A stretch of 64,000 nucleotides of DNA. Origin: an uncultured Clostridia bacterium (GTDB lineage: Bacteria; Bacillota; Clostridia; Christensenellales; QALW01). The stretch is from contig CAUDEY010000001.1 in the NCBI GenBank assembly GCA_958448705.1, positions 177,924 to 241,923 of the forward strand. Direction: 5' to 3'. The notes beneath the pieces are model-generated. The model searched no databases, was not told the origin of the DNA, and saw only the letters and a list, made by a program, of their open reading frames with translations. Positions 1 through 64,000 of this stretch are shown one piece after another (within the stretch, counting starts at the first letter, position 1; each line of letters opens with the position of its first letter). The translations under genes and the position numbers were made by a program.

Positions 1-86
1 AAGCACCAAAAACAGGCCAACGGAAGAAAAACTCGCAAGATTTTCTTTCCTTTCGGCCTTTATCGGTAATGGTATACAAACTAAGG

Positions 87-115
87 TTGACTTTTATAAA
101 TTACAATTGTATAAT
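87..115 (+). promoter_or_regulatory. sigma-70-type promoter upstream of the GNAT leader
   Basis: TTGACT (87-92), 17-nt spacer, TATAAT (110-115). Confidence 0.6.
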
Positions 116-206
116 ATACCAGTAAATCATCGGAGGACAGTGCACCGTAGTGTAGGGGATCGTAAGCAAATGCTTGCAGGCCGCCTGTCAGATAAGATGA
201 CGAGTG

Positions 207-251
207 AGCTCGGTATTACATAAACGTAATAGCCGAGCTATGTTTATTTTT
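207..251 (+). terminator. intrinsic terminator (attenuator) inside the 5' leader of the GNAT gene
   Basis: Stem AGCTCGGTATTAC / GTAATAGCCGAGCT followed by T-rich ATGTTTATTTTT. It ends just before RBS AGGAGG and ATG 263. Confidence 0.6.
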
Positions 252-262
252 AGGAGGTTTTT

Positions 263-820
263 ATGAAAAACACAACAGTAACACTTATGCCATTAACAGC
301 AGACGACCGTGAACGATTTATTTTGGACAATCAATAGGCGTTTAAATACGGCGCGATGATGGAGTTTGGCGAGCGCAATGATCATGTAGACAAGGATGGC
401 GAAATCATTTCACGCAAAACAATCGAGCAGTGTATGGATAACCCAAAAAACGAAACATATCGCATTATGCTTAACGGCAAGAAAGTGGGCGGCGTGATAC
501 TTAAAATTGATGACCAAACCTATCACAACCACCTTGAGCTATTCTTTGTATCTCCGGAGGAACATAGCAAAGGCATTGGCTACAAAGCATGGCAAGCGAT
601 CGAGGCTCTCCACCCAAAAACCAAAGCATGGGAAACCTGCACGCCCTATTTTGAAAAACGCAATATTCACTTTTATGTTAATAAATGCGGTTTTCATATT
701 GTTGAATTTTATAATGAATTCAATGTCGACCCTCATTTGCTGCAAGAGAACAAACAGGATAAGGAAGGACCCGACGAAATGTTTCGCTTTATAAAGGTCA
801 TGTCAAATAATTGCTTATAG
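263..820 (+). pseudogene. GNAT family N-acetyltransferase interrupted by an in-frame TAG at 335-337
   Basis: ATG 263 has RBS AGGAGG and encodes MKNTTVTLMPLTADDRERFILDNQ, then TAG. The same frame continues as AFKYGAMMEFGE into ORF 356-820, which has the acetyl-CoA-site-like motif HSKGIGYKAW. Confidence 0.6.
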
Positions 821-979
821 TCCACTGATCTGTCAAAGCATCTATAGTTACACGGTCACTTTAAAATACGCCACAAGTTCAAAACAACATAGTATTGTCT
901 ACACCGCTAAAAAGCAATCATTCAATTCAGATATAATAGGGTACCTTCCATAAGGAAGATACCTTTAAAAACTCGTTTT

Positions 980-1399
980 TTATCCTTTTGCCTTGGCCTC
1001 GCAATACATACAACGGTAGACTTTATTTTCCCTGTCAGTAAGTTTAAAAATCTGCGGAAGTTCCTGCTCCGTTGCCGAAATGCACCGGGGATTTTTACAC
1101 ACAAGCACCCCCGTCAGTGTTTCGGGAAGCTCGATATGCCGTTTTTCTACCAGTACCGAATCCCGGATTACATTGATGGTAATATCAGAATCAATATACC
1201 CTAAAATATCCAAATCAATCTCAATATCGGCATCAATTTTGATAATATCTTTTTTTCCCAACTTTTTACTGGCTACATTTTTTATAATAGCTACCGAACA
1301 ATCCAGTTTTTCCAGCTCCAACAGCCGGTAAATTTCCATGCCGTTTCCGGCCCGTATATGGTCAATAACCAGGCCGTTTTTAATGGAATCAATCTTCAT
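980..1399 (-). CDS. pyrI: aspartate carbamoyltransferase regulatory subunit
   Basis: 139 aa with a C-terminal Zn-finger-like CxxxxC...CxxC (CKNPRC...CMYC). 4-nt overlap with the pyrB stop. Confidence 0.9.
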
Positions 1400-2313
1400 A
1401 CCTCTACCCCCAGCAGCTTTAAAATCAGCGCCATGCGCATATATTTGCCATTTAACACCTGTTTAAAATAACAGGCGCGCGGGTCGCTGTCAATGGAAAC
1501 AGCAATTTCATTCACACGCGGCAGCGGATGCATAATACTGAGATCCGCCTTCGCCTTTGCCAGCTTATCCGGCGTAAGAATATAGCTATCCTTTAAACGC
1601 AGATACTCCTCCTCACTGAAAAAGCGCTCCCGCTGCACGCGCGTCATATATAAAACGTCCAAATCGGGAAGCACACTCTCCAAATCCGTTGTCTGCGTAT
1701 ACGGTACGCCGTTTTTCTGCAGAATATCCTTTTTTACATAGCTGGGCAGTTTTAATTCCTCAGGCGAGATCAAAACGGCTTGAATCCCACTGTAGCGCGA
1801 AAGTGCAGCCAAAAGAGAGTGTACGGTACGTCCAAATTTTAAATCGCCGCAGAAGCCGATGGTAAAATTGCTAAGCCTCCCTTTTTCCCGATAAATGGTC
1901 AAAAGGTCCGCCAGAGTCTGTGTGGGATGGTTATGACCGCCGTCGCCGGCGTTAATAACCGGAATTGACGCATTCATAGCGGCCACCAGCGGCGCGCCCT
2001 CCTTCGGGTGACGCATGGCGATAATATCGGCATAGCAGCTGACGGTTTTAGCCGTATCGGCCACGCTTTCACCTTTAGCCGCGGAGCTGCTCTGCGCTTC
2101 GGAAAAGCCCAGCACACAGCCGCCCAGCTCATACATAGCGGCCTCAAAGCTAAGGCGCGTGCGGGTGGAAGGCTCAAAAAACAGCGTCGCCAACTTTTTG
2201 CCCGCGCAAGCCTGCCGGTATTTTTCCGGATGCTCAATTATATCCCCTGCCACCATAATCAGTTCCTGAATTTCCTCAACGGAAAGCTCCAGGATATCAA
2301 TCAGGCTTCTCAT
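1396..2313 (-). CDS. pyrB: aspartate carbamoyltransferase catalytic subunit
   Basis: 305 aa with STRTR and HPLPR motifs. Sits in the pyr operon. Confidence 0.95.
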
Positions 2314-2948
2314 TGCTTTGCTCCTATCCAGCTCTCATCCGCCGGGTTATCACGAAACGCGCGCAGCCGCAGGATATCCTGCGGGGCAATATACCCTTTT
2401 TGCGCAGCTACCTCGGCAATCACATCAAAATCCGTTAAGCTTACATTTTTTACGTCCGCTTCCGCTAAGCGCATCAGCCCCTTTTTCATGCCGTAGGTAA
2501 AGATGCTGGCAATTCCCAGCACCTCGGCGCCGGCTTCGCGCAGTACGTTTACTACTTCAATCACACTGCCGCCGGTAGAAATCAAATCCTCAATTACCAC
2601 TACTTTTTGGCCTCTCTCCAGCTTTCCCTCAATCTGATTCTGCCTGCCGTGATCCTTTGCACCGCTGCGCACATACCCCATGGGCATTCCCAACAAATGC
2701 GCCGTAATAGCCGCATGGGCAATTCCCGCGGTAGAGGTACCCATCAATACCTCGCACTCCGGGTAATACTGTTTTACTGTTTCAGCCAAACCATTTTCAA
2801 TATGGTTCCGCACCTCAGGTGCCGTAAGCGTCAGCCGGTTATCACAGTATACCGGGCTTTTTATTCCGCTGGCCCAGGTAAAGGGCTCATCGGGACGGAA
2901 AAACACCGCGCCGATGGAGAGTAAATCTGCCGCAATTTGTTCTTTCAT
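2310..2948 (-). CDS. pyrE: orotate phosphoribosyltransferase
   Basis: PRPP-binding motif [13 protein letters not shown]. Start moved to the internal ATG 2948, preceded by GGAGGA. Confidence 0.9.
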
Positions 2949-3003
2949 GGGAACATCCTCCTTATATGCATATATATTCATTATTCAATATATTTGAATT
3001 TAT

Positions 3004-3705
3004 CTAATTTTCCACAAACTCAGCCAAACACTTTTTATAGGCGGCAACCGGATCCTCGGCCGCCGTGATCGGCCGGCCTACCACGATGTAATCCGCCCCC
3101 AGCTCCTTGGCACCGGCGGGCGTTGTAATACGCTTTTGGTCACCGGCATCCCCTCCGGCAAAACGCACACCGGGCGTAACAGTGCAAAAGCCACTGCCGC
3201 AGCGCGCATGCACGCCGGCCGCCTCCAAGGGCGAACATACAACACCATCCAGCCCCGCATTCTTTGCGTTTTCCGCGTAGTGCATCACCACTTCCTCTAT
3301 CGGAGCGTCAATCAAAAGCTCGTCTTTCATGCGCGCCTGATCGGTAGAGGTCAGCTGGGTAACCGCAATCAAAAGCGAACGCGTTCCGTCGGGACGAGTA
3401 AGCCCCTCTAAGGCGGCTTCCATCATCGCGCGGGTGCCCGCCGCATGCAGGTTGCACATATCGACCTCCAGCTTAGAGAGTACAGCCATCGCCTTTTTAA
3501 CGGTGTTCGGGATATCGTGCAGCTTTAAATCCAAAAAGATTTTATGCCCCCGTTCCTTGATTTCCCGTACAATGTCCGGTCCCTCGGCATAATACAACTC
3601 CATGCCGATCTTTACAAACGGTTTTTCCTCACAAAACCTATCCAAAAACGCCATAACGGCCTGTTTACTGTTAAAATCACAGGCAACAATTACATCCTTA
3701 CCCAT
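3004..3705 (-). CDS. pyrF: orotidine 5'-phosphate decarboxylase
   Basis: 233 aa with the DLKLHDIPNT motif. Confidence 0.9.
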   Translation of the reverse strand: MGKDVIVACDFNSKQAVMAFLDRFCEEKPFVKIGMELYYAEGPDIVREIKERGHKIFLDLKLHDIPNTVKKAMAVLSKLEVDMCNLHAAGTRAMMEAALEGLTRPDGTRSLLIAVTQLTSTDQARMKDELLIDAPIEEVVMHYAENAKNAGLDGVVCSPLEAAGVHARCGSGFCTVTPGVRFAGGDAGDQKRITTPAGAKELGADYIVVGRPITAAEDPVAAYKKCLAEFVEN

Positions 3706-4618
3706 TTTCGTGCGCTCCTCCTATTATGTCTGTTAAATTTTGAATGCCGTATTTCTCCATAACGCGAGGCAGGCTCAAAACAATATCCCGGCAGGCGTAC
3801 GGGTTCACCAAATTAGCGGCTCCTACCTGTACCGCCGAAGCGCCAGCCAGCATCATTTCGACTACATCTTCGGCACTGTTGACGCCGCCCATACCCATAA
3901 TGGGAATATCCACCGCTTCAAACACCTGGTATACCATCCGCAGGGCTACCGGAAAAATTGCCGGGCCGGAAAAACCGCCCATTTTATTGGCGATTATCGG
4001 CTTTTTACGCGCAAGGTCGATGCGCATGCCCAAAAGAGTATTTACTAAACTCAAGCCATCCGCTCCCGCCTCCTGGCAGGCCAGCGCAATTTCGGCAATG
4101 TCGGTAACATTCGGCGTAAGCTTAATGATCACAGGTTTTGTCGTAACCGCCTTTACGGCACGGGTCACTTCAGCCGCGGCTTTCGGGTCCGTACCAAAGC
4201 TGATGCCGCCGCCGTGCACGTTAGGACAGCTGATATTTACTTCAATCAGCCCCACCTGCTCCTGCTTGTCCATCTCATGGCAGCAATAGGCATACTCCTC
4301 TACCGAAAAACCGCCGATATTGGCGATAACGGGCTTGGAAAATATCTTTTTTATCTGCGGCAGTTCTTCCTTGATCACCCGCTCGATACCCGGGTTTTGC
4401 AGGCCTACCGAGTTGATCATTCCCCCGGTGCACTCTGCAATGCGCGGCAGAGGATTTCCAAAGCGCTCCTCGCGCGTCGTCCCTTTAAAAGAAAAGGAAC
4501 CTAACAGATTGATATCGTACAGCTGGGCAAATTCCCTGCCGTAGCCAAAGGTGCCGCTGGCAGGAATGATCGGGTTCTCCAGCTTTAAGCCACAAAAGGT
4601 AACGGCCGTATTTACCAT
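3698..4618 (-). CDS. pyrD: dihydroorotate dehydrogenase B, catalytic subunit
   Basis: Class 1B DHOD sequence (NPIIPASGTFGYG, ISCPNV). Start taken at ATG 4618, which overlaps the pyrK stop (ATGGTAA). The ORF-track N-terminal extension was rejected. Confidence 0.9.
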   Translation of the reverse strand: MVNTAVTFCGLKLENPIIPASGTFGYGREFAQLYDINLLGSFSFKGTTREERFGNPLPRIAECTGGMINSVGLQNPGIERVIKEELPQIKKIFSKPVIANIGGFSVEEYAYCCHEMDKQEQVGLIEVNISCPNVHGGGISFGTDPKAAAEVTRAVKAVTTKPVIIKLTPNVTDIAEIALACQEAGADGLSLVNTLLGMRIDLARKKPIIANKMGGFSGPAIFPVALRMVYQVFEAVDIPIMGMGGVNSAEDVVEMMLAGASAVQVGAANLVNPYACRDIVLSLPRVMEKYGIQNLTDIIGGAHENG

Positions 4619-5343
4619 ATGATCTCCTCCCTTGTCAGCACGGGACCGTCCTTGCAGATGCGTTTGGACCCGTACTTGGTTCTGCAACTGCAGCCCATAC
4701 ACGCGCCGAAGCCGCAGCCCATGCGTTCCTCAAAGCTAAACTGCCCGCTGGTTACGGCGCAGGCCTCAATGGCGCGGAACATCGGCATCGGCCCGCAGGT
4801 ATAAAAATAGGAATAGCGGCGCTGTTTCATCACATCGGTTACAAAGCCCTTAACGCCGTAGCTGCCGTCCACCGTCGTTACAGTCGTTTCCACGCCTAAG
4901 GCCTTAAATTCCTCTTCAAAAAAAACCTCATCCTTCGTATTAAACCCTAAAATAACCGCTGGCTTTTTTCCGGCAGAAAGCAAGTTTTTGCACAGCAGAT
5001 ACATCGGCGGAATGCCAACGCCGCCGCCAACCAAAAGCGGCGCCTCCCCGCTACAGGAAAGATCAAACCCATTGCCCAGCCCCGTAAGCACATCCAGCGT
5101 TTGCCCCGGTGTCATGCGGCTCATCTGCAGGGTGCCGCCGCCCACGGTTTTATATAAAATGGTAATTTCCCCTTCGGTACAGTCGCACACGGAAATCGGC
5201 CGGCGCAGAAAGCGGCCCTCCAGCTGAATGTTGATAAACTGCCCCGGGCGCGTAATAGCCGAGGTATCCCCCGAAAGCTTCATCAAATAAACGTTTTTCG
5301 TCAGCTTTTTATTTTCAGTTATCGTATAAAAATCCTGTTTCAT
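4612..5343 (-). CDS. pyrK: dihydroorotate dehydrogenase electron-transfer subunit (FAD/2Fe-2S)
   Basis: 243 aa with a C-terminal Cys cluster CGFGACMGCSC. Adjacent to pyrD. Confidence 0.9.
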   Translation of the reverse strand: MKQDFYTITENKKLTKNVYLMKLSGDTSAITRPGQFINIQLEGRFLRRPISVCDCTEGEITILYKTVGGGTLQMSRMTPGQTLDVLTGLGNGFDLSCSGEAPLLVGGGVGIPPMYLLCKNLLSAGKKPAVILGFNTKDEVFFEEEFKALGVETTVTTVDGSYGVKGFVTDVMKQRRYSYFYTCGPMPMFRAIEACAVTSGQFSFEERMGCGFGACMGCSCRTKYGSKRICKDGPVLTREEIIW

Positions 5344-5353
5344 ATCCGTTCCC

Positions 5354-8300
5354 TTAAATTGTTGAAATGCCCATGGTCGTTTCTTCCAGCACGTCCAGCA
5401 ATACCTTTACCGTATCCAGTGCGGTAAAGATGGTAACGTTATTTTCCACCGCGCAGCCGCGGATTTCGTATCCGTCAGAATACACCCCCAGGGAGTTGAC
5501 ATCCCGCGTGTTAATCACATAGGTTACATAGCCCTGGCGGATGGAATCCAAAATTTCCTCGCTGCCCTCGCTGATTTTCTTCTTCACCCGGGTACGGATG
5601 CCGTGTTCCTTCAAAAACATCGCCGTGCCCAGTGTAGCTTCAATATTAAAGCCCATATTATAAAAACGGCGAATCAGCGGCAATGCCTCTTCTTTATCCG
5701 CGTCGGCAATGGTTACAAAAATGGTTCCGTAGTTTACCACATTCATTCCCGAAGCCTGCAAAGCCTTATATAGGGCGCGCGTCAGCTTTTCATCATAGCC
5801 GATGGCTTCCCCTGTGGATTTCATCTCCGGCGAAAGATACGCGTCCATTCCCCGCAATTTTGAAAAAGAGAAAGCGGGAACCTTTACATACCAGCGTTCC
5901 TTCTCCGGCGGATAAATTTCCTCAAAGCCCTGCTGCGCAAGCGTTTTGCCTAAAATGGCCATGGTACCGATATCCGCCAGACTGTAGCCGGTGGCTTTGG
6001 ATAAAAACGGAACGGTGCGGGAAGAACGGGGATTCACTTCAATTACATAGACGTTCTCCTGCCTATCCACAATAAACTGAATATTGTAAAGGCCTACAAT
6101 GCCAATGCCAAGGCCCAGCTTTTTGGTATAATCCAATATCGTTTCCTTTACCTTTTGTGAAATGCTGAAGGCCGGATACACGCTGATGGAATCGCCCGAA
6201 TGTACACCCGTGCGCTCTACCAGTTCCATAATGCCGGGCACGAACACATTTTCGCCGTCGCATACCGCGTCCACCTCTACCTCCTTGCCCACGATGTACT
6301 TATCCACCAGCACGGGCTTATCGGCATCCACCTCCACGGCGGTTTTTAAATAATGGCGCAGCATCTCCTCGTTGGCAACAATCTGCATCGCACGGCCGCC
6401 CAGCACAAAGCTGGGGCGCACCAGTACCGGGTAGCCGATCTCCGCTGCGGCGCGCACGCCTTCTTCAATCGTCGTTACTGCCCTTCCCTTAGGCTGCGGA
6501 ATAGCCAGATCCTTCAGCAGTTTTTCAAAGGAATCCCGGTTTTCGGCCCTATCAATGGCCTCTACTCCGGTGCCGATGATACGAACGCCCCGTTTCATCA
6601 GCGGCTGGGCCAGGTTAATAGCCGTCTGCCCGCCGAGCGAAGCGATAACGCCGATCGGCTGCTCCAGGTGCAGGATGTTCATCACATCCTCTACGGTAAG
6701 CGGTTCAAAATACAGTTTATCGCTGCACGTATAATCGGTCGAGACGGTTTCCGGGTTATTGTTGATGATAATAGCCTCATAGCCCGCGGCTTTAATCGTC
6801 ATCACTGCGTGCACGGTGGAATAGTCAAATTCCACGCCCTGGCCGATGCGGATAGGCCCGGAGCCCAGCACCACTACCTTCTGCTTATCCGATACGATGG
6901 ATTCATTTTCCTCCGCATAGGTGGAATAAAAATAGGGAATATAGCTTTCAAACTCACTGGCGCAGGTATCAATCATCTTATATACCGGAAAAATATCGGC
7001 GCCGCAGCGCAAAGCAAATACGTCCTCTTCCTCCATGCCCCACAATTTTGCAATGTATTTATCGCAAAAGCCGTATTTTTTTGCCTTTTTCAGGGCGTCC
7101 AGGCTGCCCTTCTGCTCAGCCAGCTCTTCCTCTAAGCGCACAATGTTGTTAATTTTTTCAATAAACAGCATATCGATCTGTGTCGTTTCGCTGATAAGAG
7201 CGGGGTCTGTACCCAAACGCAGCAGCTGCGCAATCGCATAAATACGGTCGTCGGTACCATCCTGAATATACGCCAGCAGTTCCTCTTTTGTAAAGGAATC
7301 AAACTTGCGCATCCAAACATGGCAAACACCGGTCTCCAGCGAGCGCACAGCCTTCAGCAAGCTCTCCTCAATATTCCGGCCGATGCTCATTACCTCACCC
7401 GTGGCCTTCATTTGCGTGGAAAGCTTGTTGTTCGCGTCGGAAAACTTATCAAAGGGAAAGCGCGGCATCTTGGTAACCACATAATCCAGCGTCGGCTCAA
7501 AGCTGGCCGGGGTGTTGGCAATGCGGATTTCATCCAGCGTCATGCCCACGGATATTTTAGCCGAAACCCGGGCAATGGGATAACCCGTGGCCTTGCTGGC
7601 CAAAGCCGAAGAACGCGATACCCTCGGGTTTACCTCAATTAAAAAATAGTCAAACGACTGTGGGTCCAGCGCAAACTGCACGTTGCAGCCGCCCTCAATT
7701 TTTAAGGCGCGGATAATCTTCAGCGCGCTGTCGCGTAAAAGGTGATATTCCTTATTGGTAAGCGTTTGGCTGGGGGCCACCACAATGGAATCCCCCGTAT
7801 GGATGCCTACCGGGTCGATATTTTCCATATTGCATACGGCAATGGCGGTATCGTTTTTATCGCGCATTACCTCGTATTCAATTTCCTTATAGCCCTTGAT
7901 GCTCTTTTCTACCAGTACCTGATGCACCGGCGAAAGTTTCAAGGCGTTTTTCATAATTTCAAGCAGTTCTTCCTCGTTATCGGCAAAGCCGCCGCCGGTT
8001 CCGCCCAGCGTGAAAGCCGGCCGCAGCACAACGGGATAGCCGATTTCCTCCGCGGCTTTTACCGCCTCCTCCATAGAATGCGTAATAATGGAAGGCAGCA
8101 CCGGCTCGCCCAGCTCCTGGCAAAGCTCTTTAAAAAGTTCCCGGTCCTCGGCGCGCTCGATGCTTTGGCTGGAGGTTCCCAGCAGTTCCACCTGGCATTC
8201 CTTCAGCACGCCCTTTTTCTCCAGCTGCATGGCAATGTTTAAACCCGTCTGCCCGCCGATGCCCGGCACAATGGCATCCGGCCGCTCATAGCGGATGATT

Positions 8301-8527
8301 TTTGCAATATATTCCAGCGTCAGCGGTTCCATATAAATTTTATCGGCAATGGCTTGATCCGTCATAATCGTAGCAGGATTGGAGTTTGCCAGGATAACCT
8401 CATAGCCCTCCTCCTTCAGCGCCAGGCAGGCCTGGGTGCCCGCATAGTCGAACTCGGCCGCCTGCCCGATCACAATCGGGCCGGAGCCGATTACCATTAC
8501 TTTTTTAATATCAGTTCTTTTGGGCAT
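5354..8527 (-). CDS. carB: carbamoyl-phosphate synthase large subunit
   Basis: 1057 aa with duplicated ATP-grasp halves and an MGS-like C-terminus. Confidence 0.97.
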
Positions 8528-9611
8528 TGATTTTAGCCTCCTTTATGCTTTCAATAAACCGGTCGAACAGATAGCCGCTGTCCTGCGGGCCGGGCGCGCT
8601 TTCCGGGTGATATTGCACGCTGAACACCCTGTCCTTTTCACAGGCCACGCCCTCAATGGTATCATCCAAAATGTTTTTATGCGTAGCGGTTAACGCCGTA
8701 GCGGCCAGCGAAGCTTCGTCCACGGCATAGCTGTGGTTTTGGCTGGTAATTTCCACCCGGCCGGTCATCAAATTTTTTACCGGATGGTTTCCGCCGCGGT
8801 GTCCGAATTTTAATTTATACGTCTTTGCCCCGTAGGCAAGGCTAATCATCTGATGCCCCAGGCAAATACCGAAAATCGGGTATTTCCCCCGCAAAGCGCG
8901 CACCAGCTCAATAACCGGCGTTACATCCTCCGGGTTGCCGGGCCCATTGGAAAGCACGATGCCGTCCGGGCGCAGAGCCTCAATTTCTTTGGCGGGCGTA
9001 TCGAACGGAACCACGGTTACGTTGCAGCCGCGGGCGTTTAAGCTGCGCACAATATTCAGCTTAATGCCGCAATCCACAGCCACTACCGTATATTTGTGAT
9101 TGGGCGTGCGGCTGTACCACTTTTTACGGCAGCTGACTTTGGCCACCGCGTCATGGGGCACCGGCGCCTTTGCAAGCTTTTGCAGCGCCTCCTCCTTTGG
9201 CGTAGCCGCATCGGTAAGAATCGCCCGGCGGCTGCCGAAATCCCGGATGCTGCGCGTTAATTTGCGCGTATCAATCCCCTCAATGCCGGGAATATGGTAC
9301 TCCTCCAAAATTTCCGCCAACGTTTTTGTATAGCGGAAATTGGAGGGTTTATCATTGTATTCGCTGACGATGAGCGCGCCGATGGTCGGGGTGCGCGTTT
9401 CAAAATCATCATCGGTAATGCCGTAGTTACCGATTAAGGGATACGTCATCACCACTGCCTGATACGTATAGGAAGGGTCGGAAACGATCTCCTGATAACC
9501 GGCCATGGAAGTATTAAAAACCAGTTCGCATACGCGCTCTTCCAGGCTCCCAAACGCCGTTCCGTAGTACTCGCTGCCGTCCTCCAGCACTATTTTCCGA
9601 TTATATTCCAT
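8511..9611 (-). CDS. carA: carbamoyl-phosphate synthase small (glutaminase) subunit
   Basis: 366 aa with the GATase triad region GICLGHQ. Confidence 0.95.
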
Positions 9612-10828
9612 ACAATTTCTCCTTTTACCATGGTTAGCTTTATTTTACCCTTTACACGCATACCGTCAAACGGCGTGGCTTTGCCCTTAGAGGCAAACCG
9701 TCGGCTGTCAATCACATATTCATTTGCTATATCCGCCACGCACAGATCCGGCGTGTCCCCAATTGCTCCCTCTATAGGAAAGCGCTGCCTCGGCCGCACG
9801 CACATGGCGTCAATCAAACGCTCCAAGGATACAAGTCCCTTTTCCACCAAACCCGTATAAAGTACAGGGAACGCCGTTTCCAGTCCTACAACGCCCATGG
9901 CGCTTTTTTCCAGGCCCTTGTTCTTTTCCTCTGCCGCATGGGGCGCGTGGTCGGTGGCAATCATATCAATGGTACCGTCGCGCAGGCCCTCTATCAAGGC
10001 CAGACGGTCCTCCTCGCCGCGCACAGGCGGATTCATTTTAAAACGCCCCTCTTCCTGCAGCATACTGTCGCTCATCAGCAGATAATGCGGCGCGGTTTCA
10101 GCGGTAACATCGATTCCCGCGGCCTTAGCCTTGCGTATCAGCGCTACGCTCTCCTTGCTTGAAACATGGCACACATGATATTGACAGCCTGTTTCCGCAG
10201 CCAGGCGCAGGTCGCGCTCCAGCGGGCGCCATTCGCTTTCCGAGCAAATTCCCCTATGCCCGTGCAGGCGCGCATACCCACCCTGGTGGATATAGCCGCC
10301 GCCAAGCAGCGCTTCTTCCTCACAATGGGCGGCAATAATCTTTCCGAATTTCTTGGCCTTTTCCATAGCCGCACGCATCATCGCCTCATCCTGCACGCCG
10401 CTGCCGTCATCGGAAAACGCAACCACATAGGGCGCCAGCTCGTCCATTGCGGCAAGGGCCTTTCCGCCGCGGCCCAGCGTAATGGCGCCATAGGGGTATA
10501 CCCGTACCCGGGCGTTTTGCTCAATAAGCTGCCGCTGTACCTCTAGATTTTTCAAGCAATCGGGCACGGGGGAAAGATTCGGCATAGTGCAAAGGGCGGT
10601 ATAACCGCCGCGCAAAGCCGCCTCGGTGCCCGAGGCTATCGTTTCCTTATACGAAAAACCCGGCTCTCTCAGATGCACATGCACATCCGCAAAGCCGGGA
10701 AAAACAACACAGCCGGAAATATCCAGCACAAGATCCTTTTGAAAGGAAGGAACAACAGCAGAAACAAACTCCGCAGTTTTAAATTTTCCATTATCAAAAA
10801 AACTGCCGCCTTTAAAAATAACTTTCAT
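9590..10828 (-). CDS. pyrC: dihydroorotase
   Basis: Amidohydrolase motif DVHVHLREPG. Start at ATG 10828, preceded by GGAGGGA. The ORF-track extension to 10936 was rejected. Confidence 0.9.
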   Translation of the reverse strand: MKVIFKGGSFFDNGKFKTAEFVSAVVPSFQKDLVLDISGCVVFPGFADVHVHLREPGFSYKETIASGTEAALRGGYTALCTMPNLSPVPDCLKNLEVQRQLIEQNARVRVYPYGAITLGRGGKALAAMDELAPYVVAFSDDGSGVQDEAMMRAAMEKAKKFGKIIAAHCEEEALLGGGYIHQGGYARLHGHRGICSESEWRPLERDLRLAAETGCQYHVCHVSSKESVALIRKAKAAGIDVTAETAPHYLLMSDSMLQEEGRFKMNPPVRGEEDRLALIEGLRDGTIDMIATDHAPHAAEEKNKGLEKSAMGVVGLETAFPVLYTGLVEKGLVSLERLIDAMCVRPRQRFPIEGAIGDTPDLCVADIANEYVIDSRRFASKGKATPFDGMRVKGKIKLTMVKGEIVWNIIGK

Positions 10829-10838
10829 TGTCCCTCCA

Positions 10839-10868
10839 TAAAAATAAAACCCTGCATGCAGCAAGGCC
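10839..10868 (-). terminator. leader terminator (attenuator) immediately upstream of the pyrC RBS
   Basis: Minus-strand RNA CCUUGC-UGCAU-GCAGGG followed by UUUUAUUUUU, then GGAGGG and AUG. Confidence 0.6.
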
Positions 10869-10924
10869 GTATATATACAAAAACACAGAGCATGCATACA
10901 CGCCCTATTCTTTTTTGCAACGAA

Positions 10925-10945
10925 CCTTACCGGCATCTCTGTACC
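10925..10945 (-). promoter_or_regulatory. possible PyrR-binding-loop-like box in the pyr leader
   Basis: Minus-strand RNA GGUACAGAGAUGCCGGUAAGG resembles the remembered PyrR consensus UCCAGAGAGGCUnGCAAGG. A downstream GCAUGCUCUGU can pair with it. Confidence 0.35.
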
Positions 10946-10978
10946 GCTTTAAAAGATCTGTTTTTAATTGTCGGTAAT

Positions 10979-11007
10979 ATGATACCACATCTTGAGCGCC
11001 AAGTCAA
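10979..11007 (-). promoter_or_regulatory. pyr operon promoter
   Basis: On the minus strand: TTGACT, 17 nt, TATCAT, with TG upstream of the -10. Confidence 0.6.
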
Positions 11008-11289
11008 ATATTTCGTGTAGAGATTCGCAATGCAAAATACAAAAAATTCATTCCGCCCTATTTTTCTCTTTCCGGAAAACAGAAAAAATAGGAGTTCCAG
11101 AGACTTCTGCAGAGTTGTTCACTGGTGCTTTCATTATAGGGTAATTTTGATATATAAACTTGTGCAAAATAACCATAGGTTTCTTTTTCTTTTTTATGAT
11201 ATAATTAAAATATACAACGTGCAGTTTGCATATGCGGAACGTAAGTCCTGTTGCAGCGGCACGTTTTTCTTTTAAAAGAAGGTGTTACT

Positions 11290-11802
11290 TTGTACAAAAT
11301 AAACGATACCGTGCTTTACAACACAAGAGGAGTCTGCCGAATTTCAGACATTGCCGAACAACACATAGCAGGACAAAATCTGATGTGTTACGTACTGCAT
11401 CCCTTGTTCGGTGAATCCTTTTCCATAGCGATTCCCATAGACAACAAAGCTCTGACAGATAAAATGCGCAGGATCCTTTCAGAAAAAGAAATTTATGCTA
11501 TGATCGATTCGGTAGCAGAAAAAGATACGCCTTGGATTGAAAACGATAAAGAACGGCAGCAAGTGTTTCACAGTATTCTATCCTCAGGCGATCGCCTTCA
11601 GATTATGCGTTTGATCCGAATGATTTATCTGCATCAAAAATCTTTACAGCATACCAATAAAAAACTGCACCTTGCCGATGAGCGAGCCATGAAAGAGGCT
11701 GAGACAATGCTCTACGATGAATTTGCGTATGTATTAAACCTTCGCCCGGAACAGGTCATAGATTTTATTGCCCAGCGAATCCAAATAAAAGAAAAAAAGT
11801 AA
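11290..11802 (+). CDS. CarD/CdnL-family transcriptional regulator-like protein
   Basis: The N-terminus YKINDTVLYNTRGVCRISDI is typical of the CarD_TRCF domain. The likely start is TTG 11290 after AGAAGGTG; ATG 11251 is the alternative. Confidence 0.6.
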   Translation: MYKINDTVLYNTRGVCRISDIAEQHIAGQNLMCYVLHPLFGESFSIAIPIDNKALTDKMRRILSEKEIYAMIDSVAEKDTPWIENDKERQQVFHSILSSGDRLQIMRLIRMIYLHQKSLQHTNKKLHLADERAMKEAETMLYDEFAYVLNLRPEQVIDFIAQRIQIKEKK

Positions 11803-11842
11803 AGCCCACTCCTTATGCAGAAAAGAAGGCCTATTTTAAAAG

Positions 11843-11868
11843 GAAACCGCAATGCGGTTTCTTTTTTT
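11843..11868. terminator. terminator between convergent genes
   Basis: GAAACCGC-AAT-GCGGTTTC followed by TTTTTTT. Confidence 0.7.
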
Positions 11869-11877
11869 AAGCCCCCC

Positions 11878-12759
11878 TTAACTTTGAGGGATAATATCAA
11901 CAATCACCAGTTCAGGGCGGTTAAAAATACGGGGAACTCTTGTAGATTCCCTTGCTAACCCGCGGCTTACGATCATAGATGTCTTTTCAAAAAAATACTG
12001 TCCGCCGGCATACCGGGGAAACCAACCCTCCCCGGGAGAAAAAAGGCCGTTAAGAATTCCCGGAATGCGCCACTGCCCGCCATGGGCATGCCCGGAAAGG
12101 ATCAGGTCAAAGGGATATTCCAAATAAACGGCAATTTCTTCAGGCCGGTGTGCAAGCAAAACAGTAAAAAAGCCGTTTCCATTCAAAGTACAGATAGCCT
12201 CCAGCTGCTTTTGCATAAAATCTTTTTCGCCGTTTTCATCCCCGGCTTCAGGATCATCGATCCCACAGATATTCACCGGATTGCCGTTTAACATAAGGGT
12301 ATATCCGCTGCCCTGCAGCACCGTCACATCATAGGAAGAAAGCAGTGCAAAGATTTCTCCTACATCATCGCTCCAGTATTCATGATTCCCAGTAACATAA
12401 AAGCAGGGATAATTTTTTGTTATCGCCTGCAGCAGTATTTCGGCGTTGTCATGAGGCAGAGCATCATCAAAGATATCTCCGCCCAGCAGAACCGCATCTG
12501 GCTTTTGTCTTTCTATTGCGTCAATCAGCTCCCGCTGTCCTGCGCCGTAAGCACAGGAATGCAAATCCGAAAGAAACGCCAGGCGTACGGTACCCTCCAT
12601 TTTATTGGTTTCTATCGTATAAAAAACAGTATTTAACCGGGTATCCAAAGCAAAACAGGCAAAACTCCCTAATAAAACAAACAGTAAAACAAGCGCCGTT
12701 ATCTTTTTATACTTTATGCCCTGTTTGCCTCTCTGAAGACCTGCATCAGCATTTGCCAT
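11878..12759 (-). CDS. membrane-anchored metallophosphoesterase (YkuE-like)
   Basis: Motifs SDLH, GGDIFDD, GNHEYW and GHAHGG, with an N-terminal TM helix. Confidence 0.8.
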   Translation of the reverse strand: MANADAGLQRGKQGIKYKKITALVLLFVLLGSFACFALDTRLNTVFYTIETNKMEGTVRLAFLSDLHSCAYGAGQRELIDAIERQKPDAVLLGGDIFDDALPHDNAEILLQAITKNYPCFYVTGNHEYWSDDVGEIFALLSSYDVTVLQGSGYTLMLNGNPVNICGIDDPEAGDENGEKDFMQKQLEAICTLNGNGFFTVLLAHRPEEIAVYLEYPFDLILSGHAHGGQWRIPGILNGLFSPGEGWFPRYAGGQYFFEKTSMIVSRGLARESTRVPRIFNRPELVIVDIIPQS

Positions 12760-12977
12760 TCCTCATCATCCTCAATTTCCGTCAGCGTAAGGATTTCCTC
12801 TCCCGGCTGATAAATCGACGCATACACATTAAACTTTCCCTTTTTATCCTTAATATCGTCAGTATAAAAAATATAATCTCTTTCAAAATCATCACTGTGA
12901 TACGAAAACAGGCCGCGGTACTTTGTTTTTTGCCCCTTGCCGTTATCCACAAAAAAATAATTCTTCCGATCCGGCAT
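12714..12977 (-). CDS. DUF1292-like small acidic protein
   Basis: Start at ATG 12977 after GGAGGG. The acidic C-terminus EIEDDEEWQMLMQVF is typical of UPF0473/DUF1292. It overlaps the next gene's start by 46 nt. Confidence 0.55.
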   Translation of the reverse strand: MPDRKNYFFVDNGKGQKTKYRGLFSYHSDDFERDYIFYTDDIKDKKGKFNVYASIYQPGEEILTLTEIEDDEEWQMLMQVFREANRA

Positions 12978-13107
12978 CACTATCCCTCCGTTTTGCCATA
13001 TATCCGTCTGTACTCTCACATTGATTATACCGGAAAATCAAAAAAATAGCAACGGACATTCTTAAACACAAAAAGCTGGGAAAAGCATTCCCCGGCAAGC
13101 AAAAAAA

Positions 13108-15435
13108 TTAAAACCCCTCTAACTCCTCAAAAAATCCTGTTATATTCAAAAACATTCTATATTCCTCAAAACTCAGTCCCTTTTCCATTTCAGGAATAAA
13201 GTGATTGCAGCCACAGCCTGCACTGCCGTTCCACTGCATCAGATAAAATGCTTTTTTCTCCGGCAGCACCCCGATAGACATACTCGCATTCGGCGGAATA
13301 CTGCAATTTCCCGAAAGAAGGACTTGATCGTGCAAAACCTCACGCACGGTATATTCCGCTGCAACCGTTTGCTGTGTATCGTTCACCGCAAATAACGAAA
13401 TCATTCCGTTTTCCGGCTCCCCGCACAGCAGACAAAACGGCTGCTGCGAACGCTTGATATAAGAATACGCCAGCTTTTTGCGACCATACCAATCCACCAC
13501 GGCATCGGAAATCTGTGGCCAGCCGTCAATTACATTCCACCACAAGATGCCCGTTCGGTATCCTTTTTCGGCACGAAATTTTTCTATAAAGAACTTATCT
13601 GCCTCCGCTTGAGAAATCTGACTCTGCAGTGCAAAATCAGAAAGCGAATCCGCCGCTGAACCGAAAAGCCGTTCTACCTGCCGGATCATCAGCGGAATCC
13701 GATAGGCAAAAGGTGCCTTTGAATCCCCTTCAGGATTAGACGCATGAAGCAGCCACTGAGGATCCTCGCATTTTTTGCCGTCCCCCATATTTTTCAGGCT
13801 CTCGCCGGAGAGGAACTGCCGGAGTGTTTCCGGTGCAGGGCAGCCGTGATAACCGGTTTCCGACGCAAAATGACATACAGAATTTTTATAATAATCGCCT
13901 TTAAAAAAATCCCGCGGGCCCCAAAGGTGATCCTCCGAAGGATTCCCGCCGCAAACAGCCGTTTCATCCATATACGGCGAACTTGGCAAATACGGACGGG
14001 TGCCGTCAAACATCTCCACAATATGCGGCAGGAGCCCGCGCGTCAATAAATTTTTATTCGGATCCGCACGGTGCAGCGTTTGCCCGTTCCATACGATTCG
14101 ATTCCACAGGGCAAACTGATCGCACTCATTATCCCCCGACCAGAGCACCAGGCTGGAATGATTCCGCAGGCGGCACACGATCTGTTCCGCCTCTTGTGCA
14201 AGCAGATGCAGAAAACGCTCATCCTCCGGATAAGAGGCACAGGCCATCGCAAAATCCTGCCACACAAGAATCCCGTGTGCATCACAAAAATCAAAAAACT
14301 CCTCATGGGGATAAACATTCCCACCCCAGCAGCGGATCATATTACAACCCAAATCCAGTGCCAAAGCAAGGCCGCGGGGCGTGTATTCCTCATGCCGTGC
14401 AGGAAAGGCGTCTACCGGCACCCAGTTAGTGCCCAAAACAAAGATTTTTTTACCATTAATAAGGAATCCAAAACGGCCGTCTTTTCCAGCCAAAGATGTC
14501 CGATCCAGCGCTACCGTGCGAACGCCGAAAGCGAACGTCCGCGTATCGCACTCTTTTCCGCGGAAAAACAGAGTAACTTTAACCTCATAAAGATTTGGCT
14601 CCCCATAATTCTTCGGCCACCAAAGCCGGACGCGTTCAGCCCTGAGATCCAAAATCTCAGCACTGCCGAAAAGTTTTCTTTGCGCAAAAAAGGACGCTTC
14701 CCCGCATTTTCCTTCCACAGCAACGGTAAAATCCTGCAAAAAATCCTCCTCTGTCTGCACACGCAGAAAGCATTTCAGATCCGCACTTTCCTCCTCAATA
14801 TTAACCGTCCATAAAAAGACCTCTTTTATGCGGCTTTTCGGCTTATATACAAGCTTCACGGGCCGCCAAAGTCCGGCAGATACCGTACGCGGCATAATAT
14901 CCCACCCGTACATATACGGTGCCTTGCGCACGGCAACTGAATCCAAATGATATCGCTGGCTGCGGCAATGCGGCGGTATCGTTAACGTACGGGAATAAAC
15001 CCCCGCAGGAATGATATGTACCACCAGTTCATGCTCTCCCGGCATTATACCATCCAGAGAGAATTCATAAGAAATCAGCATATTTTCAGTTTTGCCCAAA
15101 AGAATACCGTCTATGAAAATTTCCGCCGCAGTATCGATCCCCTCAAAACACAGAAAGGCATCTTGTTCATGCTCCTCCAACCAAAAACGGGAAAAATACC
15201 ACAAATGTGTGCTTTCCAACCGCTGTGCCTGCAGGATATTCACGCCGTAATATAAATCGTTCAGCATCCCCGCACGCATCAGATCCAGTTCCATGCAGCC
15301 CGGCACGGCGGCATCTACAATTGTATACCCGCCCGCACGGATCTCCTGCTCCGTTCTGGCGTAAAAAGGGTCTTTGATGACCCGGCTGTGCGGTACAAGC
15401 GCCACCTGCCAGGAATCCAAAATTTTTTCCTTCAT
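13108..15435 (-). CDS. GH2 family glycosidase, beta-mannosidase-like
   Basis: WWPKNYGEPNLYEV and NMIRCWGGNVYP...VWQDF are typical of GH2 beta-mannosidases. Start ATG 15435 follows GGAGGAG and shows an ATGA overlap with the upstream gene. Confidence 0.75.
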   Translation of the reverse strand: MKEKILDSWQVALVPHSRVIKDPFYARTEQEIRAGGYTIVDAAVPGCMELDLMRAGMLNDLYYGVNILQAQRLESTHLWYFSRFWLEEHEQDAFLCFEGIDTAAEIFIDGILLGKTENMLISYEFSLDGIMPGEHELVVHIIPAGVYSRTLTIPPHCRSQRYHLDSVAVRKAPYMYGWDIMPRTVSAGLWRPVKLVYKPKSRIKEVFLWTVNIEEESADLKCFLRVQTEEDFLQDFTVAVEGKCGEASFFAQRKLFGSAEILDLRAERVRLWWPKNYGEPNLYEVKVTLFFRGKECDTRTFAFGVRTVALDRTSLAGKDGRFGFLINGKKIFVLGTNWVPVDAFPARHEEYTPRGLALALDLGCNMIRCWGGNVYPHEEFFDFCDAHGILVWQDFAMACASYPEDERFLHLLAQEAEQIVCRLRNHSSLVLWSGDNECDQFALWNRIVWNGQTLHRADPNKNLLTRGLLPHIVEMFDGTRPYLPSSPYMDETAVCGGNPSEDHLWGPRDFFKGDYYKNSVCHFASETGYHGCPAPETLRQFLSGESLKNMGDGKKCEDPQWLLHASNPEGDSKAPFAYRIPLMIRQVERLFGSAADSLSDFALQSQISQAEADKFFIEKFRAEKGYRTGILWWNVIDGWPQISDAVVDWYGRKKLAYSYIKRSQQPFCLLCGEPENGMISLFAVNDTQQTVAAEYTVREVLHDQVLLSGNCSIPPNASMSIGVLPEKKAFYLMQWNGSAGCGCNHFIPEMEKGLSFEEYRMFLNITGFFEELEGF

Positions 15436-16052
15436 TTTTCTTCTCCTCCAAAAAGTTTTTCTTCGCACTCAGCGCAAAGAACATGATATATCGGCAGATG
15501 CAATTCCTGTATTTTATAGGTTTCCGTCTCCGGTACGCGAATACAGCAATCACTTAAGGCTGCCAGCGCACCGCCGCTTTGGCCGCAGAGACTGATCATG
15601 CGCAGGCCCATAGCCTTAGCTGTTTTAGCTGCAACACACACATTCCGCGCATTGCCGGAGGTGGATATTCCCCAGAATACATCGTTCTTTCTTCCTAAAG
15701 CAAATACCAGCTGCGCATAGGCAAGAGACGCATCCACATCATTGGAAAATGCGGTCAGTGCCGCCTCAAAGGCCGGTAGCGGAATAGCTGGAATCCCCTT
15801 CTGCAGCCGGGAACGGATCTCTTCTTCCAATTCCGGCAGTTCGCTCTTTTCTACCGGACGCCTTTGCAAAAATCCCTTTAAAAGCTCTCCGGAGATATGC
15901 GCGCAGTCCGCAGCGCTGCCACCGTTTCCGCAAAGCAGTATTTTGCCGCCGCTTTGTGCCGTTTCCACTAAAAGTTCTACCGCAGCTATCATATCGGCTC
16001 TGCACTCCCGAAGGCAGGTATACCGTGCCATGACCTCATCTATTTTTCTCAT
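15432..16052 (-). CDS. SIS-domain protein (GmhA/phosphoheptose-isomerase-like)
   Basis: CGNGGSAADCAHISGEL and ISTSGNARNV motifs. Confidence 0.7.
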   Translation of the reverse strand: MRKIDEVMARYTCLRECRADMIAAVELLVETAQSGGKILLCGNGGSAADCAHISGELLKGFLQRRPVEKSELPELEEEIRSRLQKGIPAIPLPAFEAALTAFSNDVDASLAYAQLVFALGRKNDVFWGISTSGNARNVCVAAKTAKAMGLRMISLCGQSGGALAALSDCCIRVPETETYKIQELHLPIYHVLCAECEEKLFGGEEK

Positions 16053-16974
16053 CATAAACCTCCGCCGCAACGGCCAAGGCCGCCGCATCGCCTATATTTT
16101 CACCCAGAGCCGGAACAGTTATCCTGCAAGCTTCCAGCGCCTGAGGAAGCGCCTCTCTCCGCAAAACCCTCTGCATCTCCTCTTCCAAAAGATCCCGGCA
16201 GCGGGCAAACACACTGCCGATAATGATCAGCTCCGGATTCAGCAAATCGATCACAATAGCAAGTCCCGTTCCCAACTGCCTCCCACAAAGTGCAAAAGCC
16301 TTCTTTGCACAGGAATCTCCCTCGCGCGCCGCGCGTGCCAGCGATGCCGCGGTAATCTTCTCCAGTCCATCCCTGCAGCAAAAAGGGTTTTCCCCCCGCT
16401 GCATTGCTTCTCTGGCAAGCATCTTTCCCAGCTCCGCCAAACCGCCGCCGCTGCAAAAGCCTTCAAAAGAACCCATCTTTCCATAGCCGGCGGGACCAAA
16501 CGAATCCAGACGGATATGTCCCAATTCTCCGGCAAAGCCGTTGGCACCGCTATAGAGCCGGCCATTACAGATAATACCGGCTCCCAATCCGGTACCAAAA
16601 GTTAAAAACACCATGTTTTGCGTCCCCTTGCCCGCTCCAAAACGCCATTCAGCCATGGCGCAGGCATTTGCATCATTGCGCAAACCGGCGGGCACACCAA
16701 AAGCTCCCTCCAACATGCTTTTTATCGCAACCTGATCCCATCCGGGCAGATTGGGCGGCGAAAGAATTATCCCGTTCTTCTCATCCAAGGGGCCGCCGCA
16801 GCTTACGCCAATACTTGCAAATCCCCGCTGTTTTTTGATGACCGCAAAAATCTGCTGCAGCGTTTCTTCTTTATTTGTAGTTGCAAAGCTTATTTTTTCC
16901 TGCACCTCTCCAGTTTCCGTTCCGAATACTACAGCGCATTTCGTTCCGCCGATGTCGATTCCAACATATCTCAC
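16036..16974 (-). CDS. ROK family sugar kinase
   Basis: GIDIGGTKCAVV ATP-binding N-terminus. The likely start is GTG 16974, 7 nt after AAAGGAGG; ATG 16992 sits upstream of that RBS. Confidence 0.8.
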   Translation of the reverse strand: MRYVGIDIGGTKCAVVFGTETGEVQEKISFATTNKEETLQQIFAVIKKQRGFASIGVSCGGPLDEKNGIILSPPNLPGWDQVAIKSMLEGAFGVPAGLRNDANACAMAEWRFGAGKGTQNMVFLTFGTGLGAGIICNGRLYSGANGFAGELGHIRLDSFGPAGYGKMGSFEGFCSGGGLAELGKMLAREAMQRGENPFCCRDGLEKITAASLARAAREGDSCAKKAFALCGRQLGTGLAIVIDLLNPELIIIGSVFARCRDLLEEEMQRVLRREALPQALEACRITVPALGENIGDAAALAVAAEVYDEKNR

Positions 16975-17115
16975 AGTATCGCCTCCTTTCATATTATAAA
17001 AAAATTCTGCCGCTGTTTCTCTCAAAAACTTAGGAATTATCCGCAAATATTTAAGATTTTTATTGAAATTATTGTTTTTTGCGGTATAATAATTCTATAA
17101 AGCGGGAGATGATAC

Positions 17116-17904
17116 TTGATGCAGAAACAGCGGCTGAAAAAAGAAGAATATATCGGTACGGGAAAACACCTGAATGTTGTCCGCCGAAACGCAAAAGATT
17201 TCCCGCTGCATGCCCATGATTACTTTGAACTGGAAATCATCTTAGAGGGGTGCGGCCTGCACCAGCTCAATGGTACAGAATACGCCCTTAAAAGGGGCTG
17301 TGTATATATAGTAAGTCCTGCCGATTTTCATAAAGTAACCGTACAGAAGCCGCTTTTATTATGGAACATTACCTTTGACGAATCACTGCTCTCCTCTGCA
17401 CAGATGCAGACCCTGCTTTTAAAAAAAGAATCCTGCTGTTTTTTTGCAGAGCAGATCCTACAAAAATTAGATACCGCAGCCGAACTTTTATTCCAAGAAG
17501 ATCAAAGCAGCTCACACATTCAACCTCTGATGGATTATATTCTCTCCTTTATTCTGGAAGATACGCCCTTAACAAACGAGCTTTCCGCCGTGAAAAAAGC
17601 CATGCTTTTTGTCCAAACCCATTTTCGCGAAAGTCCTTCGCTGCAGACAGCTGCTGCCCAGGTATGCCTTTCCCCGGTCTATTTCGGCAGTCTGTTTAAA
17701 AAATCCGTGGGGCAGTCCTATACACAATACCTTAACAGTTGCAAGATAAACTGTGCCAAAATATTGTTGGAGGATCATCTTTCTGTAACGGAGGCCTGCT
17801 TTGCCTCGGGCTTTGGCTCGCTTTCCAACTTTTTACAGGTATTCCGACAGCATACGGGCTGCTCGCCCCAGCAATATAAAGCACAAACATTCCAAAAAAC
17901 ATAA
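17116..17904 (+). CDS. AraC family transcriptional regulator (cupin + HTH)
   Basis: C-terminal AraC HTH (SLSNFLQVFRQHTGCSPQQY). Divergent from the ROK-SIS-GH2 operon. Confidence 0.85.
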   Translation: MMQKQRLKKEEYIGTGKHLNVVRRNAKDFPLHAHDYFELEIILEGCGLHQLNGTEYALKRGCVYIVSPADFHKVTVQKPLLLWNITFDESLLSSAQMQTLLLKKESCCFFAEQILQKLDTAAELLFQEDQSSSHIQPLMDYILSFILEDTPLTNELSAVKKAMLFVQTHFRESPSLQTAAAQVCLSPVYFGSLFKKSVGQSYTQYLNSCKINCAKILLEDHLSVTEACFASGFGSLSNFLQVFRQHTGCSPQQYKAQTFQKT

Positions 17905-17935
17905 AAAAAGACCGGCCCCAAGGCAGGTCTTTTTT
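17905..17935. terminator. bidirectional terminator
   Basis: AAAAAGACCGGCC-CCAA-GGCAGGTCTTTTT between convergent genes. Confidence 0.6.
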
Positions 17936-18048
17936 ATACGAAAGAGAAATAAATGGTTTCTTCGGTACCTTTTATCTCTGTCTTCGCCTGAACAAAAGCC
18001 CCGCGGCTTTCCTTCAGGTCTTACCGTTATTATGTGCAGCAAAAATTG

Positions 18049-18264
18049 TTAGCAGCCGCAGCCGTTGTTGTTTCCGCAGCCATTGCCGCAGTCACCGCAG
18101 CAGCAAAGCAGAAGAATCAGAATGATGATCCAGCAGCAGTTGCCGTCACCGCCAAATCCACCGCAGCCATTATTGCCGCCGCAGCAGAAAAGGATGATAA
18201 GAAGAATGATCAGCCAGGTGCAATCATTGTTGCCGCACTCGTTTCTGGAAAAGAATCCGCCCAT
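18049..18264 (-). CDS. tiny Cys/Gly/Asn-rich protein with two hydrophobic helices (YjcZ-like architecture)
   Basis: Start ATG 18264 lies 8 nt after AAAGGAG. Sequence: MGGFFSRNECGNNDCTW-LIILLIILF-CCGGNNGCGGFGGDGNCCW-IIILILLL-CCCGDCGNGCGNNNGCGC. Confidence 0.6.
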   Translation of the reverse strand: MGGFFSRNECGNNDCTWLIILLIILFCCGGNNGCGGFGGDGNCCWIIILILLLCCCGDCGNGCGNNNGCGC

Positions 18265-18448
18265 AATAAAACTCCTTTTTAACAAAAATTTGTAAGTACA
18301 TCTTACAGTGATATATTATGTCAGCGGCGTCAAAGTTGTTACAAACCGCTCCATGTGAAAATTGCTCAGGCTTTTTGTGCAGTTTGACAGTAGCGTCAAA
18401 ATACAGAGCATGATACAATGATAAAAAATAATTCGGGAGGACTGTTTT

Positions 18449-19570
18449 ATGGCAGGCGTTACTTTAAGACATATCTATAAGGTATATCCGGGCGGTGTTA
18501 CCGCTGTTAATGACTTTAACCTGGTAATTAAGGATAAAGAATTTATCGTTTTGGTAGGCCCCTCCGGCTGCGGAAAATCTACCACGCTTCGTATGGTGGC
18601 CGGCCTTGAGGAGATTACCGAAGGCGAACTCTTCATCGGCGATAAGCTGATGAACGACGTTGCCCCCAAAGACAGAGATATCGCAATGGTTTTCCAAAAC
18701 TATGCGCTGTATCCGCATATGACGGTTTACGAGAACATGGCGTTCGGCCTTCGGTTGCGTAAAGTACATAAGGGCGAAATTGACAAAAAGGTTAAAGAGG
18801 CCGCCAAGGCGCTGGGTATTGAAGAATACTTGAACCGCAAACCCAAAGCGCTCTCCGGCGGACAGCGTCAGCGTGTTGCGTTAGGCCGTGCTATCGTGCG
18901 TGAGCCCATGGTTTTCTTAATGGACGAACCGCTTTCCAACTTGGACGCAAAACTGCGTGTACAGATGCGTACCGAAATCACCCGTCTGCATAAACGTTTA
19001 AATACTACTTTCATCTATGTTACCCACGACCAAACGGAAGCTATGACAATGGGTACCCGCATCGTTGTTATGAAGGATGGCTTTATTCAGCAGGTAGATT
19101 CTCCGCAGAACCTCTACGATTATCCCTGCAACAAGTTTGTGGCCGGTTTCATCGGTTCTCCGCAGATGAACTTCTTTGACGCAACGTTGATCAAAGAAGG
19201 CGACAACGTAATTGCGCGCTTTGGCGAAAACAAAGTAACGCTTCCTCAAACGATTGTTTCCAAGCTGACAGATGAAAGCTATATCGGTAAGGATGTTACC
19301 TTAGGAATCCGCCCTGACGATATCCATGACGAACAGGTATTCATCGAAGCACATCCTGAAGCAAAAATTAAAGCGCATGTAGATATTCTTGAAAAGCTGG
19401 GTTTTGAAACCTTAGTTTACTTAGAGATGGATGGCAAAGATGATAACGCCGTTGCCCGTGTCAACCCGCGTTCTACCATTATGAGCGGCGATGACGTTGT
19501 ACTTGCTTTAGATCCTTATCGCATCCAATTATTTGACAAGGATACCGAGGTAAGTATTTTAGATAACTGA
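18449..19570 (+). CDS. sugar ABC transporter ATP-binding protein (MsmX/MalK/UgpC family), with no cognate permease nearby
   Basis: Walker A GPSGCGKST, signature LSGGQRQR, Walker B FLMDEPLSNLD, and a C-terminal TOBE-like domain. Confidence 0.9.
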   Translation: MAGVTLRHIYKVYPGGVTAVNDFNLVIKDKEFIVLVGPSGCGKSTTLRMVAGLEEITEGELFIGDKLMNDVAPKDRDIAMVFQNYALYPHMTVYENMAFGLRLRKVHKGEIDKKVKEAAKALGIEEYLNRKPKALSGGQRQRVALGRAIVREPMVFLMDEPLSNLDAKLRVQMRTEITRLHKRLNTTFIYVTHDQTEAMTMGTRIVVMKDGFIQQVDSPQNLYDYPCNKFVAGFIGSPQMNFFDATLIKEGDNVIARFGENKVTLPQTIVSKLTDESYIGKDVTLGIRPDDIHDEQVFIEAHPEAKIKAHVDILEKLGFETLVYLEMDGKDDNAVARVNPRSTIMSGDDVVLALDPYRIQLFDKDTEVSILDN

Positions 19571-19580
19571 TATAATTTGA

Positions 19581-19615
19581 AAGCCCTCTGCTTGCGCAGA
19601 GGGCTTTTTTATTTT
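19581..19615 (+). terminator. intrinsic terminator
   Basis: AAGCCCTCTGC-TTGC-GCAGAGGGCTT followed by a T-run. Confidence 0.8.
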
Positions 19616-19641
19616 TCTTTGTATGAAACAAATACAAAAAG

Positions 19642-21363
19642 CTATTTTACAAACACTATTCCGGCACGCGGTACTATAAGCTCGCCTATCGCCTCCGGCC
19701 CAAAAACACCGCTTGCCTGCTCCTGCCCCATGCAATCTACGATTCGATAGTTCCTTCCCGTACAATTTTTAAAATAAAGGCTTTGGCTTGCCGTGCCGTT
19801 TACTACAGCAAAATCCGCATATGCACCGGCAATAACTGGCTGCGTATACGCCGTAATTACCGCTTTATCTCCCAAGCTTGCGCAAACCTGGCTGTATCCT
19901 GCTTCCGGATTAAAAGCTGTAAGTTTGCCTTCTAATAAAACCTCTCGGTTCTGCCGCCAAAAAGAAAGATAATAAGAAAGCATACGCCGGTGGTCCTCCC
20001 GCAGGCGGTTCAGCCGCATGGAAATCTGCGGTACACTGTAAAGCACGCTTATCAGCTGTGCCGCCGCGCTCTCTACCGAATCGTCATAATGCCACATCAG
20101 CATATCGGAATGAACGGCCGTTTTGCCGGAAGTCAACCGAAGATTTACTACATCTCCACGGTTGCGCAGCGCATCACCCGGACAGTCTGCTACGCGCAGC
20201 ATATTGCCGTACCGACGAATATTCGGCCCTACATAAGTTTGGCGGAACTCAAGCAAAACTTCCGGATTCTGCTGGTACAATACCTCTGTAACTTCCCGCA
20301 TCAGCGCATCCACACCGTCCTCCAGAGAAGCATAATCCCGCCGGGGATCCTCTTCAATCGATTTTCCGCGCAGAATAAAGGAATCAATAAAGTCCAGCTT
20401 TAAACCGTCCAATCCCCACGCTGCTACAGCTTCTTTATACGTCTTTACTAAGTACTGCCGCACCTGCGGATACCGCGGATCCAGCGCCCAGAAATCCCTT
20501 CCGTTGCCGCTGCCGTCCAGCAGCATATCGCGAAATTGCTCATAGGCCGAAGAGTGAAGTCCTACAAAAGGCACCGAATACCATAGCATCACCTTCATAC
20601 CGATAGCATGAAGCTGATCCACAAACGCCTTCATATCCGGTATTTTGGAAGAAGCCACCTTCCAATCGCCGCAGTAAGCATAGCCGCGGCTGTTATCCTC
20701 CGTCTGCCACCCGTCATCAATGATCACGGTCTCCATTCCCGCAGCCTTTGAGAGCCGGCACTCCTCTAAAATTTGTTCCCTGTCCAACAGTTGATGAAAG
20801 CTGTACCACAGGGAATCCATCGGCATTTTAGCCGCCTCCGGCACCGGGGCAGGCGCATAATAGTCTTTCTCCCACCAGTTCACGACATCGTAGATGCTGT
20901 CATAATACGGAATATCGCGCATATCCAGCCGCAGCACAGCCCGATACGACTCCACCGGCGTAGTAGGCAGTGTAAAGAACTCTACCGTACAATCGATACA
21001 GCCGTCCTCCTCACAAATCCCCGTAGCAATTGCCGTAGGCGTTGCTGCATCCGAAAGTGCGATCGTCAGCCGATTCTTTCCCCCTAAGGAAATCACACTT
21101 TGCAGCGGCATCCAGGCTGCCAGCCTTGCCTCGGTACGGCGCTTGCTCCAATTCGGGCCAAGATGACGGGAATCCCGCAGGGACGGGCTCCAAACCGAAT
21201 AGCAATCGCATGCCGGCAGCTTCCAGGTGATTTTAAACTTCTGCGGCACGGCTTTTTCCTGAAGCTGCATCACAACATCTGCGTAAAAAACGCCGTTCTC
21301 CTCCCGCTGGTTCACCAGTTCAATTCTCGTCTGCGGATTTCCTCCGCTGATTTCAAAATTCAT
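19642..21363 (-). CDS. alpha-galactosidase-like glycoside hydrolase (GH36/clan GH-D-like)
   Basis: VIIDDGWQ and the CGDW region. Start ATG 21363 follows AAGGAG. Confidence 0.6.
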   Translation of the reverse strand: MNFEISGGNPQTRIELVNQREENGVFYADVVMQLQEKAVPQKFKITWKLPACDCYSVWSPSLRDSRHLGPNWSKRRTEARLAAWMPLQSVISLGGKNRLTIALSDAATPTAIATGICEEDGCIDCTVEFFTLPTTPVESYRAVLRLDMRDIPYYDSIYDVVNWWEKDYYAPAPVPEAAKMPMDSLWYSFHQLLDREQILEECRLSKAAGMETVIIDDGWQTEDNSRGYAYCGDWKVASSKIPDMKAFVDQLHAIGMKVMLWYSVPFVGLHSSAYEQFRDMLLDGSGNGRDFWALDPRYPQVRQYLVKTYKEAVAAWGLDGLKLDFIDSFILRGKSIEEDPRRDYASLEDGVDALMREVTEVLYQQNPEVLLEFRQTYVGPNIRRYGNMLRVADCPGDALRNRGDVVNLRLTSGKTAVHSDMLMWHYDDSVESAAAQLISVLYSVPQISMRLNRLREDHRRMLSYYLSFWRQNREVLLEGKLTAFNPEAGYSQVCASLGDKAVITAYTQPVIAGAYADFAVVNGTASQSLYFKNCTGRNYRIVDCMGQEQASGVFGPEAIGELIVPRAGIVFVK

Positions 21364-21426
21364 AAAATACGCTCCTTTTTTGTATTCTATCATACTCCTG
21401 CCATACAAGCAAGAAAAGATACTATG

Positions 21427-21633
21427 TTACGGCGCCTGATAGTATTCCTGAAACAAATCGTTGGGTGTACATTCCAAAATATCACAAAGAGCCTTTAAAT
21501 TTTCAAACTTAATACTTTTCGTTTGGTTATTGATGATTTTATTAAAATTCTGATAGCTTAATCCCAACTGAATATACAGCCAATACTTTGTTTTGCCCTT
21601 TTCCTTTAAAATTTCATAAATGCGCAGTGTCAA
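21427..21633 (-). CDS. XRE (Cro/CI) family HTH transcriptional regulator
   Basis: 68 aa with an HTH_3-like region YWLYIQLGLSYQNFNKIINNQ. TTG start after GGAGTG. Confidence 0.8.
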   Translation of the reverse strand: MTLRIYEILKEKGKTKYWLYIQLGLSYQNFNKIINNQTKSIKFENLKALCDILECTPNDLFQEYYQAP

Positions 21634-21650
21634 TTATATCACTCCAACAA

Positions 21651-21742
21651 TATATAATGAATACATTATATAAAAAACAGTTCTTGACAAATAGATATGC
21701 ACATTATATAATGTTATCAATATATAATGTATACATTATATA
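21651..21742. promoter_or_regulatory. three related palindromic operator-like sites
   Basis: 21651-21672 TATATAATGAATACATTATATA; 21701-21714 ACATTATATAATGT; 21721-21742 TATATAATGTATACATTATATA (a perfect 22-bp palindrome). Confidence 0.65.
21684..21712 (+). promoter_or_regulatory. consensus sigma-70 promoter for the LRR gene
   Basis: TTGACA, 17 nt, TATAAT. The -10 lies inside the middle palindrome. Confidence 0.7.
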
Positions 21743-21749
21743 AACTTTT

Positions 21750-22316
21750 ATGAAAAAGGACTATAGCACCGTGAAAAAAATCCATCTTCTGCTCTGCATG
21801 CTACTGGCAGCTGTCGTACTCTTTGCCGCTTCATCTCCCCTTTTTCTACACAACGCTTGCTTTATTTTTACAGAAGAAGATTCTGTTACCCTTATAAAAT
21901 ATACCGGCCGCGCCAAGCGCGTATCTGTACCGGCGTGCCTTAACGGCAAAGAAGTTTCTCAGATCAGCCCCATTGCTTTTTCCGGAAACCGTGTGATTGA
22001 GGAAATTATCTTTCCTAAAACAATAACCCTCTTCGATATGCGTTCCATAGAAGGATGCCTCTCCTTAAAAAGAATCGTCTTTCAAGCAGAAACTCTTACG
22101 CTTACCTATAAAAAATTTTTACTCTCGGGTGTAACTCTTCAGAATATTTGTCCCAATTTAGAAATAATACATCTTATAAGAATCAAAGATAGGCAAAACC
22201 TCTCCATAGATTTTCCATTAAACACCATACGAATTAAGATGTCCGGCACTCTTTTCAGCCAACAGAACCACAGCCTTTCTTTTTTAGCATGCAATCCCTT
22301 GTATGCCCTGTTTTGA
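21750..22316 (+). CDS. membrane-anchored or secreted leucine-rich-repeat (BspA-type) protein
   Basis: N-terminal hydrophobic anchor. LRR_5-like repeats (ISPIAFSGNRVIEEIIFPKTIT..., SIEGCLSLKRIVF). Confidence 0.55.
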   Translation: MKKDYSTVKKIHLLLCMLLAAVVLFAASSPLFLHNACFIFTEEDSVTLIKYTGRAKRVSVPACLNGKEVSQISPIAFSGNRVIEEIIFPKTITLFDMRSIEGCLSLKRIVFQAETLTLTYKKFLLSGVTLQNICPNLEIIHLIRIKDRQNLSIDFPLNTIRIKMSGTLFSQQNHSLSFLACNPLYALF

Positions 22317-22344
22317 CTTCATCTTTTTTCCTTTTGTACGAAAA

Positions 22345-22368
22345 AATCCCGCAGATATCTGCGGGATT
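22345..22368. terminator. bidirectional terminator
   Basis: AATCCCGCAG-ATAT-CTGCGGGATT flanked by A and T runs. Confidence 0.75.
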
Positions 22369-22389
22369 TATATATGCACATAAATGCAT

Positions 22390-24375
22390 TTATTTGTTCA
22401 ATACTGCTTTTGCAGTCTCAGCCACATGCTGTGCAGTAAAGCCAAATTTTTCAAACAGTACTTTTGCAGGCGCAGAAGCACCAAAGTGATCGATGCACAC
22501 TGCTGCGCCGTCTAAACCGATATAGCGATACCAGCTTTGAGAAGAAGCCGCTTCTACGGCCACGCGGGCGCGTACTTCTTTCGGCAGTACGCTTTCTTTA
22601 TATTCCTTGCTTTGCTTTTCAAACAGTTCCATCGAGGGCATAGAAACCACACTGGCCTCAATTCCTTCCTGCTTTAAAAGAGCAGCAGCCCCCACTGCTT
22701 GCTCCACTTCAGAGCCGCTGGCTATCAGCAGCACATCCGGTACTGCTTTTTCCGCTTTCTGCAGCACATAGCCGCCTTTTAAGGCATCTTTGCCGCTGCC
22801 TCCATATTGGGGAAGATTCTGTCGCGTCAGCACAATAGCTGTGGGACCATCATTGTTCATTGCTACGGTATAGGCAGCCGCCGTTTCTTTTGCATCGGCA
22901 GGACGGAACACCGTCATACCGGGAATACTGCGTAGAGCTGCCAGCTGCTCGATCGGCTCATGGGTCGGACCGTCCTCCCCCACACCGATAGAATCATGCG
23001 TCAGCACATAAGTTACCGGCAACTTCATCAATGCCGCCATACGCATGGCGTTTTTCATATAGTCGGTAAACACAAAAAAGGTTGCGCAATAGGGCGTTAC
23101 ACCGCCGTGCAGATACAAACCGTTCACGATGGCTGCCATAGCATGTTCCCGAATGCCAAAATGGACATTGCTTCCCTCTGGCGTCTCCGCGCTGAAATAC
23201 GGTCTTCCTTTCATTTCACTCTTATTAGAAGGTCCCAGATCAGCACTGCCGCCGAACAAATTGGGCTGCATAGCCGCCAGTCGATTCAAAATCTCACCGG
23301 AGCTGGCACGGGTAGCCGAAGGTTTGTCATCAAAGCGCCAAAAATCCTCATTCTGAATAAGATCCTGCGGAAATTCGCGCTTAAACCAAACAGTATATTC
23401 CTTATAAAGCTCAGGATATTTTTCCGCGTAGCGCTGCATCATAGCATTCCAAGCCTGCTCTGCCGCTTTGCCATGAGCGGCCGTTTCCCGAACAAAATCC
23501 AGCACATCCTGCGGTACCTCAAAGGGCGCGTACTCCCAGCCCAAATTCTTTTTGGTTTCGCTCAGGTTTTCCTCTCCCAAAGGCTCCCCATGTGCCGAGG
23601 CCTTTCCCTGCTTAGCCGGGCATCCGTAGCCAATATCCGTGCGGCAGATAATCAGGGAAGGCTTGTCCGAAACAGCTTTTGCTTCAGCAATGGCGGCGGC
23701 CACCGCATCGGTATCGTTGCCGTCGGCCACCTGCACGACATGCCAGCCCATCGCTTTATGCCGGGCGCCGACATCCTCACTGAAGGCAGTGGAAATATCG
23801 CCTTCAATCGTAATATTATTTTTATCATAAATACAAATAAGCTTACCCAGTTTCAGCGTGCCGGCCAGGGAAGCGGCCTCATACTGAATCCCCTCCTGTA
23901 AACACCCATCGCCCACCAGAACATAGGTATAATGGTCCACAACCGGGAAGCCCTCGCGGTTAAATTTTGCAGCCAGGTGCGCTTCAGCCATCGCCATACC
24001 CACTGCATTGGCAAAGCCCTGCCCCAGCGGGCCGGTAGAAGTCTCCACGCCTTCGGTATGGCCGTATTCCGGGTGCCCCGGCGTTTTGCTGCCCCATTGA
24101 CGGAAGTTTTTGATATCCTCTATTGTAAGCGGATAGCCAAACATATATAAAAGCGAATACAGCAGCATAGAGCCATGCCCCGCCGAAAGAACAAACCGAT
24201 CCCGGTCAGCAAAAGCAGGATTTTGAGGATTGTGCTTTAAATGCTTAGTCCACAGCGCATAGGCAAGGGGAGCCGATCCCATCGGCAAGCCGGGGTGGCC
24301 GCTGTTGGCCTTTTGTACTCCTTCCGCCGAAAGAATCCGTATCGCGTCAACTGTCTTTTTTTCTATAGCCTTCAT
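22390..24375 (-). CDS. tkt: transketolase
   Basis: 661 aa with GHPG, the TPP motif GDGCLQEG, and an [13 protein letters not shown] region. Confidence 0.95.
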
Positions 24376-24518
24376 ATGTTTCCTCCATCAAACAGCACAA
24401 AAAACGCACTGCAATTTTTATATTTTCATTATAATATAAGAATGCTTTTTCCGCAAGCAAATCCATCCATACACAGTCGTTTGATTTTAAATGTAAAAAA
24501 TTCCAATCATTAATATTT

Positions 24519-24561
24519 AAAAAGATTGAAATCCGCCAAAGCCAACGGATTTCAATCTTTT
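24519..24561 (-). terminator. intrinsic terminator downstream of GH99-like gene A
   Basis: 14-bp stem AAGATTGAAATCCG / CGGATTTCAATCTT followed by a T-run on the minus strand. Confidence 0.75.
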
Positions 24562-24584
24562 GCACCGTACAAATCCTACTTCAT

Positions 24585-25703
24585 TTATTTCTCTTTTTTG
24601 CCGCAAAATACTCTTTGCACCGCCTGCAGATACCCATAGCCGTAAAGGCTGTCCGGCTCCAGATAACTGGTTTCCGTCCATTCATTCCAACTGTTGATCG
24701 TAATCAGCGGGGGCTGCTCGGGGTGGGCGTCCGCATAGGCCTTTGCCATTTGAAGGCCCTTTTCAAAGGCTTCGGGCGTATTATTCTTTACAATTGCCTC
24801 CCGGAATTCTTCAAACCTGGGATTATTATCCCAACCAATCGAAATATGCGGGAAATACGGGATAGAAAACGACGTTTCAATCCGCTTCCATTCCACCGCT
24901 ACATCATTCAAAATATCCGAATACTCACGGTTAACGTCCACAAAATGGCAGAACTGATAATGGCTCAGACTGTTAAAGCCCATATACCGGCAGGTATCCT
25001 CAATCGAAGACTTTACAGACTGATCCACACCGGAGAGATTCAAATTATTTGCGCCGTACATCGTCAGCTGCAGATGCAGGCCGCTAAAGCCGGCTTCTAC
25101 TGTCTTTTGGCGGAACCAATCCAACGCGAGCTTTGTTTCCTCTACGCCGCCTAACCCGCGCACAAGGTTCGGCAAGTCATAGAGCATAAACACCGGCTGA
25201 TTGTCGATCGTATAATAGTTAGGTTGGGAAAAATATTTTTCAATCAAACGGCAGCAAATACGTTCAAATTCTGTGCGGTCCACCGCGCCGTCCCATATCA
25301 GATTATTCCGGTCATGAGAAAGACGAATATCCCAGGTATTTCCTACGTTATGATTGGCCCACATCAAATAAAACTTCATCTTCTGGCAGTTTTTTGCCTT
25401 TAAAAAGCCGTCATTCAAACAATTCTCCAAAAACGGCCGCCTATCATACCAGTACCAGTCATAAATAAAGACATTAACTCCATGATCCAGTGCCGCCTCA
25501 ATCTCCATTTCCATCACATAGGGGTCAGCCTCATTCACATACCCCCACAACGGCTTTCTGGGCCAGTTATGCTCGGGGAACTTTTGCTTTGAATTTTTAA
25601 CTGACTGCCATTCCCCGATACCCTCCGGCCAAAACATCCGGGTTCTCGGCTCATCACCGGTATACGCAGGCCAAATATAGGCCGCAACATCATATTTTTT
25701 CAA
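24585..25703 (-). CDS. GH99-like / WbsX-like domain protein (paralog A)
   Basis: The likely start is TTG 25703 after AAGGGAGA. N-terminus KKYDVAAYIWP and C-terminus NSWNEWTETSYLEPDSLYGYGYLQAV are shared with paralogs B and C. Confidence 0.65.
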   Translation of the reverse strand: MKKYDVAAYIWPAYTGDEPRTRMFWPEGIGEWQSVKNSKQKFPEHNWPRKPLWGYVNEADPYVMEMEIEAALDHGVNVFIYDWYWYDRRPFLENCLNDGFLKAKNCQKMKFYLMWANHNVGNTWDIRLSHDRNNLIWDGAVDRTEFERICCRLIEKYFSQPNYYTIDNQPVFMLYDLPNLVRGLGGVEETKLALDWFRQKTVEAGFSGLHLQLTMYGANNLNLSGVDQSVKSSIEDTCRYMGFNSLSHYQFCHFVDVNREYSDILNDVAVEWKRIETSFSIPYFPHISIGWDNNPRFEEFREAIVKNNTPEAFEKGLQMAKAYADAHPEQPPLITINSWNEWTETSYLEPDSLYGYGYLQAVQRVFCGKKEK

Positions 25704-25967
25704 CTTGCTTTCTCCCTTTCTAATGTAATGCAACTTTTCCACTGAAATCCTGTTCTTCATACAATAGGATTTTTCTTCCCTATATTTATAACAAAAGTAT
25801 CGGCAAATGTCCAGAAGTATTTTTTACTAAAAAATTCCGCGTTCTTAAAGCTTTCCGTAAAACAGGGCGATTGCCTCCCAAAATGGAGAATCATAAAATT
25901 TTCACTTTTCTTTTTAAGCAGCGAGTGTTATAATAATAACGTTATTTTTTATAAAGAGGGGGTTGCT

Positions 25968-26813
25968 GTGAAAAAGCTTTTAAAATCCGCGGCAGCCGCG
26001 GGAGCGCTGCTCTTTGCCTGTCTGCCGCTCTGCGGGTGCAGCGAAGAAGCCGCCCCGGTAGTTTTGGAAAAAAGCCGCGTTCCCGTAGGCTATACGGCTA
26101 CTTACCATATCACTGTAAAGGATGGTATTGCCGAAGGCGAAAATCTTACCTATGATAACCGCTACTCCATCTATGTAGAAGGTGAAGAAGGTGCGCGTGA
26201 ACTTGTAATTTCTTCAATAGCAGAGGCACCCTATATAAACGATAAAAAAGAGGAAGGCGTTCAGACAATTACTGCAAATAGCCGGTTAGTCTATGACGAT
26301 ACCTCTCTGGCAGGCTTTGGTGTGCCCATTACCGTAGAGGAAGAATTTACGAATACCGTTGCGCAGACGCAGTATACGCATCTATTAGCCGAACATGATC
26401 ACAGCCTGAAAATGGCATTGCTGAAAACAAAAAAATATAAATCTTCCACCGATACCGAACCGACTGAAAGTTTATATTCTGTTTCTCTGCAAACACAATA
26501 TTTTGATAAAGATTCTCTTCCGTTTTTGCTGGCAGCATTTCCTTCCGAACAGGACGCCGTGGTTTGGCTTTCTGCCGGCAACCGGGACCGTCTGCAGGCG
26601 GTAAGATATGAGCCTTTGGGTAAAGAACATATTACCGTACCGGCCGGTGCTTTTGACTGCATCAAAATACGGCTCCGTCCCAATACTGATTTTTCTGTTT
26701 ACAGTGCCACGCTTTATATTGATTCTGCTACGGGTCTCGTTATTAAGGTAATACAGCAGAATTCCGTCATGAAGCTGATGGAAACTGATTTTCAAACAGC
26801 TCCTTCAGCATAA
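25968..26813 (+). CDS. putative lipoprotein of unknown function
   Basis: GTG start after AGAGGGGG. Signal peptide with the lipobox LPLCGC. Confidence 0.6.
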   Translation: MKKLLKSAAAAGALLFACLPLCGCSEEAAPVVLEKSRVPVGYTATYHITVKDGIAEGENLTYDNRYSIYVEGEEGARELVISSIAEAPYINDKKEEGVQTITANSRLVYDDTSLAGFGVPITVEEEFTNTVAQTQYTHLLAEHDHSLKMALLKTKKYKSSTDTEPTESLYSVSLQTQYFDKDSLPFLLAAFPSEQDAVVWLSAGNRDRLQAVRYEPLGKEHITVPAGAFDCIKIRLRPNTDFSVYSATLYIDSATGLVIKVIQQNSVMKLMETDFQTAPSA

Positions 26814-27068
26814 TGGAAACAGGGTGTTTTACGTTAATCCCTTTGGAGGAACAAAAAAATCTTAGAAAATCTTCCTATAAATCCAAAAGAAAACTTGACA
26901 AGTACAAAAAAATGAGTACACTTTTAATAAAGGCAACGGCGTCTGAGAGATTTTTCTCTTTGACGCTCTTTCTTTTTCCAAAGGCATAGTAAAGTTGGAT
27001 GCGTTATATATAAATATTTTATAAAACAGTACAATATATATCATATCATTATACTATAGAAAAACAGG

Positions 27069-27097
27069 TTTGACACAATATTTTCGCAGTGCTATAA
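27069..27097 (+). promoter_or_regulatory. consensus sigma-70 promoter about 300 nt upstream of the atp operon
   Basis: TTGACA, 17 nt, TATAAT. Confidence 0.6.
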
Positions 27098-27402
27098 TAT
27101 GCAAATCAATAATAAAATTCAGAAATCGTGCTGTCGTACTCCTTTCTTTTTTTGAGCGATAGCATCCTTTATATCTCTGTGGAAAATGATCTAAAAAATA
27201 GATTTCTGCCATGAAACACGCCGCCCGATGTATAAAAATGCACAAAAGGCAAATAATATTTTGCTAAAATACGTTTATTTGATACACCAAAGATATAGAG
27301 TAAAATCTCGGTTCATGAAAGAATAAAATTCAATCCTATGAAACGCAATAATAAGCAGCAAAAACATTGCTTCCTTGATTATTGACAGAAAGGTGCAGCC
27401 CT

Positions 27403-27654
27403 ATGCTTGCAGTACTATGCGGAATTCTGTGCGGTACAGTACAGTTTCTGCTGTTAAAAAAATTCACCGGCTTTTTGCTTAGCGGAAAAACAAAACCCGC
27501 GCTTTTGCTTTTAGCTGCAAAGCTTGCCGTTTATGCGGCAGTGCTTACTATTGTACTTGTATTCTTTGCCAAGCAGGCAATTTTCTTTATTACCGGTCTG
27601 GCCGGAGTCCTGATCCTCGGCACAGTACTCCAATATATTCGATCCAGGAGATGA
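27403..27654 (+). CDS. small hydrophobic protein at the AtpI/AtpZ position of the ATP synthase operon
   Basis: Start ATG 27403 after GAAAGGTG. Three predicted hydrophobic helices. First gene of the atp operon. Confidence 0.5.
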   Translation: MLAVLCGILCGTVQFLLLKKFTGFLLSGKTKPALLLLAAKLAVYAAVLTIVLVFFAKQAIFFITGLAGVLILGTVLQYIRSRR

Positions 27655-27658
27655 TTTT

Positions 27659-28564
27659 TTGAACACAGCGGACGTTATTAAATTAGCGGGTTCTACGATA
27701 GCCGCGGCACTTTCACTGGTAGGATTCATCATCATAAAAGCAAAACTGCGCCACGGGGAAGTTACAAAAAAAACCAAAAGGCTCAAAACCGTATTCTTCT
27801 GTATTCTGCTTTTTTCCCTTTGGTTTTTAATCGGCACCCTTTTGGCGGCCTTCAGCGGCGTATCAGGAGATATCAGTGATATCGGTGTAGAAATGTTTTC
27901 TCCGCCAGTAAATTTCAGCCTCTTTGGAATTCGTCTTTCGCAAACGACGGTAATTGCATCCTGCGTGGTTCTCATCACTTTGATTTTGGCGCTGATCTTT
28001 CGTTTTGCCATTGTTCCGCATTTTCGGGAAAACAACCCCCGCGGACTGCAAAGCGTAATGGAACTTGCTGTAGATTCGATGGATAATTTTGTTGCCAACA
28101 CGATGCACCACCAGGACACCGGCGCACTGAGCTCTTATATGTTTTCGGTTGCCTTTTTCCTCATCGGCTGTGCCGCCAGCGAGCTCTTTGGCCTGCGGGC
28201 CCCGACATCAGATCTTCTGGTTACAATTGCGCTGGGCCTTGTTACTTTTATCCTAATCAATTATTACGGCATTAAAAAGAAGCGTCTGCGCGGCAGGTTG
28301 AGACAAATGTGTTCTCCTACGCCGCTGATGCTGCCGCTGAAGATTATATCAGATATCGCAGTACCGATTTCCCTTGCCTGCCGATTATTCGGCAATATGC
28401 TCGGCGGCATGGTAGTCATGGAGCTTTTAAACAGCGCGCTGGGTTGTTACCATTTAGGTGTTTCATCAGTGGCGGGACTTTATTTCAACTTGTTCCACCC
28501 GCTGATTCAAGCATATATCTTTATAACACTTTCGCTTACCTTTATCAATGAGGCAGTGGAATAG
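27659..28564 (+). CDS. atpB: F0F1 ATP synthase subunit a, with an N-terminal extension
   Basis: Conserved Arg region ISLACRLFGNMLGG. TTG start after AGGAG. At 301 aa it is longer than a typical subunit a. Confidence 0.85.
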   Translation: MNTADVIKLAGSTIAAALSLVGFIIIKAKLRHGEVTKKTKRLKTVFFCILLFSLWFLIGTLLAAFSGVSGDISDIGVEMFSPPVNFSLFGIRLSQTTVIASCVVLITLILALIFRFAIVPHFRENNPRGLQSVMELAVDSMDNFVANTMHHQDTGALSSYMFSVAFFLIGCAASELFGLRAPTSDLLVTIALGLVTFILINYYGIKKKRLRGRLRQMCSPTPLMLPLKIISDIAVPISLACRLFGNMLGGMVVMELLNSALGCYHLGVSSVAGLYFNLFHPLIQAYIFITLSLTFINEAVE

Positions 28565-28583
28565 AATTTAGGAGGAACAAAAA

Positions 28584-28799
28584 ATGACCGCATTAGCAGC
28601 AGCAATCGCATTACTTCCCTGCGCCGCAGCCGGCGCAATGATGGGATTCGCCACATCCAAAGCCGTAGAAGCCGTAGCCCGCCAGCCCGAAGCCAGCGGA
28701 AAGATCAATTCCGTACTGATCATGGGACTTGCTTTAGCTGAATCCACGGCAATCTACAGCTTTGTTATCGCGATTCTTCTCTTTACAAAAGTAATTTAA
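28584..28799 (+). CDS. atpE: F0F1 ATP synthase subunit c
   Basis: 71-aa hairpin proteolipid with the loop ARQPEA and the carboxylate motif LAESTAIY. Confidence 0.9.
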   Translation: MTALAAAIALLPCAAAGAMMGFATSKAVEAVARQPEASGKINSVLIMGLALAESTAIYSFVIAILLFTKVI

Positions 28800-28806
28800 A
28801 GCAGGT

Positions 28807-29325
28807 GTGAAAATGTTTGGTGATTTAGGGTTACGGCCGGAAATGCTGGTTGATTTAGCCATTAATCTGGCAAATATCGTCATCATGTTTTTAATCGTAC
28901 GCTTTTTGGTATATAAGCCGGTGCGAAAATTCATGAACGCGCGGGCTCAAAAAGCCGAAAATGAAAAGAAGGAAATCGATGCAAAATTAGAAGAAGCCCG
29001 CCAGTTAAAAGAAGAATACACCCAAAAATTACAGCAGACAGAAGAGGCGGCCAATAAGCTGATAGCCGATGCCAACGCAGAAGCCGAAAGCAATGCCGCA
29101 GTGATCCTCAATAAAGCGCATCGTGATGCCGGCGCCATTATAGAAGAAGCAAAAAAAGAAGCACAGCATACGGCGGAAGAAATTTCTAAGCAAATGCGCG
29201 GCCAGGTAGTAGAGCTCGCCATCGATATTGCGCAGCGTCTGATCGAACGAAATGTAAACGATGCTGATAATATGCGCTATGCGCAAGAGCTGTTTTCTCA
29301 GCTGGACCAGGAAAGCAAAGGGTAA
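28807..29325 (+). CDS. atpF: F0F1 ATP synthase subunit b
   Basis: An N-terminal TM helix followed by a long charged coiled-coil. Fits the operon position. Confidence 0.8.
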   Translation: MKMFGDLGLRPEMLVDLAINLANIVIMFLIVRFLVYKPVRKFMNARAQKAENEKKEIDAKLEEARQLKEEYTQKLQQTEEAANKLIADANAEAESNAAVILNKAHRDAGAIIEEAKKEAQHTAEEISKQMRGQVVELAIDIAQRLIERNVNDADNMRYAQELFSQLDQESKG

Positions 29326-29330
29326 AGAAA

Positions 29331-29555
29331 ATGCAGCAGACAGCAATTTTATACGTTTCAAAAAACACTTCCCAAAAAACGCTGGAATATATCAAAGATC
29401 AATTCCAGATCCGTTACGGGCATACGCTTTCCTTTCATGTGGCAGAGAGTCCTGCACTGTTAGGCGGCTTTTTAGCAATTGTAAACGGCCAGATCTATAA
29501 CGCATCGCTTTCTACCAAACTTCAGGATCTAAAAAAGCACTTACTGGAAGAATAA
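29331..29555 (+). CDS. atpH: truncated ATP synthase delta (OSCP) subunit, C-terminal domain only
   Basis: 74 aa. ESPALLGGFLAIVNGQIYNASLSTKLQDLKKHL matches the OSCP C-terminal motif. There is no room for an N-terminal domain. Confidence 0.6.
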   Translation: MQQTAILYVSKNTSQKTLEYIKDQFQIRYGHTLSFHVAESPALLGGFLAIVNGQIYNASLSTKLQDLKKHLLEE

Positions 29556-29668
29556 AACAGCGCAAAGATTTTTATACTGTTTTCTATACAAAAGTTTTTT
29601 ACCCTATACGCACCCGAAAAAGCCTGTGCGTTTTTTACTATTTCCCTTATAGCAGAATGGAGCTTATT

Positions 29669-31198
29669 ATGAAAATTCCCGGTATTTCATTTACAATTTC
29701 AGAGGATACCTGCAGTGAACTGAAGCAGCGCATCGATTCGTTTACCTTTAAGCCGCATGTATACAAATACGGTATGGTTGCCAAGGTAAGTGACGGTGTT
29801 ACCCGTATTACCGAGCTCTCGGGCCGGTGTTACGGCGAATTACTGGAATTCAGCAACGGCGTATTCGGTATGGTACTGGATTTGGAAGAAGACGGAGTCG
29901 GCGCAGTTATTCTAAACGCAGGGGACACCGTGAGCGTAGGGGACACTGTGCGCGGTACCGGACATACGATCGATGTTCCCGTAGGCGAATGTATACTGGG
30001 CCGAGTGATCGACCCCATCGGCAAGCCCTTAGACGGTAAGCCTTTAAATGCCGCAGAGTATTATCCCGTAGAACGCAAAGCCCCCTCTATCATAGACCGC
30101 AGTCCCGTAAACCGTCCTTTGGAGACAGGAATCCTCGCGATTGACAGTATGATCCCCATCGGCCGCGGTCAGCGCGAACTGATTATCGGTGACCGGCAAA
30201 CCGGCAAAACAACGATCGCTTTAGATACGATTCTGAATCAAAAGGGCAAAAATGTCTTGTGTATTTACTGCGCCATCGGTCAAAAAGCTTCAAACATTGC
30301 CCAAACCATACAAAAGCTTCAGACTGCGGGAGCAATGGAATACTCCATAGTAGTCGCTTCTACTGCAAGCGACAGCGCCGCAATGCAATATCTTGCTCCC
30401 TATGCAGCCTGCTCCATTGCCGAATATTTTATGGAAAGAGGGCGTGATGTTTTAGTTGTATATGACGACCTCTCCAAGCACGCTATCGCCTACCGGACCA
30501 TGTCCCTGCTGCTGCATCGGCCGCCGGGACGGGAAGCATATCCCGGCGATGTATTTTATCTGCATTCCCGCCTGCTGGAACGCTCTGCACAGCTTTCCCC
30601 ATCGCTTGGCGGCGGTTCCATGACGGCACTGCCGATCATTGAAACCATGGGCGGAAATATTTCCGCCTATATTCCCACGAATGTAATTTCTATTACCGAC
30701 GGACAAATTTATTTAGAGAGCGAACTTTTTCACAGCGGCATCCGTCCGGCGGTAAACACCGGACTCTCCGTTTCGCGTGTAGGCCGTTCGGCCCAGCATG
30801 CAGCTATGCGCGCAGTGTCGGGTTCTTTGAGAATTGAATTGGCTCAATACCGTGAAATGGCCGTATTTGCACGCTTCGGCTCGGATATCGACGAAGCGAC
30901 CAAAGAACTGCTGCACCGGGGCGAATGCTTGACCTATCTTTTAAACCAGAAAAAAGGCGCCACCTATTCCCTGGCACAAGAGGTCATTCTGCTGCTGGCC
31001 TTTCAGGAGAGGGCCTTCAAAGGCGTACCCGTTTCAGCGCTGCCCTGTGCTATTTCTTCTTTATTTGATTTTATTCATAAGAATGCATCCAGCACGGAAA
31101 TTGAAATCAATAATACCGGCGCTCTTTCAAATGAAATACAGCAGCAGTTGAAAGAAGTCCTGGCCCAATGGAGCAAAAATTATGAAAAATCTGAATGA
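29669..31198 (+). CDS. atpA: F0F1 ATP synthase subunit alpha
   Basis: Walker A GDRQTGKT. ATG 29669 lies 7 nt after GGAG; ATG 29657 is the alternative. Confidence 0.95.
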   Translation: MKIPGISFTISEDTCSELKQRIDSFTFKPHVYKYGMVAKVSDGVTRITELSGRCYGELLEFSNGVFGMVLDLEEDGVGAVILNAGDTVSVGDTVRGTGHTIDVPVGECILGRVIDPIGKPLDGKPLNAAEYYPVERKAPSIIDRSPVNRPLETGILAIDSMIPIGRGQRELIIGDRQTGKTTIALDTILNQKGKNVLCIYCAIGQKASNIAQTIQKLQTAGAMEYSIVVASTASDSAAMQYLAPYAACSIAEYFMERGRDVLVVYDDLSKHAIAYRTMSLLLHRPPGREAYPGDVFYLHSRLLERSAQLSPSLGGGSMTALPIIETMGGNISAYIPTNVISITDGQIYLESELFHSGIRPAVNTGLSVSRVGRSAQHAAMRAVSGSLRIELAQYREMAVFARFGSDIDEATKELLHRGECLTYLLNQKKGATYSLAQEVILLLAFQERAFKGVPVSALPCAISSLFDFIHKNASSTEIEINNTGALSNEIQQQLKEVLAQWSKNYEKSE

Positions 31199-32054
31199 AA
31201 TCCGCCAACACCAACGGGCAGTAGAGCAAACACGGCAGATCACGAACGCCATGTATTTGCTCTCCACCTCCCGCATGCGCAAAGCGATGCTGCGTGTTGA
31301 TTATAACCTTACCTATATGAACCGGCTGCGCGCTACGATCAAAGATATTCTTTTAAAATCCGAATCACTGCAGCACTTATATGCCGGGCTTGAAAGTCAC
31401 GGAAAAGCACTTTTTATTGTAATTTCCAGCGATAAAGGCATGTGCGGTTCCTATAATTCTTCTGTTTTAAATTTAGCCATGGAAAAACTGCAGCAGTTTC
31501 CTTCCGGCCAGGTCGGATCAATCGGCCTGTTCGGCAATGAATATTTTGCTTCGCATAAAATAGAACCGGTAGTAGAATGGTTCGGGGCCTCACAAAAGCC
31601 ATCTTTGTTCTACGCCCGCCAGATCGGGGAAGGCGCATTGAATATGTACATGCAGAATGCAGTAGATGAAGTATACGTCGTATACACGCACTACAAAAAC
31701 GTAAGCATACAAACACCGCGGTGTATCCGCCTTCTTCCGCTGAACATCCGCGATTTCGACGATATCAGCGTCGAATACGAATACTCCGCCGATGTGCTCT
31801 ATTCCCCTACCCCTGAAAAAGTATTCGACCGCATCGTGCCGCAGTACGTGATCGGTATGATTTACGATATGCTGAATCTCTCCTCCGCGTCCGAGCACGC
31901 AGCACGTATGAACGCCATGCAAAACGCTACCAATAACGCCGATAAAATGCTCCGCAGCCTGAAAGACGAATACAATGCCACCAGGCAGCTGGCCATCACA
32001 AACGAAATTACCGAAATAGCCGCCTCCAGCGAGCTGTTGCGAAGATCTGTTTAA
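31182..32054 (+). CDS. atpG: F0F1 ATP synthase subunit gamma
   Basis: 290 aa. The C-terminus ITNEITEIAASSE is typical of gamma. Confidence 0.9.
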   Translation: MKNLNEIRQHQRAVEQTRQITNAMYLLSTSRMRKAMLRVDYNLTYMNRLRATIKDILLKSESLQHLYAGLESHGKALFIVISSDKGMCGSYNSSVLNLAMEKLQQFPSGQVGSIGLFGNEYFASHKIEPVVEWFGASQKPSLFYARQIGEGALNMYMQNAVDEVYVVYTHYKNVSIQTPRCIRLLPLNIRDFDDISVEYEYSADVLYSPTPEKVFDRIVPQYVIGMIYDMLNLSSASEHAARMNAMQNATNNADKMLRSLKDEYNATRQLAITNEITEIAASSELLRRSV

Positions 32055-33844
<1,790 letters not shown>

Positions 33845-33845
33845 T

Positions 33846-33876
33846 AAAGCCTTCCCTGCAGGAAGGCTTTATTTTA
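33846..33876 (+). terminator. atp operon terminator
   Basis: AAAGCCTTCC-CTGCA-GGAAGGCTTT followed by ATTTTAT. Confidence 0.8.
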
Positions 33877-33988
33877 TAAAGGCTGAACCCGGTATTTTAC
33901 AGGCAGCCTTCCTATTTTTTCTGCCGGCGGGCAGCCGCATGTTCGCTGCGCCGGCCAAAACCACTTTGCTCTGCCCGTCCAAAGAGAT

Positions 33989-35908
33989 TTACAGCTCATT
34001 GACCGGCGGACGGCAGGAAAAATTTCGGCAAACGTAAAATGTCGTTTTATCATTTAGCAGAGGATATGCTTCGGATGGTTCAAAGAGCACGGTCACCAGT
34101 TCATCATACCGGAATTTTTTCTTTAATTTTTCAAGTTCTTCCGTCTGCTTTAATACAACGGTCACATGTGCCGGAGGAAATTCTTTCATCAAAAGCGCTA
34201 AATAGTAAAAGCTTTGCCCCGTACCCGCGCGCCCGGCACACGCATAAAGCTGTTCCCGGGCCTTTCGTTCAATATCACGGTCCTCAAACAGCAGAGAGAG
34301 TTTTACCAGATTATAAGCCATTACCGAATTGCCACTGGGAGCCGCGCCGTCATAAAATTCCTTTGTTTCAAAAACAAGCTTTCGTTCCTCTTTGCCGCTG
34401 AAATAAAATCCACCGTATTCGGCATCACTGAAATCAGAAATAACTTTTGTGCACAGGTCCAGCGCCTGAACCAAATAGTCCTGTATAAAAAAAGTTTCAT
34501 ACATCTCCAGCAATGCAAAAGCGGTAAACGCATAATCGTCCAAAAATCCTTTGCCGCTGAGAATACCTTCGCAGCTTCCGTGAAAAAGCGTTCCCTTTCG
34601 GTAAAGCTCTGCATTCAGAAAGGCTGCGCATTCCTTTGCGGCGCTGCCGTATCGTTCATCCCCGGAAGCACGATACAGCCGTGCCAATGCCGCTATGGTC
34701 AGCGCATTCCAGGCGGTAAGAATTTTTTTATCCGTCTGTAATTCCATCCGTCGGCAGCGATACCGATATAACTTTTCCAGTGTCTCCTTTGAGGCCTCCT
34801 GCGAATCTGCTCCCAGCAGATTCGGAATACTTCTCCCCTCAAAATTCCCCTCCGGTATAACACCGTAATTCCTGCAAAAGCTTCTGCCTTCCTCCGTACC
34901 CAAAACATCCAGGATTTCCCGGGGCTCAAACACATAATACCTGCCCTCGCCGCCGGCACTATCGGCATCCTGTGCACTAAAGAATGCTCCTTCAGGCGCA
35001 GCCATCTCCCGCAAAAGATAATCTGCGGTTTTTTCTGCTACTTTTTTATAAAATTCATTCTGTGTAATAAAAAATGCTTCCGTATACGTTAAAATCAGCA
35101 AAGCATTATCATAGAGCATCTTTTCAAAATGAGGTACAAGAAAATACCGGTCTGTGGAATACCGGCAAAATCCATAGCCGATATGATCAAAAATACCGCC
35201 GCGGTACATCTGCCGCAAGGTTTTTTCCACCATAGATAAAATTTGAGAATCTTCTGTTTTTTGTGAATACGCCAATAAAAACAGCAAATCACAGGGCATA
35301 GGAAATTTGGGGGAACGGCCAAACCCCCCGAACCTATCATCAAAGCTGCTTTTCAGCACCGCTGCCGCCTCTTCCGCTAAAGAAAACTCTGCTTTACGTT
35401 CTTCTTTTTGCTGTTTTGAAAAAAGCAATGTAATCTCCTGTGCAGAGGAAAGCAGTGCTTCTCTATCCTTTTGCCATCGGTCTTTTATTGTAAAAAGCAA
35501 ATCCATAAACCCTGGTAAGCCGACGCGGGCCTTTGGGGGAAAATACGTTCCGGCAAAAAATGGTTTTTGATCCGGCGTCATAAAAATGCTGGCGGGCCAT
35601 CCGCCGCTGCCAGTAAAGGCCTGACACACAGGCATATAAGCACTGTCAATATCCGGCCGCTCCTCACGGTCCACCTTAATGGAGATAAAATAGCGGTTCA
35701 AAAGTGCAGCTACAGCTTCATCCTCAAAGCTTTCATGGGCCATTACATGGCACCAATGGCAGGTACTGTAGCCAATACTCAAGAATACAGGTTTATCTTC
35801 CCGTTTTGCTTTTAAAAAAGCTTCCTCCCCCCAGGGATACCAATCCACAGGATTTTCACTGTGCTGCAAAAGATACGGACTGCTTTGATCGGCTAAATGA
35901 TTTTTCAT
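33989..35908 (-). CDS. thioredoxin-domain protein, YyaL/DUF255 family (N-terminal Trx-like plus (alpha/alpha)6 domain)
   Basis: [22 protein letters not shown]...STCHWCHVM motif. ATG 35908 follows GAGGTGAGG. Confidence 0.85.
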
Positions 35909-36040
35909 ATTCCTCACCTCAGCACTATTATTTCCTGTTTTACCTTATTTTTTCAAAAATCACAAAACAATAATATGCTTTTTCTTGAATCTGCCGCCAA
36001 ACTGTGCTAAAATAAAAAAAAGATCGTGTGGTGAGCAGCA

Positions 36041-36829
36041 ATGAAAATCTTTTATGAAAACTGGCATGACCGAATCCACGTAGCAAAACGCAAGGGCTTT
36101 GCTTTTGCTAATCATATGCATGATATGGTGGAGATCGTGTATCTGACAAAAGGAACCGTGGATGTCAGTTGCAACGGTGCCTGCTACCGACTTAGGCCGG
36201 GCGAACTCTTTATTGTTTTTCCCAACCTGATGCACGCATACTCCCATACGGAAGCCGTGGCAGGCTACTTTGCCATCTTTGAATCAAATATCCTAAAAAG
36301 CTTTGGGGAAAGCTTTTCCTCCCGGATACCTGTGCATCCCATCGTGAGTGCAGAAGCTCTTTCACCTAAAATTCCTCTGCTTTTTGAAGAAGCGATAGAA
36401 ACTTTTGTCAATGACGGGCCCTTTAAAAACCAAAAACTTTTCGCCTTAATGATACTGCTGCTTTCACAGGTATTGGAAAAACTAAAATTTTGTAAAAATA
36501 AAACTCTAAATATGGATACCGCCTCTCAGATTTTTGCCTACTGCAATGAAAACTTCAGTGAAAGCATCCATCTGGATTCAGTAGCCGACGCGCTTTCCAT
36601 CAGCAAATATCATATTATTAGAATTTTCAGAGAAAAGCTGAACACAACCTTTCAAGCCTATATCAACAGACTCCGCATCGAAAAAGCAAAGCAGCTTCTA
36701 ACAGAAACTTCCGATTCCATTACAGAAATTTCCATAAAAACCGGCTACAATACGATCCGCAGCTTTAATCGGGCTTTTTTAGCCGATACCGGACTTTCTC
36801 CTTCTCAATACCGGAAGCTGGAAAAATAA
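36041..36829 (+). CDS. AraC family transcriptional regulator
   Basis: Cupin-like N-terminus and AraC HTH C-terminus (TGYNTIRSFNRAFLADTGLSPSQYR). Lies upstream of the GH3 gene. Confidence 0.85.
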   Translation: MKIFYENWHDRIHVAKRKGFAFANHMHDMVEIVYLTKGTVDVSCNGACYRLRPGELFIVFPNLMHAYSHTEAVAGYFAIFESNILKSFGESFSSRIPVHPIVSAEALSPKIPLLFEEAIETFVNDGPFKNQKLFALMILLLSQVLEKLKFCKNKTLNMDTASQIFAYCNENFSESIHLDSVADALSISKYHIIRIFREKLNTTFQAYINRLRIEKAKQLLTETSDSITEISIKTGYNTIRSFNRAFLADTGLSPSQYRKLEK

Positions 36830-36943
36830 AAGTGAAATTTCGCCACTTTACGTCTAATGGCCTTTCAGAAAATGTCTTGCATTTTCCGAAAGGTTTTTTT
36901 ACACTTATTTATGAGAAAATAATAAATTTTTTTTGAAAGGAAG

Positions 36944-39900
36944 ATGACTATGAAATTTATAAAAAGGCTCGGCGCAGTTGCATTAGCTGCAGCAGTGGCA
37001 TTGTGCATTTTGCCCTCACCTGCTGCATCGGCCGCAGCCAATCCCAATGGCAGCGCCGTAGCACGCCAAATTATGGATGAGGGTATGGTGCTTTTAAAAA
37101 ACCAGAACAACGCCCTGCCATTAACGCATTCGAAAACGATCGCACTCTTCGGGGAATCACAGGTAGCGGCATATAACAATTCCGTCGATACGCTGACGCC
37201 CCAGAACGGCTATATTGCATTTGGTGCCGGTTCCGCCAAAGCACTGGGAAGTTCAAAAATGGTCGCACCGCTGGACGCGTTCCGCGAAGCGCAGAGCAAT
37301 GGTGAAATCACCCTTTTTGAAGAGCTTTCTCAAAAATATGAAGCAAATCCTAAATATATTCCGGACGAAGCCATGTATAATGCTGCAGCTGCGGCCTGTG
37401 ATACCGCAGTCGTCTTTATCCGCCGCTGGGTAGGAGAATGCATTGATATGAAAAAAGAAGATTGGTATCTGTCTACAGCGGAAAAGCAGATGCTGACAAC
37501 ACTCACCCAAAAATTTGCCACGGTAATCGCCGTGCTGAACACACCCGCACCAATCGATACTTCCTGGGCTGTAGGTGACGTTCCTGGCATCGATATCGAT
37601 GCCGTACTGTTTGCCGGCTATGGCGGCGCCCAGGGCGGCTACGGAATTGCCGACGTCCTTTTAGGCAAAGTGAATCCCTCCGGTAAATTAGTGGATACCT
37701 ATGCCAAAGATCTGTATGATTATCCTACTACAGAAACCTTTTTCAGCAATAGCACCGTGGAATACCGCGAAGATATTTTCCTGGGCTACCGGTATTTTGA
37801 AACCTTTGACCCTACATATTCCAAAGTCAATTATGAATTTGGATTCGGCCTTTCCTATACGGATTTTACTTTGACGACAGAAGATTTTTCTTCTGACGGC
37901 GAAACAGCAACGATAAAAGTAAAAGTAAAAAATACCGGCGCAGTTTCCGGAAAGGAAACCGTACAGGTGTACTTTTCCGCACCCCAAAAAGGAACAGGAA
38001 GCGCCAAACTCAGTAAGGCCGCAAAGGAGCTCTGTGCCTTTGAAAAAACTAAACTCCTTCCCCCCGGTGCTGAACAAACGCTTACCCTTACCTTTGCGAT
38101 AAATGACATGGCGCAGTATGATGATACCGGCGCTGCCGGCCATAAATCTGCCTACATACTGGAAGCCGGAGAATACGGTATATTTGTAGGAAACTCTATT
38201 AAAGACGCGGGTACACGCCGCGCCGGAACTATTGTGATCGACGAAGTAAAAGTAATAGAACAGCTGACCGAGCAGTGCAGTACCAATCTGAACGAACGTT
38301 TAACTGCCGACGGCACTTATGAATCCCTGCATCAAAGCACCCCGGAAAGCATCCTGCTGGAAGCCGGCGGAACCCTGACGGTTGAAGCAGAAAACTATAT
38401 CTCCACAAGCTCCTCCAACCAAAATTATAAACCAACCGCCGAAAGCTTCAGCGGATACCTATATCAGCCAGAAACAGGCTCCTGGGAAATGTATGCGGGC
38501 AAAAGCTTAGGTACACTTTGGCCTGCTGACTCCAACGCTGTTTATCAAATAGAAGTTGAGGAGGCCGGCGTCTATGCCGTCACCTTCCGCGTTGCCTCAA
38601 ATTCGGAAAACAATAGCTTTGATGTTTTAACTTCCACTGACGGCAATACATATACTTCACAGAATCTGCCGATCTCCATGCCCAACACCTATGCATTGGG
38701 CGGAAACAAATCACAATATTTCAGCTTTATGGATATCAGCGGTTATGCCCTTTCCCTGCAAAAGGGAACCAACTATATTAAAATTGCCAAGAAGGTCTCC
38801 AGTACTGCGCCGAATATCGATTCCTTCACCCTTTCCGGCGATACTATCTTTTGCGAGGCGGAAAATTTTATTGAGGCCGATTCCTCAAATAATACCTATA
38901 AACCTAAAAAAGAGAGTTTTACCGGCTATCTTTACAACGCTGCGGCAAATTCCTGGCAAGCATATTCAGGGGAAGTCCTTGCGCAAATGTGGCCGGCCGG
39001 TTCCTATGCAATCTATCAGATCCATGCGCCGAAGGACGGTATTTACGGCCTAACCCTCCGGGTAGCATCCAATAAAGATACCAGCAGCAATTCTTTCGGT
39101 ATCGCTGTTGCACCGGAAAACGGCAATTTCACAACAAAAGAAATCTCCATACAAATTCCCAATACCAATACCCTTTCGGAAGGAAAAAGCCAGTATCACA
39201 GCTATATCGATACACAGGCCTGCGCCGTAGAGTTGCATGAAGGAATCAATTACATAAAAATATTCACACTCACCACGAGCGTTCCCAATATCGATTCCTT
39301 TACCTTTACTTTAAAAAAAGAAGAGCTGCGCTATGCAGCAGCAGGATATCTCTCAGCCGATTCCGACACCGCGGCAAAACCCAAAATCGAAAGCTTTTCC
39401 GATGGCTGCCTGCGCAGCGAACCCTCCAATACCTGGGAAAGTTACAGCGGAAAAGCCTTGGCCAGTATGTATGGAGACGGCGCTTACGCGGTGTATGCGC
39501 TCCAAGTTCCCCAAACCGGTCAATATTCCGTTCGTTTCCGTATCGCTTCGGGGCGGGACAATGCTGACAATTCCTTTGATATCGCGCTTTCGGATGACAA
39601 CAGTGTGTATACGCCGCAAAACCTTTCCATTGCTGTACCCAATACGGCTGCATTAAGCGGAAAATCCACCTGGCACAGCTACATCGATACACAAGAGTAT
39701 ACCATTTCCCTGCAGGAAGGAATCAACTATCTTAAAATTTTACGGAAGACTACCGCAATTCCCAATATCGAATCTTTTGTTCTCTCCCTGCAAGCGGATA
39801 CCCCCGGCGCCGCGCCGCAGGAGCCTGAGCAAACGGGAGATATCATAAAACTGGAAGATGTTTCCGAAGGCAGAGCCACTTTAGAGGACTTTACCGCGCA

Positions 39901-40996
39901 GATGACTACCGCGGAATTGGCAACATTCTTTGTCTCCTACCGCGGCGCCGGGGCCGGAGAGGCCGGCGGCAGCGACGAAGTCTGCACCAAATACGGAATC
40001 AAGCGCATCAATATGTATGATGGACCCAGCGGGCTGGGCAGCAGCGGAACCTCCTGGCCGTGCCAAACGATCGTAGCCTGCACCTGGAATGTAGACTTGG
40101 CCAGCGCTATGGGCCTGGTAATCGGCGCCGAAGGTTATGTAAACCGCGTAGACCTTTGGCTGGCCCCCGGCCTCAACCTGCATAGAAATCCGCTGGCAGG
40201 CAGGAACTTTGAATACTACTCCGAAGATCCCTATCTTACTGCAGTTTTGGGTACGGCCGTAACAAAAGCAGCCCAGAGCATGGGCTTAGGCGTATGCATC
40301 AAACACTTTGTATGCAATGAAAAAGAAGCGGGCAAATTGGGCAGCGATTCCAGGGTATCAGAACGCGCCCTGCGGGAACTGTATCTATATCCGTTTGAAA
40401 AAACGGTAAAAGAAGCAAAGCCTTTGGCAGTTATGAGTTCCTATAACATTTTAAACGGAATTGCCGTTTCGGAAAACGCGTCCCTTTTAACAAACATCCT
40501 GCGCGGCGAATGGGGCTTTGAGGGGTTTGTTTCCGGTGACTGGAACAATAATAAAAATGCTGTTGCCGAAGTAAATGCCGGTAATACCGTGCGTCAGCCG
40601 GCATCCATGTGCAATATTGACGACCTTCTCCAGGCAATCCAGGCAGGAAAGATCACCCGTGAAACCTTGGAGGCAGGCGCACAGGATATTCTGTATTCCA
40701 TAATGCGCATGCGTGCTTATTATACAACAGTAAATCTGTGCGGCGGGAATCATACGTTCACAGACGGCATATGTACACGCTGCCACTGTGTAGACGAAAC
40801 ACGTATATCAGGCTTAAACACCATATTGCTGCAAGTATTAGATGACAGCTATAGTCAAATAGTTCCGCCCTCTGAAAGCAGCAGCCCGAAAGACGCGGGC
40901 GATATCAGCCTTATCCTCCTTCTCGCTATGCTGACCGCCTGTATAGGAGGAACTGTCATATTGTTGATTAAAAAACGTAACGTCTGTAATCGCTAA
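36944..40996 (+). CDS. secreted, C-terminally membrane-anchored GH3 glycosidase with permuted domain order and three inserted CBM-like modules
   Basis: Signal peptide. GH3 C-domain (MVLLKNQNNALPL...), an Fn3-like domain, three repeats of about 155 aa, then the GH3 catalytic N-domain (KHFVCNEKE, GFVSGDW). C-terminal TM helix plus KKRN. Confidence 0.85.
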   Translation: MTMKFIKRLGAVALAAAVALCILPSPAASAAANPNGSAVARQIMDEGMVLLKNQNNALPLTHSKTIALFGESQVAAYNNSVDTLTPQNGYIAFGAGSAKALGSSKMVAPLDAFREAQSNGEITLFEELSQKYEANPKYIPDEAMYNAAAAACDTAVVFIRRWVGECIDMKKEDWYLSTAEKQMLTTLTQKFATVIAVLNTPAPIDTSWAVGDVPGIDIDAVLFAGYGGAQGGYGIADVLLGKVNPSGKLVDTYAKDLYDYPTTETFFSNSTVEYREDIFLGYRYFETFDPTYSKVNYEFGFGLSYTDFTLTTEDFSSDGETATIKVKVKNTGAVSGKETVQVYFSAPQKGTGSAKLSKAAKELCAFEKTKLLPPGAEQTLTLTFAINDMAQYDDTGAAGHKSAYILEAGEYGIFVGNSIKDAGTRRAGTIVIDEVKVIEQLTEQCSTNLNERLTADGTYESLHQSTPESILLEAGGTLTVEAENYISTSSSNQNYKPTAESFSGYLYQPETGSWEMYAGKSLGTLWPADSNAVYQIEVEEAGVYAVTFRVASNSENNSFDVLTSTDGNTYTSQNLPISMPNTYALGGNKSQYFSFMDISGYALSLQKGTNYIKIAKKVSSTAPNIDSFTLSGDTIFCEAENFIEADSSNNTYKPKKESFTGYLYNAAANSWQAYSGEVLAQMWPAGSYAIYQIHAPKDGIYGLTLRVASNKDTSSNSFGIAVAPENGNFTTKEISIQIPNTNTLSEGKSQYHSYIDTQACAVELHEGINYIKIFTLTTSVPNIDSFTFTLKKEELRYAAAGYLSADSDTAAKPKIESFSDGCLRSEPSNTWESYSGKALASMYGDGAYAVYALQVPQTGQYSVRFRIASGRDNADNSFDIALSDDNSVYTPQNLSIAVPNTAALSGKSTWHSYIDTQEYTISLQEGINYLKILRKTTAIPNIESFVLSLQADTPGAAPQEPEQTGDIIKLEDVSEGRATLEDFTAQMTTAELATFFVSYRGAGAGEAGGSDEVCTKYGIKRINMYDGPSGLGSSGTSWPCQTIVACTWNVDLASAMGLVIGAEGYVNRVDLWLAPGLNLHRNPLAGRNFEYYSEDPYLTAVLGTAVTKAAQSMGLGVCIKHFVCNEKEAGKLGSDSRVSERALRELYLYPFEKTVKEAKPLAVMSSYNILNGIAVSENASLLTNILRGEWGFEGFVSGDWNNNKNAVAEVNAGNTVRQPASMCNIDDLLQAIQAGKITRETLEAGAQDILYSIMRMRAYYTTVNLCGGNHTFTDGICTRCHCVDETRISGLNTILLQVLDDSYSQIVPPSESSSPKDAGDISLILLLAMLTACIGGTVILLIKKRNVCNR
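38381..39790 (+). repeat. three tandem coding repeats of about 470 bp (CBM6/35-like beta-sandwich modules) inside the GH3 gene
   Basis: Units start near 38381, 38851 and 39326. Shared motifs: AEN(Y/F), KP..ESF(S/T)GYL, SW..Y(A/S)G, FR(V/I)AS, NSF, NY(I/L)KI, PNI(D/E)SF. Confidence 0.8.
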
Positions 40997-41045
40997 CCTT
41001 CAAAACCTATGCCAAAAACTTGGCCGTAAAAAACACAAATAATTT

Positions 41046-41081
41046 CCAAAATCCCCCTTTACGGGGGATTTTGGTCGTTTT
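41046..41081 (+). terminator. intrinsic terminator after the GH3 gene
   Basis: CCAAAATCCCCC-TTTAC-GGGGGATTTTGG followed by TCGTTTT. Confidence 0.8.
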
Positions 41082-41199
41082 AAAAAAGTTCCGCACCTCT
41101 TTTTACTTTTCTGATTCTTTCATTTTTTATAGCAAAATTCTTTTTTTTCTGAAAGGATATGCTATAATAAGAAAAAAGTCCCGCAATGAAAGGATAACA

Positions 41200-42543
41200 A
41201 TGAAAACATTAAAGCAGCATTTAAAAGAACAAAATTATATTCCCATGCATATGCCCGGCCATAAGCGCAACGAAGAGTTTTCCATGCTGGATGGTTATGA
41301 TATTGATATGACTGAAATCAGCGGCTGTGACGATTTATATCATGCCGCCGGTGTTTTAAGGGAATCCATGTCCCGTACGGCAGAACTGTATCGGTGCCGG
41401 CGCAGCTTTTATCTGGTAAACGGAAGCACCTGCGGTATTTTAGCGGGCATACACGCTGTATGCAGTAAAAACAGCAAGCTCATCCTGGCGCGCAATTGTC
41501 ATAAAAGTATATATCATGCGGTTGAACTTCTGGAGCTGCAGCCGGTATATATCTATCCCGAAACAGATGAAAACGGGATCTTTTCAGCTATTTCTCCCTC
41601 ACAAATCCAAAAAGCGGCACAGGAACATTCCGATGCGGCACTGATCATCCTCACATCTCCTACTTATGAAGGCGTTTGCAGCAATATTGAAGAAATATGC
41701 ACAATTGCGCATTTTTACAATATTCCTGTAATGATCGATGCAGCTCACGGGGCGCATCTTGGATTCGACTCCTATTTTCCTAAAAACCCCATAGCACTCG
41801 GTGCGGATATTGCCGTAGAAAGCCTGCACAAAACAATGCCCAGCCTGACGCAAACGGCACTGCTTCATATCAGCGGTCCGCGCATTGATGAAGCTTCTGT
41901 GCTTCGATCACTGGAAGTTTTCCAAACCAGCAGTCCTTCCTATGTACTGATGGCGTCCATTGATTCCTGTATCACCTTGATTACAGAGCAAGGTCCTATA
42001 CTTTTTACCCGTTGGAGGGAAATGCTGGAGGAATTCTATAGTACCATACAGCTGAAGAATCTGAAGCTGTATGCCTGCCCCGGCCGCGACAAAAGCAAAA
42101 TCGTCATTCTCTGCGGACAAGCAGGTCTTAGCGGCATGCAATGCGCCGCACTTTTGCGAAAGAAATATCATATTGAAATTGAAATGGCCGCGCCCGGTTA
42201 CGTGACCGCGCTTTCCGGCTTAGGTGAAAAAAGAGAGAATCTCTTAGCGCTGAAAGCTGCCCTCGAGGAAATCGACGCCTCTTGTTCCCCATGCCGTTTT
42301 TCTGTTCCTCCCTGGCCGCATGAGGTCTTTCAAGATGTTTCTTCCATACAAAAGATGCCGAATGCCGGCCAGATCAGCGCAGATTATCTTTGGGCCTATC
42401 CGCCGGGTATTCCTCTGCTGCTGCCGGGAGAGATCCTTTCCAAAGAAGCGCTGGCACTGATCGAATTTTATCAGCAATATAAAGTGCCGCTCTACTGCTC
42501 GGGCGGCCGCTTTAATGGAACGATACCGTGTTCAAAAGAATAA
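41200..42543 (+). CDS. PLP-dependent Orn/Lys/Arg decarboxylase family protein
   Basis: MPGHKRN N-terminus and SLHKT PLP-lysine motif. ATG 41200. The ORF-track extension from 41020 was rejected. Confidence 0.8.
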   Translation: MKTLKQHLKEQNYIPMHMPGHKRNEEFSMLDGYDIDMTEISGCDDLYHAAGVLRESMSRTAELYRCRRSFYLVNGSTCGILAGIHAVCSKNSKLILARNCHKSIYHAVELLELQPVYIYPETDENGIFSAISPSQIQKAAQEHSDAALIILTSPTYEGVCSNIEEICTIAHFYNIPVMIDAAHGAHLGFDSYFPKNPIALGADIAVESLHKTMPSLTQTALLHISGPRIDEASVLRSLEVFQTSSPSYVLMASIDSCITLITEQGPILFTRWREMLEEFYSTIQLKNLKLYACPGRDKSKIVILCGQAGLSGMQCAALLRKKYHIEIEMAAPGYVTALSGLGEKRENLLALKAALEEIDASCSPCRFSVPPWPHEVFQDVSSIQKMPNAGQISADYLWAYPPGIPLLLPGEILSKEALALIEFYQQYKVPLYCSGGRFNGTIPCSKE

Positions 42544-42578
42544 AAAACGGTTGCCTCCATTAAAGCATAGGATACTGA

Positions 42579-42607
42579 TTGACAATTTCTATGTTTGGTG
42601 ATAAAAT
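42579..42607 (+). promoter_or_regulatory. promoter of the SCIFF operon
   Basis: TTGACA, 17 nt, TAAAAT, with an extended -10 TG. Confidence 0.55.
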
Positions 42608-42639
42608 TCTTTTATAATGTTGACAAAAGGGGGATTTTT

Positions 42640-42789
42640 ATGAAAAGAATACAAACGCTCAATACCCGTGACCTTGCAGAAAGTGCTGTCAATGGCGGCT
42701 GCGGTGAATGCCAAACTTCCTGTCAATCAGCCTGCAAGACTTCCTGCGGTGTCGCCAATCAGCCTTGCGAGAACAAAAAAAGCAAGTAA
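42640..42789 (+). CDS. scfA: SCIFF (six-cysteines-in-forty-five) ranthipeptide precursor
   Basis: 49 aa: MKRIQTLNTRDLAESAVNGGCGECQTSCQSACKTSCGVANQPCENKKSK. RBS AAAGGGGGA. Six Cys in the C-terminal half. Confidence 0.9.
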   Translation: MKRIQTLNTRDLAESAVNGGCGECQTSCQSACKTSCGVANQPCENKKSK

Positions 42790-42856
42790 TCAGCTCTTGT
42801 AAAGCTGTGCCGCTTACTCTTTGGAGCAGGCGGCATTATGTTTGTTTGGAGAATCT

Positions 42857-44224
42857 ATGATACATCAATATAAATTAAACGGATATAATATCGTGCTCGA
42901 TATTTTCAGCGGTGCAGTCCATGTGGTAGACGATGTGGCCTATGATATCATCGCTCTTTTTGAGAACTGTCCGAAAAACGATATCATAAAAACTATAACT
43001 GCGCGCTATCCTGAAATCACCGAAGCCGATGTGGTGGAATGTCTTGAAGATATCCAGGCACTGAAAACAGACAAAAAGCTATTCACCCCCGATGAATATG
43101 CCGATAAGGCATTTGATCTGAAAAAACGGCATACCGCGGTAAAAGCACTTTGCCTGCATGTGGCGCATACCTGTAATTTAAACTGCGAGTACTGCTTTGC
43201 CAGCCAGGGAAAATATCATGGCGACCGGGCGCTTATGAGCTTTGAAGTAGGCAAACAGGCGCTTGATTTTCTGATTGCTTCATCCGGAAAAAGAACCAAT
43301 CTTGAAGTAGATTTTTTCGGCGGTGAGCCTCTTATGAACTGGGCGGTTGTAAAAAAACTTGTTGCATATGCCCGAAGCATTGAAAAGAAATGTCATAAGA
43401 ACTTCCGGTTCACGTTAACAACAAACGGTGTTTTGATCGATGACGATGTCATTGATTTTGCCAATAAGGAAATGCACAATGTTGTACTGAGCCTTGACGG
43501 ACGCAAAGAGGTCCATGACAAGCTGCGCAAAACCATAAACGGCGGCGGCAGCTATGATGTGATCGTACCTAAATTTAAAAAATTTGTGGAAGCACGGGGC
43601 AACAAAAATTATTATGTGCGCGGCACGTTTACACGAAACAATCTTGACTTCACAAAGGATATTTTCCATATGGCGGATTTAGGTTTTACGGAGCTTTCCA
43701 TGGAACCAGTGGTATGCGCGCCAAATGACCCCTATTCCCTCAAAGAAGAGGATCTGCCCGTGCTATTTGAGCAATATGAAATATTGGCCAAAGAGATGCT
43801 GAAACGCCGAAGAAACGGGAACGGCTTTACGTTTTACCATTATATGATCGATCTTTCCCATGGGCCGTGTATCTACAAACGCATATCCGGATGCGGCTCG
43901 GGAACGGAATATTTAGCCGTTACCCCATGGGGTGAGCTTTTCCCGTGCCACCAGTTTGTAGGAGACCCTAAATACAGCATGGGTAATGTATGGGACGGTA
44001 TTACCAACACTGCCCTGCGCGATGAATTTAAGCTTTGCAACGCCTATACCCGGTCCGCCTGCAAAGATTGCTGGGCCAAGCTTTATTGCTCCGGCGGCTG
44101 CGCGGCCAATGCCTACCATGCAGAAGGAAGCATCAAGGGCATATATGAATACGGCTGTAAACTGTTTAAAAAGCGGATGGAATGTGCTATTATGATGCAG
44201 GCGGCTCAGGCCGGGGAAAAGTGA
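42857..44224 (+). CDS. scfB: radical SAM/SPASM SCIFF peptide maturase
   Basis: CNLNCEYC radical-SAM motif and a C-terminal SPASM Cys cluster (CKDCWAKLYCSGGCAANA). Immediately follows scfA. Confidence 0.9.
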   Translation: MIHQYKLNGYNIVLDIFSGAVHVVDDVAYDIIALFENCPKNDIIKTITARYPEITEADVVECLEDIQALKTDKKLFTPDEYADKAFDLKKRHTAVKALCLHVAHTCNLNCEYCFASQGKYHGDRALMSFEVGKQALDFLIASSGKRTNLEVDFFGGEPLMNWAVVKKLVAYARSIEKKCHKNFRFTLTTNGVLIDDDVIDFANKEMHNVVLSLDGRKEVHDKLRKTINGGGSYDVIVPKFKKFVEARGNKNYYVRGTFTRNNLDFTKDIFHMADLGFTELSMEPVVCAPNDPYSLKEEDLPVLFEQYEILAKEMLKRRRNGNGFTFYHYMIDLSHGPCIYKRISGCGSGTEYLAVTPWGELFPCHQFVGDPKYSMGNVWDGITNTALRDEFKLCNAYTRSACKDCWAKLYCSGGCAANAYHAEGSIKGIYEYGCKLFKKRMECAIMMQAAQAGEK

Positions 44225-44435
44225 ACAAAAAGAAATACAAAAATAAAATTTTACTGCACCGGGTAAAGAAAACAGCCCGGACAAAACGGGAGGTTCCGTC
44301 TAAAGGCAACCGCCCTTTTTTTTATGCCTAAAACAGCAAAGCTTTCGCATCCCATAAAAGAATATTTTATACAAAATCAAAAGTCGGTTATCCTAACAAA
44401 TGAAGTATAAAAGCCATATCAAAAAGGAGATCAAT

Positions 44436-45278
44436 ATGATAAAAACAGCACAAATAACCACACAGTTGACAGCCTATATATCCTATTTAAAGGAATCGGA
44501 GCGAAGCTGTGCTACCCAAACGCAATATTACAGAGATGTCCGCCGTTTTCTTTCCTGGGCCGGCGACGCCGCTCTTGCAAAGGAAACCGTCATCCGCTAC
44601 AAAGAAATGCTGCAAGCGGAATATAAAGCAGCAAGTGTAAATGCAAAGCTGGCAGCGATCAACAGCTTTTTTTCTTTTTTAGGAAAAAACGAGCTGCGCG
44701 TAAGACAGTTAAAAATTCAAAGACAGGCATACTGCTCAAACGAAAAAGAACTGGCAAAGAATGAATATCTGCGTCTGGTAGAAGCGGCAAAGGAGCAGAA
44801 AGATGAAAGACTTTCTTTATTGCTGCAAACTATCTGCAGCACCGGAATCCGTGTTTCCGAACTGCAATATATTACCGTGGAGGCCATAAAACTTGGCGAA
44901 GCAGCCATCTGCATGAAAGGAAAAAATCGAACGATCCTGATTCCCGGCAAGTTGCGCAAAGCATTGTGGGAGTATTTACAGCGGCAAAATATTACCTCCG
45001 GTCCTATCTTTATTACAAAAAACGGAAATCCTCTAGACCGCTCCAATATCTGCAAAAAAATGAAAGCCTTATGCAGCAGCGCGGGCGTAGCGGCAAAAAA
45101 GGTTTTCCCCCACAACCTGCGCCATCTGTTTGCCCGGTGTTTTTACGCTTTAGAAAAAGACATTGCCAAGCTAGCAGATATCCTGGGACACAGCAGCATT
45201 AACACTACACGCATTTATATCGTATCTACAGGGCTGGAACATCGCCGGCAAATGGATACGCTCGGCCTTATTTTATAA
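44436..45278 (+). CDS. stand-alone tyrosine site-specific recombinase (XerC/D-like)
   Basis: ATG 44436 follows AAAAGGAG. Catalytic signature present: R (TGIRVSEL), HNLRH, LGHSS, TRIY. Confidence 0.85.
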   Translation: MIKTAQITTQLTAYISYLKESERSCATQTQYYRDVRRFLSWAGDAALAKETVIRYKEMLQAEYKAASVNAKLAAINSFFSFLGKNELRVRQLKIQRQAYCSNEKELAKNEYLRLVEAAKEQKDERLSLLLQTICSTGIRVSELQYITVEAIKLGEAAICMKGKNRTILIPGKLRKALWEYLQRQNITSGPIFITKNGNPLDRSNICKKMKALCSSAGVAAKKVFPHNLRHLFARCFYALEKDIAKLADILGHSSINTTRIYIVSTGLEHRRQMDTLGLIL

Positions 45279-45325
45279 ACCAAAAAATAAAAACAGAGGC
45301 TTTTAAAGCATCTGTAATAAAAAGG

Positions 45326-45351
45326 CACCACATAATCGTCATTATGTGGTG
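45326..45351. repeat. left inverted repeat (recombinase-site-like palindrome with an asymmetric core)
   Basis: CACCACATAAT-CGTC-ATTATGTGGTG. Confidence 0.8.
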
Positions 45352-45555
45352 TGAAGTGTTTATTAAATATAGGTGTTTCATTTTCAAAAGCTGTTTTAAA
45401 AATAATCTTATTAACAAACAGCATATAAAAAGATTTAAGAAAGAAGTATGGAATGAACGCCTTTCCTAAAAATAGAAAAAACTCGGATAGGCTTAATTGT
45501 TGTGTGTAAAAAGAAAAGCCATCCGGCAGATGGATATCAAAAAGCTTAAATTATA

Positions 45556-45584
45556 TTGACAGTATGCAAAAAATCCTCTATACT
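45556..45584 (+). promoter_or_regulatory. sigma-70 promoter inside the IR-flanked segment
   Basis: TTGACA (45556-45561), 17 nt, TATACT (45579-45584). Confidence 0.6.
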
Positions 45585-45630
45585 ACAATAGAATTTAAAG
45601 TGAATATATAACTGCTATTGATTTAAAAAA

Positions 45631-45653
45631 CTACATAATGACGATTATGTGGT
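45631..45653. repeat. right inverted repeat
   Basis: CTACATAAT-GACG-ATTATGTGGT. Positions 45633-45653 are the exact reverse complement of 45327-45347. Confidence 0.8.
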
Positions 45654-45745
45654 ATTTTCAACACAATCATCGGGAAAGAATATTTCCGTCTGATTGTAGT
45701 GTGTTTTATATCTTTTGCAAAAACATTTTCACATAAAGGAGTGTT

Positions 45746-47971
45746 ATGATGGATTTAAAAACAAAGTGCAAAAAATTAGCCATTCTCTTATTCTGCTGTA
45801 TTTTCACGCTGCTTTGTCTGACGAGTTTCTCGCTTTCAGTCAACGGAGCCCCGGAAGAGAACAGCTTCACCGTAACAGATGAAAACGGTAATCCCGTCTC
45901 TCCCGATGGCAACGGCCTTTATACGCTTACCTCCGGCAGCTATACCGCTGCCGGCACAACACGCAGCCACGGCATAAACATCATAGGCGACGTAACATTA
46001 ACGCTTCATAATGCTATGATCGACCTCAGTGCTATAACCATTGAAAATGCTGCGCCCGGAATCGGTATTGCCCAGGGAAAAGTAACCCTGATTTTAGAAG
46101 GAGAAAATACCGTAAACGGCGGATCCGGATTTGCGGGCATTTACGTTTCCGAAAAAAGCTCGCTGACTGTCTCCGGGCAAGGCGCACTGGCTGCCCGTGG
46201 GGGCGACGGTAAAAAAAGCGGTTCCTATTCTAACAAATGGCATGGTATTTTTACCAGTACAAGATGTTATTTCGGCGGAGCCGCCGGAATCGGCGGCAAC
46301 GGTCTCTGGCTGTACAGCAATGATACTTGGGTTGCAAATTCTGTACCCAGTTTTGGAACCATCCTTATTGAAAGCGGAAACATCACAGCGCAGGGCGGAA
46401 AAGCAAATATCACAAACGCCGGTGCCGGCGCCGGTATCGGTGCGGGCGGCAGTTCCAGCCAAAAAAATATCCACTACTCCTTTACCGGCACAATAGCCAT
46501 TAAAAACGGAACCGTAAAAGCCGTCGGCGGTATGGGGGAAGATTTTTCGCTCACCCTAGGCGGCGCAGGCATTGGGTCCGGCGGAGTCGGGGGCAACATC
46601 TGGGTTCCCTACCATAACGAAATAAAATTCTCTATAAGCGGCGGAACCGTTACCGCAGCAGGCACTGCCGACGGTGCAGGTATCGGCGGCGGTGCTAATG
46701 TAAACGGCGGTATCATAGAAATTTCCGGCGGAACCGTTACCGCAACCGGCGGCTACGAAACAGAAAATGGGCAGCAGTCCGGACACTGGGGCGGTGCGGG
46801 TATCGGCGGCGGCGATAACGGCGGTTTGACCTCCGTTTTGATATCAGGCAACGCCAAGGTCACAGCAAAAGCAATCGGAGCGGCGGCCGGTATCGGTGCA
46901 GGCTGTGACGGTTTTGTCGGTACGATCGATTACGATACCGAACAGATGACCTATGGCGGTATTACCATCGATTCCATGGCAGAGGTAACCGCGTCAGGCG
47001 GTTCCAATCCAAGCAAAAAAGTCGGCGGCGCAGGAATCGGAGCCGGATGCAGTTATAATTTTGACAACGGCTTCGGTCATATCTCCATTACGGGGCAAGC
47101 AAAAGTCCGGGCTTACGCCGGTGCGCGCGCTCAGGCAATCGGTGTAGGCTCCGATTACGCGGGCGACGATCCCAATACGTTTAGGGTAGGAACAAAATCC
47201 ATTGATGTTTGGATGTTCAATCAGGATACCGCGCAGACTGCATTCTGGGGGCAAAATGAAGCCGGCAGCGAGCTTACCGAAGATTTTGTTACTGCGGGCG
47301 CACAAGCTGTTTGGTATACGTTTCCCCAAGGCGAAACTTTCCCCGATACAAATACCGTTTTACCGGCTTTTATAAGCCCGGATGCCAAAGCGCTTTTCTG
47401 GCAGCATACCACAAATGGAACCGTACAGCTTTTACAAGATACGCAGTCTGTTGCCGAATGTACCTATCGGGGCGATGGCTTTACCACTTTGGGGAACTGG
47501 GCTGCTTTCTTCTCTCCCGCCGAAACCGGTAATCTGATCGTTTCTCAAACAACAGATATCTCGGATGATGCAAATAAAGATTTTTCCTTTACTGTAATCC
47601 TGGATGATTCTGATATTAACGGCGCCTACGGTGATATGATCTTTTCCGGCGGAACGGCTTCTTTTACTCTGAAAAGCGGGGAAAGCAGAACGGCCTTGAA
47701 CCTTCCGGCGGGTATCTCCTATAAAGTGGAGGCAATGATGCCGGACGGATATACTATTGCAGCCAGGAATCCTTCAGGAATCCTTCCAAGCAACGAAACA
47801 GTACAGATCTCCTTCCGTATTCAAAGAGCCGGAACACCGTCAACGCCAAAACCTTCCGATGACAACTCGCCCCCTTCCTCTACCGGCGACAGCATCGGCC
47901 TATCACTTTGGCTTTTGCTGTTAACCGGTGCGGGACTCCTTCCTCTTTGCTTGAAAAAGCAGAACAGATAG
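45746..47971 (+). CDS. Gly-rich beta-helix-repeat cell-surface protein with a Cna-B/SpaA-like domain and a C-terminal sorting-signal-like tail
   Basis: Signal peptide. About 8 units of I.ISGG.VTA.GG...GAGIGGG. The C-terminus is PSSTGDS, a hydrophobic helix, then KKQNR. Confidence 0.7.
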   Translation: MMDLKTKCKKLAILLFCCIFTLLCLTSFSLSVNGAPEENSFTVTDENGNPVSPDGNGLYTLTSGSYTAAGTTRSHGINIIGDVTLTLHNAMIDLSAITIENAAPGIGIAQGKVTLILEGENTVNGGSGFAGIYVSEKSSLTVSGQGALAARGGDGKKSGSYSNKWHGIFTSTRCYFGGAAGIGGNGLWLYSNDTWVANSVPSFGTILIESGNITAQGGKANITNAGAGAGIGAGGSSSQKNIHYSFTGTIAIKNGTVKAVGGMGEDFSLTLGGAGIGSGGVGGNIWVPYHNEIKFSISGGTVTAAGTADGAGIGGGANVNGGIIEISGGTVTATGGYETENGQQSGHWGGAGIGGGDNGGLTSVLISGNAKVTAKAIGAAAGIGAGCDGFVGTIDYDTEQMTYGGITIDSMAEVTASGGSNPSKKVGGAGIGAGCSYNFDNGFGHISITGQAKVRAYAGARAQAIGVGSDYAGDDPNTFRVGTKSIDVWMFNQDTAQTAFWGQNEAGSELTEDFVTAGAQAVWYTFPQGETFPDTNTVLPAFISPDAKALFWQHTTNGTVQLLQDTQSVAECTYRGDGFTTLGNWAAFFSPAETGNLIVSQTTDISDDANKDFSFTVILDDSDINGAYGDMIFSGGTASFTLKSGESRTALNLPAGISYKVEAMMPDGYTIAARNPSGILPSNETVQISFRIQRAGTPSTPKPSDDNSPPSSTGDSIGLSLWLLLLTGAGLLPLCLKKQNR
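46361..47152 (+). repeat. degenerate coding repeats (GAGIG beta-helix units) within the surface-protein gene
   Basis: Recurring ISGGTVTA(A/T)G ... G(A/G)AGIG(G/A)G about every 35-45 aa. Confidence 0.6.
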
Positions 47972-48002
47972 TTTCCCGATTTTCAACCGCTCAGCGGATT
48001 TT

Positions 48003-48033
48003 AAGCCGTTCATAAAAATGAACGGCTTTTTTC
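48003..48033 (+). terminator. intrinsic terminator
   Basis: AAGCCGTTCAT-AAAA-ATGAACGGCTT followed by TTTTT. Confidence 0.8.
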
Positions 48034-48177
48034 TTGCTCGTTTGCTTTTTTTTATATCAATTAAAATCTTGGTTTTCCTAAAAAACACCTTGGCTTTGTT
48101 AAGGAAATATCTTTTGCTCTTATGCTATAATAAAATCAACAGATTTCACTTTATACACTAAAAAAAGGAGTTTTAAT

Positions 48178-49902
48178 ATGGATCTTTCTTTTACCAAAGC
48201 AATGGACGCTGCCGGCAAGGTTTTTCAAGTACCGGTCGCCTGCACAAAAACAGATAACAAAATTTCAGTTCTGATAAAAAAAGAAGATATTACCGGTGCA
48301 GCACAGGTGGATATTCTTCCCCAATTATCCGATACCCCCTGCGGAGAAGGTTATTTTGCCGTACCTATGCTGCATCGCAGTTATCTTACCTATTTTAAGC
48401 CGCGGCAGGATTTCTGCGAGGATACGCTGCTTTTCAGTATGCCCTTTTACGGAGTAAAACGGCCCGGAGAATGTTTTATCGTTCTGCTGGAAGGTTTGGC
48501 GCCGGAAGCCCGGCTGTATCAAAGCTATCACCGGGGAAGCTATCGCATCTGCTTCCGTTTTGACTTTCAGGCCGACTCCATTGTTCCTTATGACGATATT
48601 ACCCTGCAAATTATTTTTCTTGCTCCCGATGCGGATTATAATGCTATGGCCCGCGCTTACCGGGAATATCAATACGCGCATGGCCTGCAAACGATTTTAG
48701 AAAAAAAGCGTAAAGCGGTAACCTATGCAGCCGAAGCGCCGGAAATCCGCTTGCGGCTGGCCTGGAAGCCCGTACCGACGCCGGTGGAGGAGCAAACGCC
48801 CGCCACCGAACCGAGCATGCACGCGGCCATCTCTTTTGACCGGCTGAAAGGAATCATGCTCCGAATGCACAAAGCCGGTATAGAGAAGGCGGAATTATGC
48901 TTGGTCGGCTGGAACCAAAAAGGACATGACGGAAGGTACCCGCAGCTTTTTCCTGTAGAAGAAGCTTTAGGCGGTGAAAAAAAGCTGAAAGAAGCGATTG
49001 CTTTGGGACAAAAGCTGGGCTATCAGATTACCGCCCACAGCAATTCCACCGATACTTACCGCATTGCGGACTGTTTCAGTGAGGAAGACGTCCTCAAAAA
49101 GCCTGACGGTTCCCTTAGTGCCAACGCCACCTGGAGCGGCGGCAGGATGTATAACCTCTGTCCCCGCGCGGCACTAAAACAGGCGGAAGAAAACCTGCCG
49201 CGTATCCGTGCACTTGGCTTTGAAGGGCTGCACTACATCGACGTACTTTCCATCGTTCAGCCACGAGCCTGCTTTGATAAAGCGCATCCTGTCAACCGCA
49301 GCGAATGTGTGGCTCTTTGGCGAAAAATCGCTTCGCTTTCCCAAAAGCTTTTCGGCGGCTTCGCCTCCGAGGGCGGCTGTGATTTCTTGGCTCATGAGCT
49401 TGACTTTGCCCTATATGCGGGCTTTTCCGCCTTTACAGCCAAGCCGCTGCCCTTCCAAGATGCGTTGATTCCTCTTTGGGAGCTGGTATACCACGGTTCT
49501 ATTTTATACTGCCCCTCTACCGAGCTGGTAAACGCCACACTGGGTGAGAAAAAATTTCAGCTAAAGCTGATTGAATACGGCGGCAGACCCGTTTTGTATT
49601 TCTATGCACGCTTTGTTACCCCCACCGGCAGCAGAGGCAACTGGATGGGCGAGAACGACCTTTTATGTGCCACCGATGCCGAACTGGATGCCGCTGTTGC
49701 CAAGATAAAAGAAACCTATGATCTCTACCGCGCGGTATGCCCTCTGCAATACGCCTTTATGGAAGAGCACCGAATGCTCACTCCCGACGTTGCTGCAGTA
49801 CGATATTCTGATAACAGCACGGTGGTAGTCAACTATGGAAGTGTGCCGTTTTTCTATCAAGGCATCTCTGTTCCTGCAGAGGATTTCGTCGTTCTCCAGT
49901 AG
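48178..49902 (+). CDS. cytoplasmic protein of unknown function, possibly a glycoside-hydrolase-like TIM barrel (DUF5696-like, from memory only)
   Basis: 574 aa with no signal peptide. RBS AAAGGAG. Co-directional with and just upstream of the GH2 gene. Confidence 0.35.
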   Translation: MDLSFTKAMDAAGKVFQVPVACTKTDNKISVLIKKEDITGAAQVDILPQLSDTPCGEGYFAVPMLHRSYLTYFKPRQDFCEDTLLFSMPFYGVKRPGECFIVLLEGLAPEARLYQSYHRGSYRICFRFDFQADSIVPYDDITLQIIFLAPDADYNAMARAYREYQYAHGLQTILEKKRKAVTYAAEAPEIRLRLAWKPVPTPVEEQTPATEPSMHAAISFDRLKGIMLRMHKAGIEKAELCLVGWNQKGHDGRYPQLFPVEEALGGEKKLKEAIALGQKLGYQITAHSNSTDTYRIADCFSEEDVLKKPDGSLSANATWSGGRMYNLCPRAALKQAEENLPRIRALGFEGLHYIDVLSIVQPRACFDKAHPVNRSECVALWRKIASLSQKLFGGFASEGGCDFLAHELDFALYAGFSAFTAKPLPFQDALIPLWELVYHGSILYCPSTELVNATLGEKKFQLKLIEYGGRPVLYFYARFVTPTGSRGNWMGENDLLCATDAELDAAVAKIKETYDLYRAVCPLQYAFMEEHRMLTPDVAAVRYSDNSTVVVNYGSVPFFYQGISVPAEDFVVLQ

Positions 49903-50050
49903 CGCAATTTAGTGCAGATATGCAATATAATTCTATTGACCTTGATTTCTGTAATTGCTATAATGATTTATTGATAAGAGTATATTGATCTTTTCTCTTC
50001 CTATTCTTACCGAAAGCCTAAATCAATTTTATTTTATTCAGGAGGCTATC

Positions 50051-52885
50051 ATGAAGCGTTATTATGAGGACCCCAAAAAAACGAGCCTGAACAGGCTGAA
50101 GCAGCGATGCTACTACATCCCCGGAGGTCAGGCGGAATACACCTTGCTTAACGGCCTGTGGGATTTTGCCTTTTTTGAAAACGGCGACGCCGCAGGCGAG
50201 CCTGAAAAATGGGATACCATAAAGGTGCCTTCCTGTTGGCAGCTCTCCGGTTACGAGCATCCGAATTACAGCAATATCAACTATCCCTACCCGTGCGATC
50301 CTCCCTATGCGCCGGATATCAATCCCGCAGGAATCTATCAGCGCAATATTACCGTAAACGACACCTCAAAGCAAACATATCTTATTTTGGAAGGGGTATC
50401 TTCCTGTGCGGAAATCTATGTAAACGGTGATTTCGTCGGCTTTACCCAAGGCTCGCATCTTCAGGCAGAATTTGATATCACCGGCTTTGTTCATGCCGGA
50501 ACAAATTCTTTAAGAATCAAAGTATACAAATGGTGCTGCGGCAGTTATTTAGAGGATCAGGACTTTTTCCGCTTCAACGGTATTTTCAGGGATGTATACC
50601 TTCTCTCACGGCCCAAAGGTCATTTGACCGATATTGCGCTTTCTGTAAACGGTAATGACATTCTGATAAAAACCGATCAAAAAACAGAGGTCTCCCTCTA
50701 TGACGGCGAAACGCTGTTAGAGCAGAAAACAATCCATAAAAACGGCAGCTTTACCGTACAAAACCCGAAAAAATGGAATGCAGAACAGCCGAATTTATAC
50801 ACACTGATTTTTAGCTGTGCAGGCGAAGAGATCGTGCAGAAAATCGGTTTCCGTGAAATCACGGTATCCGAAAAGGCCGAACTGCTGATCAACGGCTGCC
50901 CTATCAAGCTGCGGGGCGTCAACCACCACGATACCACCCCGCACGGCGGCTGGTGCATGACTAACGAGGAGCTGTATAAAGACCTGCTGCTGATGAAAGA
51001 ACTCAACATCAACGCCGTGCGCACCTCTCACTATCCGCCCTCTCCGGTCTTTTTAAACTACTGCGACGAACTGGGCTTCTATGTGGTTTTAGAAACAGAT
51101 ATCGAAACGCACGGTATGACGCGCACCGTTCCTAACACTGCAAACTGGGGGCATGCATGGGAGCCGCAGCCGTACTGGCCTTCTCACGATCCTAAGTGGC
51201 GTACCGAAATGGTACAGCGTATGGAACGCGCTTTTGAGCGGGATAAAAACCACTGCAGTATTCTCATGTGGTCTACCGGCAACGAAAGCGGACACGGTCC
51301 GAACCACGAGGCGATGATCCAATGGCTGCGTGAACACGATACCAGCCGCCTGGTGCACTGCGAGGACGCCAGCCGTTTTGAAATGAGCGACCATGCCGAT
51401 GTATATTCCAGAATGTACCTCGCCCCCTCTGTTTTAGAAGAAACCGCCCTGGATGACGTACATACTCAGCCCATTATGCTGTGCGAATATTCCCACGCCA
51501 TGGGTAACGGCCCGGGCGATCTGTGGCAGTACTGGGAAAAGTTTTTAAAATACCCGAATTTGATCGGCGGCTTCATTTGGGAATGGACCGATCACACCGT
51601 GATAGAAAACGGCGTTGCCAAATACGGCGGTGACTTTGAAGGCGAGCTGACCCACGACGGAAACTTTTGCTGCGACGGCCTTACTTTTGCCGATCGCAGC
51701 TTTAAAGCCGGCAGTTATGAAGCCCGTGCCGCTTACGCCCCTTTCCGATTTGAAATCAAAGGCGGAAAAATCCATTACAAAAACTGGTTTGATTTTAACG
51801 ATATGTCCGCCTACGACGTTCGCTACCGTATTACCTGCGACGGCGCCGTTTTAGAGGATAAAACGGTAAAACTGACGGCAAAGCCACGGCAGACAGCCGT
51901 AATAACGCCGGAGCATGCTCTGCCCGAAACTTGCCGTCTCGGGGCTTCGGCGGAGGTATTTTTGCTAAAGGACGGTAAGGAAATCGCCCGGCTGGAGACG
52001 CCCCTTCGGTGCAGAATCCTGCCGCAGGAGCTTCCCAAAACGCTTTGTCCGCTTACCGAAGATGATTTTCATATTTACGCCCGCGGCGAACGTTTTTCCT
52101 ATGCTTTCTCAAAGCAATACGGCTGCTTTGACAGCATTGTAATCAGCGGCAAGGAACAGCTGCAGGCACCGGGTAAAGTAACAGCTTTCCACGCTCCTAC
52201 GGACAATGACCGTCACATGGTCCCATTCTGGATGTTTATAAACATTTGGCAGGGAGAGAATTTGGATCGTGAATTTCAAAAGACCTATACCGCCGAAATC
52301 AAGGACGGAATGATTCAGGTAAAGGCCAGTGTAGCGGGCGTTTCCCATCGGCCGTACTTCCGGTATGGGTTAAGCGTCTCCATCTTTGCCGACGGCACCA
52401 TAAGGTTTCATATGCGGGGCAATATTGCCGAAACCACGCCGTTTCTGCCCCGCCTCGGCTTTGAATTCAAGCTGCCGAAAGAAAACAATGCGTTCCGCTA
52501 TTTCGGCTATGGGCCTTTGGAGAGCTACTGTGATATGCTGCACCATGCCGCGCTGTCTTACCACGAAAACACGGCGCAAAAGGAATATGTTCCTTATGTA
52601 TACCCCCAAGAGCACGGAAATCATACCGGCGTAAAACAGCTTGAGATCGGTGCCATGATATTTACCTGTGAAAAGGGTATGGATATCAATGTTTCCCAGT
52701 ATTCTGCACACCAGCTGTACCAGGCAAAGCATACCGACGAGATCGGTGAAAGCGACGGTGTTTATTTGCATCTGGATTATAAGCACTCCGGCCTCGGCTC
52801 TAATTCCTGTGGACCAAAAATCCCGCCCGAATTTTCTTTAAGCGAAAAGCACATTGATTTTGCATTCACTATGGCAATCCGCTGA
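50051..52885 (+). CDS. GH2 beta-galactosidase (LacZ-like)
   Basis: NAVRTSHYPP, WSTGNESG, CEYSHAMGN and a C-terminal small-chain domain. ATG 50051 follows GGAGG. Confidence 0.85.
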   Translation: MKRYYEDPKKTSLNRLKQRCYYIPGGQAEYTLLNGLWDFAFFENGDAAGEPEKWDTIKVPSCWQLSGYEHPNYSNINYPYPCDPPYAPDINPAGIYQRNITVNDTSKQTYLILEGVSSCAEIYVNGDFVGFTQGSHLQAEFDITGFVHAGTNSLRIKVYKWCCGSYLEDQDFFRFNGIFRDVYLLSRPKGHLTDIALSVNGNDILIKTDQKTEVSLYDGETLLEQKTIHKNGSFTVQNPKKWNAEQPNLYTLIFSCAGEEIVQKIGFREITVSEKAELLINGCPIKLRGVNHHDTTPHGGWCMTNEELYKDLLLMKELNINAVRTSHYPPSPVFLNYCDELGFYVVLETDIETHGMTRTVPNTANWGHAWEPQPYWPSHDPKWRTEMVQRMERAFERDKNHCSILMWSTGNESGHGPNHEAMIQWLREHDTSRLVHCEDASRFEMSDHADVYSRMYLAPSVLEETALDDVHTQPIMLCEYSHAMGNGPGDLWQYWEKFLKYPNLIGGFIWEWTDHTVIENGVAKYGGDFEGELTHDGNFCCDGLTFADRSFKAGSYEARAAYAPFRFEIKGGKIHYKNWFDFNDMSAYDVRYRITCDGAVLEDKTVKLTAKPRQTAVITPEHALPETCRLGASAEVFLLKDGKEIARLETPLRCRILPQELPKTLCPLTEDDFHIYARGERFSYAFSKQYGCFDSIVISGKEQLQAPGKVTAFHAPTDNDRHMVPFWMFINIWQGENLDREFQKTYTAEIKDGMIQVKASVAGVSHRPYFRYGLSVSIFADGTIRFHMRGNIAETTPFLPRLGFEFKLPKENNAFRYFGYGPLESYCDMLHHAALSYHENTAQKEYVPYVYPQEHGNHTGVKQLEIGAMIFTCEKGMDINVSQYSAHQLYQAKHTDEIGESDGVYLHLDYKHSGLGSNSCGPKIPPEFSLSEKHIDFAFTMAIR

Positions 52886-52890
52886 ACAAA

Positions 52891-52927
52891 AAAATCCGAT
52901 CTTCAAATGGAGATCGGATTTTTTATT
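52891..52927 (+). terminator. intrinsic terminator
   Basis: AAAATCCGATCT-TCAAATGG-AGATCGGATTTT followed by a T-run. Confidence 0.8.
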
Positions 52928-53060
52928 TTCTGTTAAAAAACACTCTATTTCAGTATCAATGAAAAAATTTGGATATAAAACAGCGATTTTATAATTTTTT
53001 TCATTTTTTTGGATTCTTCCTCATATATTTTAACAAATCTTGTGAGGAGTGTGACCTTAT

Positions 53061-53342
53061 ATGGCATTTTGCAACGGAATTTTTGGAAATTGTCAGAATT
53101 GTGACAACGGGTGCAGCACCTGCGGCAATTTTGATCCGTCCAGTCTCTTATTTTTCTTTTTGATCCTTCTGCTGCTTTCCGGAAGCAATGGCTGCTTTAA
53201 TGATTGCAACAGCTTATTGTTTTTCTTCCTGCTGTTAGCATTGCTGTTTACTGATAACAGCTGTAATACCAACAACTGCAGTACAAATGGCTGCAATACA
53301 AACGGAAACTGCAATAATTTTAACAATTGCGGTACCTGTTAA
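53061..53342 (+). CDS. tiny Cys/Asn-rich protein with two hydrophobic helices (same architecture as 18049-18264)
   Basis: RBS GAGGAG. Sequence: MAFCNGIFGNCQNCDNGCSTCGNFDPSS-LLFFFLILLLL-SGSNGCFNDCNS-LLFFFLLLALLF-TDNSCNTNNCSTNGCNTNGNCNNFNNCGTC. Confidence 0.55.
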   Translation: MAFCNGIFGNCQNCDNGCSTCGNFDPSSLLFFFLILLLLSGSNGCFNDCNSLLFFFLLLALLFTDNSCNTNNCSTNGCNTNGNCNNFNNCGTC

Positions 53343-53374
53343 CCTTTTACATGCATGCGTGATATTTATGGATA

Positions 53375-53405
53375 AAATCCACCCAAGGTGGATTTTATTT
53401 TTTAG
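53375..53405 (+). terminator. intrinsic terminator
   Basis: AAAATCCACC-CAA-GGTGGATTTT followed by ATTTTTT. Confidence 0.8.
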
Positions 53406-53452
53406 AAGAGATGTATAATACGATATGGACATTGTTTTCAGTATGTTTTTGC

Positions 53453-53485
53453 AAAAAAAAATGAGAGTGCATTTTACACTCTCAT
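53453..53485 (-). terminator. intrinsic terminator of the SGNH/GH99-like operon
   Basis: Minus strand: ATGAGAGTG-TAAAATG-CACTCTCAT followed by TTTTTTTT. Confidence 0.75.
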
Positions 53486-53546
53486 GGTATTAAAATAATT
53501 TTAATGTTTTTTATTTACAAAAAATGCTGAAAAACAGAGTCATATG

Positions 53547-54560
53547 TTATTCGATTTTTTGGTTTTGCTTGGTCAGAATTTTTTGTATTACCGGACAGAT
53601 GCATTTTGCCATTCTATACATTCCTAAATCATTGGGATGAATCGTATCTGCTGTGCAAGCGTCGCGGTTATCTGTACCGAAAAGCATTTCACCATCGATA
53701 AAATAAACGTTTTTATCGTTCTTTTCCACTGCATTCTGATAGGTTTTTCGAATAATCTCTCTGCGGATAGGCGCGTCTCCGTAATCAAAGTTCGGCCTGG
53801 TAAGAAGCACGACAGGCAGTTTGCTGTCGTGTTCCCTTATCCGTTTAAAAAAAGGCTCATGTGTTTGCTGTAAATGCTCAACACTGGGAGAATTATGATC
53901 ATAATCCATCACTAATATACTTTTGGGAATCGTATTGATGTAATCAGCCATAGCAAGTTCGCCGCGGGCCGAACCGGAAAATCCAAAATTATAGTAATCC
54001 GTATCCAGCCAACGGGAAATAAAGGCGTTATACGCGTTAGCCGGTTTACTGCAGCAGCCGCCCTCAGTGATGGAGGAACCATAATATAAAATCGGCAAAG
54101 AATAGCGATAAGGAGTAGGAGGTTCGAGATATGCATCGTCCTCAAGTCCTATTATAATATCGGTAATCACTTCATTGCGCGGCAGAAAGATCGTTATATC
54201 CTCCATCCTTGCGCTTTTTTTGACCTCGCCGGCAGCTTCAGCCGTATAATAATTGACGGGACGAATAAGACCGATATAATCGGCCGACTGCATAGGTCCG
54301 GCAAATACATTAGCGCTTTGTGCGGACATCAGTGACATTCCTACATCTGGTGTAAGCTTTTCAAATTTTACGCAGAGACTTATTCTTTTCGAATTTGTGC
54401 GGAAACGAAGTCTTGCCCCCGGGCAGCGCCGGCCAAGGTCCTTTAAAGAAGGAAGCCTTTCGCGCACCGAGGCAGGAAGCCTTTCCAGCATACCGCTTTT
54501 TTTAAAAAGCGGTACGCCGTAAATTTCAAAGGGCTCTTCTCTAAAACAATATTCTTTCAT
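53547..54560 (-). CDS. SGNH/GDSL-family hydrolase (carbohydrate esterase-like)
   Basis: Block I YYGSSITEG. Block V DTIHPND. No signal peptide. Confidence 0.7.
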   Translation of the reverse strand: MKEYCFREEPFEIYGVPLFKKSGMLERLPASVRERLPSLKDLGRRCPGARLRFRTNSKRISLCVKFEKLTPDVGMSLMSAQSANVFAGPMQSADYIGLIRPVNYYTAEAAGEVKKSARMEDITIFLPRNEVITDIIIGLEDDAYLEPPTPYRYSLPILYYGSSITEGGCCSKPANAYNAFISRWLDTDYYNFGFSGSARGELAMADYINTIPKSILVMDYDHNSPSVEHLQQTHEPFFKRIREHDSKLPVVLLTRPNFDYGDAPIRREIIRKTYQNAVEKNDKNVYFIDGEMLFGTDNRDACTADTIHPNDLGMYRMAKCICPVIQKILTKQNQKIE

Positions 54561-54606
54561 TTATTTATCCTGTATCTATTAATTATGCAAGGATGCACAT
54601 ATGTTA

Positions 54607-55698
54607 TTATTTTGTGCCGAATACCTTTTTAATGGCTTCTAAGTACCCGTAACCATATTTTTTCTCCGGCTCCAAATAGCCACCCTCCGTCCATTCATTC
54701 CAGGCATACAAGGTCACGATCTTATTGCGGTTTTTGCCGGCATCCAAAAAATCCTTACTCATCTGCAGAGCCTTTTCAAATTCCTCGGGGGTATTCTCAC
54801 TCATGATCGTACAATAATAGCCACCGTTGGGATCCGCCACATATTCTTCCTGCGGATCAAAGCGTCCGCTGGAATCCCACCCCATAGAAACATTGGGATA
54901 ATATTCAACTGAGAACGTATTTCTAAACTTTTCCCAATAGGGGACTGCACCGTCACGCCAATCAGCATACGGCGCATAAAGCGGTGCCTTAGGTACAAAG
55001 TTATGAATCCACACATAACTGGTAACACTATCCCCTTTGCAGATCTCCACAGCTTTATTTTTATCGCTTCCGGTCAATGCCTCATTCTGCAATCCCCATT
55101 CTACAAAGTTTATATGCAGCTTATACCCCTTAGCTGCCGCCTTTTTGCGGAACGACTCGATGGCCTCAGCCGCCTGCTGCATACCGCCTAACCCTTTTAC
55201 AAATGTAGAAAGTTCATACAGGGAAAAATACTTGCCTCCGTCCACCTCCCAATATTCCGGCAGGTGAAAATAATTTTCAATCACATAATCTGTCAGCAGT
55301 TCCCACCGCTCACGGGAAAGTTCCCGGTGATTGCACAGCATCAAACCGAATTTCATTCTGCTTCTGTTTTTAGCCTTTAAAAAACCTTTTTCCAGGGCAG
55401 AATGCAAAAATTTACCGGTATCCTCTCCATTCATATCCCAGTACCAGTCATAAATAAACACATCGATTCCATGGTCTGCCGCCGCGTCAATTTGAATTTC
55501 ACTGGTTTTAGGATCGGATTCATCCAAATATCCCCACACAGGAACTTTAGGCTGGTTATGTCCGGGAAAACGAGGAACGGCATGTTTTAACACGTCCCAC
55601 TCGCTCCAATCTCTGCTTTTGCCCAGCAATTCCTCATGCTGAGGATCATGATGCCACTGGGGAAAGTAATAGGCTGCTACTGTATATTCTCTTTTCAT
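54607..55698 (-). CDS. GH99-like / WbsX-like domain protein (paralog B)
   Basis: ATG 55698 lies 1 nt after the upstream stop. N-terminus MKREYTVAAYYFPQWH. C-terminus LYAWNEWTEGGYLEPEKKYGYGYLEAIKKVFG. Confidence 0.7.
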   Translation of the reverse strand: MKREYTVAAYYFPQWHHDPQHEELLGKSRDWSEWDVLKHAVPRFPGHNQPKVPVWGYLDESDPKTSEIQIDAAADHGIDVFIYDWYWDMNGEDTGKFLHSALEKGFLKAKNRSRMKFGLMLCNHRELSRERWELLTDYVIENYFHLPEYWEVDGGKYFSLYELSTFVKGLGGMQQAAEAIESFRKKAAAKGYKLHINFVEWGLQNEALTGSDKNKAVEICKGDSVTSYVWIHNFVPKAPLYAPYADWRDGAVPYWEKFRNTFSVEYYPNVSMGWDSSGRFDPQEEYVADPNGGYYCTIMSENTPEEFEKALQMSKDFLDAGKNRNKIVTLYAWNEWTEGGYLEPEKKYGYGYLEAIKKVFGTK

Positions 55699-55699
55699 A

Positions 55700-56791
55700 T
55701 CAGTTCTCTCCAAACACACTTTTTATCGCTTCCAAATACCCGTATCCGTTTACCGAATCCGGCTCTAAATAGCCGCCCTCGGTCCACTCGTTCCAGGCAT
55801 ATAGCGTTACAATTTTATTTTTGGGATTGGTATCATCCATATGACGCTTAGCCGCCAGCAAAGCACGCCGAAATTCCTCCGGCGTATTGTTTTTAATAAT
55901 GGAGGAAAAATACGGCGTATGCTGAATTTCATATTCTCCCGAAAGAGTATGATACATCAGCGGGCCGCCCTCATAATACTTCATAGTTTCCGGACAGCGC
56001 GGTGAAGGATCCCAGCCCATAGAAACATGCGTATGATACGGTACCGGATATTTTTGTTCAATCTTCTTCATCTCTTCATAGGCACTCTCTGCCCACTCGC
56101 TGTAATCGCCGCAGGGCCACTGGGGAACGGTATTGTGCGCCCAAACATAACTTGTAAGCGCATCGATGCCCAGCTTTTCAACCAGTTCCTTAGGATCCAG
56201 TTCCTTGCAGCAGAACTCCTGCAGTCCCCACTCCACCGCTACTAAATGAATCTTTAAGCCTGCGTCCGCGGCCTTTTGGCGGAAAATCTGCAGCAGCTCA
56301 GCGGCTTTTTCCACCCCGCCCCAGGCATGCACATGTTTACCCAGTTCATAAATGGAATAATAGCAGGCACCGTCCACTTTCCAGTAGTTAGGCTGCTTGA
56401 AGTATTCGTTAATAATATAATCAAACATTCCCAAGGTATCGTCATAATCCTTTGCGCCGCCGCACTGCATCAGGCCGAATTTCAGCCGGCTACGGCTGGG
56501 AGCCTTTAGGAACTGCTCCAGAACGGTATTATTCCCCCGATAGCCCCAGTCAAAAATAAACGCCGTAAGGCCGTGATCAGCCGCAGTATTGATCTGGAGC
56601 TCCACCGTATCCATTTGAGAATCGTCCAAATATCCCCACATGGGAATTTTGGGCTGCGCATGCCCCGGAAAACGGGGAATCGCACGCTTGGTATATTCCC
56701 ACTCCGTCCATCCCTTACCGCGCTTTATATCATTGTATTCTGTAGGATGCCAGTTGGACCAATGATAACAAGCTACATCATATTTTGCCAT
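55700..56791 (-). CDS. GH99-like / WbsX-like domain protein (paralog C)
   Basis: N-terminus MAKYDVACYHWSNWH. C-terminus LYAWNEWTEGGYLEPDSVNGYGYLEAIKSVFG. Confidence 0.7.
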   Translation of the reverse strand: MAKYDVACYHWSNWHPTEYNDIKRGKGWTEWEYTKRAIPRFPGHAQPKIPMWGYLDDSQMDTVELQINTAADHGLTAFIFDWGYRGNNTVLEQFLKAPSRSRLKFGLMQCGGAKDYDDTLGMFDYIINEYFKQPNYWKVDGACYYSIYELGKHVHAWGGVEKAAELLQIFRQKAADAGLKIHLVAVEWGLQEFCCKELDPKELVEKLGIDALTSYVWAHNTVPQWPCGDYSEWAESAYEEMKKIEQKYPVPYHTHVSMGWDPSPRCPETMKYYEGGPLMYHTLSGEYEIQHTPYFSSIIKNNTPEEFRRALLAAKRHMDDTNPKNKIVTLYAWNEWTEGGYLEPDSVNGYGYLEAIKSVFGEN

Positions 56792-56855
56792 AAGTAGTTA
56801 CCGCCTTTTTTCTTAATTTGCTGCCGGAACCATTCCTCCCGCAGCACCTTTCCTT

Positions 56856-56884
56856 ATTGTAAGAGTTCAAACCGGGAAAGTCAA
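56856..56884 (-). promoter_or_regulatory. promoter of the GH99-like/SGNH operon
   Basis: Minus strand: TTGACT, 17 nt, TACAAT. Confidence 0.55.
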
Positions 56885-57051
56885 TAGGCAATCGATATTT
56901 TTTTAAAATTTTTTATTTTTAAAATCCATAATCCTTCTGTCTTGAAAAGACAGCCTGTTTTCTCCAAAAATAAAACTTCCTTAAAAAAGGAAGTTTCAAA
57001 AGCATCCGAATTCTTGCCGCATTACCTGGGAAAGAGCTCTTTAAGCCGTAG

Positions 57052-58278
57052 TCACTCTTCCAGCCCTAAGCGGCGCAGCGCGTGCAGGAAATAGAGCATA
57101 CAGCTGGAATACCACTGGGAACACTCGGAAGGCTCGCCTGTTATCGGGTGCAGCTCCTGTCCAAAGCGAAGAATATCCTCCCGGCACCAAGCGGAGATCC
57201 ATGCACGCATCATGCGGTTCATCTCTTCTCCGCGGCCGTAAAAATCCATCCAGCGCAAAGAACGCAGCGCCACCAATCCCTGAGAATAAAAACCCCAGGA
57301 ATTTCCTTTATGCCGCTGCTGCCAGGTCGGATCGGAAATAGAAACGGACGGAAACGGATATGGCGTACCGAACTCCTTTGAGTTAGCCAAATACCGGACA
57401 TAAATTTCATCCGCCAGATCTTTTTCCAATACATGTTCACAAAACAAGGAAGTAATCGAAATACTCTTTACCGGTATTTTATGCTCATGCTTATCCACAT
57501 CGTAAAAGAAACAGGTTTTCGGGTCAAAACAAATCTCCAAAAGTCTCTGCTTTACTTCCTCGGCTTTTTTCTCCCACGCAGCGGCCTCATCAAATCTTTT
57601 CAATTCTCTTGCCATATGTGCCAGCGCCCGCCGGGAACCATAAAATACGGCGTTAATATCCGGTGCGATAACCGGCGCGCAATCACAGCCTATCGGATAT
57701 CCCTCCGGCAGGTTTTCTGCCTTCTCCCGGCAGGGACCTGTAGGATACTTCATATTCCAAAGACGGCTGCTGTTATCATGGCCGCTGTCAAAACCGCAGA
57801 ACATCTCCACCAGCCCTGTTTCGCGGGTCATACGATTGCGGCAAAGCCATTCATCCCACCGGCAGCAGGAGGTATAATACGCCCCCAAATCCTCCTGCGG
57901 GTTCATCTGCCAAGCCTCATAGCACAGCGATGCAAAGGAAACGCACTCCTGCAGCTGGGTATAGAATACGTGGATTTCATTTCTCCCCTCCAAAATACTA
58001 TCGTCAATAATATTGCAGGGAAGGCGGCCGTCCTCGCGCTGGTGCTCCATAAAAAAGCGAACCTGCGAAGCGGCGATATCCGCATCCTCGGGATACAGCT
58101 GTGCCCAAGCCAGTGCATCAAAGGTATGCTCCAGCCAATAGCCGGGATATGTAGTGGAAATAAGAAAAAGCCGTCCATTATGCTGAGGAATCCGACGAAG
58201 ATGCTCCTTTCTGATACGCTCCAACACCATTTTTCGGTATGGTGCAACCATTTCCGGTGTAATTAACTGTTTTTCCAT
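57052..58278 (-). CDS. (alpha/alpha)6-barrel glycoside hydrolase-like protein (GH63/MGH1/trehalase-like)
   Basis: ATG 58278 follows AAGGAGG. The GYWLEHTFDA and REDGRLP regions are typical of six-hairpin glycosidases (from memory). Confidence 0.5.
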   Translation of the reverse strand: MEKQLITPEMVAPYRKMVLERIRKEHLRRIPQHNGRLFLISTTYPGYWLEHTFDALAWAQLYPEDADIAASQVRFFMEHQREDGRLPCNIIDDSILEGRNEIHVFYTQLQECVSFASLCYEAWQMNPQEDLGAYYTSCCRWDEWLCRNRMTRETGLVEMFCGFDSGHDNSSRLWNMKYPTGPCREKAENLPEGYPIGCDCAPVIAPDINAVFYGSRRALAHMARELKRFDEAAAWEKKAEEVKQRLLEICFDPKTCFFYDVDKHEHKIPVKSISITSLFCEHVLEKDLADEIYVRYLANSKEFGTPYPFPSVSISDPTWQQRHKGNSWGFYSQGLVALRSLRWMDFYGRGEEMNRMMRAWISAWCREDILRFGQELHPITGEPSECSQWYSSCMLYFLHALRRLGLEE

Positions 58279-58354
58279 TGCAGCCTCCTTTATGTAAATA
58301 AAAATAAAATAGCCACGATTTAGGGCAATTTTTGCCAATATCGGCAGAATCCGT

Positions 58355-58396
58355 AAAAAGTCAAGGCCTCCGGCTTTATCTGCCGGCGGTCTTGAC
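58355..58396 (-). terminator. clpB terminator
   Basis: Minus strand: GTCAAGACCGCCGGCA-GATAAA-GCCGGAGGCCTTGAC followed by TTTTT. Confidence 0.75.
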
Positions 58397-58405
58397 TGCC
58401 TGAAC

Positions 58406-61012
58406 TTATACCGTTACCTGCAGGACTCCGCTCTCATCGGTATCTACAGTAATCGTATCGTTGATATTCAGTTCTTTTGAAAGAATCGTGCGGGCGATCA
58501 TCGTTTCTACATGGCTCTGGATATACCGCTTCAACGGTCGGGCGCCATAGATCGGGTCAAATCCATGTTCTATGATATACTCTTTTGCTCTTTCGGTAAT
58601 ATGCAGCTTTAAAGAACGATCGGCAAGCCGTGCCTCCAAATGTTTAAGCATAATATCAATAATCTGGCCCATATCTTCTTTACGAAGAGGCTTGTAGAAC
58701 ACAATTTCATCTAATCGATTCAAAAATTCCGGCCGGAAACTATTCTTCAGCAAAGAGGAAACCCCCTCTTTTGCCTGCTGTGATATCTCGCCGTTGGCGT
58801 CGATTCCCTCCAGCAGCAGCTGAGAACCCAAATTACTGGTAAGAATGATAACGGTGTTTTTAAAATCCACCGTACGGCCCTGAGAATCGGTAATTCTTCC
58901 GTCGTCCAATACCTGCAGTAAAATATTGAAAACATCCGGATGTGCCTTTTCAATTTCATCAAACAGTACTACTGAATACGGTTTTCTTCTTACCTCCTCC
59001 GTCAGCTGGCCGCCCTCATCATAGCCCACATATCCCGGAGGGGCGCCGATCAAACGGGAAACAGAGAATTTCTCCATATATTCGCTCATATCGATACGAA
59101 TCATATTATGTTCATCATCAAATAAGCTCTCTGCCAGCGCTTTAGCCAGTTCCGTTTTTCCCACACCCGTAGGCCCCAGGAACAGAAAGGAACCAATCGG
59201 CCGGTTCGGGTCGCCGATCCCTGCCCGGGATCGAAGAATCGCCTCGGTAACCTTCGTCACGGCCTCTTCCTGGCCAACCACACGCCGATGCAGAATTTCA
59301 TCCAAGTGCAGAATTTTCTCCCTCTCTCCTTCCACCAGCTTTGCCACGGGAATTCCCGTCCACTTTGCTACGATACCCGCAATTTCCTCCTTCGTAACGG
59401 TATCGCGCACTAAGCTGTTGCTTGGCTTATCGGCACGCTCTTCGCTCTTCTTCTGTGCTTCTGCCAGCTTTTGTTCAAGTGCCGGCAAAACGGAATACCG
59501 AAGCTTTGCGGCTTTCTCATATTCATAATTGCGCTGGGCGGTCTCAATATCGCTTTGTGTTTGATCAATCTCTGTTTTGATATTTTTTACCGCATCGATC
59601 TCCTGTTTATCAGCCTCCCAGGCTGCTTTCATACTATTGAATGTTTCTCTGGCCTCCGCCAGTTCAGCCTTCAGTTTCTCCAACCGTTCTTTAGAAAGCG
59701 TGTCTGTTTCCTTGGAAAGCGCCATTTCTTCAATTTCCATCTGCATAATCCGGCGCCGCACGTCGTCCAGCTCCGCGGGCATGGAATCAATCTCCGTGCG
59801 TATCAATGCGCAGGCTTCATCCACAAGGTCAATGGCCTTATCCGGCAGAAAACGATCGGTGATATAGCGATTAGAAAGCGTTGCCGCAGCTATTAAAGCA
59901 TTGTCATGAATCTGTACGCCGTGAAAAATTTCATATTTCTCTTTTAACCCCCGCAGGATAGAAATGGTATCCTCCACAGTAGGTTCATCCACCTGTACCG
60001 GCTGGAACCGTCTCTCCAACGCGGCATCTTTTTCAATATATTGACGGTACTCATCCAGTGTTGTTGCACCAATACAATGCAGCTCACCGCGGGCAAGCAT
60101 CGGCTTCAGCAGGTTGCCTGCATCCATAGCGCCGTCCGTCTTTCCGGCACCTACGATCGTATGCAGCTCATCAATGAACAGAATAATCCTGCCCTCGCTG
60201 CTCTTGATCTCATTCAATACGGCTTTCAGCCGCTCTTCAAATTCACCCCTGAACTTGGCGCCGGCAATCAGTGAGCCCATATCCAGGGAAAAAATCGTTT
60301 TTTCTTTTAATCCTTCCGGCACATCACCGCGTACGATCCGCTGCGCGAGTCCCTCGGCTATCGCAGTCTTACCTACGCCCGGCTCACCGATTAATACCGG
60401 GTTATTTTTCGTTTTTCTTGAAAGAATACGGATTACATTTCGTATTTCCGTATCCCGCCCGATTACAGGGTCCAATTTTCCCTCCTTGGCTCTTTCCACA
60501 AGATCAAAACCGTATTTATTCAATGCATCATAAGTGCCCTCAGGATTATCACTGGTTACCTTCTGGCCGGCCTTTACCTTATCGAGCTCTTTTGCAAAGT
60601 TTTCCTTGGTAATATTAAACTGACGAAAAACCTCCTTAAGCTTTGCGGTAGGATTCTGTAATATCGCCAGCATGATATGTTCTACCGAAACATATTCGTC
60701 TCCGTTCTTTTGGGCAAGTTTCTCTGCCGAAGCTAAGACTTTATCCGTTTCCGGTGAAATATACACTTTGTCCGGCTCTCTGCCGCTGCCGCTGACCTTT
60801 GGAAGGCCCTCGATTCCTGCATCAACCGCTGCGGCAAGTTTATCGGTATCAATGCCCATTTTATTCAAAAGACTGCCGATCAGCCCCCCGTTCTGGTCAA
60901 CCAAGGCATATACGATATGCTCGGGCATAATCTGCATATTTTGATTTTCAATTGCAATTCTGTGCGCCGTTTGGATTGCTTCCATTGTTTTTTGCGTAAA
61001 TTTGTCCGTCAT
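58406..61012 (-). CDS. clpB: ATP-dependent chaperone ClpB
   Basis: 868 aa with two AAA+ modules ([16 protein letters not shown]) and a long middle coiled-coil. Confidence 0.95.
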
Positions 61013-61656
61013 ATTAAATCTACCCCCTTATCCAGGTATTCCTTATACATGGTTTCAATTGCATTTTCGTCATATTTACCGCTTAAATAACCTTTCATAA
61101 CGGTATCAAACATTCGGATATAATTTGAAATTGCATCGGCAATTTGGCGACTGGTATAATTCTTATCCTGCGGAACAGTAATACTGCGGATAAAACGACC
61201 TTCATATAAAGCATACCGTATACCGGTATTTCTCCCATGCTTCTTTTCCACATGCGCCCACAGTTTAAAAAAACGATTCATTGCCTCAATCAAAGACGGC
61301 GACTGTGTGCGGAATACGACACTCAGCTGACCGATCGCACCGCCGTCAGGCTCCCGGTACAGCTCTACATCGTATTTAATCGTAGGTCGATACCGATATT
61401 CCAAGCTGCTTTTTAATGACATGGTACTTTGATGCGGTGCAACGTAAGGAACAATATCCGCTTCACAGCTATTGATAAAATCCTCTATTGTTTTAAAAAT
61501 ATTGCTGATACGCATCTCCGGCGTGGTAAAGGAGACATATTCGGCCAGGATCTGGTTAATCAGGTTGGAACGGTTCGTATTCTGCTGCAGCGCCTGCCGA
61601 TCGATTTCCCGTACTACCTCATCCATCAGCATTACACTATATAAACTCTTACTCAA
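61009..61656 (-). CDS. ribbon-helix-helix-like N-terminal domain protein, translationally coupled to clpB
   Basis: TTG start after GGAGGAGAG. The N-terminus [36 protein letters not shown] follows the RHH pattern. ATGA overlap with the clpB start. Confidence 0.5.
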
Positions 61657-61710
61657 AGATACTCTCCTCCATTCCGGGCATTCAGACCGTTTGCCCCTTT
61701 TGATGTTCTC

Positions 61711-61739
61711 ATTATAATCTAATCAAATAAATTTGTCAA
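61711..61739 (-). promoter_or_regulatory. consensus promoter of the RHH-clpB operon
   Basis: Minus strand: TTGACA, 17 nt, TATAAT. Confidence 0.7.
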
Positions 61740-61866
61740 GTATTTTATATAAATTATTTATCGAATTTTATATATTTTATTCCGAATCTCTTTTGTCGTT
61801 ATTTTTTTCTGCTTTATTTTGCTGTTTTAGTGATAAATTCTTGTAAGAATTTTTTTATTTTGGATA

Positions 61867-61895
61867 TTGACTTTTCACTTTCTCCCGTGTATAAT
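61867..61895 (+). promoter_or_regulatory. near-consensus promoter of an ORF-less transcription unit
   Basis: TTGACT (61867-61872), 17 nt, TATAAT (61890-61895). Confidence 0.65.
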
Positions 61896-61909
61896 GAAAG
61901 TGTAAATAG

Positions 61910-62216
61910 AAAGAAAGAGGGAGTCCAATGGGAATTTAATATTTCTAACCTTAAAAATTTAAAAGAAAGACGTGAATCCAATGGGACAGTAATTTGATAA
62001 AATAAGCTTCTGTAAAGGATGGTATGATCTTATGTTCAGAAATGCAATTTTTATCAAACTTTAAAAAAGAAAGAGGGAGTCCAATGATAACCGTCTAACC
62101 AAGGTTCCTATTCCTTTATAATTTAGTTTTCCCTTTTTGTAAATTTTTATGGAGTGTTGCGTATGTTTCTTCTCCTTTTCATTTACAAAATCTAAAAGGA
62201 AGATGTGAGTCCAATG
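61910..62216 (+). repeat. four dispersed copies of a roughly 20-nt purine-rich motif ending in TCCAATG
   Basis: AAAGAAAGAGGGAGTCCAATG at 61910-61930 and again at 62066-62086 (21/21 identical). AAAGAAAGACGTGAATCCAATG ends at 61983. AAAGGAAGATGTGAGTCCAATG ends at 62216. Confidence 0.85.
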
Positions 62217-62316
62217 TTTCATTTAGCAAAAAAATTAAATATCATATACAATAAATAATTTTTCTATTGAACCAATAGAAGCAGAAATGAGATATATCAT
62301 AAAATGCATAAAACAG

Positions 62317-62351
62317 CCCCGCAGCAAAATTTGCTGCGGGGTTACTTTTTT
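62317..62351. terminator. strong intrinsic terminator (usable on both strands)
   Basis: CCCCGCAGCAAA-A-TTTGCTGCGGGG followed by TTACTTTTTT. Confidence 0.8.
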
Positions 62352-62374
62352 AGCACTGGCGGCTCACCGCCAAA

Positions 62375-63022
62375 CTATGAAGATTCCTCCTGCTTTTTTT
62401 CTTCCTCCAGTGCAGGAAGATTCCACTTATAATATGCCGAAAAACAGCGAATAAGCAAAACTACAGCCGCACCAATACCTGCTGCGGCTGCGGCTCCCGT
62501 AACCTTCCAAAGCGCCGTGCATACTGCCGCACCGATCAAGGAAGCCAATGCATAGATATGCTTTACAAAAATATACGGAATGTCCCCCGCCAACGTATCC
62601 CGAAGGACTCCGCCGCCAACGCCGGTAATAATGCCAATAAAAATATGCAGCATAAAATTATATTCCGGAAAGGCTGCAATTGATGCAGTCACCCCTACAA
62701 CCGTAAAAGCGCCTAAGCCAATTGAATCCATCAAAAACAACAAAAATTCATATATTCTCTTTCTTCTCATAATACTGCGGCGCAGCGGCGCTATTAGAAA
62801 TACGGCCGCCGTGATTGTCGCCGTAATCGGATAAATAGGCTGACGGAATACCGCGGGCGGTGTCCGGCCTAAAATAAGGTCACGCAGTACCCCTCCGCCG
62901 AAGCAGGTAATCAGCGCCAATACATAGGCGCCAAAAATATCCATTTTTTTACGCATAGCAGTAACCACACCGGAAACTGCAAAAGAAACAAGCCCTAAAA
63001 TCTCAAGAACAATAAGAAACAT
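62375..63022 (-). CDS. TRIC-family (UPF0126/YadS-like) membrane protein
   Basis: Duplicated motif GGG(V)LRD(L/T)L. Start taken at ATG 63022, because the ORF-track start TTG 63094 is the -35 hexamer TTGACA. Confidence 0.75.
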   Translation of the reverse strand: MFLIVLEILGLVSFAVSGVVTAMRKKMDIFGAYVLALITCFGGGVLRDLILGRTPPAVFRQPIYPITATITAAVFLIAPLRRSIMRRKRIYEFLLFLMDSIGLGAFTVVGVTASIAAFPEYNFMLHIFIGIITGVGGGVLRDTLAGDIPYIFVKHIYALASLIGAAVCTALWKVTGAAAAAGIGAAVVLLIRCFSAYYKWNLPALEEEKKQEESS

Positions 63023-63065
63023 ACAACGAATCCCCGCACTGATTGCTGGTTTAAGCCTCCCATTA

Positions 63066-63094
63066 ATCGTAACATATTCTATGCGTAATGTCAA
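63066..63094 (-). promoter_or_regulatory. promoter of the TRIC-family gene
   Basis: Minus strand: TTGACA, 17 nt, TACGAT. Confidence 0.55.
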
Positions 63095-63116
63095 TTATGC
63101 ATAGGCGGGAAAATAC

Positions 63117-63145
63117 TTGCAAAATCACTTGCTTTATGCTATATT
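63117..63145 (+). promoter_or_regulatory. promoter of the methyltransferase gene leader
   Basis: TTGCAA, 17 nt, TATATT. Confidence 0.5.
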
Positions 63146-63346
63146 GAATATATTATGAATCATATTTGAGGTGTCTGTTTGGATATTGTCAGATAAGGAA
63201 CATGAATTGTACGGCTGAAAAGCGGCAAAGTCCGCTTTGTTTTGTTATACAATTTGATATCTGCAAGACTTCGACGGACTTTTTATTTGCTGTACTCATG
63301 TTCCGCTAACTTGTACTTTATTCTGTTTTTTGAAAGGAACATTTTT

Positions 63347-64000
63347 ATGAAATATAATAGAAGCAATCACTACGATAAACACCTGATACAAAGCAAAATT
63401 ATGGGACCGAACCCTATAAAGCTTGAAGAAGAGCTGCTTTCTAAGCATAAACTCTTTAAGGATGCTGTTGTTATGGATTTAGGCTGCGGCCGCGGTATTA
63501 CGAGCATCTTCCTTGTAAAAGAATACGGCTTTAGAGTTTTTTCGGTGGATTTATGGAGCAATCCTTCTGACAACAAACGTTTTTTTGATGAAATGGGTTT
63601 TTCCTCAAAGCAAATCATTCCGCTGAAAGGTGATGCAGCGTCTCTTCCCTTTGCCGAAGAGTTCTTTGACGGCATCGTCAGTATCGATTCCTATCACTAT
63701 TTTGGACGGGATAAGAATTTTTTAAAAGATAAATTATTGCCTTTGCTAAAGCATGGAGGGTACCTCTATATTGCCGTTCCCGGAATGAAAAAAGATCTGC
63801 ATGAAGCGCTCCCTCCCGAGCTTTTATTGTTCTGGACAAAAGAGGATCTGGATACGATCCATGATTGTTCCTGGTGGCGCAGTTTGATAGAAAAAACTCC
63901 CGGAATAGAAATCCTTTCTATCCACGAAATGGAAAGCAACGAGGAAGTATGGAAGGACTGGCTTGCCTGCGATAACGAATATGCCCGCGGTGACCGCAGA
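63347..64000 (+). CDS. class I SAM-dependent methyltransferase (3' end beyond the window)
   Basis: Not in the ORF track because there is no stop in the window. ATG 63347 follows AAAGGA. SAM motif VMDLGCGRGITS. Confidence 0.75.
   Translation, partial: MKYNRSNHYDKHLIQSKIMGPNPIKLEEELLSKHKLFKDAVVMDLGCGRGITSIFLVKEYGFRVFSVDLWSNPSDNKRFFDEMGFSSKQIIPLKGDAASLPFAEEFFDGIVSIDSYHYFGRDKNFLKDKLLPLLKHGGYLYIAVPGMKKDLHEALPPELLLFWTKEDLDTIHDCSWWRSLIEKTPGIEILSIHEMESNEEVWKDWLACDNEYARGDRR

Follow-up and report, generated by a model that had tools for sequence, protein, structure and literature searches.

A probable fim-like promoter inverton beside an Xer-like recombinase gene in an uncultured Clostridia bacterium, found in both orientations in public assemblies

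Background

Surface structures that undergo phase variation have received much attention in Bacteroides, E. coli and C. difficile, and very little in the Clostridia of the human gut, which are abundant and mostly uncultured. In E. coli, fimS is an element of ca. 300 bp that carries only a promoter, with a tyrosine recombinase gene upstream and a surface gene downstream (PMC5903667, PMC2784873). In C. difficile, production of the phase-variable cell-wall protein encoded by cwpV depends on a 195-bp invertible segment bounded by imperfect 21-bp inverted repeats; the promoter is located outside the switch, and it is an intrinsic terminator within the RNA that accounts for the OFF state (PMC2784873). 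The recV gene was identified among seven candidate recombinase genes that were put to the test, and not from a location beside the switch (PMC2784873), and RecV serves several unrelated sites, so that C. difficile switches can be driven by recombinases encoded elsewhere (PMC5903667). According to a 2025 catalogue of invertons in a defined gut community, the hCom2 study, invertible promoters control surface structures in Bacteroides, some tyrosine invertases adjoining their switch, and a group of invertons denoted 139 includes 33 members, 32 of them in Clostridia, distributed in 17 strains and nearly always located near a tyrosine recombinase of invertase group 35 (PMC11892184). For this group, the study gives inverted repeats of 26 nt and an interior of 205 bp in Clostridium sp. 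D5, repeats of 14 nt and an interior of 227 bp in Intestinimonas, and shifts of orientation observed in culture (PMC11892184).

Here we describe a locus from an uncultured Clostridia bacterium of the human gut, found in a stretch of 64,000 nucleotides of its genome that was analysed as a whole and is referred to below as the window. It presents two of the features by which promoter invertons are recognised, namely short inverted repeats around an intergenic segment and the occurrence of both orientations in nature, and we consider it likely that it is a promoter inverton that works as a fim-like phase-variation switch.

Results and discussion

Recombination sites and the gene downstream

The features of the locus are collected in Table 1. 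The promoter-carrying segment measures 303 bp, and the part exchanged, inner arms included, extends over ca. 45341-45639. A repeat finder rendered site arms of 24 nt that are 96% complementary, with 279 nt between them; they are exact reverse complements of each other over 21 nt (45327-45347 versus 45633-45653), and the lone mismatch between the two sites is a G at 45348 versus a T at 45632. When the 24-mer was searched in the 64 kb with up to three mismatches, two places were found, which are the two sites, and none of 100 shuffles gave a match. Each site is made of 10-nt palindromic arms, ACCACATAAT and ATTATGTGGT, around a 4-nt asymmetric core, and the inverted, rather than direct, orientation of the pair is set by the core and the one arm mismatch alone. 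A preliminary description of this DNA had reported two exact reverse complements over 21 nt, with palindromic arms around CGTC and GACG cores, arranged as an inverted pair, and both the searches and the reading of the two sites agree with it.

Table 1. Features of the invertible locus, with positions in the window
Feature	Position	Strand	Description
Xer-like tyrosine recombinase gene, presumed invertase	44436-45278	+	280 aa
Left recombination site	45327-45350	unstranded	ACCACATAAT-CGTC-ATTATGTGGT
Parts of the left site	outer arm 45327-45336; asymmetric core 45337-45340; inner arm 45341-45350		
Interior of the invertible segment	45351-45629		279 bp
Weak interior hairpin and T-tract	45509-45533	-	passes a simple terminator rule
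Sigma-70-type promoter-like site	45556-45584	+	TTGACA-17-TATACT; consensus score 11/12
Right recombination site	45630-45653	unstranded	ACTACATAAT-GACG-ATTATGTGGT; in the 5' UTR when ON
Parts of the right site	inner arm 45630-45639; core 45640-45643; outer arm 45644-45653		
Ribosome-binding site	45737-45743	+	AAAGGAG; read from the sequence, conserved in L036
Regulated gene, putative surface adhesin	45746 (second ATG 45749)-47971	+	741 aa (740 from the second ATG)

The site can also be written as 11-nt arms around a 6-bp centre, GCACCACATAA-TCGTCA-TTATGTGGTGT. The E. coli dif site is GGTGCGCATAA-TGTATA-TTATGTTAAAT, and the inner CATAA and TTATGT are common to both. The earlier proposal that the repeats are crossover sites of a tyrosine recombinase is supported by the inversion found in assemblies (see below), with the correction that the sites are better described as dif/Xer-like, with arms of ca. 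11 nt that end in CATAA and TTATG, than as lox/FRT-like.

The 741-aa product of the gene downstream carries a signal peptide, Gly-rich beta-helix repeats, a DUF7601 domain (Pfam, 48 bits) and a C-terminal hydrophobic anchor followed by a basic tail, features that agree with its previous annotation as a surface protein encoded from 45746. The match to Beta_helix_3 is slightly below the cut-off (26.6 versus 27 bits, E = 7e-6). In other proteins the beta-helix part is joined to anchors of the SLH, Flg_new, choline-binding and dockerin types, and its recurrence on such varied anchors points to a surface-displayed passenger domain. A weak similarity to the C-terminal end of pilus ancillary protein 1 was also found.

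The adjacent recombinase and its association with the sites

The recombinase ORF ends 48 bp ahead of the left site. Its product belongs to the tyrosine recombinase superfamily both by domain scores (PF00589, 93 bits versus a cut-off of 27.1; N-terminal SAM-like domain PF02899, 33.3 versus 22.3) and by its catalytic residues, R139, K163, H226, R229, H252 and Y261, which align with the XerA/XerD motifs and are invariant in ten recombinases of the family; the intact signature and the distance to the site had both been noted in the preliminary description. The closest solved structures are those of XerA (5hxy), a XerC-like protein (4a8e) and XerD (1a0p), with alignments that span the active-site motifs. 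The best NCBIfam matches are all below their cut-offs (XerA, 147 versus 220; XerC, 120.5 versus 335; XerD, 117.4 versus 330), and these equivalog scores, together with the presence of two inverted sites 303 bp apart, led us to reject an assignment as a XerC, XerD or XerA orthologue. Membership in the FimB/FimE-type invertase family was likewise rejected (NF007370, 30.6 versus 221; NF007371, 24.1 versus 222). Symmetric arms suit single-recombinase Xer systems such as XerA or XerH, and those of the window site would fit the action of a single recombinase.

Nine other lineages bearing homologous recombinases (52-90% identity) share the layout of the window, with the recombinase gene followed by inverted sites and then by cargo genes. 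In 10 out of 10 lineages the inverted pair begins 6-135 bp past the recombinase stop codon, and the arms are conserved while interiors and cargo differ. The exact 20-nt site was found at only two loci in a genome collection of 596 Gb, one in an Oscillospiraceae MAG and one in a Eubacteriales MAG, both directly 3' of homologous recombinases (52% and 55%) and with interiors and downstream genes unrelated to those of the window. Seven further homologues (61-90% identity) are followed by site pairs that enclose 220-355 bp and then by cargo genes (Table 2). The core is always asymmetric and is lineage-specific, five different cores having been found (CGTC, TTGT, CGGA, CTGC and CACT). Cargo related to the cell surface is present in nine of the ten lineages, the window and eight others, including a SLH/cohesin-like protein in L010.

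Table 2. Sites and cargo of recombinase homologues in other lineages
Recombinase	Identity	Host	Site	Cargo
P0002 (L036)	90%		CGTC core, as in the window	735-aa DUF7601 protein
P0004 (L037-L039)	72%		CCACAGAAT-CGTC-ATTATGTGGTA	732-aa DUF7601 protein
P0062		Christensenellaceae NSJ-63	ACCACATAAT-TTGT-ATTATGTGGC	signal peptidase and 1,552-aa Cna_B/collagen-binding protein
P0084		Mediterraneibacter intestinipullorum	CACCACATAAT-CGGA-ATTATGTGGTA	Rrf2 and 1,715-aa protein
P0056			CATAAT-CTGC-CTTATGTTGT	1,015-aa Chlam_PMP/DUF7601 protein
P0020			TCATAAT-CACT-CTTATGTGGTAA	HU, signal peptidase and 2,095-aa SpaA/Gram_pos_anchor protein
P0115			CACACAAC-CTGC-ATTATGTGG	sortase and 1,312-aa protein

In species with recombinases that are 72-90% identical to that of the window, the gene order SCIFF, radical SAM, recombinase, surface gene, DUF5696 and GH2 is kept. 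This synteny led us to reject the possibility that the sites are att sites of a prophage or an integrative element; no other integrase or phage genes were found beside the locus within the window.

It could be the case that the segment is inverted by a recombinase encoded elsewhere, in the manner of RecV, and that the adjacent gene has some other or an assisting role. In C. difficile, several unrelated switches are flipped by one enzyme whose gene is remote from most of them (PMC5903667). Moreover, our view of this genome is limited to 64 kb. We consider this reading unlikely, nevertheless, because the arms of the site co-occur with the recombinase family at the short distance described in every one of the ten lineages, because the exact site is found genome-wide only beside members of the family, and because the symmetry of the arms fits the single-recombinase Xer type. 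Adjacency and co-conservation point instead to the product of the adjacent gene as the presumed enzyme that inverts the segment.

Both orientations of the segment in public assemblies

Contigs were found by look-up of the exact recombinase, of its 292-aa gene-call variant and of the exact surface protein; the metagenome contigs were additionally scanned for the site, and every contig was compared by alignment with two references, the window itself and a version of it in which 45341-45639 had been flipped in silico. A scan of metagenomes with an 18-nt site rendered 25 loci, of which three (L013, L014 and L017) are of this species, and most of the others are lone sites on short contigs without a recombinase, so that most of the matches outside the species would correspond to chance or to other dif-like elements. 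One contig of the same species, L017, was too divergent to be scored and was excluded from the tally of orientations. Several contigs are of low coverage (1.7-5x). A similar picture of contigs would be given by co-existing sublineages with fixed orientations.

Among the contigs of the same species, six (L001, L003, L006, L051, L052 and L053) have the orientation of the window, which we denote ON, and 13 (L002, L004, L005, L008, L013, L014 and L056-L062) have the flipped one, denoted OFF, and they come from many independent samples. The in-silico flip is matched in 600 of 600 nt by L002 and L004, and the window orientation, also in 600 of 600 nt, by L001. In BLAST alignments of L002 and L004 the flanks are collinear at 99.7-99.9% identity and 45327-45653 is reversed at 100%. 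In the flipped contigs the sequence is ...ATTATGTAGT at the left site and ACCACATAAT-GACG-ATTATGTGGT at the right one, the inner arms having swapped sides, and the mismatch at 45348/45632 moves with the segment, which locates the strand exchange in the core or in the initial 7 nt of the inner arm. The segment is thus inverted in natural populations, with exact boundaries, as the preliminary description had proposed from one orientation, and the comparison of orientations across genomes that it had put forward as a check has come out in favour of inversion, sequences being otherwise identical. Repressor operators or plain terminators, which were considered as alternative explanations for the palindromic sites, were rejected as the main function, given that the segment demonstrably inverts.

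Two contigs from two samples of one series, L005 (SRR19040444, flipped junction) and L006 (SRR19040448, window junction), show no mismatches over 3,912 nt of flank, and the flanks of both are equal to that of the window. The ends of contigs provide further evidence. L007 and L063 stop at 45347, just before the position that tells the two junctions apart; L054 and L055 begin at 45633, where the shared sequence starts on the opposite side; and L005 and L006 end exactly 30 nt past the start of the site (45356). In a graph of k=31, the value used in the Logan assemblies, these six ends at repeat edges are the places where branching or merging is expected only if both types of junction are present, which argues for mixed orientations within samples. 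Taken together, the contig break points and the identical flanks suggest that switching may take place within a clone.

The contigs might, on the other hand, reflect a fixed structural polymorphism between strains, derived from one old inversion or from rare events, with a recombinase that is now idle. The evidence comes entirely from assemblies, every contig that bears P0001, a recombinase variant 99% identical to that of the window, is OFF, and the other species have each been seen in a single orientation, considerations that favour such a polymorphism. What makes it quite unlikely, in an estimate that ranks it behind inversion by a distant recombinase, is that opposite junctions are found with no mismatches over 3.9 kb, that ON and OFF contigs are otherwise identical in 600 of 600 nt, that the six contigs breaking at repeat boundaries imply both junctions in single samples, and that sites, promoter and catalytic residues are clearly conserved across lineages.

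The promoter, the hairpins and the transcriptional state

The promoter-like site TTGACA-17-TATACT is the only one of such quality on the + strand of the region 44200-45800. It faces outward, with a -10 element that ends 45 bp before the right site. Past the right repeat, the promoter scan found no promoter-like site on the + strand as far as the start codon, and the best rival on the + strand upstream of the switch is a weak 9/12 match located before the recombinase gene. In an alignment of the intergenic region from three species, the conserved islands are the two sites and the promoter, ATTGACAGTA...TATACTA, and nothing else. In the window this putative promoter is aimed at the surface-protein gene and the sequenced state would be ON, its activity being predicted from the match to the consensus; the score, the rank within the region and the conservation are all in line with the near-consensus promoter and the ON state of the preliminary description.

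Conservation of the sites and of the promoter extends to other lineages. Under the same scan rule L009, L037, L041 and L045 each have a single strong site (10-11/12), 34-45 bp from one repeat and facing outward, that points back at the recombinase gene, which is the equivalent of the OFF state; the picture is alike by eye in L064, L072 and L073, and no promoter-like site was found in L010 by that rule. The nine other lineages have each been assembled in one orientation, seven of them clearly OFF, L036 ON and L010 unassignable. Since the promoters of the family are mostly in the OFF position, the window and L036 would be unusual ON cases.

The left site can form a hairpin that extends to 45326-45351 and is followed on the minus strand by CCTTTTTATT, and this site with its T-tract was flagged as minus-strand terminator-like in the window, L041 and L045. 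The RNA hairpin was calculated at -10.5 kcal/mol on the minus strand of the flipped (OFF) sequence, at -15.7 kcal/mol on the + strand in the window state, and at a weak -5.2 kcal/mol on the + strand in the OFF state. With its modest -10.5 kcal/mol it could keep transcription from the OFF-state promoter from running antisense into the recombinase gene. With regard to the interior hairpin on the minus strand, which had been described at 45507-45533 as a block to read-through into the surface-protein gene after inversion, it passes the simple terminator rule at 45519-45533 and a similar hairpin is present in L036, but it folds at only -5.9 kcal/mol (z = -1.4), which lends no statistical support to such a blocking role, and we regard that role as doubtful. 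An Rfam search of 44200-46000 gave one sub-threshold chance match and no riboswitch or known leader.

That site hairpins and the interior hairpin pass the terminator rule could be taken to mean that control is exerted by transcript structure, through termination or leader folding as in cwpV or flgB, the promoter match being incidental or secondary. There is precedent for this in cwpV (PMC2784873), and L010 is devoid of a promoter-like site. We find this reading improbable, and place it after the two discussed above, in view of the weakness of the only + strand match upstream of the switch, which lies before the recombinase gene, of the conservation of the promoter hexamers within an interior that is not conserved around them, of the recurrence of the outward geometry in four distant lineages, and of the lack of significance of the interior hairpin. 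Finally, mis-orientation of the segment by assemblers is very improbable: inverted repeats can confuse assembly graphs and several contigs have a coverage of 1.7-5x, but the shared repeat of 21 nt is below every k-mer used (31 to 127) and too short to confuse the assembly of a pure population, which would give a single clear path, each of the two orientations has been recovered repeatedly, in many independent assemblies and by different assemblers, and the mismatch of the inner arm swaps exactly as recombination predicts.

A model for the switch and its implications

Under the promoter-inverton reading, the adjacent 280-aa recombinase would bind the four near-identical half-sites provided by the arms of the two dif-like sites, probably acting alone as a homotetramer, and strand exchange would take place across the asymmetric central region TCGTCA, with CGTC facing GACG. 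The cores being antiparallel, the ca. 300-bp segment between them would be inverted. In the ON state, the outward sigma-70 promoter would drive transcription through the right site and a leader of ca. 155 nt into the surface-protein gene. In the OFF state, the promoter would face the other way, towards the 3' end of the recombinase gene, the transcript may be terminated there by the left-site hairpin and its T-tract, and no recognisable promoter would be left for the surface gene. The activity of the promoter and the roles of the terminators are predictions from sequence.

The inversion at this locus is, in our opinion, real and well supported, and the locus is probably an on/off switch of the classical type and a new example of the known class of promoter invertons. 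It represents a clean and simple case, with one gene, two 24-nt sites and one promoter, for which both states are documented, and this simplicity makes the switch directly testable in E. coli. The recombinase and its pair of sites could also serve as a compact genetic switch.

On a wider scale, it is conceivable, though we put it forward only tentatively, that the window locus belongs to a large family of Xer-derived modules in gut Clostridia, as yet without functional characterisation, that follows the rule of one recombinase for one switch and whose named lineages are Oscillospiraceae, Christensenellaceae and Mediterraneibacter. In such a family a single recombinase would act on dif-like arms, ..CCACATAAT / ATTATGTGG.., conserved across families, the core would set the orientation and might insulate paralogous switches from one another, and switching might be subject to feedback from the promoter, which in the OFF state is aimed at the recombinase gene. 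The family could then be a principal device by which Gram-positive gut commensals vary the phase of their sortase-dependent pili and wall-anchored adhesins. A gene for a Xer-like recombinase of 275-280 aa followed by a pair of CCACATAAT-N4-ATTATGTGG sites constitutes a signature by which phase-variable adhesins and pili could be searched for in metagenomes with no need to map reads. The pattern is also a warning that assemblies taken as reference are for the most part in the OFF state and are frequently broken at such sites.

Comparison with known systems

A literature search for the site sequence rendered nothing relevant. The invertons of Bacteroides, of the Mpi and Tsr types, differ from the window switch in phylum, promoter consensus, inverted-repeat motifs and recombinase clades; Mpi, moreover, is a serine recombinase with many target loci.

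Single-recombinase Xer systems include archaeal XerA, Helicobacter XerH and streptococcal XerS. The window locus resembles Xer/dif in that XerA, XerC and XerD are the best matches of its recombinase and in that its sites have two arms of ca. 11 nt, with CATAA and TTATG, around a 6-bp centre. It differs in that the site is present twice beside the gene, in inverted orientation and at a distance of 303 bp, instead of once at the replication terminus, and in an outcome that would be promoter inversion and not dimer resolution, with no evident link to FtsK.

The inverton group 139 of the hCom2 study agrees with the window in dimensions, taxon and the adjacent tyrosine recombinase, a likeness drawn from these features, and on this analogy the window switch is probably of the same kind (PMC11892184). 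The dif-like architecture, the variable core and the adhesin or pilus cargo are not described in that catalogue (PMC11892184). The strains of group 139 were cultured in the hCom2 community, while the organism of the window is uncultured.

With cwpV of C. difficile, to which the locus was likened in the preliminary description, the window shares a Clostridia host, a recombinase of the XerC/D family and a short segment, bounded by short inverted repeats, upstream of a surface-protein gene. The likeness holds loosely, since the window promoter is inside the switch and its recombinase gene is adjacent to and co-conserved with the site; in these two respects the arrangement is that of fimS. A layout of the cwpV/RecV type was rejected accordingly, the promoter-like site being within the segment and the interior hairpin not being significant.

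The functionally closest system is fimS, with which the window shares a promoter-only element of ca. 300 bp, an adjoining tyrosine recombinase gene and a surface output that would be set by the orientation of the promoter. The fim switch is known to depend on IHF and Lrp, and has two recombinase genes and 9-bp repeats with flanking half-sites, whereas the window has a single recombinase gene and dif-like palindromes of 24-26 nt. The window recombinase is Xer-like, with an N-terminal SAM-like domain, and scores 30.6 bits to NF007370 against a cut-off of 221, and its host is a Gram-positive-type Clostridia bacterium.

Variant forms of the switch

The invertible segment has been precisely lost from two contigs, L046 and L048 (3844-3869), which belong to the same species as L045 and carry recombinase P0084 of the Mediterraneibacter intestinipullorum type. 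These contigs are 263 bp shorter and retain one hybrid site, CACCACATAAT-TCCC-ATTATGTGGTG, in which the outer arms of the left and right sites flank a core that is one base off TCCG. The allele is promoterless and locked; as a deletion product it is an outcome unexpected for inverted sites.

A different arrangement is found next to recombinase P0020 (contig L072 of GCA_965348455.1, 3391-3789), where three sites are present: one inverted copy and two direct copies, with a separate minus-strand promoter (TTGACA-17-TATAAT) after each of the two. Such a duplicated module of site and promoter could leave room for two alternative inversions or for a deletion. Contig L040 (1240-4240), which carries recombinase P0004, matches L037 through the recombinase gene and the left site and for 100 bp into the interior, beyond which phage-like genes (RVT_1, DUF4376 and a GH25/LysM lysin) replace the remainder of the switch; L040 is either a chimeric contig or the result of an insertion into the switch.

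Sites with the same core, ACATAAT-CGTC-ATTATGT, were also found as inverted pairs ca. 3.4 kb apart in two metagenome contigs, L012 and L016; between the paired sites of L016 lie the genes of two distantly related tyrosine recombinases (27-31% identity). These pairs may delimit larger invertible or mobile elements that use a similar dif-like site.

Features of the window and of contigs with related sites
Feature	Location	Coordinates	Position or state
SCIFF six-cysteine peptide gene and radical SAM/SPASM maturase gene	window	42595-44224	directly upstream of recombinase
DUF5696/GH101-like protein and GH2 beta-galactosidase genes	window	48178-52885	same strand as regulated gene, downstream of it
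Direct site copy 1	L072	3391-3413	
Direct site copy 2	L072	3479-3494	partial
Inverted site copy	L072	3767-3789	
ACATAAT-CGTC-ATTATGT inverted pair	L012	25-42 and 3481-3498	
ACATAAT-CGTC-ATTATGT inverted pair	L016	159-176 and 3532-3549	

Neighbouring genes and the surface protein

The position of the SCIFF and maturase genes upstream of the recombinase gene is conserved in the related species represented by L036 and L037; these genes have no evident link to the switch.

In L004, a contig in the OFF orientation, the surface-protein gene bears a nonsense change, L117* (window equivalent ca. 46094), besides two substitutions. The nonsense change could reflect decay of a silenced gene, or it could be an error arising from the low coverage (4.9x). 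Compared with its homologues P0159-P0162, the surface protein (window 45746-47971) shows 98, 68-69 and 57% identity, as against 99, 86-90 and 72% for the recombinase between those same lineages. The surface protein diverges faster than its recombinase, as expected of an exposed antigen.
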